Made by a program: the position numbers and the translations under genes | Shown here: positions 1 to 51,990 of the stretch, piece by piece | Numbering within the stretch: the first letter of the stretch is position 1 | Layout: each line of letters starts with the position of its first letter | The notes under the pieces: generated by a model | What the model saw: the letters and a program-made list of their open reading frames with translations, nothing else | Database searches by the model: none | Told to the model about the DNA's origin: nothing | Origin: Catajapyx aquilonaris | Taxonomy: Eukaryota | Assembly: GCA_000934665.2 (NCBI GenBank) | Contig: JYFJ02002929.1 | Coordinates: 1 to 51,990, forward strand | DNA: 51,990 bases | Direction: 5' to 3'

Positions 1-1124
1 TAGTAGTGACTTATATTACCAAGGAGTATCTCCACCATGCCTGAAAATATGGGGTGTGTAGGTATAACAGGTAGGTATATAAAAATTCAAATGTGCAAAA
101 GTGGTCCACTGTGCCCCGGTCTCCCCTAATATTATTTTAGTCCGCAGTCTTATTTTGCATCGTTCTGAGCTAAGTGCGCATTTGCTTTTTCAACCGCGAA
201 AAGTATTTTATATTTATGATGTTTACTTTGAAAAGGAGATTACACTGCGCACGTGGTTCTTGCCTTTATTATAGTGACACACATGTCACTGTCGGCTGTA
301 AACACAGAATCTGCGAATAAGTTTGAGGTTGTTTTGCCCCACACCTCCCATATACGTCGTACCTGCGCTTATTTCCCATGGGATCTGGGAATCATCTGAG
401 TAATGTATCCGAACCTGACCTTCTCAACGTTACAACTCGATTGGCTTCTTTTTCCAGACGCATGAGTCAAAAAAAGGTGGAAATCTCAGTGAAGGAATTT
501 ATAAAAATACTGCAGTATTACTATTTTAGAAGATGGCAAGGTTGCTATGACGTTCAATACCACGGCGACATGGCAAGGTTGATAAAAGAATAATAATCAA
601 GGAGCGTAATAGCGCTTTATTTGGAATGCAGTGCACTCTAATTAAAATAGAAAGTGAATAGATGAAAGAGAAGAATTTGTTATAGGGGGAAAGGGACAGC
701 GAATATGGAAAAGGAGAATATAAGATTGATGAGAAATGTCGGATTCCTTCGAAATGAATACAATGGCGTCTTTCTGCAGTTATGCAGCTATCATGAGCAG
801 CTCTAGAGAGAGTGATGGATTGCACGAAATCTGGAGAAAAAGAGGTAATCAGCTAATGCAATACGCGAGAAGTAAACGGGACCATTATAAGCCATAATGC
901 TGTGAAATTCCAGATAGGCAAAATAAGTGCGCCGATTAATCAGCAAGATGGACGAGGGAATCTCGCGAAAATACAAGATTAGAATATTAAGACTGACCAC
1001 CACAGAAAAGTCAACGGAGCATACCGTATTTTGTAAGCAAGTATTTTATATTGATTTAAAAAAATGTTCTGGCTACGAACAAAATTATTGCAAAATTGCA
1101 ACGATAACATAAGTAATTAATACT

Positions 1125-1317
1125 TAGAGTCCGGATTTTTAGGCAAATGTGTTTTTGCTATGGTTGTGATCTTATATTTTATACTTTAGGCCTATAAAAT
1201 TATTCTAGCTTTTTAATTTTTTGTAACATTATCCTCCTTACGCCCGAAAAAGTAAAAATTTTGCTCCTATTTGAGGTTTTTTCGTGCCTATTTAAGTGCC
1301 TAAAAATCCGTACTCTA
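1125..1317. mobile_element. MITE, hAT-like terminal inverted repeats
   Basis: TAGAGTCCGGATTTTTAGGCA ... TGCCTAAAAATCCGTACTCTA form 21-bp TIRs with 2 mismatches around an AT-rich non-coding interior. GTAATTAAT occurs on both flanks, slightly offset on the left. Confidence 0.7.
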
Positions 1318-1544
1318 GTAATTAATGTGCATGTCAGCACGCGAGCAAGATGAAGGTTCCCCCTTCATATCCATCACCTTACTAGAGTGCTGACAGTTGT
1401 ATACCATGAGGATTCATTTGTCGGAATTTATTTTGACGTGCATGTCTCATTGACCTTTGTAGCCGAGTAACAGAGCGAATTTCGCAAAAAAAAATTATCC
1501 CATAAATTATCGACTTTAAACATTACATAATTATGTCTATTTGA

Positions 1545-1607
1545 AAATCGAACCCGAGACCACATAAGACGTGTAGGTAGCGGGGCGTTACTCCCGACCA
1601 GACCACG
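1545..1607 (-). mobile_element. Degenerate tRNA-derived SINE head fragment
   Basis: The minus strand reads CGTGGTCTGGTCGG...GGTCTCGGGTTCGATT, giving A-box-like and B-box-like motifs at tRNA-like spacing. No intact cloverleaf is apparent. Confidence 0.35.
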
Positions 1608-4600
1608 TGCCCTGAGACACTCTATAGCGCCAGGCTATAAAGTGTGCGTCAGGTTCATCCCTATAACAGCATTCTTTATTCGTTGTGCAAGGACATTGTC
1701 CCCCCTCTAATGACGCGGTATCGCTTATAAAAATATAAGTGCTTTCAAAGCATGACTTGCAAATATTAGGTAGAAATGCGCTGTTGTGGGACCTACAATG
1801 TCGTTTGCATTTTTATGGCCGATTTGAAGAGCCCGACCGCATCCAACCTCTTATCAAGACTCATTACCGTCCAGGAATAACGGTTTGATACACTTAACTT
1901 GTGCATGTACGCGCTCAATCCATTTATGAAACGTTGAAAATAGAGTAGTTGTTATAATGTAGTGCGGTATAGTATAGGCTTATGTTAAACACACGACTGC
2001 CACTGTCAACGTTTATTTGAGTTTTACTGTGTATGCCGTACAAGTTGTTTGGGGAGGGGGAGGGGGGTTCTAAGACGAAATATGTGCATATATGGATGAT
2101 TTTATTAATACATACCGGTAATACAATATAATAAAACAATGAGTTCATTACAATACATTCCAAATCTTTTATAGTAACATACTACTGTATTAAAATGTAA
2201 GGCAAATGATAAGAGATTACTGACAATTCTGTCATATATATTAAATAATTACATAATAAGAGTAATTTTCCACTTACATTTTCTCACTTTCATTATTTTA
2301 TTTTGTATACTTGTACATCCCTTTTGCGACTATACTATTTCATGAACTGATATAAACTGACATAAACTGGAATAGAACTAGTCATGACCACAGTTAGCAG
2401 CATAAACGCCCACAAACTGGGCAAAACTTCCTTAAACATTTAATCCGACCTAGTCAACAAGCAAAAAATGAAAAAGTAGGTGACCACCTACGACAGAATT
2501 GTTTTCCAGTGTCTTTTTGGTCGGTGATTCCACCTTTGATTCTATTTTCCCCACAGTATATGAAAGTAGAACACATCCCCACTAGGATCGCAAAGCTACG
2601 CGAAACTAATCTCGTGAGACGTGCGACACCATTGCGTAAGCATGTTATTCGCATACGTCATGAGTCGCAGTGCTCAATGGACATTGGCAAAGATCCATTT
2701 CTCCTTTGAATGGCCCTTCTCGACGGTCTCAGATTATCGCTCGCTTCTCGAATTCAAATTGCTTGTCGGATGATGACGTTCTCGGAAACTGAAAGACGCT
2801 GACCGTGTATGGGGTGTGTCAGAGTAAAATTCCGTAGAACTGGATTATCCTTGGGGGAATACGAGAATATTATCAAGTTCTGGGGAATGGAGAGGGGCGT
2901 GTGAGTCCTTGGGATTACGTGTGGTTCACAATTCTGGATCCGGGGAATGAACTGAAAGCACGACATTTTTTTTTTTTTGAATTTGTGGTAATGAATTGGG
3001 CTGCAGCTGTATTTTGGTGGATTCCTGAATGTGTGGAATAACAGCGACTGGAATGTTTTTCCTCATACCTATGCTGGTCCAGGTTGGCATCTGTGAGTTA
3101 AGAGGGGGATAGGGAATTCTCCGGAATTCCTTTAGTTCAAATATGTCCGCACCAGGCGACACTCGATTTCCTGTCATCTATGGACAAAATTCAAAATTAT
3201 TTCATATTTTTTATAATGTATATCAATCGGTAGTAAATAATTACCTTCCTGAGACACTGAAAAAAAATTGTTTCACTAGAAATGGTAATTCAGCGACACC
3301 TGACCTTATTACAAGGCTCAGTGCCAGTGAACCTACACCTACACTAGTGACACAAAAAGAACCAATGTTATTAGTGCTAGGAGGATGCGTTGTTATGCCT
3401 GGCTTCCCATGCAGCCTGTACAATATATGTCCTCCTCCAGTCAGAGTGGGCCACAAAGAAATTTAAAATCCTATGTCATCGAACGTGAGACGAGCTGGTA
3501 TTTTCCTTTACAAATTCGGCATTTTCCCAGGGGCAGATTTGCTTTCATTTGCGTCCTCCACTGGTTTGCTCCTGAGGCAATGGTCGTTGCTTATGCGGTA
3601 TATAGGTTTGAATAAAGGGATGTGGTATAGTCTCTCTGTGCCTCGCGGGATCAAATGCAGCTGACAGGGCCTCAAGATTGAAATATTTGGTTCAAATACC
3701 CGTAGGTGAAAGGGCAATTGCGAGGGCATGCATTGCTACAAACAGGTCGGTGCCCTGTTTTGGGCATCTAATTCTTTTGTGGTTGTAGAAATTACCTGGG
3801 TTATGTAACCCAACTGGGCGACCTTTGACCTATCCATTGTGTTTCACGGCAGGTAACTATGGGAAAGTTTGGAAGTCGGGTGTCAAGGTCAGCCACCTTG
3901 ATCTTTCCATGCGCGTAATTTGCATGTGTGATTACATCACATATGCGGCCAGACCAAAATACCGCGTCAAAAAATTCTGAATGAGATCTGACATGTGCAC
4001 ATCAAGTGCGTCGAATACCTGACGGGACATTGAGGCAGAAATAAGCAACTGTCCCAAAATAATTTTATAACCGCCACAGGAATTTCTATGCAGTGCAAAT
4101 ATGATGTCGGAGCATGCTAGCTATGTACTTTCGGGGAGCACCTTGTTTATGAATAGGACTCGGTGAGTATGCCAGTAGTATGTCAGGACGCATTTGCACG
4201 CGTCATGCTCTTAATAGCGGTAATAAATTAACGTTGCTATAGCTCTCCCTAGCTGTAAATTAGAATCGAACAGACGCGGCTGCCTGGTATCTTTTGGGCT
4301 TCGTCTAACCTTTTAATCGTCCTTACCTTGTGGTGAGAATAGTTATTTACTACGTATTTCCAAATTAAGAGGAAAAAACATGTCTGATTTATTCAGAAAG
4401 TATTGTCCTAATTTACAGCAAAATCCCATGTGAAAAACTATGTTGGGCAGTATTACAATAATTTTCGCTGCACATTAATACAGTTCCTGTGTCATAGACA
4501 ACCAAAATTTGACATTTTTATGGGAAAACACACCAATATTAATCCTTTACAGACAAGAAGTTAAAGCTGCAGTTATAGCATGTCATGCAGTAAACTTTGC

Positions 4601-7600
4601 TGAGCAACAAGGTTCTATATGAGAGCAAAAAAATGGGACTCCTGCTCAAGTACTACGGTGATGAAAAGTGCACCATAGATAAACCGGACACTTCCCATAT
4701 TTGCCCCTTCATATATTTCACGACCTCTCAGGTGTTCTATAGAAGAGTGGCTCTGACTTCCGTCTTGGCGGCCTATCTACACTCCACGATGTTTTCCTAC
4801 TTAATTTATATGGGCTCAGGGACGAAAGTACTTAACGGAAGGTTACTTATTTTTGGCTCTTGGCTATGGACATCTATTTGTCCGGCAATATATTCCAGTT
4901 ATATTTAGTCCCCGCTCAGGTGGGTGTCTGTTGGTATGCCACCTAGGAGCATCACATCGTAAGGCACGCGAGAATTGGCATCAGTGATATAATACTGCAC
5001 CGGTTGCAAAGTGTTACTATGTGCATTTTTCGAAGGGGTATCCCAATTTATTGGACTGAAAATGCATTACAGGCTAGTCATTATTTGCGATCGGCCAAGG
5101 CATATTTACTCCTTGGCAGTGCAAACATCCTCCCTTGGTTACATCCAAAAGTATTTGAGTCATCCCTTCTTCGATGGCAACAGATTTTTATATGGGAAGC
5201 AAAAGCATTAATAATGGTTGCCTGGGAGGCGTCTTACATCTTGGTATGTCTGGAGTTTCGGCTCAGATGGACGCCATGATGACCAAGGCTGGACGGCCGT
5301 ACTGGCGCCGAGTAAATAGGATTTGGCCTCTGTACCAAACAATTTCTGGGAAAAATCCTCGGTGAAGTTTGTACATAATCATGCGGATCCAGTGCGGGCG
5401 GAAATGTTTATTGTAATGCTTTCACAGAAGAGAGAATTGCTCAAATGCGAGGGAGGACCCAAAATGTCACGATTGTATTTTGGTACTAATCCTAAAATGT
5501 CATCGTTCACGTAACTGTTCGGTATAAGGAGACAACGCTGAGAGCCAAGAGGCGGTCAATAAGTCGATCACTTTTTTTTCATCTTGTAGTCTTGCAGGGT
5601 TCTAAAGGATGATTATTCAACAGTTTGACCTAAAGCATGAAAGATTTGCCTGATGCTGTAAGCTTTTTCATAATATAACAAGTGCCAATTCTACAGGTGT
5701 TACGTAATTGGTGTGTCTCTGTTGATTTTTAAGTTAAAAGCTGCATAATATTATGACAAATTGGAGTGTGTGTTGCAAAATTTATTTATTACAAAAATTG
5801 GGAACTTGGCTGAATTGGTATTTTAAGAGGTTATGTAATAATGTCTAGTAGCAATAATAATACTATCATTCGGACCGGAAACATTCTGCATGAAATTATA
5901 GTTTGCAGAATATTGTCACTCTAAAATGAAGAGCCCCTAATAGCATCCAGACAGAGCAGCGGTGATTGCAGGCCTCTCTGCCGTCTGGCCAGCAATAATT
6001 ACTTTAACTCTGGTCCCCTAGTACAACGCAAGGATCGTTAAACTCCAAACCATTGATAATGTCCCATCCAGCTTGAATCCCTTGAGCAGCAGAATTTTCC
6101 TGACAAGAGATCCCAGCTTCCTCAGCGTTTTCAGCATAAGATGGATTCAATGCGTCTCTCCTCCTCCTCTCATTAGAATACATTGTGCTCCACAAGTAGG
6201 ACCGAAATTTTCTGGTGGCACGTGTATTCCTACCAGCTTGGCGGGGAGTCCCATTGACAAACTATGTTTACCACAGATCTTGGGAGATCCAGTATTTTTT
6301 TCGTGAGTTGGCCGAACCAAGTAGTTAAGTCTGAAGGGTGGTTAGGTTGGATTAATAGGAATCGTCCGGTTCTGTTGGAAAAGGTTGTGGGTAGATGAAC
6401 AATAGAACGACTGATGCAGAAAAACGGAAAAATTTATATGGTATTGTTGCATCAATGCACTGGAGCCAACTCACTTTCAATTTTCAACACACGGCGGCAC
6501 AAATATATTACAATGTCGTTTATTTCGCCCACTCGTACGCTTGATGTCAATTACACAAAAATTACTGTTACTCTTGAAACTATCTGCAGAAGAATGGGCA
6601 TGAAGCTGGATTAAACTGGATAAACGCGGATTAATTAGCTGGCGGATCATCCCCGCATAACGAATTCGGACCATGCAACGTTTGGTGTCATTGACATTTA
6701 TTTTATATATACAGTATTTATTGTTATATTGCAAAGTGGAGCCTACCAGCTTAGCACTAGTTCGCATCTAAACGTAGCCTTCAATTACTGTCAATGTCCC
6801 CTACGTCGCTCCCCATTTATATTATTGTTGGTACAAGTCCAACGCTTATGAAACGTTGTGAATCCAACGTGTTTACAAGAATGTGTGGCAAAGAACAAGG
6901 TTCGGACGTGGATTTACACCCTCCGTTCATCGTCAGCGTCCACGACACGTCCAATCCGGTCCAAACCCTGCGACTAACCGGCGGCAACACTTCCGCTCCT
7001 TCAAGACGGTACAGTAACAGTACAGTACAGTTACCCGGTGACGTCATGTGCACCCCTGTAAACAACTAGTGAAGCCAAATGCATTTGAGTATAATTGTCT
7101 CTGATGTCATCCGATGGTTGTTGAGTGATCGTGTTCTTCGTAAGATTCGACCATGAACCTTGGCTTAGGCATTTAAGCCCAGTTCCACTTCTGCGAACTA
7201 CTTTCAAGGTTGGATGAGTACAGGCAACGGCCTTTTTGGTAAGCTATGGCCGAAAAATAGGTTTGTCAACAGGCCAAATGCATTGGAGTGCGGTGACTGC
7301 AATTAGTGCGACCTAACCTAACTCGTGAATAATATATAAGAGGCGGCTTTTTTGTCGTGTGGGTTTGCTTTTGACCGTGGCCGACATATGCGTGGATGCA
7401 ACATAGTATTTTGGGATTATTAGGGGAAAAAAGCGCGGGATGTATTTCAGGGGAAAGTGAGGCAAATTGAGATATGAGAACTCTAATTGGACTAGGCGGG
7501 GTTATCCACCTTTGGCGTAAATAAGTGAAAAAGTCAGCCTTATGGACTATTCATAGTTCTGTAGCATTTCTGTAGGTGGAAAACGTCACAGGAAGCAATT

Positions 7601-7627
7601 GCGTGTACACCAGATTTGATATGGGCG

Positions 7628-7671
7628 TTATTATTATTATCATTATCATTATAATTATTATTATTATCATC
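7628..7671. repeat. Imperfect (ATT/ATC)n microsatellite
   Basis: ttattattattatcattatcattataattattattattatcatc. Confidence 0.9.
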
Positions 7672-10600
7672 GGCGCAGTTAGAGCATATATGGAAATGCG
7701 TTGTTTCGCAAGGACCGGGCTCCTCTTTGGGAAGTTTGGCAAGGATTTCCGACTTCATGGCAACTTATGCTGAATTTTTTCGTTGCATTGTCGACGCCGA
7801 TTACGTCGATTTAAAATTGGCGGCGGGGTGGCGAGGCGGTGAGGACTGCAAGATATTGCTGCATTAACTCTATGTTGATTTTTAGCCAAGGGTATTAATT
7901 ATTAATCAAGCGTTTTGGTTAATTATTCAAAATGGGTACAATTTGCTGCCATTCTGTCCATTTGCACTCTGACATTTAGAGATTTGGAATGACACCACCA
8001 TTGATGTCATACCAGTGCAGTGGACGCAAAGGCTGCGACTTTCCAAAATGTAATAAATGGAGTGCAGAATCGTCAAGATTTAAGGAAACATTCTGCAGCA
8101 TTCATGAACGGCTTACAGAGAGTTGGATAAAGCGTGCCTCTTAATTTACACAGCAATTAAATTAAGTTGCAGTAAAATTTCACTGGCATCAGTACACATT
8201 AAGTTGTTTACATCTTCCCTAACCTACTCCTTCAACTATTTTCCCATAGAGAACTCTTCACCACGTAATTAAGGTGCTGCTAACAAATGCAACTTGACTT
8301 GCACATGTGCAGCGAACTTATTTTGCTTTTTTTTTGCATAACCCCAATGGCGCTCTTGACGATATCCATATCCAATATAGTTTATTAGAAAATGCTTGGC
8401 TCTCAACCTATGCGCAGGGGTTAGTGTCCTTAGGACTACGCGCCATTACTTATCAGGTAATTATTTACTGAAACCGTCCAGGAGCTACCTTGAGTGTGCC
8501 ATCTACGACTCGACAAGCTGTTTTTAATGACAAAAGTTTGGCACAATTTTTGTAGCACGCGACTGCTGAGATTTATTAAAGGTAAATACACTCGAGAGAT
8601 TTGTAGCGACTTGGAAAGAGTGTACTAATTTCCCGGCTAGTTTGCCTCGGGCCACTATGTTTGGCCTTAGGGAGGAAAAGGGTGGCCCCAGTCCATTACA
8701 GATCTATGTCTGGAGGAGGAGGAGGGTAATTGTTCACTGTCGGAGGGCATGTCAGTTGGTCCATGTCCACTGCCACCACCCACCGCATTGCCTTTTCTTT
8801 GGCAAAGGCATGGGCTTCCGTTGCTCTCACTTACACATGCCTTGCCAAGTGTAAGGCATCTCGGGAGCTAAGTATAAAAAAGTGGGTCTAATTTACCTAC
8901 AGTGAAGAAACCGGATTGGACTTTTGAAGACGATGCCGGTTTGGAATTTGGGAGCCATGTTGGATCACGTGATTGCAGCTACTGGGATTGGTTCAACTGG
9001 CGCATGCGCATAGACGTCCATCTTATTTTGACAATATAAAAATCAGAGTAACTGCCACGATTTATTCGAGATATCACTCCATAAATTGCAAAAATATTAT
9101 GCATGATATTTGGCTCAAGGTTTGCTTCCTTTTGCATAAGACGCGCCTGTCAATCCCGACACGAAATTAAGAAGCCGCGACGAATGTCAACGGCAATCAG
9201 ACGGCGTCTCCTACGTAATATTTGCTTTGATTCAGCTACGCATCTAATTGTCTAGTCTGGAGGTCATATCAATTGGTTTTGTGCACAGTCCGTTTACGTC
9301 ATAGTACAAATCTACAAACCTATCATTTGATCTAATACACGTGGCGGTATAAGAGATCTTATTAGCTTCCTTCAACCACTTCTTAATTTGAGGCTGTTTT
9401 GGCGGGGTAAAAATACCTGCGTATTTTCCTTTTTTCCTTGCAAGAAGTTGTAAAGAAGCAAGGAAATATTTATAGAATGGGTTACCCACCCATTCATTTC
9501 CCGACTTATTTCATAACATGCATTACGCAATTTCGGTTTAAGATTCAAAAATCTAGCGGTTTGTATAGTTTCGGATGAAAGGTGCGATATTTCTTAAGTG
9601 TTGAACAAAAATGCGTGGAAAGACATCGGGGAACCAAATAAGCCGCTTTCCTTGAATTTCGTATTATTTTCGGTTCAGAGGCGCCAGACTTAATTTTTTG
9701 AGTTGTATTCTGTACAGTGTGCCAAAGGTCACCATCTACGTTGTGCTGTCGATGTAGGTTTCCGCTCTTCCTGGAAAAGCATCTGGTGTTGTCTGTTATG
9801 GCCTTCACATTCCTCCCTATACCCACTTCCCCCGCCATTCTCCAATGTCCCTTGATCTGAAAAGTGCCAAAAATCTGATTTCGAAAACGCAAGATTCACT
9901 TAAAGTTATTTTATTCAATAAGTTATCTCTCGAAACATAGAAAAGAAGAGATGTATTATACAAAACTCTGTCACAGCCAGTTCTTTTTAAAAATATCCTC
10001 GTTGCGAAATATTCCCAGGTCTCACCAGACCGCATATTTTTCGTCTCTCATTTGGTACAACACACGAAACAGAAAATTACATTCAATCGAATAACTTACC
10101 GAAGACATAGTGACTTGTAGTTTTATATCACGATACTCAACATCAAACAAATGAAACAACACAACACTCTGGTCTGAAATGATCTGTTGATAATAATGGA
10201 GGTATACAAAACAAATATTTAGAATTAAGTGACCTGAGGGGTACACATGTGAAGCATTGAGCTCAAAGGAGTCGTTGTTGAGTGGAACGACTTACTTTTT
10301 TTTAAAGTACACCCTTTACGAAGGAACTTATAACCGACTTAAGACAGGAAAGGGAGGGACTATTGTTGTCACAACAATTGTATTACGACGTACACAGAAG
10401 AGTACCATCACAGTTCCCACAAGCATTACAGTTGGACAGCGGTGTTCAAAGAAAGTTAGAATGCCTGTTTAGGCGGTACGGTACAGTCGTACCGTCGAGT
10501 AGAATGGACATTGCGTTCAGTGATAGTGTCGACAATAACGGTATGGATATGTGATGCATGTGAGACAATCAACATAATCCAACTTGTGCCCTGTATTGTT

Positions 10601-10943
10601 GAGGGCACCCCCGAATTCCAGAAATGGACAACAACGTCACTGACCGTGTCACAAAAGGCCCGGTATAGTAATGGGCACGCGGTTTTCAGTCTTTAACAGA
10701 GAGTAAACCGACTCCCAGGAGGGAGCAAACATGGGTACCGTACTTGAACCGGAAGGTCATCTGAAGACCAACAAACTCCGGAGGTACCAGCATCAACCAA
10801 GCGAGGTCATCAACCTCATGAGTGGAACATATCCGACCCGTACGACGAACAAGCGTCAAAAAAGCCGAGTTTCCAACTCTGATAATTTCTCTTTCTTGGA
10901 TTTAAAAAAGGCCTCAAAGGTCAACATATCAGAGGTCGAGAGT

Positions 10944-13578
10944 TCAGAGGGACAAGGCCGGGGGTGATGTCTGCCGCCTTTTGATGACGCTTTGACGGTG
11001 CAGGTCGGACTTGTTACATACGGTGACCGTCCCACTCTGGGTCACCGGAGGACTGTTCTTCCCTATAAGCGTCCCAAACATCTTGGACACCGAGAACTTC
11101 CGGGTCTTCTGCAAACTGTTGAGGCTGCGGCACTCAGTTATGAGATATTCAAAGGCCTGGTACACCTCAAAGCTGTTCTCGGCCACGGACACCTCAAAGA
11201 AGTGGCATCCAGCTTGCAATGCTGCAGTACGACCTTCGACCTCTTCCACCTTTGAAACAAACGGATCATTAGACTCAAGCCGGGACACCACAGCCAGATC
11301 AACTCACCTCTCGTAAGTGCTCCAAATCACTCTTGTTGCCCAGAAGGACCACAGGCATGTTGTTGACGGTACGGATTTTCTGCAGATTCTCCAGTGCTTC
11401 CAACGCATAATGAAATGACGATTTGTCCGTAATGGAATAGACCACAACGCAGGCGTCCGCCCATTGAACTTGTTCCAGAGGAAAGGTCGTGTCACTCTGA
11501 AATGAACAGAACACGCTCATTAAAATAATTATTTTATGTGGCGTTTCAGTCGACCCCGATTGCACACCCAGTTCATAACCCTGACTTTGGCACCGGCTCT
11601 AAACCACAAACTAGCAGTTAGGACCAGTTCCAGAATCTGCAAGGCTGGTGCCATTGCCCAAAAGAGGGTGTGACGAAACCCCCCTTTTAAAGTCTAGATT
11701 TGTACTCACCGGTCCGTTGGAGACGTCTATAATCTCAGCTTCTAGAGAGGCGTTGTTGATGCTAACCACTTGCCGGTACAGTAAATCTGCAGAAGAAGAC
11801 AGGGACTCTTGCAACATTACCGTCAAGGGGAACATCTGGGTCGCTGACTCACAGGCCATTTAACCATTTTACACGACCCCACCCCCTCACCCGTTGGCAC
11901 CTTCCTAACATACTACGTCTCATTATTCCGTCTCCAAAGAAAAAAAAGAAGAGGAGGAAGAAGCTACATGGCGACGGTATTCCGAAGTTTATATATCGGG
12001 ACGATCTGGAGAGGAAATTCGCAAGGTCACCTTGCGCGTGTGTTCCAAATCTGCTCTCTAGTGACGTTCCTCCAAAGTTTTTTTAAAACTCGACTCAATG
12101 AAACCAGGTACGGAAATGGGTCCGGTAGAGGGCATCGTGCTTGTACTGACCCCTATCGGATGGGCGGATAAACTTCCGCATATTTGTGCCGTACCTAACA
12201 GACGCGTATGTAATTCGTCCCATCCCCACTTCTAAATGCCCATGGAAGTTTGATATATAGGTGGGGTCAAAAACTCAATAACTCACAATTTTGCACGGTG
12301 TTTTAGAGCGGTTGTTCTAAGCAAATACGTGCCTTGGCAGCAGCCTTTTCTGAAGGAGGACCATCTCCATAGGCAAAGTGCCAAGGTTCCTCGATGAGCG
12401 ATCAGCTGATTAAATTTAGGAGAAGGAAGACGCCCGGCGCCTGTAGTTTTTTGGAAAGTCCAACTAGTGATTGTGGCGCCGTCTGTGTCCAAAAAAAGAA
12501 CCATTGTTGACAAAACTACAATAGAAAGTTGCACTGGCCATATAACCCAATGTTTACGTTGGAACTAGTGGCAAGACTTGAAAATGCCTCCACGTCTCAT
12601 ATATCGACCAAAGAGTGGTCATAAAATGTTGAGGGAATTCCCTGACGTAACTAGAGCATGATTTCATTTCAGGGTTGTTAATTGCCGTTGGGGATTGGAT
12701 ACATAAATGATTTGTTGTGTAGCCGTCCTATATTTAGGAGCGGTCAGAAATTATATCACTATTCCCAGGGAGCTTCCGCAAATAATGGAGTTACGAGAGA
12801 AAAAAAGGTGCGACCTTGACTTTTTTTTTGTGGTCTACTGCTATGTCCGGAGCCTTCGGACATTTCCGGCGCCGAATTGCTACCAGATTGCTTCTGTTTC
12901 CCCCCAAGAAGTTGGCCATTTGCCCACTACTGAAATTCGCACTTTATGGGAGACCTTTCTTACGACAGGACAAACATGCGGAGGAATTGGGACGATAAGT
13001 CATCAAGCGAACCTCGAACCCGCTCTTTTTGGCTTTCGAAACTTGCTAAGGCCATTTGGGCATATTATGATTAAATTTGGCCAAATCGTGGATATGGGTG
13101 AGTCAGCTCCCATTGAATACAAAACACCCCAGAAGTGGAGCAAGTAAACTTACCAGTGTTTGATCGGTATTCCCCAATGAACCGTTTGGTGAGGTACCGC
13201 ACCGTCAGGGCTGTAAAGACATAGAAAAATATATGTCAAGTCAACAATGAACCTTTCCGGTTTTAGCAGCTCAGAAAACCAGGTCAAAAGGACTATCCAC
13301 GCAGTCTGGGGAAATCCCCCTTGGTCGTAACTCATGACATTAGTGAGAAATTGGGGTCATGTTGTTATCTTCTTGGCAATTTGTAACCTCCCCTGAACTA
13401 TCCCAGTAGCCTACAATCCTAGATGTCTGAGCCGTTTTTGGCACCAGCCACCCCCCACCTAGTGCCTTCCTAAATAAAAGAAAATGGGTGTGTCCTCACC
13501 TGATTTGCCCACGTTGCACCTGCCCAACACAGCTATTCGCACTCTGAGGTGACCTGGGTTCTTCTCCTCTGTCCTCAT
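10944..13578 (-). CDS. RERG/RERGL/RASL11-12 family Ras-like small GTPase, 5 coding exons, ~235 aa
   Basis: Exons (minus) 13578-13500, 13210-13154, 11786-11710, 11496-11308 and 11249-10944 have GT-AG boundaries and sum to 708 nt in frame. Protein: MRTEEKNPGHLRVRIAVLGRCNVGKS-ALTVRYLTKRFIGEYRSNT-DLLYRQVV..IIDVSNGP-..QWADACVVVYSITDKSSF..VVLLGNKSDLEHLRE-V..FFEVSVAE. 'ALTVRYLTKRFIGEY' and 'WAD.CVVVYSITD' are typical of the RERG/RASL11/12 group. In-frame upstream ATGs exist (ORF from 13692). A donor-like GGTAAG at 13800 suggests a 5' UTR intron instead. Confidence 0.9.
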
Positions 13579-14575
13579 CTTGGCCACCAAATTCAGGACG
13601 CTGGATGCACTTGGGGCTCCGATGGTGAACAACCTATGACACAAATGCATTCGCTCAGCTCGGGATGTAGCGAGGGTGTAAACAAGGGCCATTCAGGCGG
13701 AAAACAGCCGTTAATGTTAATGAGAAGCGTGATTTTAACGGACACCAATGGCGGTTTTTTTAACGGACGAAAAAAACCGTTAAACGGTTCTAGGGCTTAC
13801 CTAATATCCACAAGTACTGAACGATCCAAAAAAAAATCACCAGTAATCACTGTCCACCAATGCACTGATCTCACACGCGAGTAAGTAACGTACAGTATAA
13901 CAGGAGTAAGTAGTGATCAGCACGAGGCACAGCTCGAGACTGCTGTTGGAGCATGGCCGCCCGACGCTTTTTATCGGCTTCCTGGACCGAAGCCATGCGC
14001 GCACCTCCCATATCTGCTCCTCTTGCCAACGCCTTGCCTTCCCAGTGGAACAATCGACGGGACCACGTGCTGTTTCCTCACACCTGACCTGTTTGTTGTT
14101 ATAATTTAGATTATTAAGGTAAGAGGTGGGGGAGGAATAATGGGGTTGTTCGAATCGCGTTGAGAAACGTGTGCCTATTATGTGCCTGCATAATTAAGTG
14201 TTTCTTGGAAGTGGGCACGTGCCAGGAGAGGAATATGGCTATCGAAATTGTTTAGGGGGAATGGAGATATTGAGGAAGGAAGGATGTGAGTCAGCCTTGG
14301 CCGGAACCAGCCTGTTTTTGGGGCGGAGTGACCATAATTAGGATCTTGGCGAAGTGGTAGCCAGTAATACACAGAAGTAGTCAGTATTATATTTTAAGTT
14401 ATGCTCTTTATTATAGAATTCTGTAACACACAACAGTTAGTCACATGCTAGAAGTCCACAGCCAGAAATATCTGGCGTAGCCTCAGTTAAAATGCAACCA
14501 AATTGAAATCGTCCTGCTTGCCACAAATGTTTTCAATACCTTATGATAAAGTGAAATATGCTGTTCAACCGAAGA

Positions 14576-14699
<124 letters not shown>

Positions 14700-14944
14700 A
14701 CGTGCCACATAAAATTTCATATTAATCCATATTAAATCCATATTAATTATAACCTACTCTAATCACGTGAGCGTGATTAGANCTTTTTCATGTTTACTTC
14801 TATTGTCCCCAACGTCAGTCACGGGACTGGGAGGGGGGGGGGAAAGGGTGATCTGGGGAGAATTGGCGTTCAGGGGGAGGGGTGGGGGGAGGGAGCAGCC
14901 AGGGGGAAGGGGTGGATAGAGTGAACCCGGAACCCGAAAATCGA

Positions 14945-15111
14945 AAAAAGTCTAATAGCACGGCTCTGTCTGTCTGGTCTGGGGGGAATGGGGGCGGTCA
15001 GGGGTAGGGGGTGGTAGGGAAGGGGGCAGCCAGGGGGCTCGACAAAAGTCTTATAGCACGGCTCTGTCTGCCTGATACCTGTCCACAGACAGAGCCGTTC
15101 TATAAGACTTT
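14945..15111. repeat. Direct plus inverted repeat of a ~27-bp unit within G-tract-rich sequence
   Basis: AAAAGTCT(A/T)ATAGCACGGCTCTGTCTG occurs at ~14946 and ~15045. The reverse complement CAGACAGAGCCGTTCTATAAGACTTTT ends at ~15113. Confidence 0.8.
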
Positions 15112-17674
15112 TTTCTTCGAAAAAGTCTAAAAGTATCACAAAAGTGCTCATTTTTTCAGTTTAAATAATGATGAATGAAAGATGAATTCGTTATGAAAGC
15201 TAAAAATATGTAACCAGTAGACTAATTATGGGAGCTTTTATACTGAATGGCAGGAACTTCAGCTTCCAGTCATAAATACGCGATATTCAACCCACTCCAA
15301 TCGTAGTGACATTTGTAATTAATAGCAAGGTCAAGATCTTACGGGCGCATGAGCGATTCCGAATATTTCTGCACATAGGCCTACATGGAATTTCGATCGT
15401 TACACGCCTTCCTGTTTTACGTAAAGCTTTCCCCGTCATCCCACTTCGCTCACAGGGTAATGTGTTTTCGTCTTCGTCCTTGTACAGTACAGAAAGAATG
15501 GAAATTTCTGAAATTTGTCCACCGCCAGGTAACCCGTTACCGTAACAAGGTGAATTATGTACGGTAGTACATTTATACAAGGTGGTACAAAAGATGCACA
15601 CTTCCTGTAGTAGTCTTCTTGACAATTTCTAAGATAAAATTACCATACTTAATCGACTATTACCGGTACGTTTTGAATTATTGTAATTAACACAATTCAA
15701 AACTTAATAAGCGATTATCCCCTCAGTTAAGCCAAAACCGCCAAAATCAACCAGGGTAATTACATCATAGAATAGGCTACTCTTTAAAAAACCTACATCT
15801 GAGAATTATTCACACCTTTTGTCCCACCCTGTATAAAATCAGCTTACGCAAGGTATACGTCTAAAGTCGAATCCCTATAAATAATATCTTTATTTGTTTA
15901 CTTTTGTGGGAGGGTTAAGTGAGTACGTATAGATGTGACATTGGATCTCCTTCAAATCTTTGGCCACTGCACTGTGAAGAAATATGGAACCATATATATC
16001 GTAGTAAAAGAGTTTCGTTACTACAGAGTTTTACTGCTCAAGTGTTATTCACTAAAACGCAGTCAACTCTTTTTACTAGTGAACAACATACTATTAACTT
16101 GTTGTGAAGCAATGCGTACTACACATCTGATTTTTCAACTCAAAAATATACAATATTTTGTTATAGGCTCGCGGAGCTCACTTTTACTCCAGTTATAAGT
16201 ATACCTGATGACTTTACATTTTACAGTGACAATATATTTAAATTTAAACTCATTACGCGTTGTTTAAAAATAAATACGTCATGGTGGATTATTTTGACAG
16301 TAGCAGTACTTAACTATGTCCCGATTATGATCACTCTGATTGCACAACTGCTTCACAGCCTAGGTAAGTTTATGTAACTTCTGCTTGTAGACATGTTTTC
16401 ATGAGGCAGATCGATGTTACATAATTATTCCAATTAATGCACATTTCTTAACTTGTTGCAAAATATATTACAGTATATCTAATCCTCATACAGTGTCTCC
16501 TTTCCTCTCATCCACGTGCAACGCAATTATTGCAAGCCATATAGCTGACGGGTTGCAAATAAGCACGGTTCGTTTAATTAGCAACATCTGACATTGAATC
16601 ATTTTCTGTTTCCCTGAATTATACTAACAGTGGCACGTGCAAGAACTACCTGGATTACTTGTAATGAAATCTGGGCATTGTCGTAATTGCAAGCGCATGC
16701 TGGGGCGCTCCAAACGAAATAACAACCCTTTTCAGTCTGGAAATCCGCCGAGTATTAGTTCATAATTTGAGAGAGGCGGACGGATAATAAAAGCGGGAAA
16801 CGAAGCAAAAACCAGTGATTGGTATGGACACGTGTAGAACTCGGTGATGCCCATGATGGAGGCTAGATTCATTAAAGCCAGCAGAGGACTGCACGTGGAA
16901 TCTAATCTTTCTGCCGAGGGATTCCAGCTTCCCTGGGTGTCTGGTCCATTGGTCTGATTGGTCCAACCTCAGTCAGAAGTGTCTCATGTCACATCCAGGA
17001 AGAAACTTGCAGTTTTTGACCTGCAGGCCCACACGTGCTGGGTATGCGCCTGGATACCAGGCGACCCGCTGTGAGGATTCTTCTGTTGGGTTGCCTGCTC
17101 GCCAGGATCAGCTATTGACCCTCAGGCTATTCCGCACTTCTGGTGACCAACTTTCAAGATCATCAATTTTGAGATAACTAGAGATAACGTAGAATAATAG
17201 TCATACACAATTTGTGCTACTTTGCTAAGATTTTCCGCACTTATCGACACTTTGTCCTTCTTAACTGCCCACTTGTTGCTTCGGAGACAGGCCCAATTTC
17301 CTGGCGACGCTCATCTAAGTCGACAGGTGTAAGTGTCAGGAAGCATCCACATTCCTACCCTTTTCGCCTGGGGTCTTCCAAAATATTTTTTTTCGGGCTC
17401 AGTCTTTTCGACTCCATTTTTGTCCCTTTGGGATGCCAGATTGATTGGGCCCAACTGCGTTGGGCGTGTGGATGTTTTCACTGGTATGGCATTTAACGAG
17501 CTTTCTGGCTTGTCGTAAAGAAGCGGCCAGTGGCAACTAGACCGAAACAAACAAGATCGCTACCGATATACAGACTCAACACTGATGCGTGGTGCGAAGT
17601 GCGAAGTGCGTTCTGTACAAGGAAGTTGTGGTGTAACTTCGCCCACATGAATTTGTCAGGCGTACGATCACAAT

Positions 17675-17771
17675 ACGATTAGGTGGACATGACAATTGGC
17701 GCCCAACGTGGGGCACGACAATTATTGTCGGGCCCCACGTTGGGCGCCAATTGTCATATCCACCTAATCGT
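17675..17771. repeat. 97-bp near-perfect palindrome with two tRNA-Lys primer-binding sites (LTR-retroelement remnant)
   Basis: 48-bp arms around T17723 with 2 mismatches. TGGCGCCCAACGTGGGGC lies at 17697-17714 (+) and 17749-17732 (-), each preceded by TGACA-AT. Confidence 0.85.
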
Positions 17772-20700
17772 GTTTATCTAATCATCATCAACATTACGAC
17801 ATTCATCATGGAAAATGGTTGCCAGAAATGACACCCTCTTTCATTCTTTCCCTACGTGCCACTTAGGCAACAGTGGCATACCTTGGCAATGTGAATCATA
17901 CCTCCCCCTTTTCCACCCCAAAAAATACCCCGTCCTGTCGTGATTGCTCCATTCTAGCCACATAAATCCTTGAGACCCTATGTGACACAAGAACGAAGAG
18001 CGACAGCCACACGTGACAACCTTGTCCCTGGCCCTTGTCCAAAAATTCCCAACCGTGTTGTGGAATTTTCGACTGGAAAAATGGGGGAGGACCGTGAAGA
18101 GACTCGAAACCCTACCATGGTTACCAACTACGCCACAAGATGATTAGATATTACAATTGCGATTCGAAGAATTGAGTTAGTCCATTCCTTGCTTTTGGGC
18201 GCCAAAAAGGGGCAGCTGGTCCTAATTTGGACCAGGCCTGGGGACAAAGGGACATAAAAATTCGCAGCTTGCTTGTAGCTTTGTTTAGAATCGCATGCTG
18301 GGCAGCCTCTCGCGGAAGTGAGGTGGCTAGATATTTTGCCGAGGCTTCGTCTTCGGGGGTCTCATATTGCCGCACCTGTCAGCACCGCCCAGAAGGGAAT
18401 ATCTAGGACGGACCTATGAAAGAAGGGCCTATCTTAGGTGGCAAATTCCTCACGCTCGTCGACTCAACAGCTGAAATGCAGGAGGCGGATGCTGCACTTT
18501 TATGAACGAGGAGGGCGGATATGCAATGCTCTGTCACCACCTACATACTTGTATGGTTCATAGAGCATGAAATGCGCTATTTCGTATGGTCGTAGCCAAA
18601 ACCAGGTTTTTGGCTTAGGAATACGTAAACGTTCCTTCACCCTTTTATTTGCTCATTTTAATTAGTGACCTTAAGACAATGTCTGTTTTTGCAAATATGA
18701 ACCCATTGATTTGCCTTTATAATCAAGTTCATATGTGCAGTCAGCCAGAATGCAATCTGGGGCTCAAAATGATCTGGAGTGCAAATATTAGCCCAGCTTA
18801 ACAGCATTGTTCCAAACAAAGGAAAACCCTCCACCACAACCAGCCACGGGACTTTACTTTCAAGCCTTGTTTCCTTCATTACATCCAATTCAATTGAAGG
18901 GTCAATGACTATAAAGAGGGTGTATTGCACCTTGGCAGAATAAGAAGGCTGTTCATAATTAGTTTTAAATATAGAATGATTGTCGGTTTAGTGGTTTCTG
19001 ATAAGGGTATGTGAGAAAATAGGATATTATGAAGGCCGTTCTTTTCACCCTTTCAACCGCCGACTTTGAATAGCAAGCGGCCTCTTTGTACATACCCACA
19101 TGCTCACTCAGTCTAAAGGTCATCTGAATCTTGGTGTGTGACCATATTAGGTCAGGTTAGTTTCAAGATTCTGCGCACACTCGGCAACCACGGCTCACTT
19201 TTTGGGCGAAAGATGCCAGTGTCTTCCGGCACCGTAGCCACCCCGATCTTAATGACCTCCGGAATGTGTGTGTATGTGTGTGTAGGCAGAAGCTAGTGTG
19301 GGTTCGTCGACCCTGGGAGAGATCCACCTGTTTGGAGCCTGAGGGCGCCAGTCCAAATCGCCCAAAACGAATATGGTTCCCGGTCTGTTTACGCCTGTCC
19401 CTTGCACAAGAAGTGCTGATTGAGGCGCCTCAAGTCAGGAACTACCTATTTTTTTTTTGTAAACCTCTGATTCACACCTCCCAAGGAGATGCATCCGGGC
19501 AAAAAGAGTGTCAGACGGTTTGTCGTGCGCCGAACCAGACAATATAATGACACCATGGGTGTAAACAAGTGACAAGGATAAGGTCAAGGGGGGTTAGATT
19601 GAACCGGATTAGAGGCGATACCCTGGGGGGAGGAATGACCGGAAAATTACACTGGGGGTAAAATGGTTGAACTGCGGTGAGGACGGAGTCGATTTGTGTA
19701 ATGGCCGGAAAGGATTGCTGGGCGTCAAATGTTTATTTGGACGAGGAATCAAGTCTAGTCGTGCGTGGTTACTTGGCTATTCACGGCAAGCTAGGGTGGG
19801 GCGGGGGGGGGGGGGAGTTTCATTCACATGCTGATGATATTTCGAAGAAGCGGGAAGCTGTACTGTACATAGAGGAACACTAACCTACGCGTACAACCAA
19901 TGTTACGACACATCAAATTATTCAACCGAAATTTATTGAAAAATCGACAAATATCGGTTAAAAATATCGATATATTCACATACAAAAATTGATTTCGACC
20001 ACTTTTCGATTTTCAACAAATATCAACGTCTAGACACTATTTAAGATTACATTTTTGATATACTCGTAAACGGCCTACCATATACCCTCATGTTGGAAAA
20101 GATTCACAGAAGCACATTCTATAGGTAACGGATTTCTTAGAGTGAACAGACACGCCCCCACGGGCGAACCAATGGGGTCGCCTGTATGACCGTGCGTCAC
20201 AGTGAGGTTGCCAGGTGAAATACATAAATGTAATTAACATGTGTATTTTAAAAAGGAATTCGACCGATATCAATTATTTGGTTCTGACATAATTTATGAA
20301 CACTAAAGCATTATTTAGAATAGCGTAATAGAAAAATTAAAATCAGCAACCTTGCCACATGGGGACTACTTACAAGGCGAGAGACAAAAGAGCATCGGGA
20401 TCCGTGCCCGCGTAATTTCGAAGCATTGTTCGAATCCAAGGCAACGGTGTTCGAATATCTTCTTTTCACTTCTTTTCGGCGCGCATAAGCACCATCGGAA
20501 TAAGTTGTCCGGCTCTGGCGGAGAGATACCCATGTACATGTTGTCATGGTGCCAAAGTGGTGGGGGAGGGAGGAGAGAAGTTTGCTTGGGGGCGGGGCCA
20601 TGGGCCCAGCAGTTCACTCTAAGAAATCCATTGCCTTTAGCAAGGGCCACATATAAGTTGTCTACCAAAATTTTAAAACTGATCTATAATATTAAAATCC

Positions 20701-20854
20701 CACTCATGTTGTATGGCTATGCCGCACCGTATAGTGTTACCCTAACGCTTACGATTGGTCCCCATTCTGCGCAGGCGCAATGGAGGTGGAAGCAGCGCCT
20801 CTGGTGGGTGGGAGGAGTAACTATCGATTCGTTCGCTGTCTTACGGAGGGTCTA

Positions 20855-20910
20855 CATCGCTCGCTCACCACCCCCGCACCCAGTGAGCGAAGCGAGGGGG
20901 TTTTTCTAGT
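20855..20910 (+). mobile_element. Helitron-like 3' terminus
   Basis: A GC-rich hairpin (TCGCTCGCTCAC...GTGAGCGAAGCGA) is followed about 10 nt later by CTAG|T at 20906-20910. The 5' end was not identified. Confidence 0.55.
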
Positions 20911-23900
20911 GCAAAATATATTTTTGAAAATATCTGTCATATGTTTGGCCACTTGCAGACATGTCTGCTGTAAATATGGAACTCGGCCTCGATAGAGGGC
21001 ATGTAATAGGAGCCCGAACCAAAGTTGAAAATGCACACAGTAACCTACGGGATGATGCATTATTCATATTTTAACTGCGACGGTGAGTGACACCTCCTGC
21101 TTGGACTTGGAAGTGAACCAGGAAAAACATCGCAATTGACATTAGGCACAGTAGTTTAGACGCGGTCCGAATGTCTGACTTTTCGAACATATGCATCTTG
21201 TTTTTTGACCCTCGTGATTTATACGGGGTGTGCTAGGTACTTGTGTGGCCATTACAGAACCCGTTCTGGTCATGCTTCCTGGAAGTTGCCTTAACACCTG
21301 ACCCCAATTGATATTTATAAGCTGGAATTTGCAATACGATATTTTGCATATTGTCGTTTTTGTCATCGTGTCTTCGTCATGTCGTAACAAAATTAATGGG
21401 CGGTACACCAAACGTACTTCTTGGCAGGATTTCTGGACTACCTAAACAGCTACAGAATTTTATTACTTGAAAACGGACATAAATGCTCTCAGGAGACCTC
21501 GCAGGTGAGCTTTTAACCGTGTTGCCATTAGAAAGGGTGTTAATTGAGACCGGGTATTAGTAGTGCATAGTGTATTTTTAATGACGCAGTGTATCGCCAG
21601 AACAATTTTGAACCCTTGAACCCTTCTGAAACGTACCTGGTTCGGATAGACCATATGTCGCCTGATTGATCAACTCATATCATACCTGTCGAGTTAATGA
21701 GGTGTGAACCACGTGAACACTTCATGTTCCGTCACGTGATATTACGCAACATTTGCGAAAAAATATTCGATTCCGCCTTTTTGAATGGGAGCCTGTACTA
21801 ATGATAGTTTGCATAACCAATCCTGATGCAGGTAACAATTACATAAGAAGAGGCGCGGCGTGTTCCGATCCTATTAGGACCCGGTTTGAATCGGGTTCGA
21901 ACCAGTGTAAATGATCTCGTGTTTGGTATTCATCTCTGAGAGCAATAAGGCTAAAAGCAAGTTGTAATGGGATCAGGTGCAATATCCAAATCCGGCTTTA
22001 AGTCCAGTCTGAACTGGACAATTCGGACAGTCCAAGAACGAAAAAAGTACATTAAATATTATTTATTTCTACAGCTATCTGCAAAGGTGATTGTTTACAG
22101 ATTTCCTTATCTTAATGCCACCCTCTACGGAACCCACTTGTTATCTGTTTGGTTGTGGGTGGCTGCCTGACACAACTGAACGGGCTATCACAAAATGTTA
22201 AAATGACAAAAAATGAATTTCCTTTGTTCGGTGTCATATAATGGCCTTCAGTGTCTTCAGGCCAGTGACCACTGACGATCGACATTGTCAGACAAGGTCG
22301 AGATATGTCATTTGGCCAGCTGACGGTGGCGCCAGGTGTTACACCATTTTTACGATTCCGGCGCCGACAGATCGTTTAAGAATCATACTAAGGGAACTCC
22401 GGCTGTGCAAGCGAAATTACGTGGTCTGACGGATTGGCGCGACGTTTGTCCCGAAGATAATGGACAGTTTGAGAGCCAGCGAGCTGGAGTTGAATTATTG
22501 ATGGACAGAAGTGAGGTTCGTGACCGGAGCAAACAACTAGACCAACTGTTGTTGGGTCTCTTCGAATTGATTCTTAAAAATCGTTATTAAGTGTTGGATC
22601 ACAAGGACAAGAAGGTGGTGGTAACTCTCGAGGCTCTTCAAAGAGCTTTAACACTTTTCAAGTGGACAAAGGAGCAGTCAGCACGTGCCTTATTGCAAGT
22701 AGAAAAATCGGAAATGGCAATTTAGGGCTGCTTAGTGTAGATGGAACATTGTGAATGTTCTTGATCTTATATGTGCATAGAACGCCGAAACATTAATGTA
22801 CGTTTAAAAACATGTAATTAGAGTGGGTGTGTTTTAGTATTCGCTAAAACTGATTGATGAAGCACTTCTGGGAAAAATTGATTTCGCGAGATGAAAAGCA
22901 TGCTTTTTTTTTGAAAATTCAGTGGGTGCAAAATTCCATTAGCGAGGTTTTGTGGCAATTTCCACTTACAATCTTTGTGTTCAAACCCCTGCGCTAATGA
23001 CCTGTAGTATTCAGGTTTTGAAAACAGTACCGGTATCTAGTTCAGTGCCCTGTTGACCTCTTTCGCCCAGGACGAAATGTTACCAATCCTTCCAACTGTC
23101 AAAGTCGCAGATATTTTTCAAGCACCTAGATTCGTAGAAATTTCTGACATAACGAGACTGCAATTAGCACCGTTCCACTCTCTACAGACCAAACGTGTGC
23201 ATCTCACTACTACCATCAATCTCTTAGGTCCAAACCAGATGTTTCCTCATCAATCACCAGAATAATTTAGTATCATAAATCTGGAACTGATACATGTCTA
23301 TTTCTACATGTAAATCCCCCCAAAAAATAGTTCAATACAAAGATTAAGCCATGTTCTTGGCTCGTGTCCACAAGAAAAAAAGCCATATCTTGCCATCATC
23401 CTCGACTATTTCGTTGCCTTTCCGGGTTTTAATTTAGGACCAGTACGGACATATGTCGAAATACTTTTTTTTTTTCGTCTCCATAATTTTTAGCTGGTTC
23501 TAATCTGGTCGTCGCTCCACTTCCCAGCAAAGGATCCAATAGAGTGGATAAATAAACAGCCCTGGTCATTGTTCCCATGCCGCTCAGGTGATTTAACCCT
23601 CCTACAGGGTGGCTCATAGCCAAAAAGTCCGACCATGACGTCGCACCACCGTCACCGAAATGCCAACGCCACCCAAATATTGGACCGCATTTATTTGATA
23701 ATTAAGGGTAACTATAAATATACTGGTATGCCTTTTCCGTATATAGAAACAAGTGGTCCTTAATCTCCGTCTATTTTACACTGGTGTCAGAGGCATCGTC
23801 AATCAGGGTCCGCTTCTGAAAGGCTTAACCCAACGCAATTTCTCCATAACGACTGCATTCAGAAAGGTCCAAAAACCCGTTTTCATTACGAGTCTATAAT

Positions 23901-24469
23901 AATCTCGCAATTGGTCGGAAGTAGTGCATTTCGGGTCATTACCATAAGAGAGCTATGCAAATTGCATGTTGGAGGCGGCAAGAATGTGAAAGGGAGAATT
24001 TTTGTGAGGTGACGAGTGACACGCGGTACATCAGGAGGACTATTCAGGCGTGACCTGCACCCTTTAGTTAGAGCCAAGCTTCAATAACAAGCTTCGTTCA
24101 ATCACCCATTCTTTACACTTGGTCCGACAGCCTATCGGCACCTTTCCGGATGTTCGTGACCTCTCAAGGAGTAATGAGTGCAGGTCATGCTCAAGAATGT
24201 GGTGTCTAGGCATTTGTTGACGTTCAGTATAATGACCTCACTCGACACATTAATGTCGAACTCAATATTTGTACCATATGCAGGGTATCATCCGTATCGG
24301 TGGAAGCGCCTGTTGGTACCCCTGAAGGTGTGGAGAGACTGACCATTGCGCATGGAGGGTGCGCGTTCGGTTCTTTTAACCAGGTGGCTCAGGAATACCA
24401 ACATGAGAGAGCACGATATTAAACCGGTACGTGAGTGAGAATATTAACTATGCAAGGTATAACTATGTA

Positions 24470-24596
24470 GGGCAGGTTTCACCAAGACCGGTTTACGATA
24501 AAACCCCGGTTTTTTCGGAAACTCCCTGCAAATATAATAGAGATTTTCTGAAATAACCGGAGTTTTATCATAAACCGGAATTGGTGAAACCGGCCC
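24470..24596. mobile_element. 127-bp MITE, PIF/Harbinger-like TIRs
   Basis: GGGCAGGTTTCACCAA...TTGGTGAAACCGGCCC, with inverted symmetry extending ~50 bp inward (CCGGTTTACGATAAAAC / GTTTTATCATAAACCGG). The right flank is TTA. Confidence 0.75.
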
Positions 24597-24861
24597 TTAT
24601 AATAGGGGATGACCTTGCCGAACCTTTTGTTAGAGCAGGTCGAGGACTTGATTAAATAGGATTGCTGGTGTCAATGGTAGTTGGAAGCCTTACATATGCC
24701 TCATAGAATTCAGGCCCTTTGCACATTGAGGTAGGTGTTTTAAATAAACATAAGTGATGGTTGTGCAACCTTTCAACTGTCAACAGTAGTGCTATAGTAT
24801 AGTACTAGGCACCAACTTGCCAAAATTAGGCAAAAAATTAGGCAAAAGTGCGAATAAAGTG

Positions 24862-24918
24862 GAGAGAGAGAGAGAGAGAGAGAGGGAGGGAGGGAGGAAG
24901 GGAGAGAGGGAGGGAGAA
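24862..24918. repeat. (GA)n/(GGGA)n polypurine microsatellite
   Basis: gagagagagagagagagagagagggagggagggaggaagggagagagggagggaga. Confidence 0.95.
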
Positions 24919-27908
24919 AGATCCGCACCAGGCAGCAACATCGAAGCGACATCCGACGGTGAAGTGCAGAATAAGCGAGTCGCCACCCAGGAGGTGGCGC
25001 CCGGAACGGCAGAATTGGAAATTCCGTGGAGTAGCTATGGTCGGCCTTTTTTTGAGTTTTACAATGTCCCTCGGCACCGTTTCCAAAAAAACAAAAGTGG
25101 TTTGAAAATATAGAAAACACGGGCAAAATTGTGACACCACTCCCAATGCTGTAGCCCGTACGGTGTGAGAGGAGTTTCCATGACAGTCGGGTATTAATAA
25201 AATAGATGACGATATGCAATACGCACCCTGACCTCCAATATTATTAGCCTACTAAGTACGTAAGACAATTTGCTGCTTGACCTTCTGACATCTTCACAAT
25301 ATCGAAGATGTATAGAAATAACCAATTTCGTCAACCTGACCTATTTCTTCAGAAGCACCCCCAGGTGGTGTACTATTAACGGCTTAAGTAACCCAATATC
25401 CTCGGGTTTAGGTCTCAATTTTCCATCGGCATCTGGATACATATAGTACGAGTTTTTACGACGAATCTGATGACGCTATATTGAAATGCAGCAGGTCGTA
25501 CGTGTTCCGACAAAAGTGGAGCGTTTATTACATGCCGAGAGGAGGATAAGTGACAAAAGCGACTCGGTTGGGATCCGGTAACATCGTATCCCATTTCTAA
25601 AACCAGGTCAGAAAACTGCTGGAAGTCTTCTTGTCCCGAGGCCTTGACAGATTCTGTTTTTGTCTGAATGGAAGCCTCGACAAAAAAAGAATAACAAAGT
25701 ATAGATGTCACTTGACCAATAGAGCACTCTGTCTGCTGGTGTTGAGATCAAATGTCCAGGTTTCTTAAAGGTTAATGGATTTAATGCTGTTTTTGTCAGG
25801 TGTCTACACAATGACACCTACAGTATAAGGACCGGATGTACTGAATTACTGAGGTCAATGTTTTCTAGGCAGATGACCTTTTTGGGTACAAGTCTTAATA
25901 TGGTACTGTATATTTTTAGTCCTTTCTTGGTAAGCACTACTTGGAAGCACTTTATGAATATGAGTTACAGTGAAACGGTCATGCTTTGGTGTGAATATAC
26001 GACGTTTCACCTAATGTGACACAAGGAGGTCACGCCGCATTTAGGTCTCGGAAATCCCAATTTTGCAGTGGCGGTACCTGCGACGTACTTGGTGCAGAGA
26101 AGGAAGGCGTATGTCATCATGTTGCCAAACTTGCGGTTTCCTGTCAGGTGAGCTATACAAAGATTCAGTTTCGTCACTCTTTTTATAACTTACGGGTCCA
26201 GCCAATGAAAACTCGCCAATATCGATGTGTGTATATGGCAGATTTTCCGTGTCAGTTTTTGTGTCCTGCAGGAATCCTGTGACATACTTCTGTGCAGTTT
26301 CAGGTCACGTCATTCAATCTGAAACTGCTGACTCGAATTTCACGTTTAAAGCGTGACTGTACATTTCAGACTAATACCATACATTATAAAAGAAGAGTGT
26401 TCAACTATGAACTATTTACAAGGAGGAAATGAGGACGGAAATGAAAAAAAAGCTACTCATCGATTTTCGATTTGACAATGCCATTCACACCTTACCCAAT
26501 ATCTGGCGACATTGACCTAGGTAGGATCAATGTGGTCTTTCACAGCTTTCTTTTGTCACGACGATATTGATCACAGAAAAGGTCTCGTGCATCATTCTGA
26601 AGAGTTTGAAGCTGCTTGTTAAAAGTACAAAAATAGCATTTATTGGGGCGTTTTTCAGCTTTTGTCATAATTACCCACTGTTATTACGTCATTAAAAACC
26701 AGTATCAAGCAGACTGCTTTTAAATGCCAACAGAATTACAAAAAATAGTCTATTTTTGAAGACACTGACAAATTGGATGCCCATTTTCTAGTTCCGTCTT
26801 GTTTTTATGCCGCGCAGTAATCAAGTGCGTTGCACACAATTTGCAAACAAGATCATTATCTGGTAAGCGATACCCAGAAAATCTCCATATGTCATAAGTA
26901 GATCCCTGGCATCATTAAATCCACAAATATTAATGAGGTGATCCAATCAAGAGTGTTTTCCCTTGTGACCTGTCTCATATGGCACGTGTGACCCTTCAAA
27001 AAAACACTACGCACCAATATTACATTACGTAACATAAAATTTCCATGTGACTTCTTTGTTGAGGTTGAAGATGATCTTGGTGTCATTCACACTCGTCCCA
27101 GTGACATTGACCTAGGTCGGCTTAAGGTGAATCATACGCTATGCCGAATCCACTCTCATGCGGGTAGTTCCAACCTTACTAATTAACGCTGAAATTAAGC
27201 GATTAAATTTCAAGGGCACTACCTTATTACATCCCACAACATTTCTGCGCACTTTCCATGTGTTATTGAAAATTGGCAAGCCTTTGAAGTGTCGGTTGGT
27301 TACACTCAAGAAGGTTACTGGGTGATGTACATTACACGTCATTAGCCGTGTCTTTTAGCCGACCTGGATGACGTGTGGTGAAGTCGTCATCGAAGTCTAG
27401 AGATGCTTGAATGGACCGGGTTATCGGAGGCGTAAGTCATCTGGGAGTATGTTGCCGTCGTAACCTCGTGACGTGTTGGTTGAAACAGTAATGAGGATTC
27501 CCTCTGCACAGTCGTCAGAACAGGTCAATGAATGCAGTCTATTAATATTAACCTGATTTATGTCACCAGTAGGCTAAATAGCAGGAACTATATAGTTGCT
27601 GGTTCTATGATCAAGCGTGCAAATTGTTTAGAACTTGGTAATGAGTTATTTAATAAACTAATGACAGAATAAGGTATAATACAAGTACTAGGAAAGGGAA
27701 ACCTTGCATGCGAGAATGTAACCAACTCCAAGTGTGGGCGAGGTCAGTAATGCTCTAAATTGTACGTAACTCCCATCAATTAGCGAAGCAGTGTAATATC
27801 TTGCTAAATGTGAGCCAATCTAAATTATGCATAAATAGCGTTAATAAATTTCTGCGAAACTGGCAAAGGCGGACGCCATCCATTGAAAAGCACTACAAAA
27901 TGTACCAG

Positions 27909-28064
27909 ACTGTACTATATGGGGCTCAAATTCTTTTGGCTACTTGATCCTGGTCTTGAAACAACCCTTCACACGCACCCACTTCCTCATCATGGGGCAT
28001 GTGAAAATGGTTGCTTCAAGACCAGGATAAAGTGGCCGAAAGTATTTGAACCCTATAGTACAGT
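27909..28064. mobile_element. ~155-bp foldback element (unclassified MITE)
   Basis: The left arm ACTGTACTATA..GGGCTCAAATTCTTTTGGCTACTTGATCCTGGTCTTGAAACAACC pairs with the right arm GGTTGCTTCAAGACCAGGATAAAGTGGCCGAAAGTATTTGAACCCTATAGTACAGT. Confidence 0.7.
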
Positions 28065-29628
28065 ACATGCTTACTTGATATCTGGTCAGTATCTGGATGG
28101 TATATACTTTTTCAGCCGTACATAATGTGAAACCTTCATAACAGGTACCTGTACCTGTAATTTTGCGACTTAGCTGAGCACAAAACTGGAACAATATGCA
28201 GGTAATATACAGTGCTAGTATAGGGAAAAGTCAAGGTCGGCCATTCGCACACACATGAAGTAACAGGCTGCATGTGTTAGTTTGACCGCAGGCACGTTTT
28301 GCTGTGCTCAGCACCTTCAAACGCAAGGCATCGGAGTAATATTAAGCAAAATTAGTCGCATAATATTTCCCTTATGGCACTGTACAGTATGCATACAGTA
28401 CATTTGAGCAGAAATGCTGTTGATTTGCACTGATGTGAGCCATATTAATTAAATTGAATGCTTGTCAGAGGCGTATTTGTGGAAGGTTAATATATTTCCG
28501 GATTCTTTACGCAATAAGGAGCAGGCATATCCGGGATGATCTATCCTATTCAGGTATGCCATGTGTGTCTCACATCACACCATGCTGTGGCATTGACCCA
28601 GGTCGCATTCTGGTGAATTATTATTAGTCTTTACAAAGAGGATGTACTCATGAAATGGCAGTGCTAACCAGTTCCACGTGAAGTTAAACTTGTTAACAGT
28701 CCAGTGAACTATGATTTATTGAGGTTCTAGCATGAAAGTGATATGGAGGAACGTTGGAAGTGGGATTACTCACCTCTCGTAATTCCCATATGCAGTCAAG
28801 TCAGGAGTGTATACAACCAGAGTGGCTCAAAATAATGTTCATCAATAAATCATCTTGGGATAATGCGCATAATTTTGGCGTGCGAAAGGGTCACAGGTGT
28901 ATATGACATCAAAGAGTTGAATTTCCTGCGACTCAACTGTCATTAGTGAGGTGTTGTGATTCGTTAATGTCTCAGGACATACCGGTATTATTCAGGAATG
29001 TGAGGCAGTATTGAAATTTTATTATCGATTACGTTCGGGTTACGTAACAAGGAGCTGTCTGTGTACTCATCAAATGACACTGCCAGTATACATTTATCTG
29101 GAATTTATCACCTGGAAAAATTCAGATATTGTAGGAGTTATGGCTTATGCACGTAACCTTTCCGGTGGAAAAGTCATGGTCGGACATTCACACCATCCTA
29201 ATTAGCACCATATTTAATTCTAACTGTAATTGCGGACGTTTACACTAACTTTTGTTCAGCAAATTCAGCTAAAGGCACATGAATTTTTCATACCATAATA
29301 AATGTTTGAGATTATTTTTCTAATTAATCGTAGAATATTCCCTAAAGGCCACAATTTCTTGTGGGTCTTCCGCACTGTACACCGCATTGTGCAAATGTAC
29401 AGTTTGCAAGTTTTGCAAATGTACATTTGCAGTAGAGCTCTCCACGGAGTTGTAAGTTTGGAATATTTACCATCAAACATATATACTATTAAGTTGAGTA
29501 AAGATTTTTGACTTACACCAACCAAAACATTGCACTCGTCGGTATCAGTTAGTGACGTCCACATAATTATGCACATGACGGTAATTGTAATAGTAACAAT
29601 ATGGTAATGTTAAGCTGTTTGTTAGACG

Positions 29629-29629
<1 letters not shown>

Positions 29630-29702
<73 letters not shown>
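29630..29702. repeat. (TAT)n microsatellite, ~24 units
   Basis: A pure TAT run that explains the spurious poly-Tyr ORF at 29601-29789. Confidence 0.97.
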
Positions 29703-32700
29703 GGGATCGCCTCACATCCCGAAATAGTTCAAGGGTACGAACAGGTGGTTATCTATTTGCTCTATATTTGGCATGCAGATTGCTCCTAATATGTGTGACG
29801 GGTGTGGTTACACCTTACGTACAGGCGTACAGAGCAACACATGCACACACAGATATCCGAGAAACATCGCATAGCAACCATACGTAGAAGCAATGACGGT
29901 CTGCCACCTTGACGCAAACCTGATTGATAGTGTCTGTGACGTGTTTAAACGAGTCGTGTTCCTACACACCTTATCAATCAGAAGCTGTCCGAAGGGTGTC
30001 AAGGGCGGACTTCACCTTTGTCCCCGATCTAGAGGAGCCTGATCCTGAATTAAGATCGACGATGATGCAATCTACAGATTAACAGCATTAAATGCACCAT
30101 ATCGGTATATAGGTCTCTAAGTACTAACATTTAACCAAACCCTGCCCACAAAATGATTAAAAGGGCAATTTCAACTACCTTATGCAAGGTCCGGCCTAGA
30201 AACAAATTTTTTCGACACAACTATTTCCGCCGCAACATGCTCCGCGGGCATCGAGGCCTGCACTCGAAACATGGATATTTCGGTCAGGAATGGACATTCG
30301 CCAGTAGAGGCCGGACTTTTACGTCAACATTACCTTGACTACAAGGCCTTGAAAATATTCATACAAAAAAAACTGTATTTGACCCTATACTTTCAGGTTA
30401 TTGATATTTAATACCTATTTTTACCATAAGGAACACTGGTGCATACGACTTGTTACTTATATGGCTGTATAAGGAACATCCCACGCATAAAGCTACCCAC
30501 TCATTACATTTGGAATATTCATGAACACTCAGGAAACTGGCTGTCATACCGAATTCAGTCAAGGTGTCGTTAATTCTTGGGCAGATTGGGTACTTACAGG
30601 TGATGGCATATCGATTGCTGCAATTTAAGGTTGCGAGGGGAGACAAAAAAAAATTGTCTAGCCATTGTTAGCAGAGCTGGGTATATACATATGGTGACAT
30701 GGCTGGTTTTATTCATAGACGTGGGGGAGGTGTTATGTAATTTCACAAAAGAGGAGGTGTAAAAGAGGGATTACCTTGTTGTAATTTTAGGAGCTTGTGT
30801 CATTTTGTGAAATATGGTTTGATCGTAAAGTGGGATTTGGACTATTTGCACGATCGTAGTTTGGTAATTAGTTTATCATTCGCTTTAATGGTCAGCATTT
30901 GTGTTATTTTTGTCCGTTTATGTCTTGTTTGGTGTGGACAATTTGGGTTAAAATAAGCGACACTCGTAATTTATGGAGTGTCAATGTACCCGATATGCGC
31001 ATTGCGGCCTGATTATGTATGGTCACAGCCTGGAAGTTGATGTCGAAGTGGGTTTGTACACAAAATTTTAAGCAAATATTTTCAAATCACTGATAAGCAC
31101 CACTTGGATCAATCGGTGAATGGCACGATGCTAATCAGGTGTGACATTTTCAATTTAACTGATTAGTGTCGTCCTTGACTCGTATTGAAAAGGTGTCACT
31201 ATCAAGTCACACTTCTTAATCCTATAATAACCTCGAGTTATGTAAATCTACATTACATCATAGCATAGGTTAATCAGGTTAATGAATCCCTATAGTCAGG
31301 GTTGAACGGCACTGATCTAATTCTCTCAAAATTTATTTACCGCTTCCGTAAAGTGCATTGTTGATTTAAAAACCCTCTCAGCACCCAGGGTACACCCGGG
31401 AAATGGCCTATTTGTTTTTGAAAGCCCTGTCTAGGAAAAACAATTCAATGATTTGATCGTTAGGGTGCCATCCTACCTTATGAATGTTTAATAGCATCAT
31501 ATGGGGTTCAAAAACAAGTTCAGCGAACTTGACCTTGTAACACGGAATTTTTTTGTGATAAATCATATGCAAATAAGAGTCAGTCAGTTGACACATTTCT
31601 CCAGTGTCACCTTTACTTGGAGGGTTAACTACTCAAAGGGGACCCGCGGGAGACATGAACCCGTAATTCGCAAGGTTTCTCGCAAAGTGAGGATGACCTT
31701 GAATTGCGTAAATTGCCCCTTTATTGGCGGCATTGAGAGGCAAAATGGCGGCACAATTGGAAAATCACTTGCAAAGCTTCCCATCCGGTGTTGGCCGTTG
31801 TCAGTGGCAGAATCAAGTAATTGTTCGAAAACACGGAGGTCACCCACACTTTTTGAGGTGTCAAAGGCCCCGATTTTTTTGTGGCGACCGCACCACTCTC
31901 GGTGGTACGTCAACAACGCAGAAGCAAGGCCCACGGTTAATTGGGATTATGGCAAGCCGTGATGAAACAGTGGAGCTAAATGAATGCTTACTAAGGAGGC
32001 TTGTTAGGATTGAGCTCCAACGTCCTAATGAAGTGGAAGCAGATGGCGTTGACACATTGGTGGGTGTCCCAAGATGGCCGACTGTACTGGTTTGTAACAA
32101 AATTCACACAATTATTGGTCTTAATTAATTTTAAAATGGGCAAGCCTTTGACCTCCGCCTGTTAAAGGTGAATAGGGAACGTTGCATAACTGAGCGTTCA
32201 CCTTTTGTCAAGGGAACAAAAGGACTGGTTGAGAATAGCATCTGACCAGGGCTTTGAGTTATGGATGTTTCGTATGATCCTACAGGTTTTGGCACTGCCT
32301 GCAGAGCTAATTAGGGGGTTCCGGTAATGACTCACGAAGACATGCATTCGGAGAAAAATTGAGCAAGGTGGTGAACAATACCACTGGAAACTGCATTGTT
32401 GTGGTGCAAGAACACTAAAGTAATGTTATATAAAAGATAAATTTAACACTAAATTAGTTCTAACTATGGAATTAATATATTAATTAAAATTATGATATTA
32501 AAGTTATGTGACAATAATTTAAAATAAATAATAAATAATTTAAAATAAAATAGATTTATCCGATAGATGGCGACTTGCATATGGCGCAATTTGTCGACAA
32601 GATTGGATACTTAATACCCATTTCTGCAGATAGTTCAGCAAGACCCGGACGTTTTTTTAAAGGAACCAAGACGAGTCCAAGGCCTTGAGTCATCCATGGA

Positions 32701-35700
32701 CTGGGCAAATTCCCAAGTGGAATCTCCCCATTACTGCCTGCTGAACTTGCCTGCATCAACAAGCCTGCAAAATTTTTCATTTTACGAACCGCTGACATTG
32801 GCAGTAAGCAAATGAAGGGCGATTTGTGCGCCCACTGCAACGCAATGGACGAGATGGGCTTTGCCTTATTTGAACTCCTCCGGATATTTACATTCCAGAG
32901 TGTGCGGGTAATCCGGGAAAGCTTTTCTAGTTCTCCTTGGCGCCAGGGACCTATGACAAAAAATGTGAAAGAATTGGAGACATTCGTAAAAAAAATTAAC
33001 ATTAAGAATGAAAATAAATATACCGAGTGGTGCAAATTTGGCAGCGTGTCATCAAGTGTTTACAGAATCAAGGTGCCGGGCGTCTGAGGGAATGTGTCGA
33101 GTTGCAGATTGTCGCTGCTACTGTCGCAGTGGCAATGAGCAAAAATATGCACTTTACGCCGCGACAAAAAATAGGCGTCAACCTTTAGTTAGGTAACTGG
33201 CTGGAGATATGTCCACAACTCAAGGAAAAAGCAACTTGCTGACTTGAATAAACTGAATGGTTTAGTACCTTTCAGCGAATATCTTATAATTCATCATGTA
33301 TATTTACACAACAATTACGCAACTAAAATATCATTATTTGTGGGAAAATGGATTGCATTGAAGGTAAAATAAATTTGTAAATAGTCAGGAAATTTTTATA
33401 GTTTAGGCCTACAAAATATAAGTCGACACAAATATTTCATATGTTTGTATACTAATTGCAGCCACACAATTTGAACTTGCAGTAACCTCTAGCCCTTTCA
33501 CTTGCAAATACCCTCAAATGTTAGCGTGGGTTGCAACAAATCCAGCCTAAAATAATTTCAGATGTCTGCTGCAAATGGCCAGCGGGCAGTAAACTAACCC
33601 TATGTATCCTGTTCACCACCAAGCATCCCGCTAATTTATCCTGCTGTGAACAACGCAATCAGGGGCTTCTGGTGCAATCAAACCGGAAACCAGCTATAGT
33701 AAAACACATTGGAACATTACACAATCTCCGTCCGTCCTATTTAAGCGACTTATTTTTCCTTCCTTCCTTCCCCCGCATCTAGCCTTATTAGGTCTGAAAC
33801 ATCGGTCTGGTGACCCTCAAACTACGTAAATTGCTGAGGGGCAGGAAACTTTTAAAGGTTCTTCTAAAAAACTACATGCAAAATGTGAAGATTAAAAAAA
33901 AAAAAAAAACGAAGCAAGGACGGTCGCTTCCTCTGGAGTAAATTCTCTGGTAGTGACTCAGTAGTAGGAAGGTCGCAAATATTGGAGGTGGGCCAGTCTT
34001 ATAGGGTAGGGCCAGCACAGGTCATTTGCTTGACCCTGCTTAGGAAGGCCGCGTTGGGACCGTTTGTTACAGTTAGGCGACAGTCAGGTAATTAATTAAC
34101 CCTGAGTACAATCATGCCTAGGGGGAAACAAACTCATAAATTTAGATGTTTATTTACTAAAATATTTCAAGTTACAAATTTTTAAATCCTCAAAAAAATA
34201 GTTCTTGTGTGATGCTCATAAAAGGAGTGGATAAACACACAACAGTGTTCCCAGAATATGTGTCAGTCTGTAACACAATTTCCGAGTGTTATGTAAAGCA
34301 GGTGTGTATAAATGGATGCTGAATTACACAATGAGTTGTAGCATGCTTCCAAGTTGAATCTTACACTAGGAGATACGGTTGTTTCTTGCGATTCTATTTT
34401 CTACGAAGGCCATTTTGTAGCAAAATTTAGTGCGCAATCAGTGTGCAAACATTATTTAGCCTATTTGTATTTTGGACATTACCCAGCAGCAAACAAGCAG
34501 GTTCGATGCCCTGTAGTTACGTTCAACAAATGATGAAAATGTCAGTACCTCGTCAGGCACCTCTTCATATATTATTGTGAAATTATATGTTGATATACTG
34601 TCGGTTATAATGGGAAACAAATCAGTTTTTGATAGTTTAATCAATATCCGCTCGTTCAACCTGACAATGTAACCAGGCTCTCAAAAGATTCAATTTATTT
34701 CCCAGCACAAAAAGCGGCAAGACCACATGGTGCTATTTTACCGCAGGGTCAGGTTCATGGTCCAGAGGCCATTCCACAGAGATTTCCATCAGAACCAGAG
34801 GTTTATTTTCTGTGCAGAAGGGTTCCGACGTGAAATTGGCACTTAAGAAAGTGCCAAAATGTGGCTCTGGGTGAGCGACCTTTTGCCGGATATTTTTCGC
34901 CAAATTGTAAACTGCTACTTGACAAAATGGCTGACTTTGTTGTATGATAAGTGGCGACATCTACATCATTTTATTTATTGAGGTATTTACATTAATTCTA
35001 ATATTTAGTAAAAATATTAAGGGCATTTGCCTGACACAACATTGGTGTCGACGACATTCCCTGCACAAGTGGCTGCAATTGCACATTTTGTAAATTTGTC
35101 ACGTCCGTGGTCACGTCGAACTTGCTGCTCATCAATGCTGCTCTTGATGAAAATGATGACCCGTTTTAATAATGCGATTCATGAGTCCGTAATAATTGGT
35201 CTGGACGCGAAAAGTGTCAGTGTCAATGTCTCTGTCGGACGTCGGCCGGTCATTTGGCTGCCAGTCCAGTCTCTTATCTCATTGATTTTAATGCAGTGTA
35301 GAAGGATGGGACATTCAGTATTGGAAGCGTGGAAGTTACAACTCCAGTGGAAGTGTCGAAATGGGGTCTTTAAGAGGCCGTTTCGTCAGGGTTTGATACC
35401 GGTATCTGACGTGTCTGGGGAGGGCGTAACAGGGGTATTTTTCAGGGGGAAATGGGCTAGTTATCTTCGAGGGTTATCACGTGGTATCAATCACATCGTA
35501 TCTCATTGTTGGAGTATGCTGGCTGAAAATCAAAGGACAGCTGCCCGGCGATAAGGGACACTTGCTGGAGAGGAGTCTCGTACGACCACATTCCTATAGA
35601 TTAAAATCATTAAATCCTAAGTTCATGTCCCGTTACATCGAAGGCATGATGCAAAATGTGCAAGTGTTGCACTTGCTTCCCCCCCCCCNCCCCCCCCATG

Positions 35701-37130
35701 CTTGATGTGCATCAGAACTGACAAGTGAGTTCACATCCATGTTTATGGAAATGCCCTCTCTCCTGCGTTAGGGTGTCAAATGATGACGATCAAATATTGG
35801 CATGAGAGGGTCAGAATAACTGAAGGTTTATGCCCCTATATGCACATCCCTGCTCTTGCAGAGAGGGGCCAACATGACTCACGAGTGTATGCAATATTTC
35901 CATCAGTGTGGATGTGAGCTCAATTCTGGCACATGCTGTCCATCCTTCAGCCTAATATTAACAGCAAAATGTTTGACAGCCACTAAAAGTTTGTTTAATA
36001 TGCAAATTGCAATGGATGTTCATCAAGTGTAATGCTTCTATTTTCTTAAAATTTGGTAGTCCACCATCAGTAATGGGTAATAGTAAAATAGTTTACTTTC
36101 ACAAATGTGGACATCCATTGTTATGTGTCAAAAAATCTCACTAAGCAGACAACTTACTTCACTTACTTGTAATACTTGGAATTATTCTTCTGAAAGAGTA
36201 AAGGCCAAAACACAAAAAGATTTTGCGGCAGCGTCAAGCGGCAAACGCCTGCCCCGCCAATTATTATTAATTGTTGGCAATAATAAATATAAATAATAAA
36301 TATGCCGCAACGAGCGCCATTTGCCGCGCGTTTTTTTTTTTTCTTGTGAAATGGCCTTAAGGGATTTTAGTGAAAAAGCTACAATATAGAACAAACATGC
36401 AAAATCAGAAGGAACAGTGAGGGTTACAACAAGTCAAGAGACTTTTCAAAAGCCTATGTGTACAGAACTCCGAAGTGACAAGGCTCAATCAGGAGATCCC
36501 TTTCGATTAATCAGGTGTGACAAGATTGTAGAAAGAGTTTTTGCAATATCCACATAGGTGAATTGCCTTTAATCATGTCATTGTGGATCAATGGGTCTCT
36601 GACAATAAACAATCTTGTAATCCTATTGCCCCAACTTAAATCTTTGCTGCAAACATGTCCCCCGAAGGCTTTTTGCTCTACGATGCACACGCAACATTTA
36701 TCAAAAGCAGTATTATCATGATTCGCTGCACATGTTCTGTTTGACATTGGCCACACTTGCCATCATTCGATCTGTCATGTCATGCCTTCTGTGGGTCCTT
36801 ATCACTAAGATCACCTTTAACTCTATGTTGCATTTGTGATAATAACCAGATCAAACGAGACAGTTGGGCTTTTCCCTTGAGCAGGAAAGCTGCAATGTGC
36901 CACCTTTGCCCTTGGAAATAACATTTTACCTGGTGACACATTTGTTCCTACTGACACTACAAAACGCACGAGCAGTTAATAATAATTCTTGCGCAGTTAA
37001 TGCAAATAGGCTGTTTATTATTGCTCAAAATGGATCTTAACTTAACACATACCATGACACAAATTGCAAAAGGTTTGTTTGGGCACATAAAATTATAGCA
37101 CATAATTATAGCGTGTCCATTTCACACCAC

Positions 37131-39546
37131 TTATGAGGTAACGACCTCAGTCCCGCCATCAAATTCAAGTTTGACCCCTTCCCCAAGTCCCTCCACATCC
37201 ACTTCAGATTCAGGTGCATTAAGCATGTTGAGCGTGACTTCTGATGCTTTTCCAATCATGGCCTGTTGTTGCGTTGTAACGACAGTAGCAGGTGCTGCTG
37301 AAACCGCAGTTTGTACTGGTAATCCTGCATCTTCAAATGCCTTCTTCTTCAATGCTGTCCTTATCTGGGATCTGTAAATGATGATAAGGAATTTTTGAAC
37401 AGGTACACTCGAAGAGGACATGGAAAGAAATGGAGATGCTTGGAAACTTACACAGTCCTGGTCTTGATTCGCTCACTTATCTTGTTCAGATCATCCCCAA
37501 ATTTTCTGATGGACTGTCTCAGCATCTCAATTTCCTCCTCTGTCCACTTGGTCCTGAAGTGTAAATGGCAATCAGTCTCATGTGTATGACATGCGATATG
37601 AAACATGAAATACCTCAACTCTACAGTTGAATATCAGTTTCATTGAGTAGGTTTCACAATGTAATTGCTAACTTCCACATCTCTTTAGATATTAATGCCA
37701 AAAATTTTAGTATGGCATAAAGGATGTGTTCAATTAGTCATTTTAATAACTGCATTTCAGTTACACTGACAATTAACTCTTCTTACCCTCCTAAACTTTG
37801 AAATTTTTTGGATTTTCTAATTCTGCTTGGCCTATACAGTAGTGTTGTGCAAACATCCCCTGTGCTGCTAATTTTCATGTCAAAATACAAGCTTAATACA
37901 ATATTCTGAAGCCACAACACCTAGCAGCCAGTCGTGGGTCACAGGTCCCTGGTCGCCGCGACTTTAGCGCACTCTAGGGTGGCGCGAGCAAGTAGAATAT
38001 GACCTCACACACTTCGAAATCGATTTTGTGTAGCAATATATGAATCAAGTTTAATCAGTCATTTACATATCGCTGATATCAGTCGCGACGATCCGTGACC
38101 GGCGACCCGCCACCTGTGACCGGATTCAGGTGTTGTGTCTTTGGAATTTCGGTTTTTTGGCTTGTATTTTGACCCTGCTAACGTGAAAATTAGCAGCAGA
38201 AGTGATGTTTGCACAACACTATAGGTCAAGCAGAATTAGAAAATCCAAAATTTTCAAAATTTAAGAGGGTAAGAAGAGTTAGTTTGGTTGTGAGTCTCTA
38301 TCTGTATTTCCCATTGCCAGAGTAAGAAAAATGAAGAAACATCTCTGCATGATTCAAAAATGATCCAAAAGGCAATTTCGTGACATTGAGAAAGTAATGT
38401 GCTAATATCACTTAATATTTCATAAAAATCATTATCAGTGGTTTCTTTTGGCTAAGTCAGACAGGAATTATCTCGAACCATGAGAGGTCATACATTTATT
38501 GCTGGTTTAGTGCATAGCAAGCCAAATCCCTTGTGCAACATTTTTAGTGTAATGATTTAATACCGAAGCAGTTTGGAGGAGGGGACATGGTGTCCGACTG
38601 CTAATTGGGAGGTCTTGGGATCAAATCCCGGGGCCGGCAACTCTGACCGTGATTTTCTGTGGTTTCCCACGGTCCTTCCAGGAAAATTCCGGAGTTGCTT
38701 CTGTAATTAATAGGCCACAGCCGCTTCCTTCTGTCCCTATCCTATCCCAAAAGAACACAGTAAAATGAAAAGCAAAGAGTTCCAGGCAAAACAAACCCCC
38801 CCCCCCCCNAAAGAGCCGATGGCTGATAAGGGGGTATGAATTATTATTATAGCGTAATGATTTAATAAGTGAATGTAATTAATTTTAAAAATGCAGCAAC
38901 ATGAGTAATTAGTACAATAGAAAGTTCTCACACATGGACTTTGGTACCGATATTATTAATTTTTTCAGATGCCTCATGCCTTCCTGAGACATATTTACTC
39001 TTGTCGTGTAGCATAATACCATGAGAGCGATATCATCACCATGTACTTTTATACTGTGTGGCTAAGAAAATCAGGGGGTTTTGCCTGTACATGCCTATAC
39101 CAAACTCCAAGGTCCATGGAGATGCAACAATGTAAATCACTGCCTGACATGAATGTAAATAACCTGCCAATTTATTTAAATTAAGCCTCATTATTTCTGT
39201 GTAAATTAACCCAAATGAGGCAGTACTTGCGTTGTAATTGACTATAGCAAGCCCGCATTTTCACACCTCCAGCAAACAAGTGCAACCTTGCCGGACATAA
39301 CTACATCAAAAGCCTGCTGGAGACAACCTTCCAGCAGCCTGCCTCACAACGTTCATGCAGTGCTCTTGGACCATTTACCCCGAGGGCGAGTCAGCAGTGG
39401 GATGCAGCTGCATTGTCAGGTCACCCAGCTTGGAGAAGGCCGCTCCAGCCGCCGCGAAGATCTCCCCAACCTGCAACCAACAACCAGTCAAATCCTTATA
39501 CCCAAACATATCGCCAGTGAAGCCAAACCTTGCTGGCCGAATTCAT
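37131..39546 (-). CDS. BAP18: Chromatin complexes subunit BAP18 (C17orf49 ortholog; SANT/Myb-like domain), 4 exons, 150 aa
   Basis: Exons (minus) 39546-39529, 39470-39379, 37553-37452 and 37371-37131 are GT-AG bounded and sum to 453 nt. Protein: MNSASK-VGEIFAAAGAAFSKLGDLTMQLHPTADSPSG-TKWTEEEIEMLRQSIRKFGDDLNKISERIKTRTV-SQIRTALKKKAFEDAG..VTLNMLNAPESEVDVEGL. This closely resembles the recalled BAP18 sequence (VGEIFSAAGAAFTKLGELTMQLHP..KWTETEIEML). A minus-strand AATAAA lies at 37014-37019. Confidence 0.93.
37774..38281. mobile_element. ~510-bp long-TIR foldback MITE in BAP18 intron 2
   Basis: TAACTCTTCTTACCCTC..TTTTGGATTTTCTAATTCTGCTTG..GTGTTGTGCAAACATC..GTCAAAATACAAGC is mirrored by GCTTGTATTTTGAC..GATGTTTGCACAACAC..CAAGCAGAATTAGAAAATCCAAAA..GAGGGTAAGAAGAGTTA. 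The arms exceed 110 bp and the flanks are TTAA/TTAG, possibly piggyBac-type. Confidence 0.8.
38562..38748 (+). mobile_element. tRNA-derived SINE resembling Lm1/Talua-type insect SINEs, in BAP18 intron 2
   Basis: A decayed tRNA head with B-box-like GGGATCAAATCCC is followed by GATTTTCTGTGGTTTCCC..CCAGGAAAATTCCGG..TAGGCCACAGCCGCTTCCTT. This matches the recalled body of that SINE group; no search was run. Confidence 0.7.
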
Positions 39547-39871
39547 ATTTTGGCCCGTCCAAAGGTCATCAGTACCGCACAAAACAAAGCTAGCCCTAGA
39601 TATCACACGGCCACCCGACGCTTCATCAAACCAGCCAATCAGTGCTTGCGGACGGCTCCAAATGTGGCGCCGTGTAATACCCAATCCAGACGTGGACAAC
39701 CGATCGTGCCCTCTGACCTTGCACTTAGAGACATTCCGAGTGCGAGAAAAACAAATTGATTTATCTGCAAAAAATCGTAGATATGGTTGTTTTGAAGAGT
39801 GGTTGGTTGGAGAGTCCGAGTGACGACAGACAGCTGATCGGTTATAAATACAGGCGGGAGTCATGTGAAAG
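39547..39871. promoter_or_regulatory. Bidirectional promoter region shared by BAP18 and MFSD1
   Basis: The two ATGs diverge with only 325 bp between them. The interval is relatively CpG-rich and has a CCAAT box (AGCCAATCA, ~39633-39641) and GTCATGTGA at 39860-39868. Confidence 0.75.
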
Positions 39872-42800
39872 ATGGCTTCAGAGGAAGGCAGGAGTCTCCT
39901 TGCGGAGGAGCAGGTGGAACAGATCATGGGCAGCCCAGGGTACGACTCCGATGGAGGAGGAGGAGAGAAAACGGGAAGGGAACCGGAGGAGCTGACGGGA
40001 TGCGGGGCCTCGGCCTGCTGCGACCCCAGCAGGGCCGCCCATAGGTTCATCGCCCTGCTCTTCATGTGCTTCCTAGGATTTGGTGAGCATATGCTGCTGA
40101 GGGTGTTATGCAAAAATTAATCAGAGTGTTATGGAAGGGTTGAAGGAGGGTTACTCAATGGGTTATCATGGGGGTGAGGGACAAAGTTTGCGGAAGGGAG
40201 TGCGCCGACCTGGGAGTGGCAGGGGAGGGCGGAGGACGGGTGGCCAGGATGGGGTTTGGTCAAGTTCGGGGGTGCGGGGATGTGGACGGATGGGGTCACG
40301 GTGCGGAAAGGGCCCAGCATATGGTGGGGGGTCAGTGGATGCGGCTGGTGGATTCAAATGTTCCATCGTAATGAAGCTGTCGTGAACGCTATTGAGCCCG
40401 TGCAATAAACACATTGATTATGAAGGGGTTGTTCATTAAGCAATTTCTGGGACTTACAAGGCAAAATGTAAACACTGCAAGTGTCAAGGGGCATCCAGGG
40501 CAAGCCATGACCTCTGCCTGGTATGCGGGATAATTTTGTAACGTAACTGCGCTAATACATACATACTGTAATCGCAACAAACTGATTACAATTTGCAGCC
40601 CATTAAAATGTATGGAATAGACAGCATTCAAGTTGCGACACTGGACAATTTTTAAATTGATGTGTTGTCAAATTTAATCGCATGAATTTTAGTTTACAAA
40701 TTGTGATGACTTTAAAACAGGGAATAGAATTCCTTCTGTTTTGCAGGCGAAACTATTCAAACTATATTTGACAGGTGGGGATCAAACGAAGTAAAACAGG
40801 AATATGGGATTTGTCGCTGCAGAGTTGTATTAATCACAGTGTGTCATGCTATGCATTGCATCCTGCCGATGGGTGAACAATAAAATAAAACGACAAATTT
40901 CCATGCAGACGAGGTCATATTACAAATGTGTCACATTAAGTGCGGGATAAAGATATGGCAGGTAATGGACAGATTCTGCAGTGGACTGTGACAGATATGT
41001 ATACCATAAGCCTGCCACCCACTTGTTTTTGTTTTCCACCACCAGATAAAAGTCCAGCATGAGTCACAAGTCACAAGTGATTTATATGCATATAGAAAAA
41101 ATCTGGCTCTAGAAATGCACTCAGCTTTCACGTGCTTTCCTGTTTATAACCAGTGGGATAGGAGACAGACTTCCGCTCTCCTTTTTCCTCTTTGTGTCTC
41201 TCTCCATCTGTCTCACTTTTGAATCTTCTATATCCAGATAGCCATAGTTGCTTTGGCTTCTTCACAATAAATCCTAAACCCTATGACCAATATGAGGGAA
41301 ATTGAGGCGGTTATTTTAAATTGTGATGGTAAACAAATACTGATCACATGCAAATGTGAAAAAAGGGAATTATCACGACAGTGATATTGTTTTGAACGAG
41401 TGCATTCACCTCTTTCTTGCAAACTGAAAAGTCGAGAAAAATGTACAGTGGGCACTACGTAGCCATGGGTGATTGGAATCATGCCAGTGTTCTGCTTGCT
41501 CAAGTTAGTTACAAACTTTAAGATTAACCATCTGGAGTCATGTAATAGAATACAAGTGGCCCAAGGCACCTGATTTGAGATAATCTTTTCCTTATGCTGC
41601 TATCTGGAGATAAAATACATTTTGATAATTCACTTTGGGAAATACGGGCTTGCTTCACTGGTACAACAACAACTTTAATGACCATTAAACTTGTACCTTC
41701 CCAGGATCCTACTTTTGCTATGACAACCCAGGTGCACTTCAAGACCACTTCATTGATGACATGGCCATCTCTACCGCAGAGTACGCCAACCTGTACTCGT
41801 GGTATTCCTGGCCAAATGTGGTGTTATGCTTTATTGGAGGTTTCCTGATTGACAGGTGCGACTAGTCATCCACTTGACTGGCCATTGCTAATTTTTCTTC
41901 TTAACCTCGTAGGGTGTTCGGCATCAGGGTGGGCACCATCATCTTCTCTGGGTTTGTCCTTGTTGGCCAGCTGATTTTTGCATTAGGAGGGCTGGTGGAT
42001 CGCTTCTGGGTCATGGAAGCTGGACGATTTGTGTTTGGGTAAGCCAGTTGGATAGAAACTTACTAACATGTTGATGTGTCACGAGGAAATATTATGGAAT
42101 AGTAAAGCCCTAAATAAATATTAGCAACTTATTTGCGTGCAATTGAAAAAGCAAAGTCATGGCCTCCACACATGCACCCTTTGCACACAAACAGCCTCTT
42201 ATCAAGGTCAACTATTCACTCACTTGAGGTTGCATAAGACATAACATTCTTCACACTAGCTCACTCAGAGTGCCTTCCTGAGTACCTGTGCTGCGTTGGC
42301 AATTTACTTGTTGATGTTGACAGATTTAGCAATACTGATGAAAGAATTGAATAATTTATTAATAAATTCTTGTGACACTTGCCGTTAGCCGTTAGTATAA
42401 TATTACATTGAGTAATTCGATAATTTCTCGATTCAAATTTGTAGAATTGGAGGTGAATCTCTTGCTGTGGCCCAGAACACATATGCAGTGAGCTGGTTCA
42501 AAGGGAAGGAGCTAAACATGGTGTTTGGACTTCAACTCAGCTTCTCCAGGGTTGGCTCCACTGTCAACTTCTTGGTGATGGAGACTGTCTATGAATATGT
42601 CAACGAGACATACAAGGGCGCAACTTGCATGGGGATCGTCCTTATGATTGCTGCATCCACTTGCATCCTGTCTTTGGCCTGCGCACTCATTTTGGGATTT
42701 ATGGACCGTAGAGCTGAGCGGATTCTCAGGCGTGAGAAGCCGCACAATGAAGCTGTGCGCCTCACTGACATAAAGGACTTTCCATTGTCCTTCTGGCTAA

Positions 42801-45131
42801 TTAGCCTTATATGTGTGTCATATTATGTAGCCATCTTTCCATTTGTGGGACTAGGGAAGGTTTTCTTTGAGCGCAAGTTTGACTTTGCACCCAAGAGTGC
42901 AAACACAGTGAACAGCATCATTTACATCATTTCGGCAGTGGCCTCACCATTGCTTGGGTTTCTGGTAGATCGGACTGGACGTAACGTGTTCTGGCTGCTG
43001 GTGGCAGTGGTTGTCACTCTGGCAGGGCATGCCCTGCTTGCCTTCACCTACATCAATCCATACGTTGCTGTTGTAAGTTTCCTCCAATTGCTGGACATTG
43101 CACTGCATGTGGTGTGCATTTCAATCTTGACTCTCTTCACTTTTTGCCAGGTTGTTATGGGGTTGGCGTACTCCATGCTGGCCAGTGCCTTGTGGCCATT
43201 AGTGGCTCTTGTGGTTCCGGAACACCAGCTTGGTACTGCATATGGAATGTAAGTACATTTGTCTTTCTCCCGGTACACTCTGTATAATGGAAGCTCCCTT
43301 TTCTTTTGCAGAATGCAATCTGTACAGAATCTCGGCCTGGCCATCATCACAATGATTGCTGGGAGGATTGTGGATGACAAGGGTTACCTTGTGCTTGAGG
43401 TGTTCTTCCTTGCCTGGCTTTGTGGTAAGTGTGCAGCATTCTCCGTAATTGTTGAAATGGCACTGATTTGTATCATTTTGGGGCGTGGGTGGGGCGTGAG
43501 GCATAAAAATTATATTCACAGTAAAGGGGTTTCTTGACGTAGTTACACTTTGTAGTTGTATTGAAATCTCAGTAATTTCTGAAGTAGTAAAGAAATTTAA
43601 ATTAGAAAAAATCATCATGATAAAACCAGTTTTTGCAGACATGAGAACTGGGAATAAATGAAAATTGAAAATGATTGTAGAAATAATGGCCTCTCTGCCC
43701 CTGCCATGTATGACTTTTCTTGACCAGGGATTGTAAATGCTAAAGAAATAATGATCTTGCCCTCCTTTTAGTTTGCTTGGTGTCGAGTATCATATTGTGG
43801 CTAACAGATGAAAGCAAACACAGAGTTCTTAATTGTTCGGCAACTGAGCGCAATGCCGTCAAGCTGCATAAGGAGCTGGAGACATCCAAAGAGGTCCTAG
43901 TGGCAACCATAAGTGGGAACTAAATTAAAACTTGCCTTTTAAGATCTGGGGTTTGGACAGGTAAGGCTTAAGTGTACCGAGTCTTACCAAGTGCCTGGTG
44001 ACTTCCAATACCAATGTGACTGAATGGCGCCATTTCTGGAGGGAACACTGGGCTCTAGCCTCATGTGTTTCGTGTATGTGTCTGTGAATCCCACCTCCCC
44101 AAAACGATTTTCTGACTACTTTCAGTGTGTATGGTGTTCAGTGTCGGTTTGTGGGTGGTAGATCGCATTCGAGGGGGTTGTCTGAACATGTCTGCCGTGC
44201 AGCGCGACCAGTTCGAGCAGCATGCGTTCTTGTAAGTGATATTCCATGCTGCAGTCAGTGTATTAAGTTTTCTGTGTTTTATATTATTTTGCAGTTAGGA
44301 AGTCAGGCCCCTGCTCCCTAGGCTTGCCAACAGGGTTTGGGTTACGACTTTTTAAAGGTGCAATCCACAAAATGCTTGCAAGTGGCCTGTCATTATTTAT
44401 TGAATTTTTACATGGGTCAGCTACGGGTTGTCGTAACTGAAACAAGCCCACAATTAGAATTTATGCAGGCAAGTATGTTGTGTACGAACCTAGTCTGTGC
44501 TCGAATGACAATACACTTACTCTTGACATTCTTGTAGAAATTTTAAAAATTATAGAACTGTGATAAAGACTATCAGTGAAATGAATGGAACATGTCACAA
44601 AAATGCACACACGTTTTGAATATGAAGTGTTGAAAAATCCTTTTTCAATAAGAGTGGTTGGCAAGCCTATCCTTCCCCAGTTTTCTTCACCCCTTTTGAA
44701 ACAGATATGAAGCGAGCATGTCCTTTCAAGGGTGGAAGAGAACGTAGAGACGGATAGACCCTTTGCAGCTGGTGCCCTGCCTACTTCACCTCATTGGGCC
44801 CTCCCTTCGGACTTCATTATGCGCAATAGGTTCTTGTCACGTATTGGGGCCAATGTGAGTACACGCCATTGCTCTAAGCATGCGTCATGGGCAGAGGTAT
44901 ATGGGCACAGAACACGTGAGAATTCCATCAGTTGTGTGTGCTTCTTATTGTTGCTTCCTATTTATGTAATGCATTGTTTTATATAACTTTTTAAAATATA
45001 CTCTGTATAAAATGACATTATAACATGTTGATTACTGAAACAGACCCGATTGATTTCCCCGTCTCTTTCAGCTCCCTACCCACTATGATCCCACCACACG
45101 CGCACTGAGATTCCGTCCCCACCTGAGCTGA
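39872..45131 (+). CDS. MFSD1: Major facilitator superfamily domain-containing protein 1 (lysosomal dipeptide transporter), long isoform ~538 aa
   Basis: Exons 39872-40082, 41705-41855, 41913-42038, 42445-43072, 43151-43248, 43312-43424, 44126-44231 (7b), 44731-44854 and 45072-45131 sum to 1617 nt in frame with GT-AG junctions. Motifs: CDPSRAAHRFIALLFMCFLGFGSYFCYDNPGALQ, YSWPNVVLCFIGGFLIDRVFGIR, GRFVFGIGGESLAVAQNTYAVSWFKGKELNMVFGLQLS, QLGTAYGIMQSVQNLGLA. An N-terminal dileucine sorting motif (EGRSLL) is present. Confidence 0.93.
43772..43923 (+). CDS. MFSD1: Alternative terminal coding exon 7a of MFSD1 (short isoform ~492 aa)
   Basis: Acceptor 'ctccttttag' ends at 43771 and is phase 1, matching the exon 6 donor. 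It encodes VCLVSSIILWLTDESKHRVLNCSATERNAVKLHKELETSKEVLVATISGN*, which is colinear with exon 7b (12/27 identical residues). Confidence 0.75.
44319..44669. mobile_element. 351-bp hAT-like MITE in the MFSD1 intron between exons 7b and 8
   Basis: Perfect 13-bp TIRs TAGGCTTGCCAAC / GTTGGCAAGCCTA. The 8-bp flanks match only partly (CTGCTCCC / TCCTTCCC). Confidence 0.7.
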
Positions 45132-45294
45132 AACCTGCGGAGCTGCCCTTGTGGGGGGCTGCCCCGGGGTGCACTTCTTTCATCGCTACTGGGTGTCGTG
45201 CCATGTCCTCCCCCCACCTTATATTCCACTTCCCCCAGTTAAGGTCAGCACAGGTGTCGTGTGATAGGTGTGCATTCAATGTGATAAGTGTTAA

Positions 45295-45431
45295 CCCCTT
45301 AAATACTTATTGCAAAATTGCAGCTAGAAAGTGTAGGTGGCATTGCCATACAAAGTACCATGTTTAAATTCAAGTGTTGCCACCTTTTGAGAAGGCATGA
45401 AATTATAGATTTTTCCACAGTAATTAAGGGG
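45295..45431. mobile_element. Small piggyBac-like MITE remnant downstream of the MFSD1 stop codon
   Basis: TTAA|CCCCTTAAATACT ... AGTAATTAAGGGG|TTAC gives CCC-starting TIRs with TTAA-like flanks. Confidence 0.5.
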
Positions 45432-45861
45432 TTACAAAAATACAACAAGAACTAGGGCTTTTCCCCTGATGTTCTCAGGTAAAATTTGTGAAGGTACTAG
45501 TCTGTGTGTGCAAATGCATGCAATTTGAAGTGACGTACTGAAGCTACTCTGGAAATACGGTCATAACTCTCCCAATGACATTGGGCCAAGGTTGACATGA
45601 TACCAAGTTGTATAAACTTGCCACAGTGATAATATGCATATCAGTAAATTTTTGCTTGCTTGCAAAGTAGCAACACTTTTTGCATATGACATGTAGGACA
45701 CTAGTCCAGAGGTTGAAGGTTATCCATTAGGGTAAAGCGGAAGGGAAGGTTCACCCTTTCACTCGAATGTGTACAAAAGAAGTAACTTTTTTGAATGACG
45801 GTATTATTTATAAGATGTACTATTTTTATTATGTGTTCTGGTACCGTACTATACTGACTTT

Positions 45862-45937
45862 TGAACCCCACGGGTTGTGAATCCCAAATATCATGAATCC
45901 CACGTAAACGAATCCCAAATGTTGTGAATCCCAAATT
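45862..45937. repeat. Five-unit 15-16 bp minisatellite with GAATCCCA core
   Basis: tgaaccccacgggttg tgaatcccaaatatca tgaatcccacgtaaa cgaatcccaaatgttg tgaatcccaaatt. Confidence 0.75.
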
Positions 45938-46789
45938 GTTTAGTCATCAGATTCTGACATCTGTGAATGACATACCCTGCACTTAAATGTCAATGTCAGG
46001 CATTTCTGGCAAGTAGTATCAAGAACTGTGTAAAGGAAGACTATTATTGGGCAAGCGAGATGAGGTCAAGCAAATGTGAGCCCATATCATTTTTGAAGCC
46101 ATGTACTCATTTTAAAAAGTTTCTTTTTGTTGGTTATGTCTGTTGCACCATGTAAATGAAAAGCCGCTGTAAGTGGGAAAATCTTGCAACAAATATTCAC
46201 TGCTATGCGAGCTATAAAATGAAAAGTTGTCACTGCTTGTATGTAATTATGTCATCAATAACTTGTTGTAATGCTGACTGTACGTATTAGTGATTATAAA
46301 TTGGAGAAAAAACATGCTATTTGTTGTAGTGCATGTTGTAGACTGTCAGTTATGATTATTGTGTAACAACATCTGGAGGAAATTGTATTCATTTGTTGAC
46401 TTTTTCTCTGTTGTATTTGAATTAAGTGTTTGAAATGTTGTGCAGCAACAAAAAAAAAAAGGTGTGGCAGGTAATCACAGCGGATGGTGCAAACAAGAGA
46501 TACTCACCTGTGTAATGTAAATACATGTTGTTTGGCCACTGCCAGAAAGTCGTTTTAATTTAGGACAACCCTCTACACCTTTGAACCACCGTTTTTGTTG
46601 CTCAGGTGCCAAGTGGTGAATACGACTTCGTATGTTGCTTTCACCGAAGCGAGTGCTGCGCTAACAAGTTGCTACATAAAGTGTGGCTTTGACCCACTAG
46701 CAGGTCACAAGGCCCTTCCTGGTTATCCAAGTGGTTACCTATGAACTTTTTTATTTAAAAATAAATCAATTCTGTTAGAAAACCTGAGA

Positions 46790-47015
46790 AGCTGATTGGA
46801 TTTGGCGCCACGTGTCAGCTGCCACCTGGTGGCGGAGGTGGCTCAACTCCTTTCCGTGAATGAGTGGTAGGTCGTGGTTGGCATAACAGGTTGATCTTCG
46901 GTGTTTCCGTCTGGGTGTTTCTTTCGGTGTCCTTTTACCCCCGGTGGGTGATGGTTTGGTGGTAGAGGCAGGGTCATCGGATAGGGCAGTCAGAGGAGAG
47001 GGGCATCCGGAAGGG
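46790..47015 (+). promoter_or_regulatory. ALG9 promoter region with CCAAT, CREB3-like and CTCF-like motifs
   Basis: ATTGG at 46795-46799, GCCACGTGTCA at 46807-46817 and minus-strand CCACCAGGTGGCAG within 46816-46835, about 200 bp upstream of the ATG. Confidence 0.55.
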
Positions 47016-49971
47016 ATGGGTCCGAAGAGGGGCAGCTCGAAGGGTGCAAGGAGCAGGAACAAGGCTGTCCAGACCACTTCCTCTGTCAAGGAGGGACAGC
47101 AGCAGGGCAAGGACATCAGCAGGAGGAGGGACAGGTGGGTCTGGCCCATCACCTGATGGCTGTGCTATTGGTTTTATGTGTTTAACCAGGTCAGCTGTGA
47201 GGCTGATTGTGTATCCCTTTTTTTCTGTTCTTTATAGGGATGCGATGGGTGTGGTAGGGAGCTCCGTCAAATCATGGGCATCGTGCACCCCAAGTGGATT
47301 TACTGCGTTCAGAACGCTGCTGACTGTACGCCTGGTGTCAGCCCTGTGGAACAATGTTTCTGATTGTGATGAGACCTACAACTACTGGGAGCCAGTGAGT
47401 GAGTGTGGAGACATGCCAGAATTCTCGGACAGTCATAGTGATGTAATCTTCTCTTCTTTCTTTATTCTCTCTTTTTGAGTAGACACATTTTCTTCTGTTT
47501 GGATCTGGATTCCAAACATGGGAATATGCACCCCAGTATGCACTAAGGTCATACGCATACCTGCTCACAATGTGGCTGCCGGCATGGATATACTGGAATT
47601 TGCTCCGCCCTGATAAAGTACTCGTATTCTACATACTGCGGTGTTTGCTTGGATTCTTCTGTGCCCTGTGTGAAGCCTATTTCTATGTGTACGTACAGCT
47701 GTGTCTCATTGTGCTTCTTGCAATGGATTTGGCTGCATCCTTGGAGCAGGTAGTCCTCACATCATTGGGTGGATGTCACTGAAAATCTGGGATGCCAAAT
47801 CCACAGCTGAAGCTTCCTTTGTAACTTCATTCCCATCAGTTGGGGGAATGTCAGTTCATGGGGTGAGGGTTGTGCGAGTGAAGGTGCATTTTGTCATGCC
47901 TTCTAAACCAGGTGGTTGGTTGGTTGGGTGAGCCACTCTGGACAGTACTTTTTATTTTGTTTGATGGGCATTATAGTTTGTACGTTCAGTGAAACCTATG
48001 CATAATTGATTAATCAGAAACATGGTTTTCCAGGCAGAGAGGCTTTTCAATGTATTTTACCATTTTGCAGGGGTGTGTGCAAGGAATTTGGCATCCATGT
48101 GGGCCGACTCACACTGGCCTTCATGGTATTCGGAGCAGGGATGTTCATCTCCAGCACAGCTTACCTGCCATCATCCTTCTCAATGTACATGTGTCTCCTA
48201 TCCATGGGCGCATGGTACCAGCGTAAGGATGAGCTCTCTGTATTTTCCACAGCCCTCTCTGCTATTCTCAGCTGGCCGTTTGCTGGTGCCCTGGGCATCC
48301 CCATTGCCTATGATCTGGTATTCAGACGCCACAGAGCCTCCACATTTCTTGTGTGGTGTGCTGTCTCACTAGCTGCCATCCTGTTGCCTGTGGTGTATGT
48401 GGACTCGCAGGTGTATGGACGGGCTGTGGTCGCACCACTCAACATTGTGCTGTACAACGTCTTCTCTAAGCATGGGCCTGATCTTTACGGGACAGAGCCG
48501 ATCTCTTACTACCTAGTCAATGGCTTTCTCAACTTCAACTTTGTGTTTGTGGCAGCCCTTGTCGTTGGCCCTGTGCTCTACTACGTGCACTGGATGCTGC
48601 CATATGAGAGGAAAGACACCCTCCCGTACTGGCTGTCTCTTCTCCCTTTGTACCTTTGGGTGGGCATATTTTTCTCCCAGCCACATAAAGAAGAACGGTT
48701 CCTGTTCCCAATATACCCACTGTTCTGCGTGGGAGGTGCTCTGACCTTTGACCGCCTGCAGAAGCTGTGGTACCACATGTTTGTTGCCAGGAAAGTGGAG
48801 CACTACCTGAAACCTACCCAGTGGCTGGCAATCGTAGTGGTGGTCATCTGCTCAGCCCTCAGCATCTCCAGGATCCTCGCTCTCTATAAAGGTAAGAGAC
48901 TTTGCATTGAAGACTTTCTAGAGGTGAGAACATAAATTGCTGTGTTGTTGTAAGGCAAGTTTTGATTACATCTTTGATTATTTGTGTTTCTTGCAGGTTA
49001 CCATGCTCCCATTGATGTCTTCATGGAGTTGAACAAGAGAGTGGCAGCTGGGGATCTTCCATCTGACAAGTCTCTTGTACTGTGCTATGGAAAGGAGTGG
49101 TACCGGTTTCCATCCAGATTTTTCCTACCTGATTCCAAGTGAGTTACGTGGATTTTCACCACTAGACCATGGTATTATCCAATTTGCTGTGTGCCACAGT
49201 TGGGACGTCCGCTTCATCCAGTCCGAGTTCAATGGCCAGCTGCCTCGGGCCTATGATGTGGACTCACCTAATGCCACGTCCCTCATACCAGATGATGTGA
49301 ATGACATGAACAAGGAAGAAATGAACAGATACGTTGACGTGAAGAAGTGTCACTTCCTAGTGGATTTGGACTCACCCAACGAGTCAGAGCTGGAGCCCAG
49401 ATATTCAAAAATGACCTCAGACTGGAAGGTTTTTTATTCAGTCCCATTTATGGATGCATCCAAGTGAGTTCATTTTATACTTCTCTCCCATGAGGTGGTG
49501 ATAGGAGTAAGGTTAAGAGGTGCCGTAGTTCATTCTGGCATCCAGAGATGGAGTTGAATTCCTGATTTGATATTTTGTGCCGACTCGTGGTTCATTCGAA
49601 TTTCATCTTGTGGACCTCCATTATGCCATTTTACCATAATTTGGGCTAGCCGAGTTAGCCGGAGTTAAGATCATTTGAGAACTTCAGGATATCAGTTTAT
49701 TGTAAGGATTTGGTAAAAATCTCAACTTTGTGAGCATGAAGTATCCCCATACATCCATGAATTACCTTTCTCTCATTGCATGTTGGTTATTTTAGTGCAA
49801 AGCAGGTGTTCTAGCGCACTAGACTTCTTACATGAGGTCTTGTGTTGCAGGTCTCATCGGATTCTCAGAGCTTTCTACATACCCTGGTTAACGGAGCATC
49901 ATTGCAGTTATGTTGATTACAATTTGTTGATATCTACAAGGGTTAAGCTTAGGAGGAGTGGTGATAGGTGA
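47016..49971 (+). CDS. ALG9: Alpha-1,2-mannosyltransferase ALG9 (GT22), 7 exons, ~609 aa
   Basis: Exons 47016-47134, 47238-47394, 47483-47688, 48071-48891, 48997-49138, 49200-49463 and 49851-49971 sum to 1830 nt in frame. Motifs: SDCDETYNYWEP-THFLLFGSGFQTWEYAPQYALRSYAY, SSTAYLPSSFSMY, GPDLYGTEP, QPHKEERFLFPIYP, GKEWYRFPS, FIQSEFNGQLP, RAFYIPW. The start codon and first exon are the least certain parts. Confidence 0.94.
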
Positions 49972-51990
49972 GATCTTTGGGAGCTTTCTGTGTAAATCAA
50001 AGTGTCAACTTTGGAGACCATGAGATTGTCTGATGGGATTTTTTGAGGGATCTGTGTGTTATTTTTAAAATGGAAGTTTACATTCCTAGTCTGAAATGTT
50101 GCATTTTATGATGACTGTCATTGTGTGTGAGTGTGAATGTGTACTACAGGTACCAGTAATGAAAAAGCAAGTCAGTTTGCAGAACTTTTACTGGAACTCT
50201 TGCATATAAAAATTATAACGACCCAAACTCTCATTTGCATTAAACTCGCACCACACTTCAGCATCCATGTATTTTTTTTCCTTCTACAGTAACAGTGGAG
50301 AGATAGAAATAGAGATAGATAGATAGAGAGGAGAGAGCAACAGGCAACAAATAGTAACAAAGATTTTCTATATCACATTGTTGGCCAGGGTTATTTTTAA
50401 AACTACTTCAAAACAGTGGAACACAGGTGGGGTATTACATTCAACTAAACATGTAATTCTGCGATATATATATTTTTTGGTTTTCTGGTAACACTTTTAT
50501 CAACTTCTAAGCAGTGAAAAATCCAAAGTGTAAAACTCCAGATAAAAAACATTAAAACCCAGGGTATTTTTAATATCAAAGATGGATATTGAAATATTTA
50601 TTTATAAGAATGATTTATATTACAATCAAGTGTTGAAAAACGAATTCTTATGATTATTTTTCGACTGCGAGATAATCTTGCATGTTGGGATATTAGTGGG
50701 AAAAAAAACTCTCGCTTTCTCTGCTCTTTTCTATGCTTCTTGAATATCGGCGTTCTTTTTTTTTTTCTTCTTAAAAAGGCCTACGTTGTATACAACAGAC
50801 CTGAATTGTTATTCTTAAAATCTTAAACGACAATCAGGTGATGATGAAATGTCTTTTTGCACAACCTGAGGAGGGAACCTTTTATTATATATTTTTTTTT
50901 ACAGCGGCTTTTTGGCACTGAGTTGTTAAACCTACATATTAGGCCACTAACAATGGGTCTGGCCAATCTCAAAAACCATGTGGAAAAGAAAGGAACCGAA
51001 AGCAGACAGCAATCAATTCTCTGAATTGATGAAAGAAGGATACCTTTTAGAATTATTGCAATTGGATAATATTGGCCTAGAAGCTGCTTATTTTCAACAA
51101 TGCATAATTGATGAGCATAGGTTGGGCACAGAGAAATTAAAGAATGGTGTCTCCTTGGGTTCCTCTCCTTTTCTCGTTCTTTTTCCATGCATAGGAAAAT
51201 ATGAATTTTTGTGTGTGTAATTCTCAAATTTGGCTTGCAGTATTGATACCTAATGTAAATTATCGTATTGTCAAGAAAAGTCTGTCACTTATCCTCCAAA
51301 GACCATTTCTTTTTGAATTTTTTTTCTTAAAAAACATGGCTTCTACATAACATTACATTGTAATGTGATTCGGTAGAAAGTTTTAGTTTCCCTAAGTTAA
51401 TTGTTAGAAAAATTTGAGGTCTACGGAGGATGTGCAAACAGTACAAAAATCTAAGAAAGCAAGTTAGGTGAAAGATGGCTTATCTGCTAATCTACAGGAG
51501 GAATATCATCTATCCCTAAACCAAGGAGAGGATAACAATTGGCCATCAGATTCCAATGGACGAAATTGAAATAACAATAATAGTCCTTCTTTTTTTTGGT
51601 TGTTTTTGATATTTTTGGAAACTGGAATTTGATAACACAAATGAAAGAGGAAGTAAACCTGTACAAATGCGAGAGTGGAAAGAAAACGTATTCCAGTGAA
51701 AGTTGTCCTTTTTTTCCCCTCTATTAAGTGCTAGAAGGCATCAGCCCTAGTGTTCACTGGTTGTTTTATTTAGAAACAATTAAAAAATGAACTTTGCGCT
51801 TCTCGTCACTAGCGTCTTGGAAAAATTTGTCCAAAATGGCTAAAACTAAGCTCTACAAAATTACTTGTCAGCCTTTTGAAGAAGAGTAACATCAATCGCA
51901 CTGCAAAAAAGTTTTTTTTTCTTACCCACCAAACACGACACCAGTGTTTTTTTTTTGCTTTTTTCAACAGCTTTTTTTTTTTTCTTTTCT

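Follow-up and report, generated by a model that had tools for sequence, protein, structure and literature searches.

A tandemly duplicated exon for the TM12 end and tail in an arthropod MFSD1 gene, with alternative acceptors that probably give two protein ends

Introduction

MFSD1 has reportedly been shown of late to be a lysosomal dipeptide exporter, and the work so far is said to concern the short mammalian form. The structure of the mouse MFSD1-GLMP dipeptide uniporter is available (PDB 8R8Q; Jungnickel et al. 2024, PMC11252000), and the accessible text of that paper places both termini in the cytoplasm and leaves the tail after TM12 (residues 446-464) unmodelled. According to the same text, dipeptide uniport, the GLMP partner and the lysosomal location are known for mouse MFSD1 only, and the word "isoform" has no occurrence in it.

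Substitutions derived from tandem exon duplication are described, in the accessible parts of two papers (Martinez-Gomez et al., NAR 2021, PMC8373072; GBE 2022, PMC9741552), as mostly ancient, enriched in transmembrane and transport proteins, located at transcript ends in over half of the cases and marked by convergent evolution between vertebrates and invertebrates; the C-terminal cases are attributed there to alternative polyadenylation or to exon skips that shift the frame. "MFSD" is absent from the accessible text of PMC9741552, and our literature searches turned up no study of C-terminal isoforms or tails of MFSD1, of tandem exon duplication in MFSD1, or of the alternative tail of springtail MFSD1. 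Here we describe an MFSD1 locus in a stretch of DNA of 51,990 nucleotides (the window, that is, the whole stretch analysed), in which the exon encoding the end of TM12 is present twice.

Results

A query with exon 4 gave a best E value of 2.1e-97 (range to 1e-83) and 60-71% identity among the 120 listed matches; the named ones among these are called MFSD1, all of them carry PF07690 and/or PF12832, and trees place the spliced core with arthropod MFSD1. From its sequence orthology over the MFS core, we regard the window gene as an MFSD1 orthologue. In the MFSD1 trees, one of them made with FastTree on a reduced set of rows, the gene branches outside the group of springtails plus insects, which gives no support to the insect origin implied by the original prediction. 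Searches found no close relative of the window species, the best identity being 72% (P0005, P0013); because of this distance, dN/dS on exon 7a itself is not measurable. The features of the locus are as follows.

39872 to 40081, plus strand: exon 1, coding part from the ATG (ORF; tblastn with orthologues; run X1 contig covers 39874-40081, joint 40081>41704)
41704 to 41853, plus strand: exon 2 (run X1 contig piece with GT..AG joints)
41911 to 42037, plus strand: exon 3 (run X1 contig piece, joints)
42444 to 43072, plus strand: exon 4, 209 full codons (run X1 contig piece; matches as above)
43151 to 43248, plus strand: exon 5 (between joints 43072>43151 and 43248>43312)
43312 to 43424, plus strand: exon 6, first half of TM12, phase-1 donor (sequence, ORF, run X1 contig)
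43772 to 43923, plus strand: exon 7a, coding part, second half of TM12 and 37-residue tail, TAA at 43921-43923 (ORF, tblastn, main-type profile at 18.5 bits; run X1 joint 43423>43771, cut +1)
43924 to 44125, plus strand: spacer of 202 nt from the 7a stop to the 7b acceptor, with ATTAAA at 43924 and a donor-like CAG/GTAAGG at 43960/43961 (inside the contiguous run X1 piece 43771-44854)
44126 to 44231, plus strand: exon 7b, main type, encoding the second half of TM12 and the beginning of the tail; without use of the donor it ends in TAA at 44233-44235 (ORF, tblastn, main-type profile at 40.5 bits)
44731 to 44854, plus strand: exon 8, conserved tail motif (SDF..RNRFLSRIGA), by sequence comparison (donor use: run X1 joint 44854>45072)
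45072 to 45131, plus strand: exon 9, coding part (LPTHYDP...) and stop, by sequence comparison (run X1 contig runs from 45072 onward)
45132 to 46780, plus strand: 3'UTR (run X1 contig reaches from 45072 to 46500, where the compared stretch ended; end inferred from AATAAA at 46760, hexamer scan)

Exon 6 ends at 43424 with the donor GTG/GTAAGT (43424/43425), and AG acceptors at 43770-43771 and 44124-44125 open exons 7a and 7b, both in phase 1. The 7a frame runs for 50 residues to its TAA, and the 7b frame for 36 residues to a TAA that overlaps the GTAAGT donor at 44232. If this donor is used, the joints 44231>44731 and 44854>45072 leave an open frame that ends in a stop at 45129-45131; exons 7b, 8 and 9 have compatible phases and together hold 96 open codons. 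Recomputed protein lengths are 492 aa with 7a, 478 aa for the short 7b form and 538 aa with 7b, 8 and 9. A phase-2 intron whose donor reads GTAAG or GTGAG always brings an in-frame stop, and one is also present at the donor after the main TM12 exon in three springtail loci; the stop overlapping the 7b donor is therefore a trivial feature. Recomputation agrees with the original prediction on the two last lengths, on the two phase-1 acceptors (43771, 44125) that follow the donor at 43424 and open homologous exons, and on the identity of 12 of the first 27 residues of 7a and 7b with no internal stops.

Over full codons, the identity between the two exons is 12 of 34. In tblastn searches of the whole window, each peptide matched the other copy (E 4e-5 to 7e-5), and no third copy of exon 7 appeared below E 0.3; with nothing else below that value, there are exactly two copies and their match is beyond chance. 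Against a main-type exon profile from which all window rows were left out, 7b scores 40.5 bits and 7a 18.5 bits, and orthologues P0105, P0021 and P0001 match the 7a region in independent tblastn searches. Exon 7a retains the family W..D and LN.S..R positions and a hydrophobic end of TM12, and its acceptor tract, with 15 of 20 pyrimidines, is no weaker than that of 7b (14 of 20). By the profile, both are true homologues of the MFSD1 TM12/tail exon; they are adjacent, of equal phase and each joinable to exon 6, the arrangement of a tandem exon duplication. Because the paralogue dS is about 1.2-1.4, the duplication is judged to be old, as had been proposed. Of TM12, exon 7 provides no more than roughly the final 12-13 residues, exon 6 encoding the first half; the idea that splicing swaps TM12 thus holds for its second half, the first half being fixed.

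In a search of public runs none was listed as RNA, and one of unrecorded kind (X1) was found. The transcript data are the assembled contigs of this run, which may merge isoforms, give no levels, ends or strand, and drop rare variants. One contig of 2,401 letters comprises exons 1-4 and 6, with exon 6 joined to 43771, and is contiguous to 44854. The joint table of this run holds 7 GT..AG joints, including the two bounding exon 5 and 44854>45072. The joint between exon 6 and 7a is an exact GT..AG with 112 letters on its shorter side, and the contigs contain no intron upstream of 7a. Past 7a, the contig continues unspliced through 7b and up to the end of exon 8, where 44854 is spliced to 45072. 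Since it joins exon 6 to 7a and runs on through 7b, the 7a acceptor is used as the upstream alternative, and in this transcript the stop of 7a makes 7b to 9 part of the 3'UTR. In this transcript source, exon 7a is accordingly not the separate terminal exon that had been predicted. The prediction had also named a lack of reads spliced into 43772 as the outcome that would speak against it, and the contig does join 43423/4 to 43771/2. The piece 43771-44854 contains both copies, which are thus not a strict mutually exclusive pair. The proposed alternation between the copies is seen on the side of 7a, with the junction 43424>43772; because neither 43424>44126 nor 44231>44731 is among the joints of contigs that drop rare variants and cannot show absence, it rests for 7b on the conservation of 7b to 9, from which we infer the use of 7b.

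Exons 7b, 8 and 9 together align with a long MFSD1 tail whose conservation extends from arthropods as far as lamprey; its motif RNR[YF]LSRIGA.LP.HY recurs from arthropods through to lamprey and amphioxus, and the long-tail motif lies in the last 110 residues of 74 of the 120 listed exon 4 matches. The SDF..RNRFLSRIGANLPTHYDP core of the window tail is intact and near the springtail version, and the first half of exon 8 lacks the LEREKL.ASGSMSD.TP.DLL stretch, which most arthropods retain. Judged by the alignment, 7b, 8 and 9 correspond to the conserved long MFSD1 tail.

The same exon of the same gene is duplicated in springtails. The RefSeq entries for Folsomia candida MFSD1 comprise isoforms X1 and X2, with a common TM12 exon, and isoform X3, in which a paralogous exon ends the protein (XP_021961116.1, XP_021961117.1, XP_021961118.1); the alternative-type tail of X3 was seen as protein only, and the springtail isoforms are known as automatic annotation only. 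Three genomic contigs (L021, L026, L030), placed in the springtail clade with support 100, each carry an open alternative copy that lies 5' of the main one; both are preceded by AG and start in phase 1, after the phase-1 GT donor of exon 6. Like 7a, the springtail alternative copies end at their own stop, after open frames of 48-53 residues, and lack the long conserved tail. The spacer measures 54-65 nt in springtails versus 202 nt in the window, whose species lies outside the springtail clade, and the springtail alternative acceptors are weaker in pyrimidines than the main ones (9-14 vs 14-16 of 20), whereas the 7a acceptor is as pyrimidine-rich as that of 7b. A profile scan of 81 sources gave strong double matches in four only, namely the window and these three contigs. 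Weak double matches in two distant eukaryotes (L023, L054) look like one exon that has been split.

Proteins ending in the alternative type were found in three collections (P0127 in RefSeq, P0032 and P0013). Among the longer proteins of a 5.8-billion-protein collection, no candidate shared three 5-residue words with the 7a peptide, and the Folsomia X3 tail region found its own cluster only in that collection. Two matches of the 7a peptide among 1.84 billion representatives (E 2.5e-4 and 5.1e-4) are repeat proteins with a W.AD..NHRVL-like repeat, not MFSD1, and were rejected as spurious.

A tree on 35 columns groups 7a with its own 7b (84/86), and on the same columns a topology uniting all alternative exons in one clade is not rejected (p-AU 0.374); these 35-column data would allow one old duplication as well as two separate ones. 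It is possible, although we hold this rather doubtful, that the half-helix/tail exon was duplicated independently in springtails and in the window lineage, the new copy being placed each time upstream with its own stop. If so, selection would seem to have repeatedly favoured an isoform with the transporter core but without the RNR[YF]LSRIGA.LP.HY cytosolic tail motif, and the tail would be a switchable sorting or regulatory module of a lysosomal dipeptide transporter.

Neutral decay was simulated by substituting uniformly from 7b, which stood in for the ancestor. With the 50 base changes observed, stop-free simulations never reached 18.5 bits (0/664 and 0/376), and when only 25 changes are placed on the branch to 7a, the frame stays open and reaches 18.5 bits with a joint chance of 0.022; 7a keeps family signal beyond simulated neutral decay. 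The direct comparison of 7a with 7b, taken by itself, would give no demonstration of constraint, because the paralogue dN/dS of 0.46-0.58 is not decisive and third codon positions (identity 0.50) are no less alike than first ones (0.44). The proposal that 7a was kept under selection thus gains from the simulations and not from the paralogue dN/dS. Cross-species dN/dS on the alternative exons is unusable for 7a, with dS saturated in 4 of 6 pairs.

Discussion

Based on these results, we put at about 0.65 the probability that this arthropod MFSD1 carries a tandem-duplicated TM12-end/tail exon whose alternative acceptors give two protein ends. On this view, an old tandem duplication affected the exon that encodes the cytoplasmic half of TM12 together with the first part of the C-terminal tail, leaving the spliceosome to choose, after exon 6, between two phase-1 acceptors. 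Choice of the upstream acceptor at 43771 would lead into 7a with its own TAA, and hence to a 492-aa protein with a diverged TM12 end and its own 37-residue tail, 7b and exons 8 and 9 being untranslated in that mRNA. Choice of the downstream acceptor at 44125 would skip 7a and give the ancestral form, of 478 aa if the next intron is retained, or of 538 aa with the tail motif SDF..RNR[YF]LSRIGA.LP.HY. Both proteins would presumably be made, and they may differ in what the cytosolic tail binds or in where the transporter is located.

It should be noted that use of the 7a acceptor may be unproductive or regulatory splicing, in which the choice tunes MFSD1 output in the manner of a poison exon and the 7a tail has no role as protein. 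We consider this improbable. The 7a stop lies about 930 nt 5' of the spliced junction 44854>45072 and is followed by a 3'UTR of about 2.6 kb, features that could mark the transcript for decay instead of translation. Moreover, 7a evolves faster than 7b, as its lower score against the main-type profile indicates, and in springtails pN is 0.44-0.61 for the alternative exons versus 0.17-0.30 for the main ones. However, a stop alone needs neither the W..D and LN.S..R positions nor the hydrophobic TM12 end that 7a has retained beyond simulated neutral decay; the springtail copies have likewise stayed open over their 48-53 residues, and protein ends of the alternative type occur in three collections.

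Somewhat less probable still is that 7a is the constitutive protein end in the window species and that 7b, 8 and 9 are untranslated, surviving as 3'UTR that has not yet decayed. The sole exon 6 junction in run X1 does go to 7a, on a contig that holds 7b and exon 8 unspliced, and the stretch missing from the first half of exon 8 would fit such decay. Rare variants are dropped by such contigs, however, and the 40.5 bits of 7b, the 96 open codons over three exons of compatible phase and the intact tail core close to the springtail version all speak against it, as do the springtails, which have the same layout and RefSeq models for both forms. That the 7a frame is open by chance, or that 7a is a dead pseudo-exon, with an assembly artefact for a junction, is very improbable: the frame is only 50 codons long, and an estimated 6% or so of random frames of this length are open (at about 5.5% stops per codon), but 7a matches 7b and three orthologues in tblastn, its joint is exact, and the same layout is found in three other genomes.

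With two acceptors giving two protein ends as the preferred reading, the window and springtail loci suggest that some arthropods keep two versions of the TM12 end and cytosolic tail. In many animals, moreover, the protein has a long tail that is strongly conserved. Should the isoforms be sorted differently or bind different partners, they would offer a natural handle on the routing or regulation of the transporter. Alternative C-termini derived from tandem exon duplication are well described in membrane transporters, and the finding is therefore a small surprise to a specialist.

The mouse protein of PDB 8R8Q and the window protein are orthologous 12-TM MFS proteins, and Folsomia isoform X1 aligns with chain 8r8q_A at E 4.7e-170; the mouse MFSD1 used in PMC11252000, as far as its accessible text describes it, ends shortly after TM12 and lacks the long tail. 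Dscam1-type mutually exclusive exons, as they appear in the accessible text of PMC8373072, are, like 7a and 7b, tandem, homologous and of equal phase, whereas the run X1 contig carries 7a and 7b in one molecule; because 7a ends the reading frame, no exclusion mechanism is needed for the second copy. In the C-terminal tandem duplicates covered by the accessible parts of the two surveys, adjacent homologous exons lead to isoforms differing in a short homologous stretch, as in the window; run X1 differs from those cases in that the upstream acceptor is used and the transcript continues through the downstream copy, and it displays no separate poly(A) end. The window event is thus of a known kind, a C-terminal substitution from tandem exon duplication.

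The duplicated last-helix exon of MFSD1

The last transmembrane-helix/tail exon of MFSD1 in the window has undergone a tandem duplication that is real, old and transcribed. The duplication works through alternative acceptors; the upstream one is used in a sequenced contig, and we infer the use of the downstream one.

Features of the window
39872-40081, 41704-41853, 41911-42037, 42444-43072, 43151-43248, 43312-43424, + strand: MFSD1 exons 1-6, from ORF reading and contigs of the public sequencing run X1
43772-43923, + strand: exon 7a, the upstream copy; 50 residues, then TAA
from 44126, + strand: exon 7b, the downstream copy; 36 residues, then TAA overlapping the GTAAGT donor at 44232
46966-48932, + strand: Alg9-like mannosyltransferase gene (Pfam Glyco_transf_22), next downstream; 309-aa exon, E 4.4e-63
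10947-11303, - strand: ORF matching the Ras family weakly, at 20.2 bits where the cut-off is 21.6

A GTAAGT follows the last base of exon 6 (43424), and phase-1 exons start after two AG acceptors, at 43770-43771 and 44124-44125. Via the 7b donor, with the joints 44231>44731 and 44854>45072, the frame stays open to 45129-45131, and the proteins would be of 492 aa (7a), 478 aa (7b short) and 538 aa (7b plus the further tail exons 8 and 9). The copies are identical at 12 of their first 27 residues, and each peptide matches the other's copy by tblastn (E 4e-5 to 7e-5), with no other match to either peptide below E 0.3 in the 51,990-base window. Sequence reading and tblastn thus bear out the boundaries, phases and homologous exons of the original prediction, and recomputation returned its 478-aa and 538-aa ends and its 12/27 identity. 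The in-frame stop across the 7b donor is unremarkable, because any phase-2 GTAAG or GTGAG donor gives one; it also occurs in three springtail loci. A donor-like CAG/GTAAGG at 43960-43961, 37 nt past the 7a stop, could turn 7a into an internal stop-bearing cassette joined to 7b; the run X1 contigs hold no such joint.

Two introns are very short, 43073-43150 (78 nt) and 43249-43311 (63 nt), with lengths divisible by three; run X1 contigs skip both. The first lacks an in-frame stop, and therefore ORF 42416-43249 reads across it. In intron 1, many run X1 contigs match the short stretch 41230-41271 at 90-95% likeness, their ends loose on both sides, and this stretch is probably a dispersed repeat that is expressed. 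The likely first exon of the Alg9-like gene, 46966-47475, begins about 200 bases past an AATAAA at 46760, and the minus-strand ORF may belong to a small GTPase gene as one of its exons.

Transcript evidence

Of the words sampled from 39800-45400, 0.47 occur in run X1, which comprises 31.8 million letters kept as contigs, its kind not being on record; the contigs, which give no transcript levels, ends or strand, were compared with window positions 39500-46500. A 2,401-letter contig contains exons 1-4 and 6, and in it exon 6 is joined to 43771 (cut +1; the shorter side of the joint has 112 letters), so that splicing into 43772, on which the predicted exon 7a hung, is found. From 43771 the contig is unbroken as far as 44854 and takes in 7a, the spacer of 202 nt, 7b, the retained 7b-8 intron (44232-44730) and exon 8. 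The joint table has seven GT..AG joints in all, two of which bound exon 5, and no exon 5 piece is listed for this contig. The exon 8 donor is in use, as seen from the joint 44854>45072 and a contig reaching from 45072 to the end of the compared stretch; a second contig spans 44825-45101 unspliced, and the intron 44855-45071 therefore exists both spliced and unspliced. The joints 43424>44126 and 44231>44731 are not among the seven, which does not imply absence, since contigs drop rare variants.

Because introns are missing at GT..AG borders, we infer that the contigs derive from spliced RNA; were the source a retrocopy in DNA, it would still record an mRNA. Run X1 differs from the window at 43351, 44570, 44578 and 46113 (three base differences, and seven bases omitted at 44578), and is therefore not the assembly's haplotype; none of the differences lies within 7a or 7b.

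The conserved tail and the position of the exon in the protein

The pattern R[NK][RK][YF]..[RK][IVLT] occurs within the last 110 residues of 74 of 120 orthologues (the best 120 of 1,031), and a fuller form, SDF..RNRYLSRIGA.LP.HY, recurs in insects, Daphnia, horseshoe crab, centipede, amphioxus, lamprey and fish. The window's 7b, 8 and 9 (44731-45131 for 8-9) align with this stretch, exon 9 (LPTHYDP...) being nearest to the springtail version, and RefSeq short and long isoforms with a common TM12 exon are found in Culicoides, Folsomia and lampreys. Because of this motif conservation, alignment and sharing of TM12 elsewhere, 7b-8-9 is the ancestral end of the gene; that these exons are relics in Catajapyx aquilonaris is improbable. 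Where a short and a long isoform are annotated, it is often the long one that has the extension. The predicted 7a form is without the motif. The mouse structural work used a short form, and no discussion of the motif was found in the available text of that paper (PMC11252000) or of the Drosophila Minerva paper.

Folsomia X1, a RefSeq isoform, aligns with mouse MFSD1 chain 8r8q_A (E 4.7e-170), placing the exon 6/7 border at residues 428/429. According to the available text of PMC11252000, both termini are cytoplasmic, residues 446-464 could not be modelled, and the GLMP helix adjoins the C-domain. If chain and UniProt numbering agree, as we assumed, exon 7 would encode about 17 ordered residues that complete TM12 on its cytoplasmic side, and after them a flexible tail in the cytosol. 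The predicted swap of TM12 and tail thus holds for the tail and the cytoplasmic end of the helix, but concerns half of TM12, not the whole.

Age of the duplication and selection on exon 7a

Between 7a and 7b, dS is 1.15-1.39, dN/dS is 0.46-0.58, and the copies agree at 0.44, 0.59 and 0.50 of first, second and third codon positions. By this divergence the duplication is old, as originally predicted, although the paralogue comparison alone is not diagnostic of selection. A profile of 147 main-type exons, built without window or alternative rows, gives 40.5 bits to 7b and 18.5 bits to 7a. Neutral decay was simulated from 7b by introducing substitutions at random until the 50 differences seen across 102 bases were reached (3,000 runs): 664 runs were stop-free, none of which reached 18.5 bits, and at least 12 identical residues were kept in just 38 of the 3,000. 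When the 7a branch was given fewer changes (2,000 runs per setting), 18.5 bits was reached in 1 of 542 stop-free runs at 40 changes, 10 of 683 at 30, 44 of 819 at 25 (joint chance 0.022) and 133 of 963 at 20 (joint chance 0.067). Although the model is crude (7b as ancestor, uniform substitution, no indels), the W..D and LN.S..R positions of 7a and its hydrophobic start are preserved beyond what decay predicts. The claim of retention under selection therefore stands as far as 7a keeps family signal beyond simulated decay, but draws nothing diagnostic from dN/dS. Springtail alternative exons evolve faster than main exons (pN 0.44-0.61 vs 0.17-0.30), and in springtail pairs with locus L021 pN is below pS.

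Placement of the gene and the springtail parallel

Searched by itself, exon 4 had 1,031 protein matches at E <= 0.001 among 3,352 candidates; the best 120 are 60-71% identical, the named ones being MFSD1. No protein above 72% identity was found in the collections, and therefore neither the species nor a near relative is represented in them. A FastTree tree of 51 of 121 rows (32 named, 18 chosen unnamed, and the window) places the window as sister to a 26-row springtail and insect group (support 95; joining fork 84). A 33-row tree, with seven approximate proteins from metagenome loci added, places it with Daphnia in an unresolved fork outside the 21-row springtail and insect side (support 94). 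Calling this MFSD1 an insect gene is not supported by either tree; judged by the trees, its bearer would be an arthropod outside the hexapods, probably a pancrustacean.

There is a clear parallel in springtails, present solely as automatic RefSeq models. Folsomia candida, reached via cluster members of ten orthologues, has three isoforms: X1 (534 aa) and X2 (490 aa) have one common TM12 exon, and X3 (485 aa) has a homologous, different exon that ends the protein. X3-type tails also occur in Orchesella (P0032) and a JGI protein (P0013). Scanning metagenome contigs with exon 4 gave 80 loci. With 144 TM12-exon peptides, tblastn found two places each in L021 and L030, and DNA reading added L026; all three fall inside the springtail clade (support 100, 33-row tree). 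Strong double profile matches (each E 1.3e-7 or better) occur in 4 of 81 sources, namely the window and these three loci; L023 and L054 have two weak matches each, and the Daphnia (L019, L020) and ant-relative (L016, L017) loci a single one.

In the three springtail loci, as in the window, exon 6 ends in phase 1 before GT, and an alternative copy of 48-53 residues with its own stop follows an AG. The main copy begins 54-65 nt after that stop, whereas the window spacer is 202 nt; exon 8 lies downstream in all three, and exon 9 in L021 and L026. Because this gap is so short, a separate poly(A) site for the springtail alternative form is hardly feasible, and the form must arise by upstream-acceptor choice, which is what the run X1 contig documents in the window. 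Counted over 20 bases, pyrimidines number 9-14 at the springtail alternative acceptors and 14-16 at the main ones; in the window they number 15 (7a) and 14 (7b).

In a TM12-exon tree (IQ-TREE, LG+G4; 35 aligned columns, 25 rows), 7a pairs with the window's own 7b (support 84/86), and five of six springtail alternative exons cluster together, with a tool warning about an attached long beetle branch. Constraining all seven alternative exons to one clade is 2.59 log-likelihood units worse and is not rejected (p-AU 0.374). Both window copies begin with Cys, encoded by different codons (TGC, TGT), where Ser, Ala or Gly stands in the remaining 23 rows; this single position hints at duplication inside the window's lineage. 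Independent duplication in springtails and in the window's lineage is somewhat unlikely.

Proposed mechanism and known systems

Acceptor choice past exon 6 would set the protein end, and we conjecture that the alternative tails are sorted differently or bind different partners. It is quite unlikely that splicing to 7a serves chiefly to reduce output, by way of its early stop and a long 3'UTR containing an intron.

No paper on an MFSD1 exon duplication was found in the literature searched. Among the matches listed there was nothing relevant on mutually exclusive exons in MFSD1 or on Folsomia candida splicing, and no study of MFSD1 C-terminal isoforms. The available text of the Drosophila Minerva paper has no passage that we found on the gene's isoforms, and a preprint, in the part available, includes human MFSD1 in a list of genes that have complex dual-coding regions but gives no details. 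According to the accessible text of PMC8373072, duplications of 3' coding sequence can give homologous C-termini, and over half of tandem exon duplication events lie at transcript ends. PMC9741552, in whose text 'MFSD' does not occur, describes, in the part available, tandem exon duplications of ancient origin, enriched in transmembrane transport proteins, with convergent events in vertebrates and invertebrates. Tandem exon duplication with homologous alternative ends is thus a class already described, of which MFSD1 is a further case.
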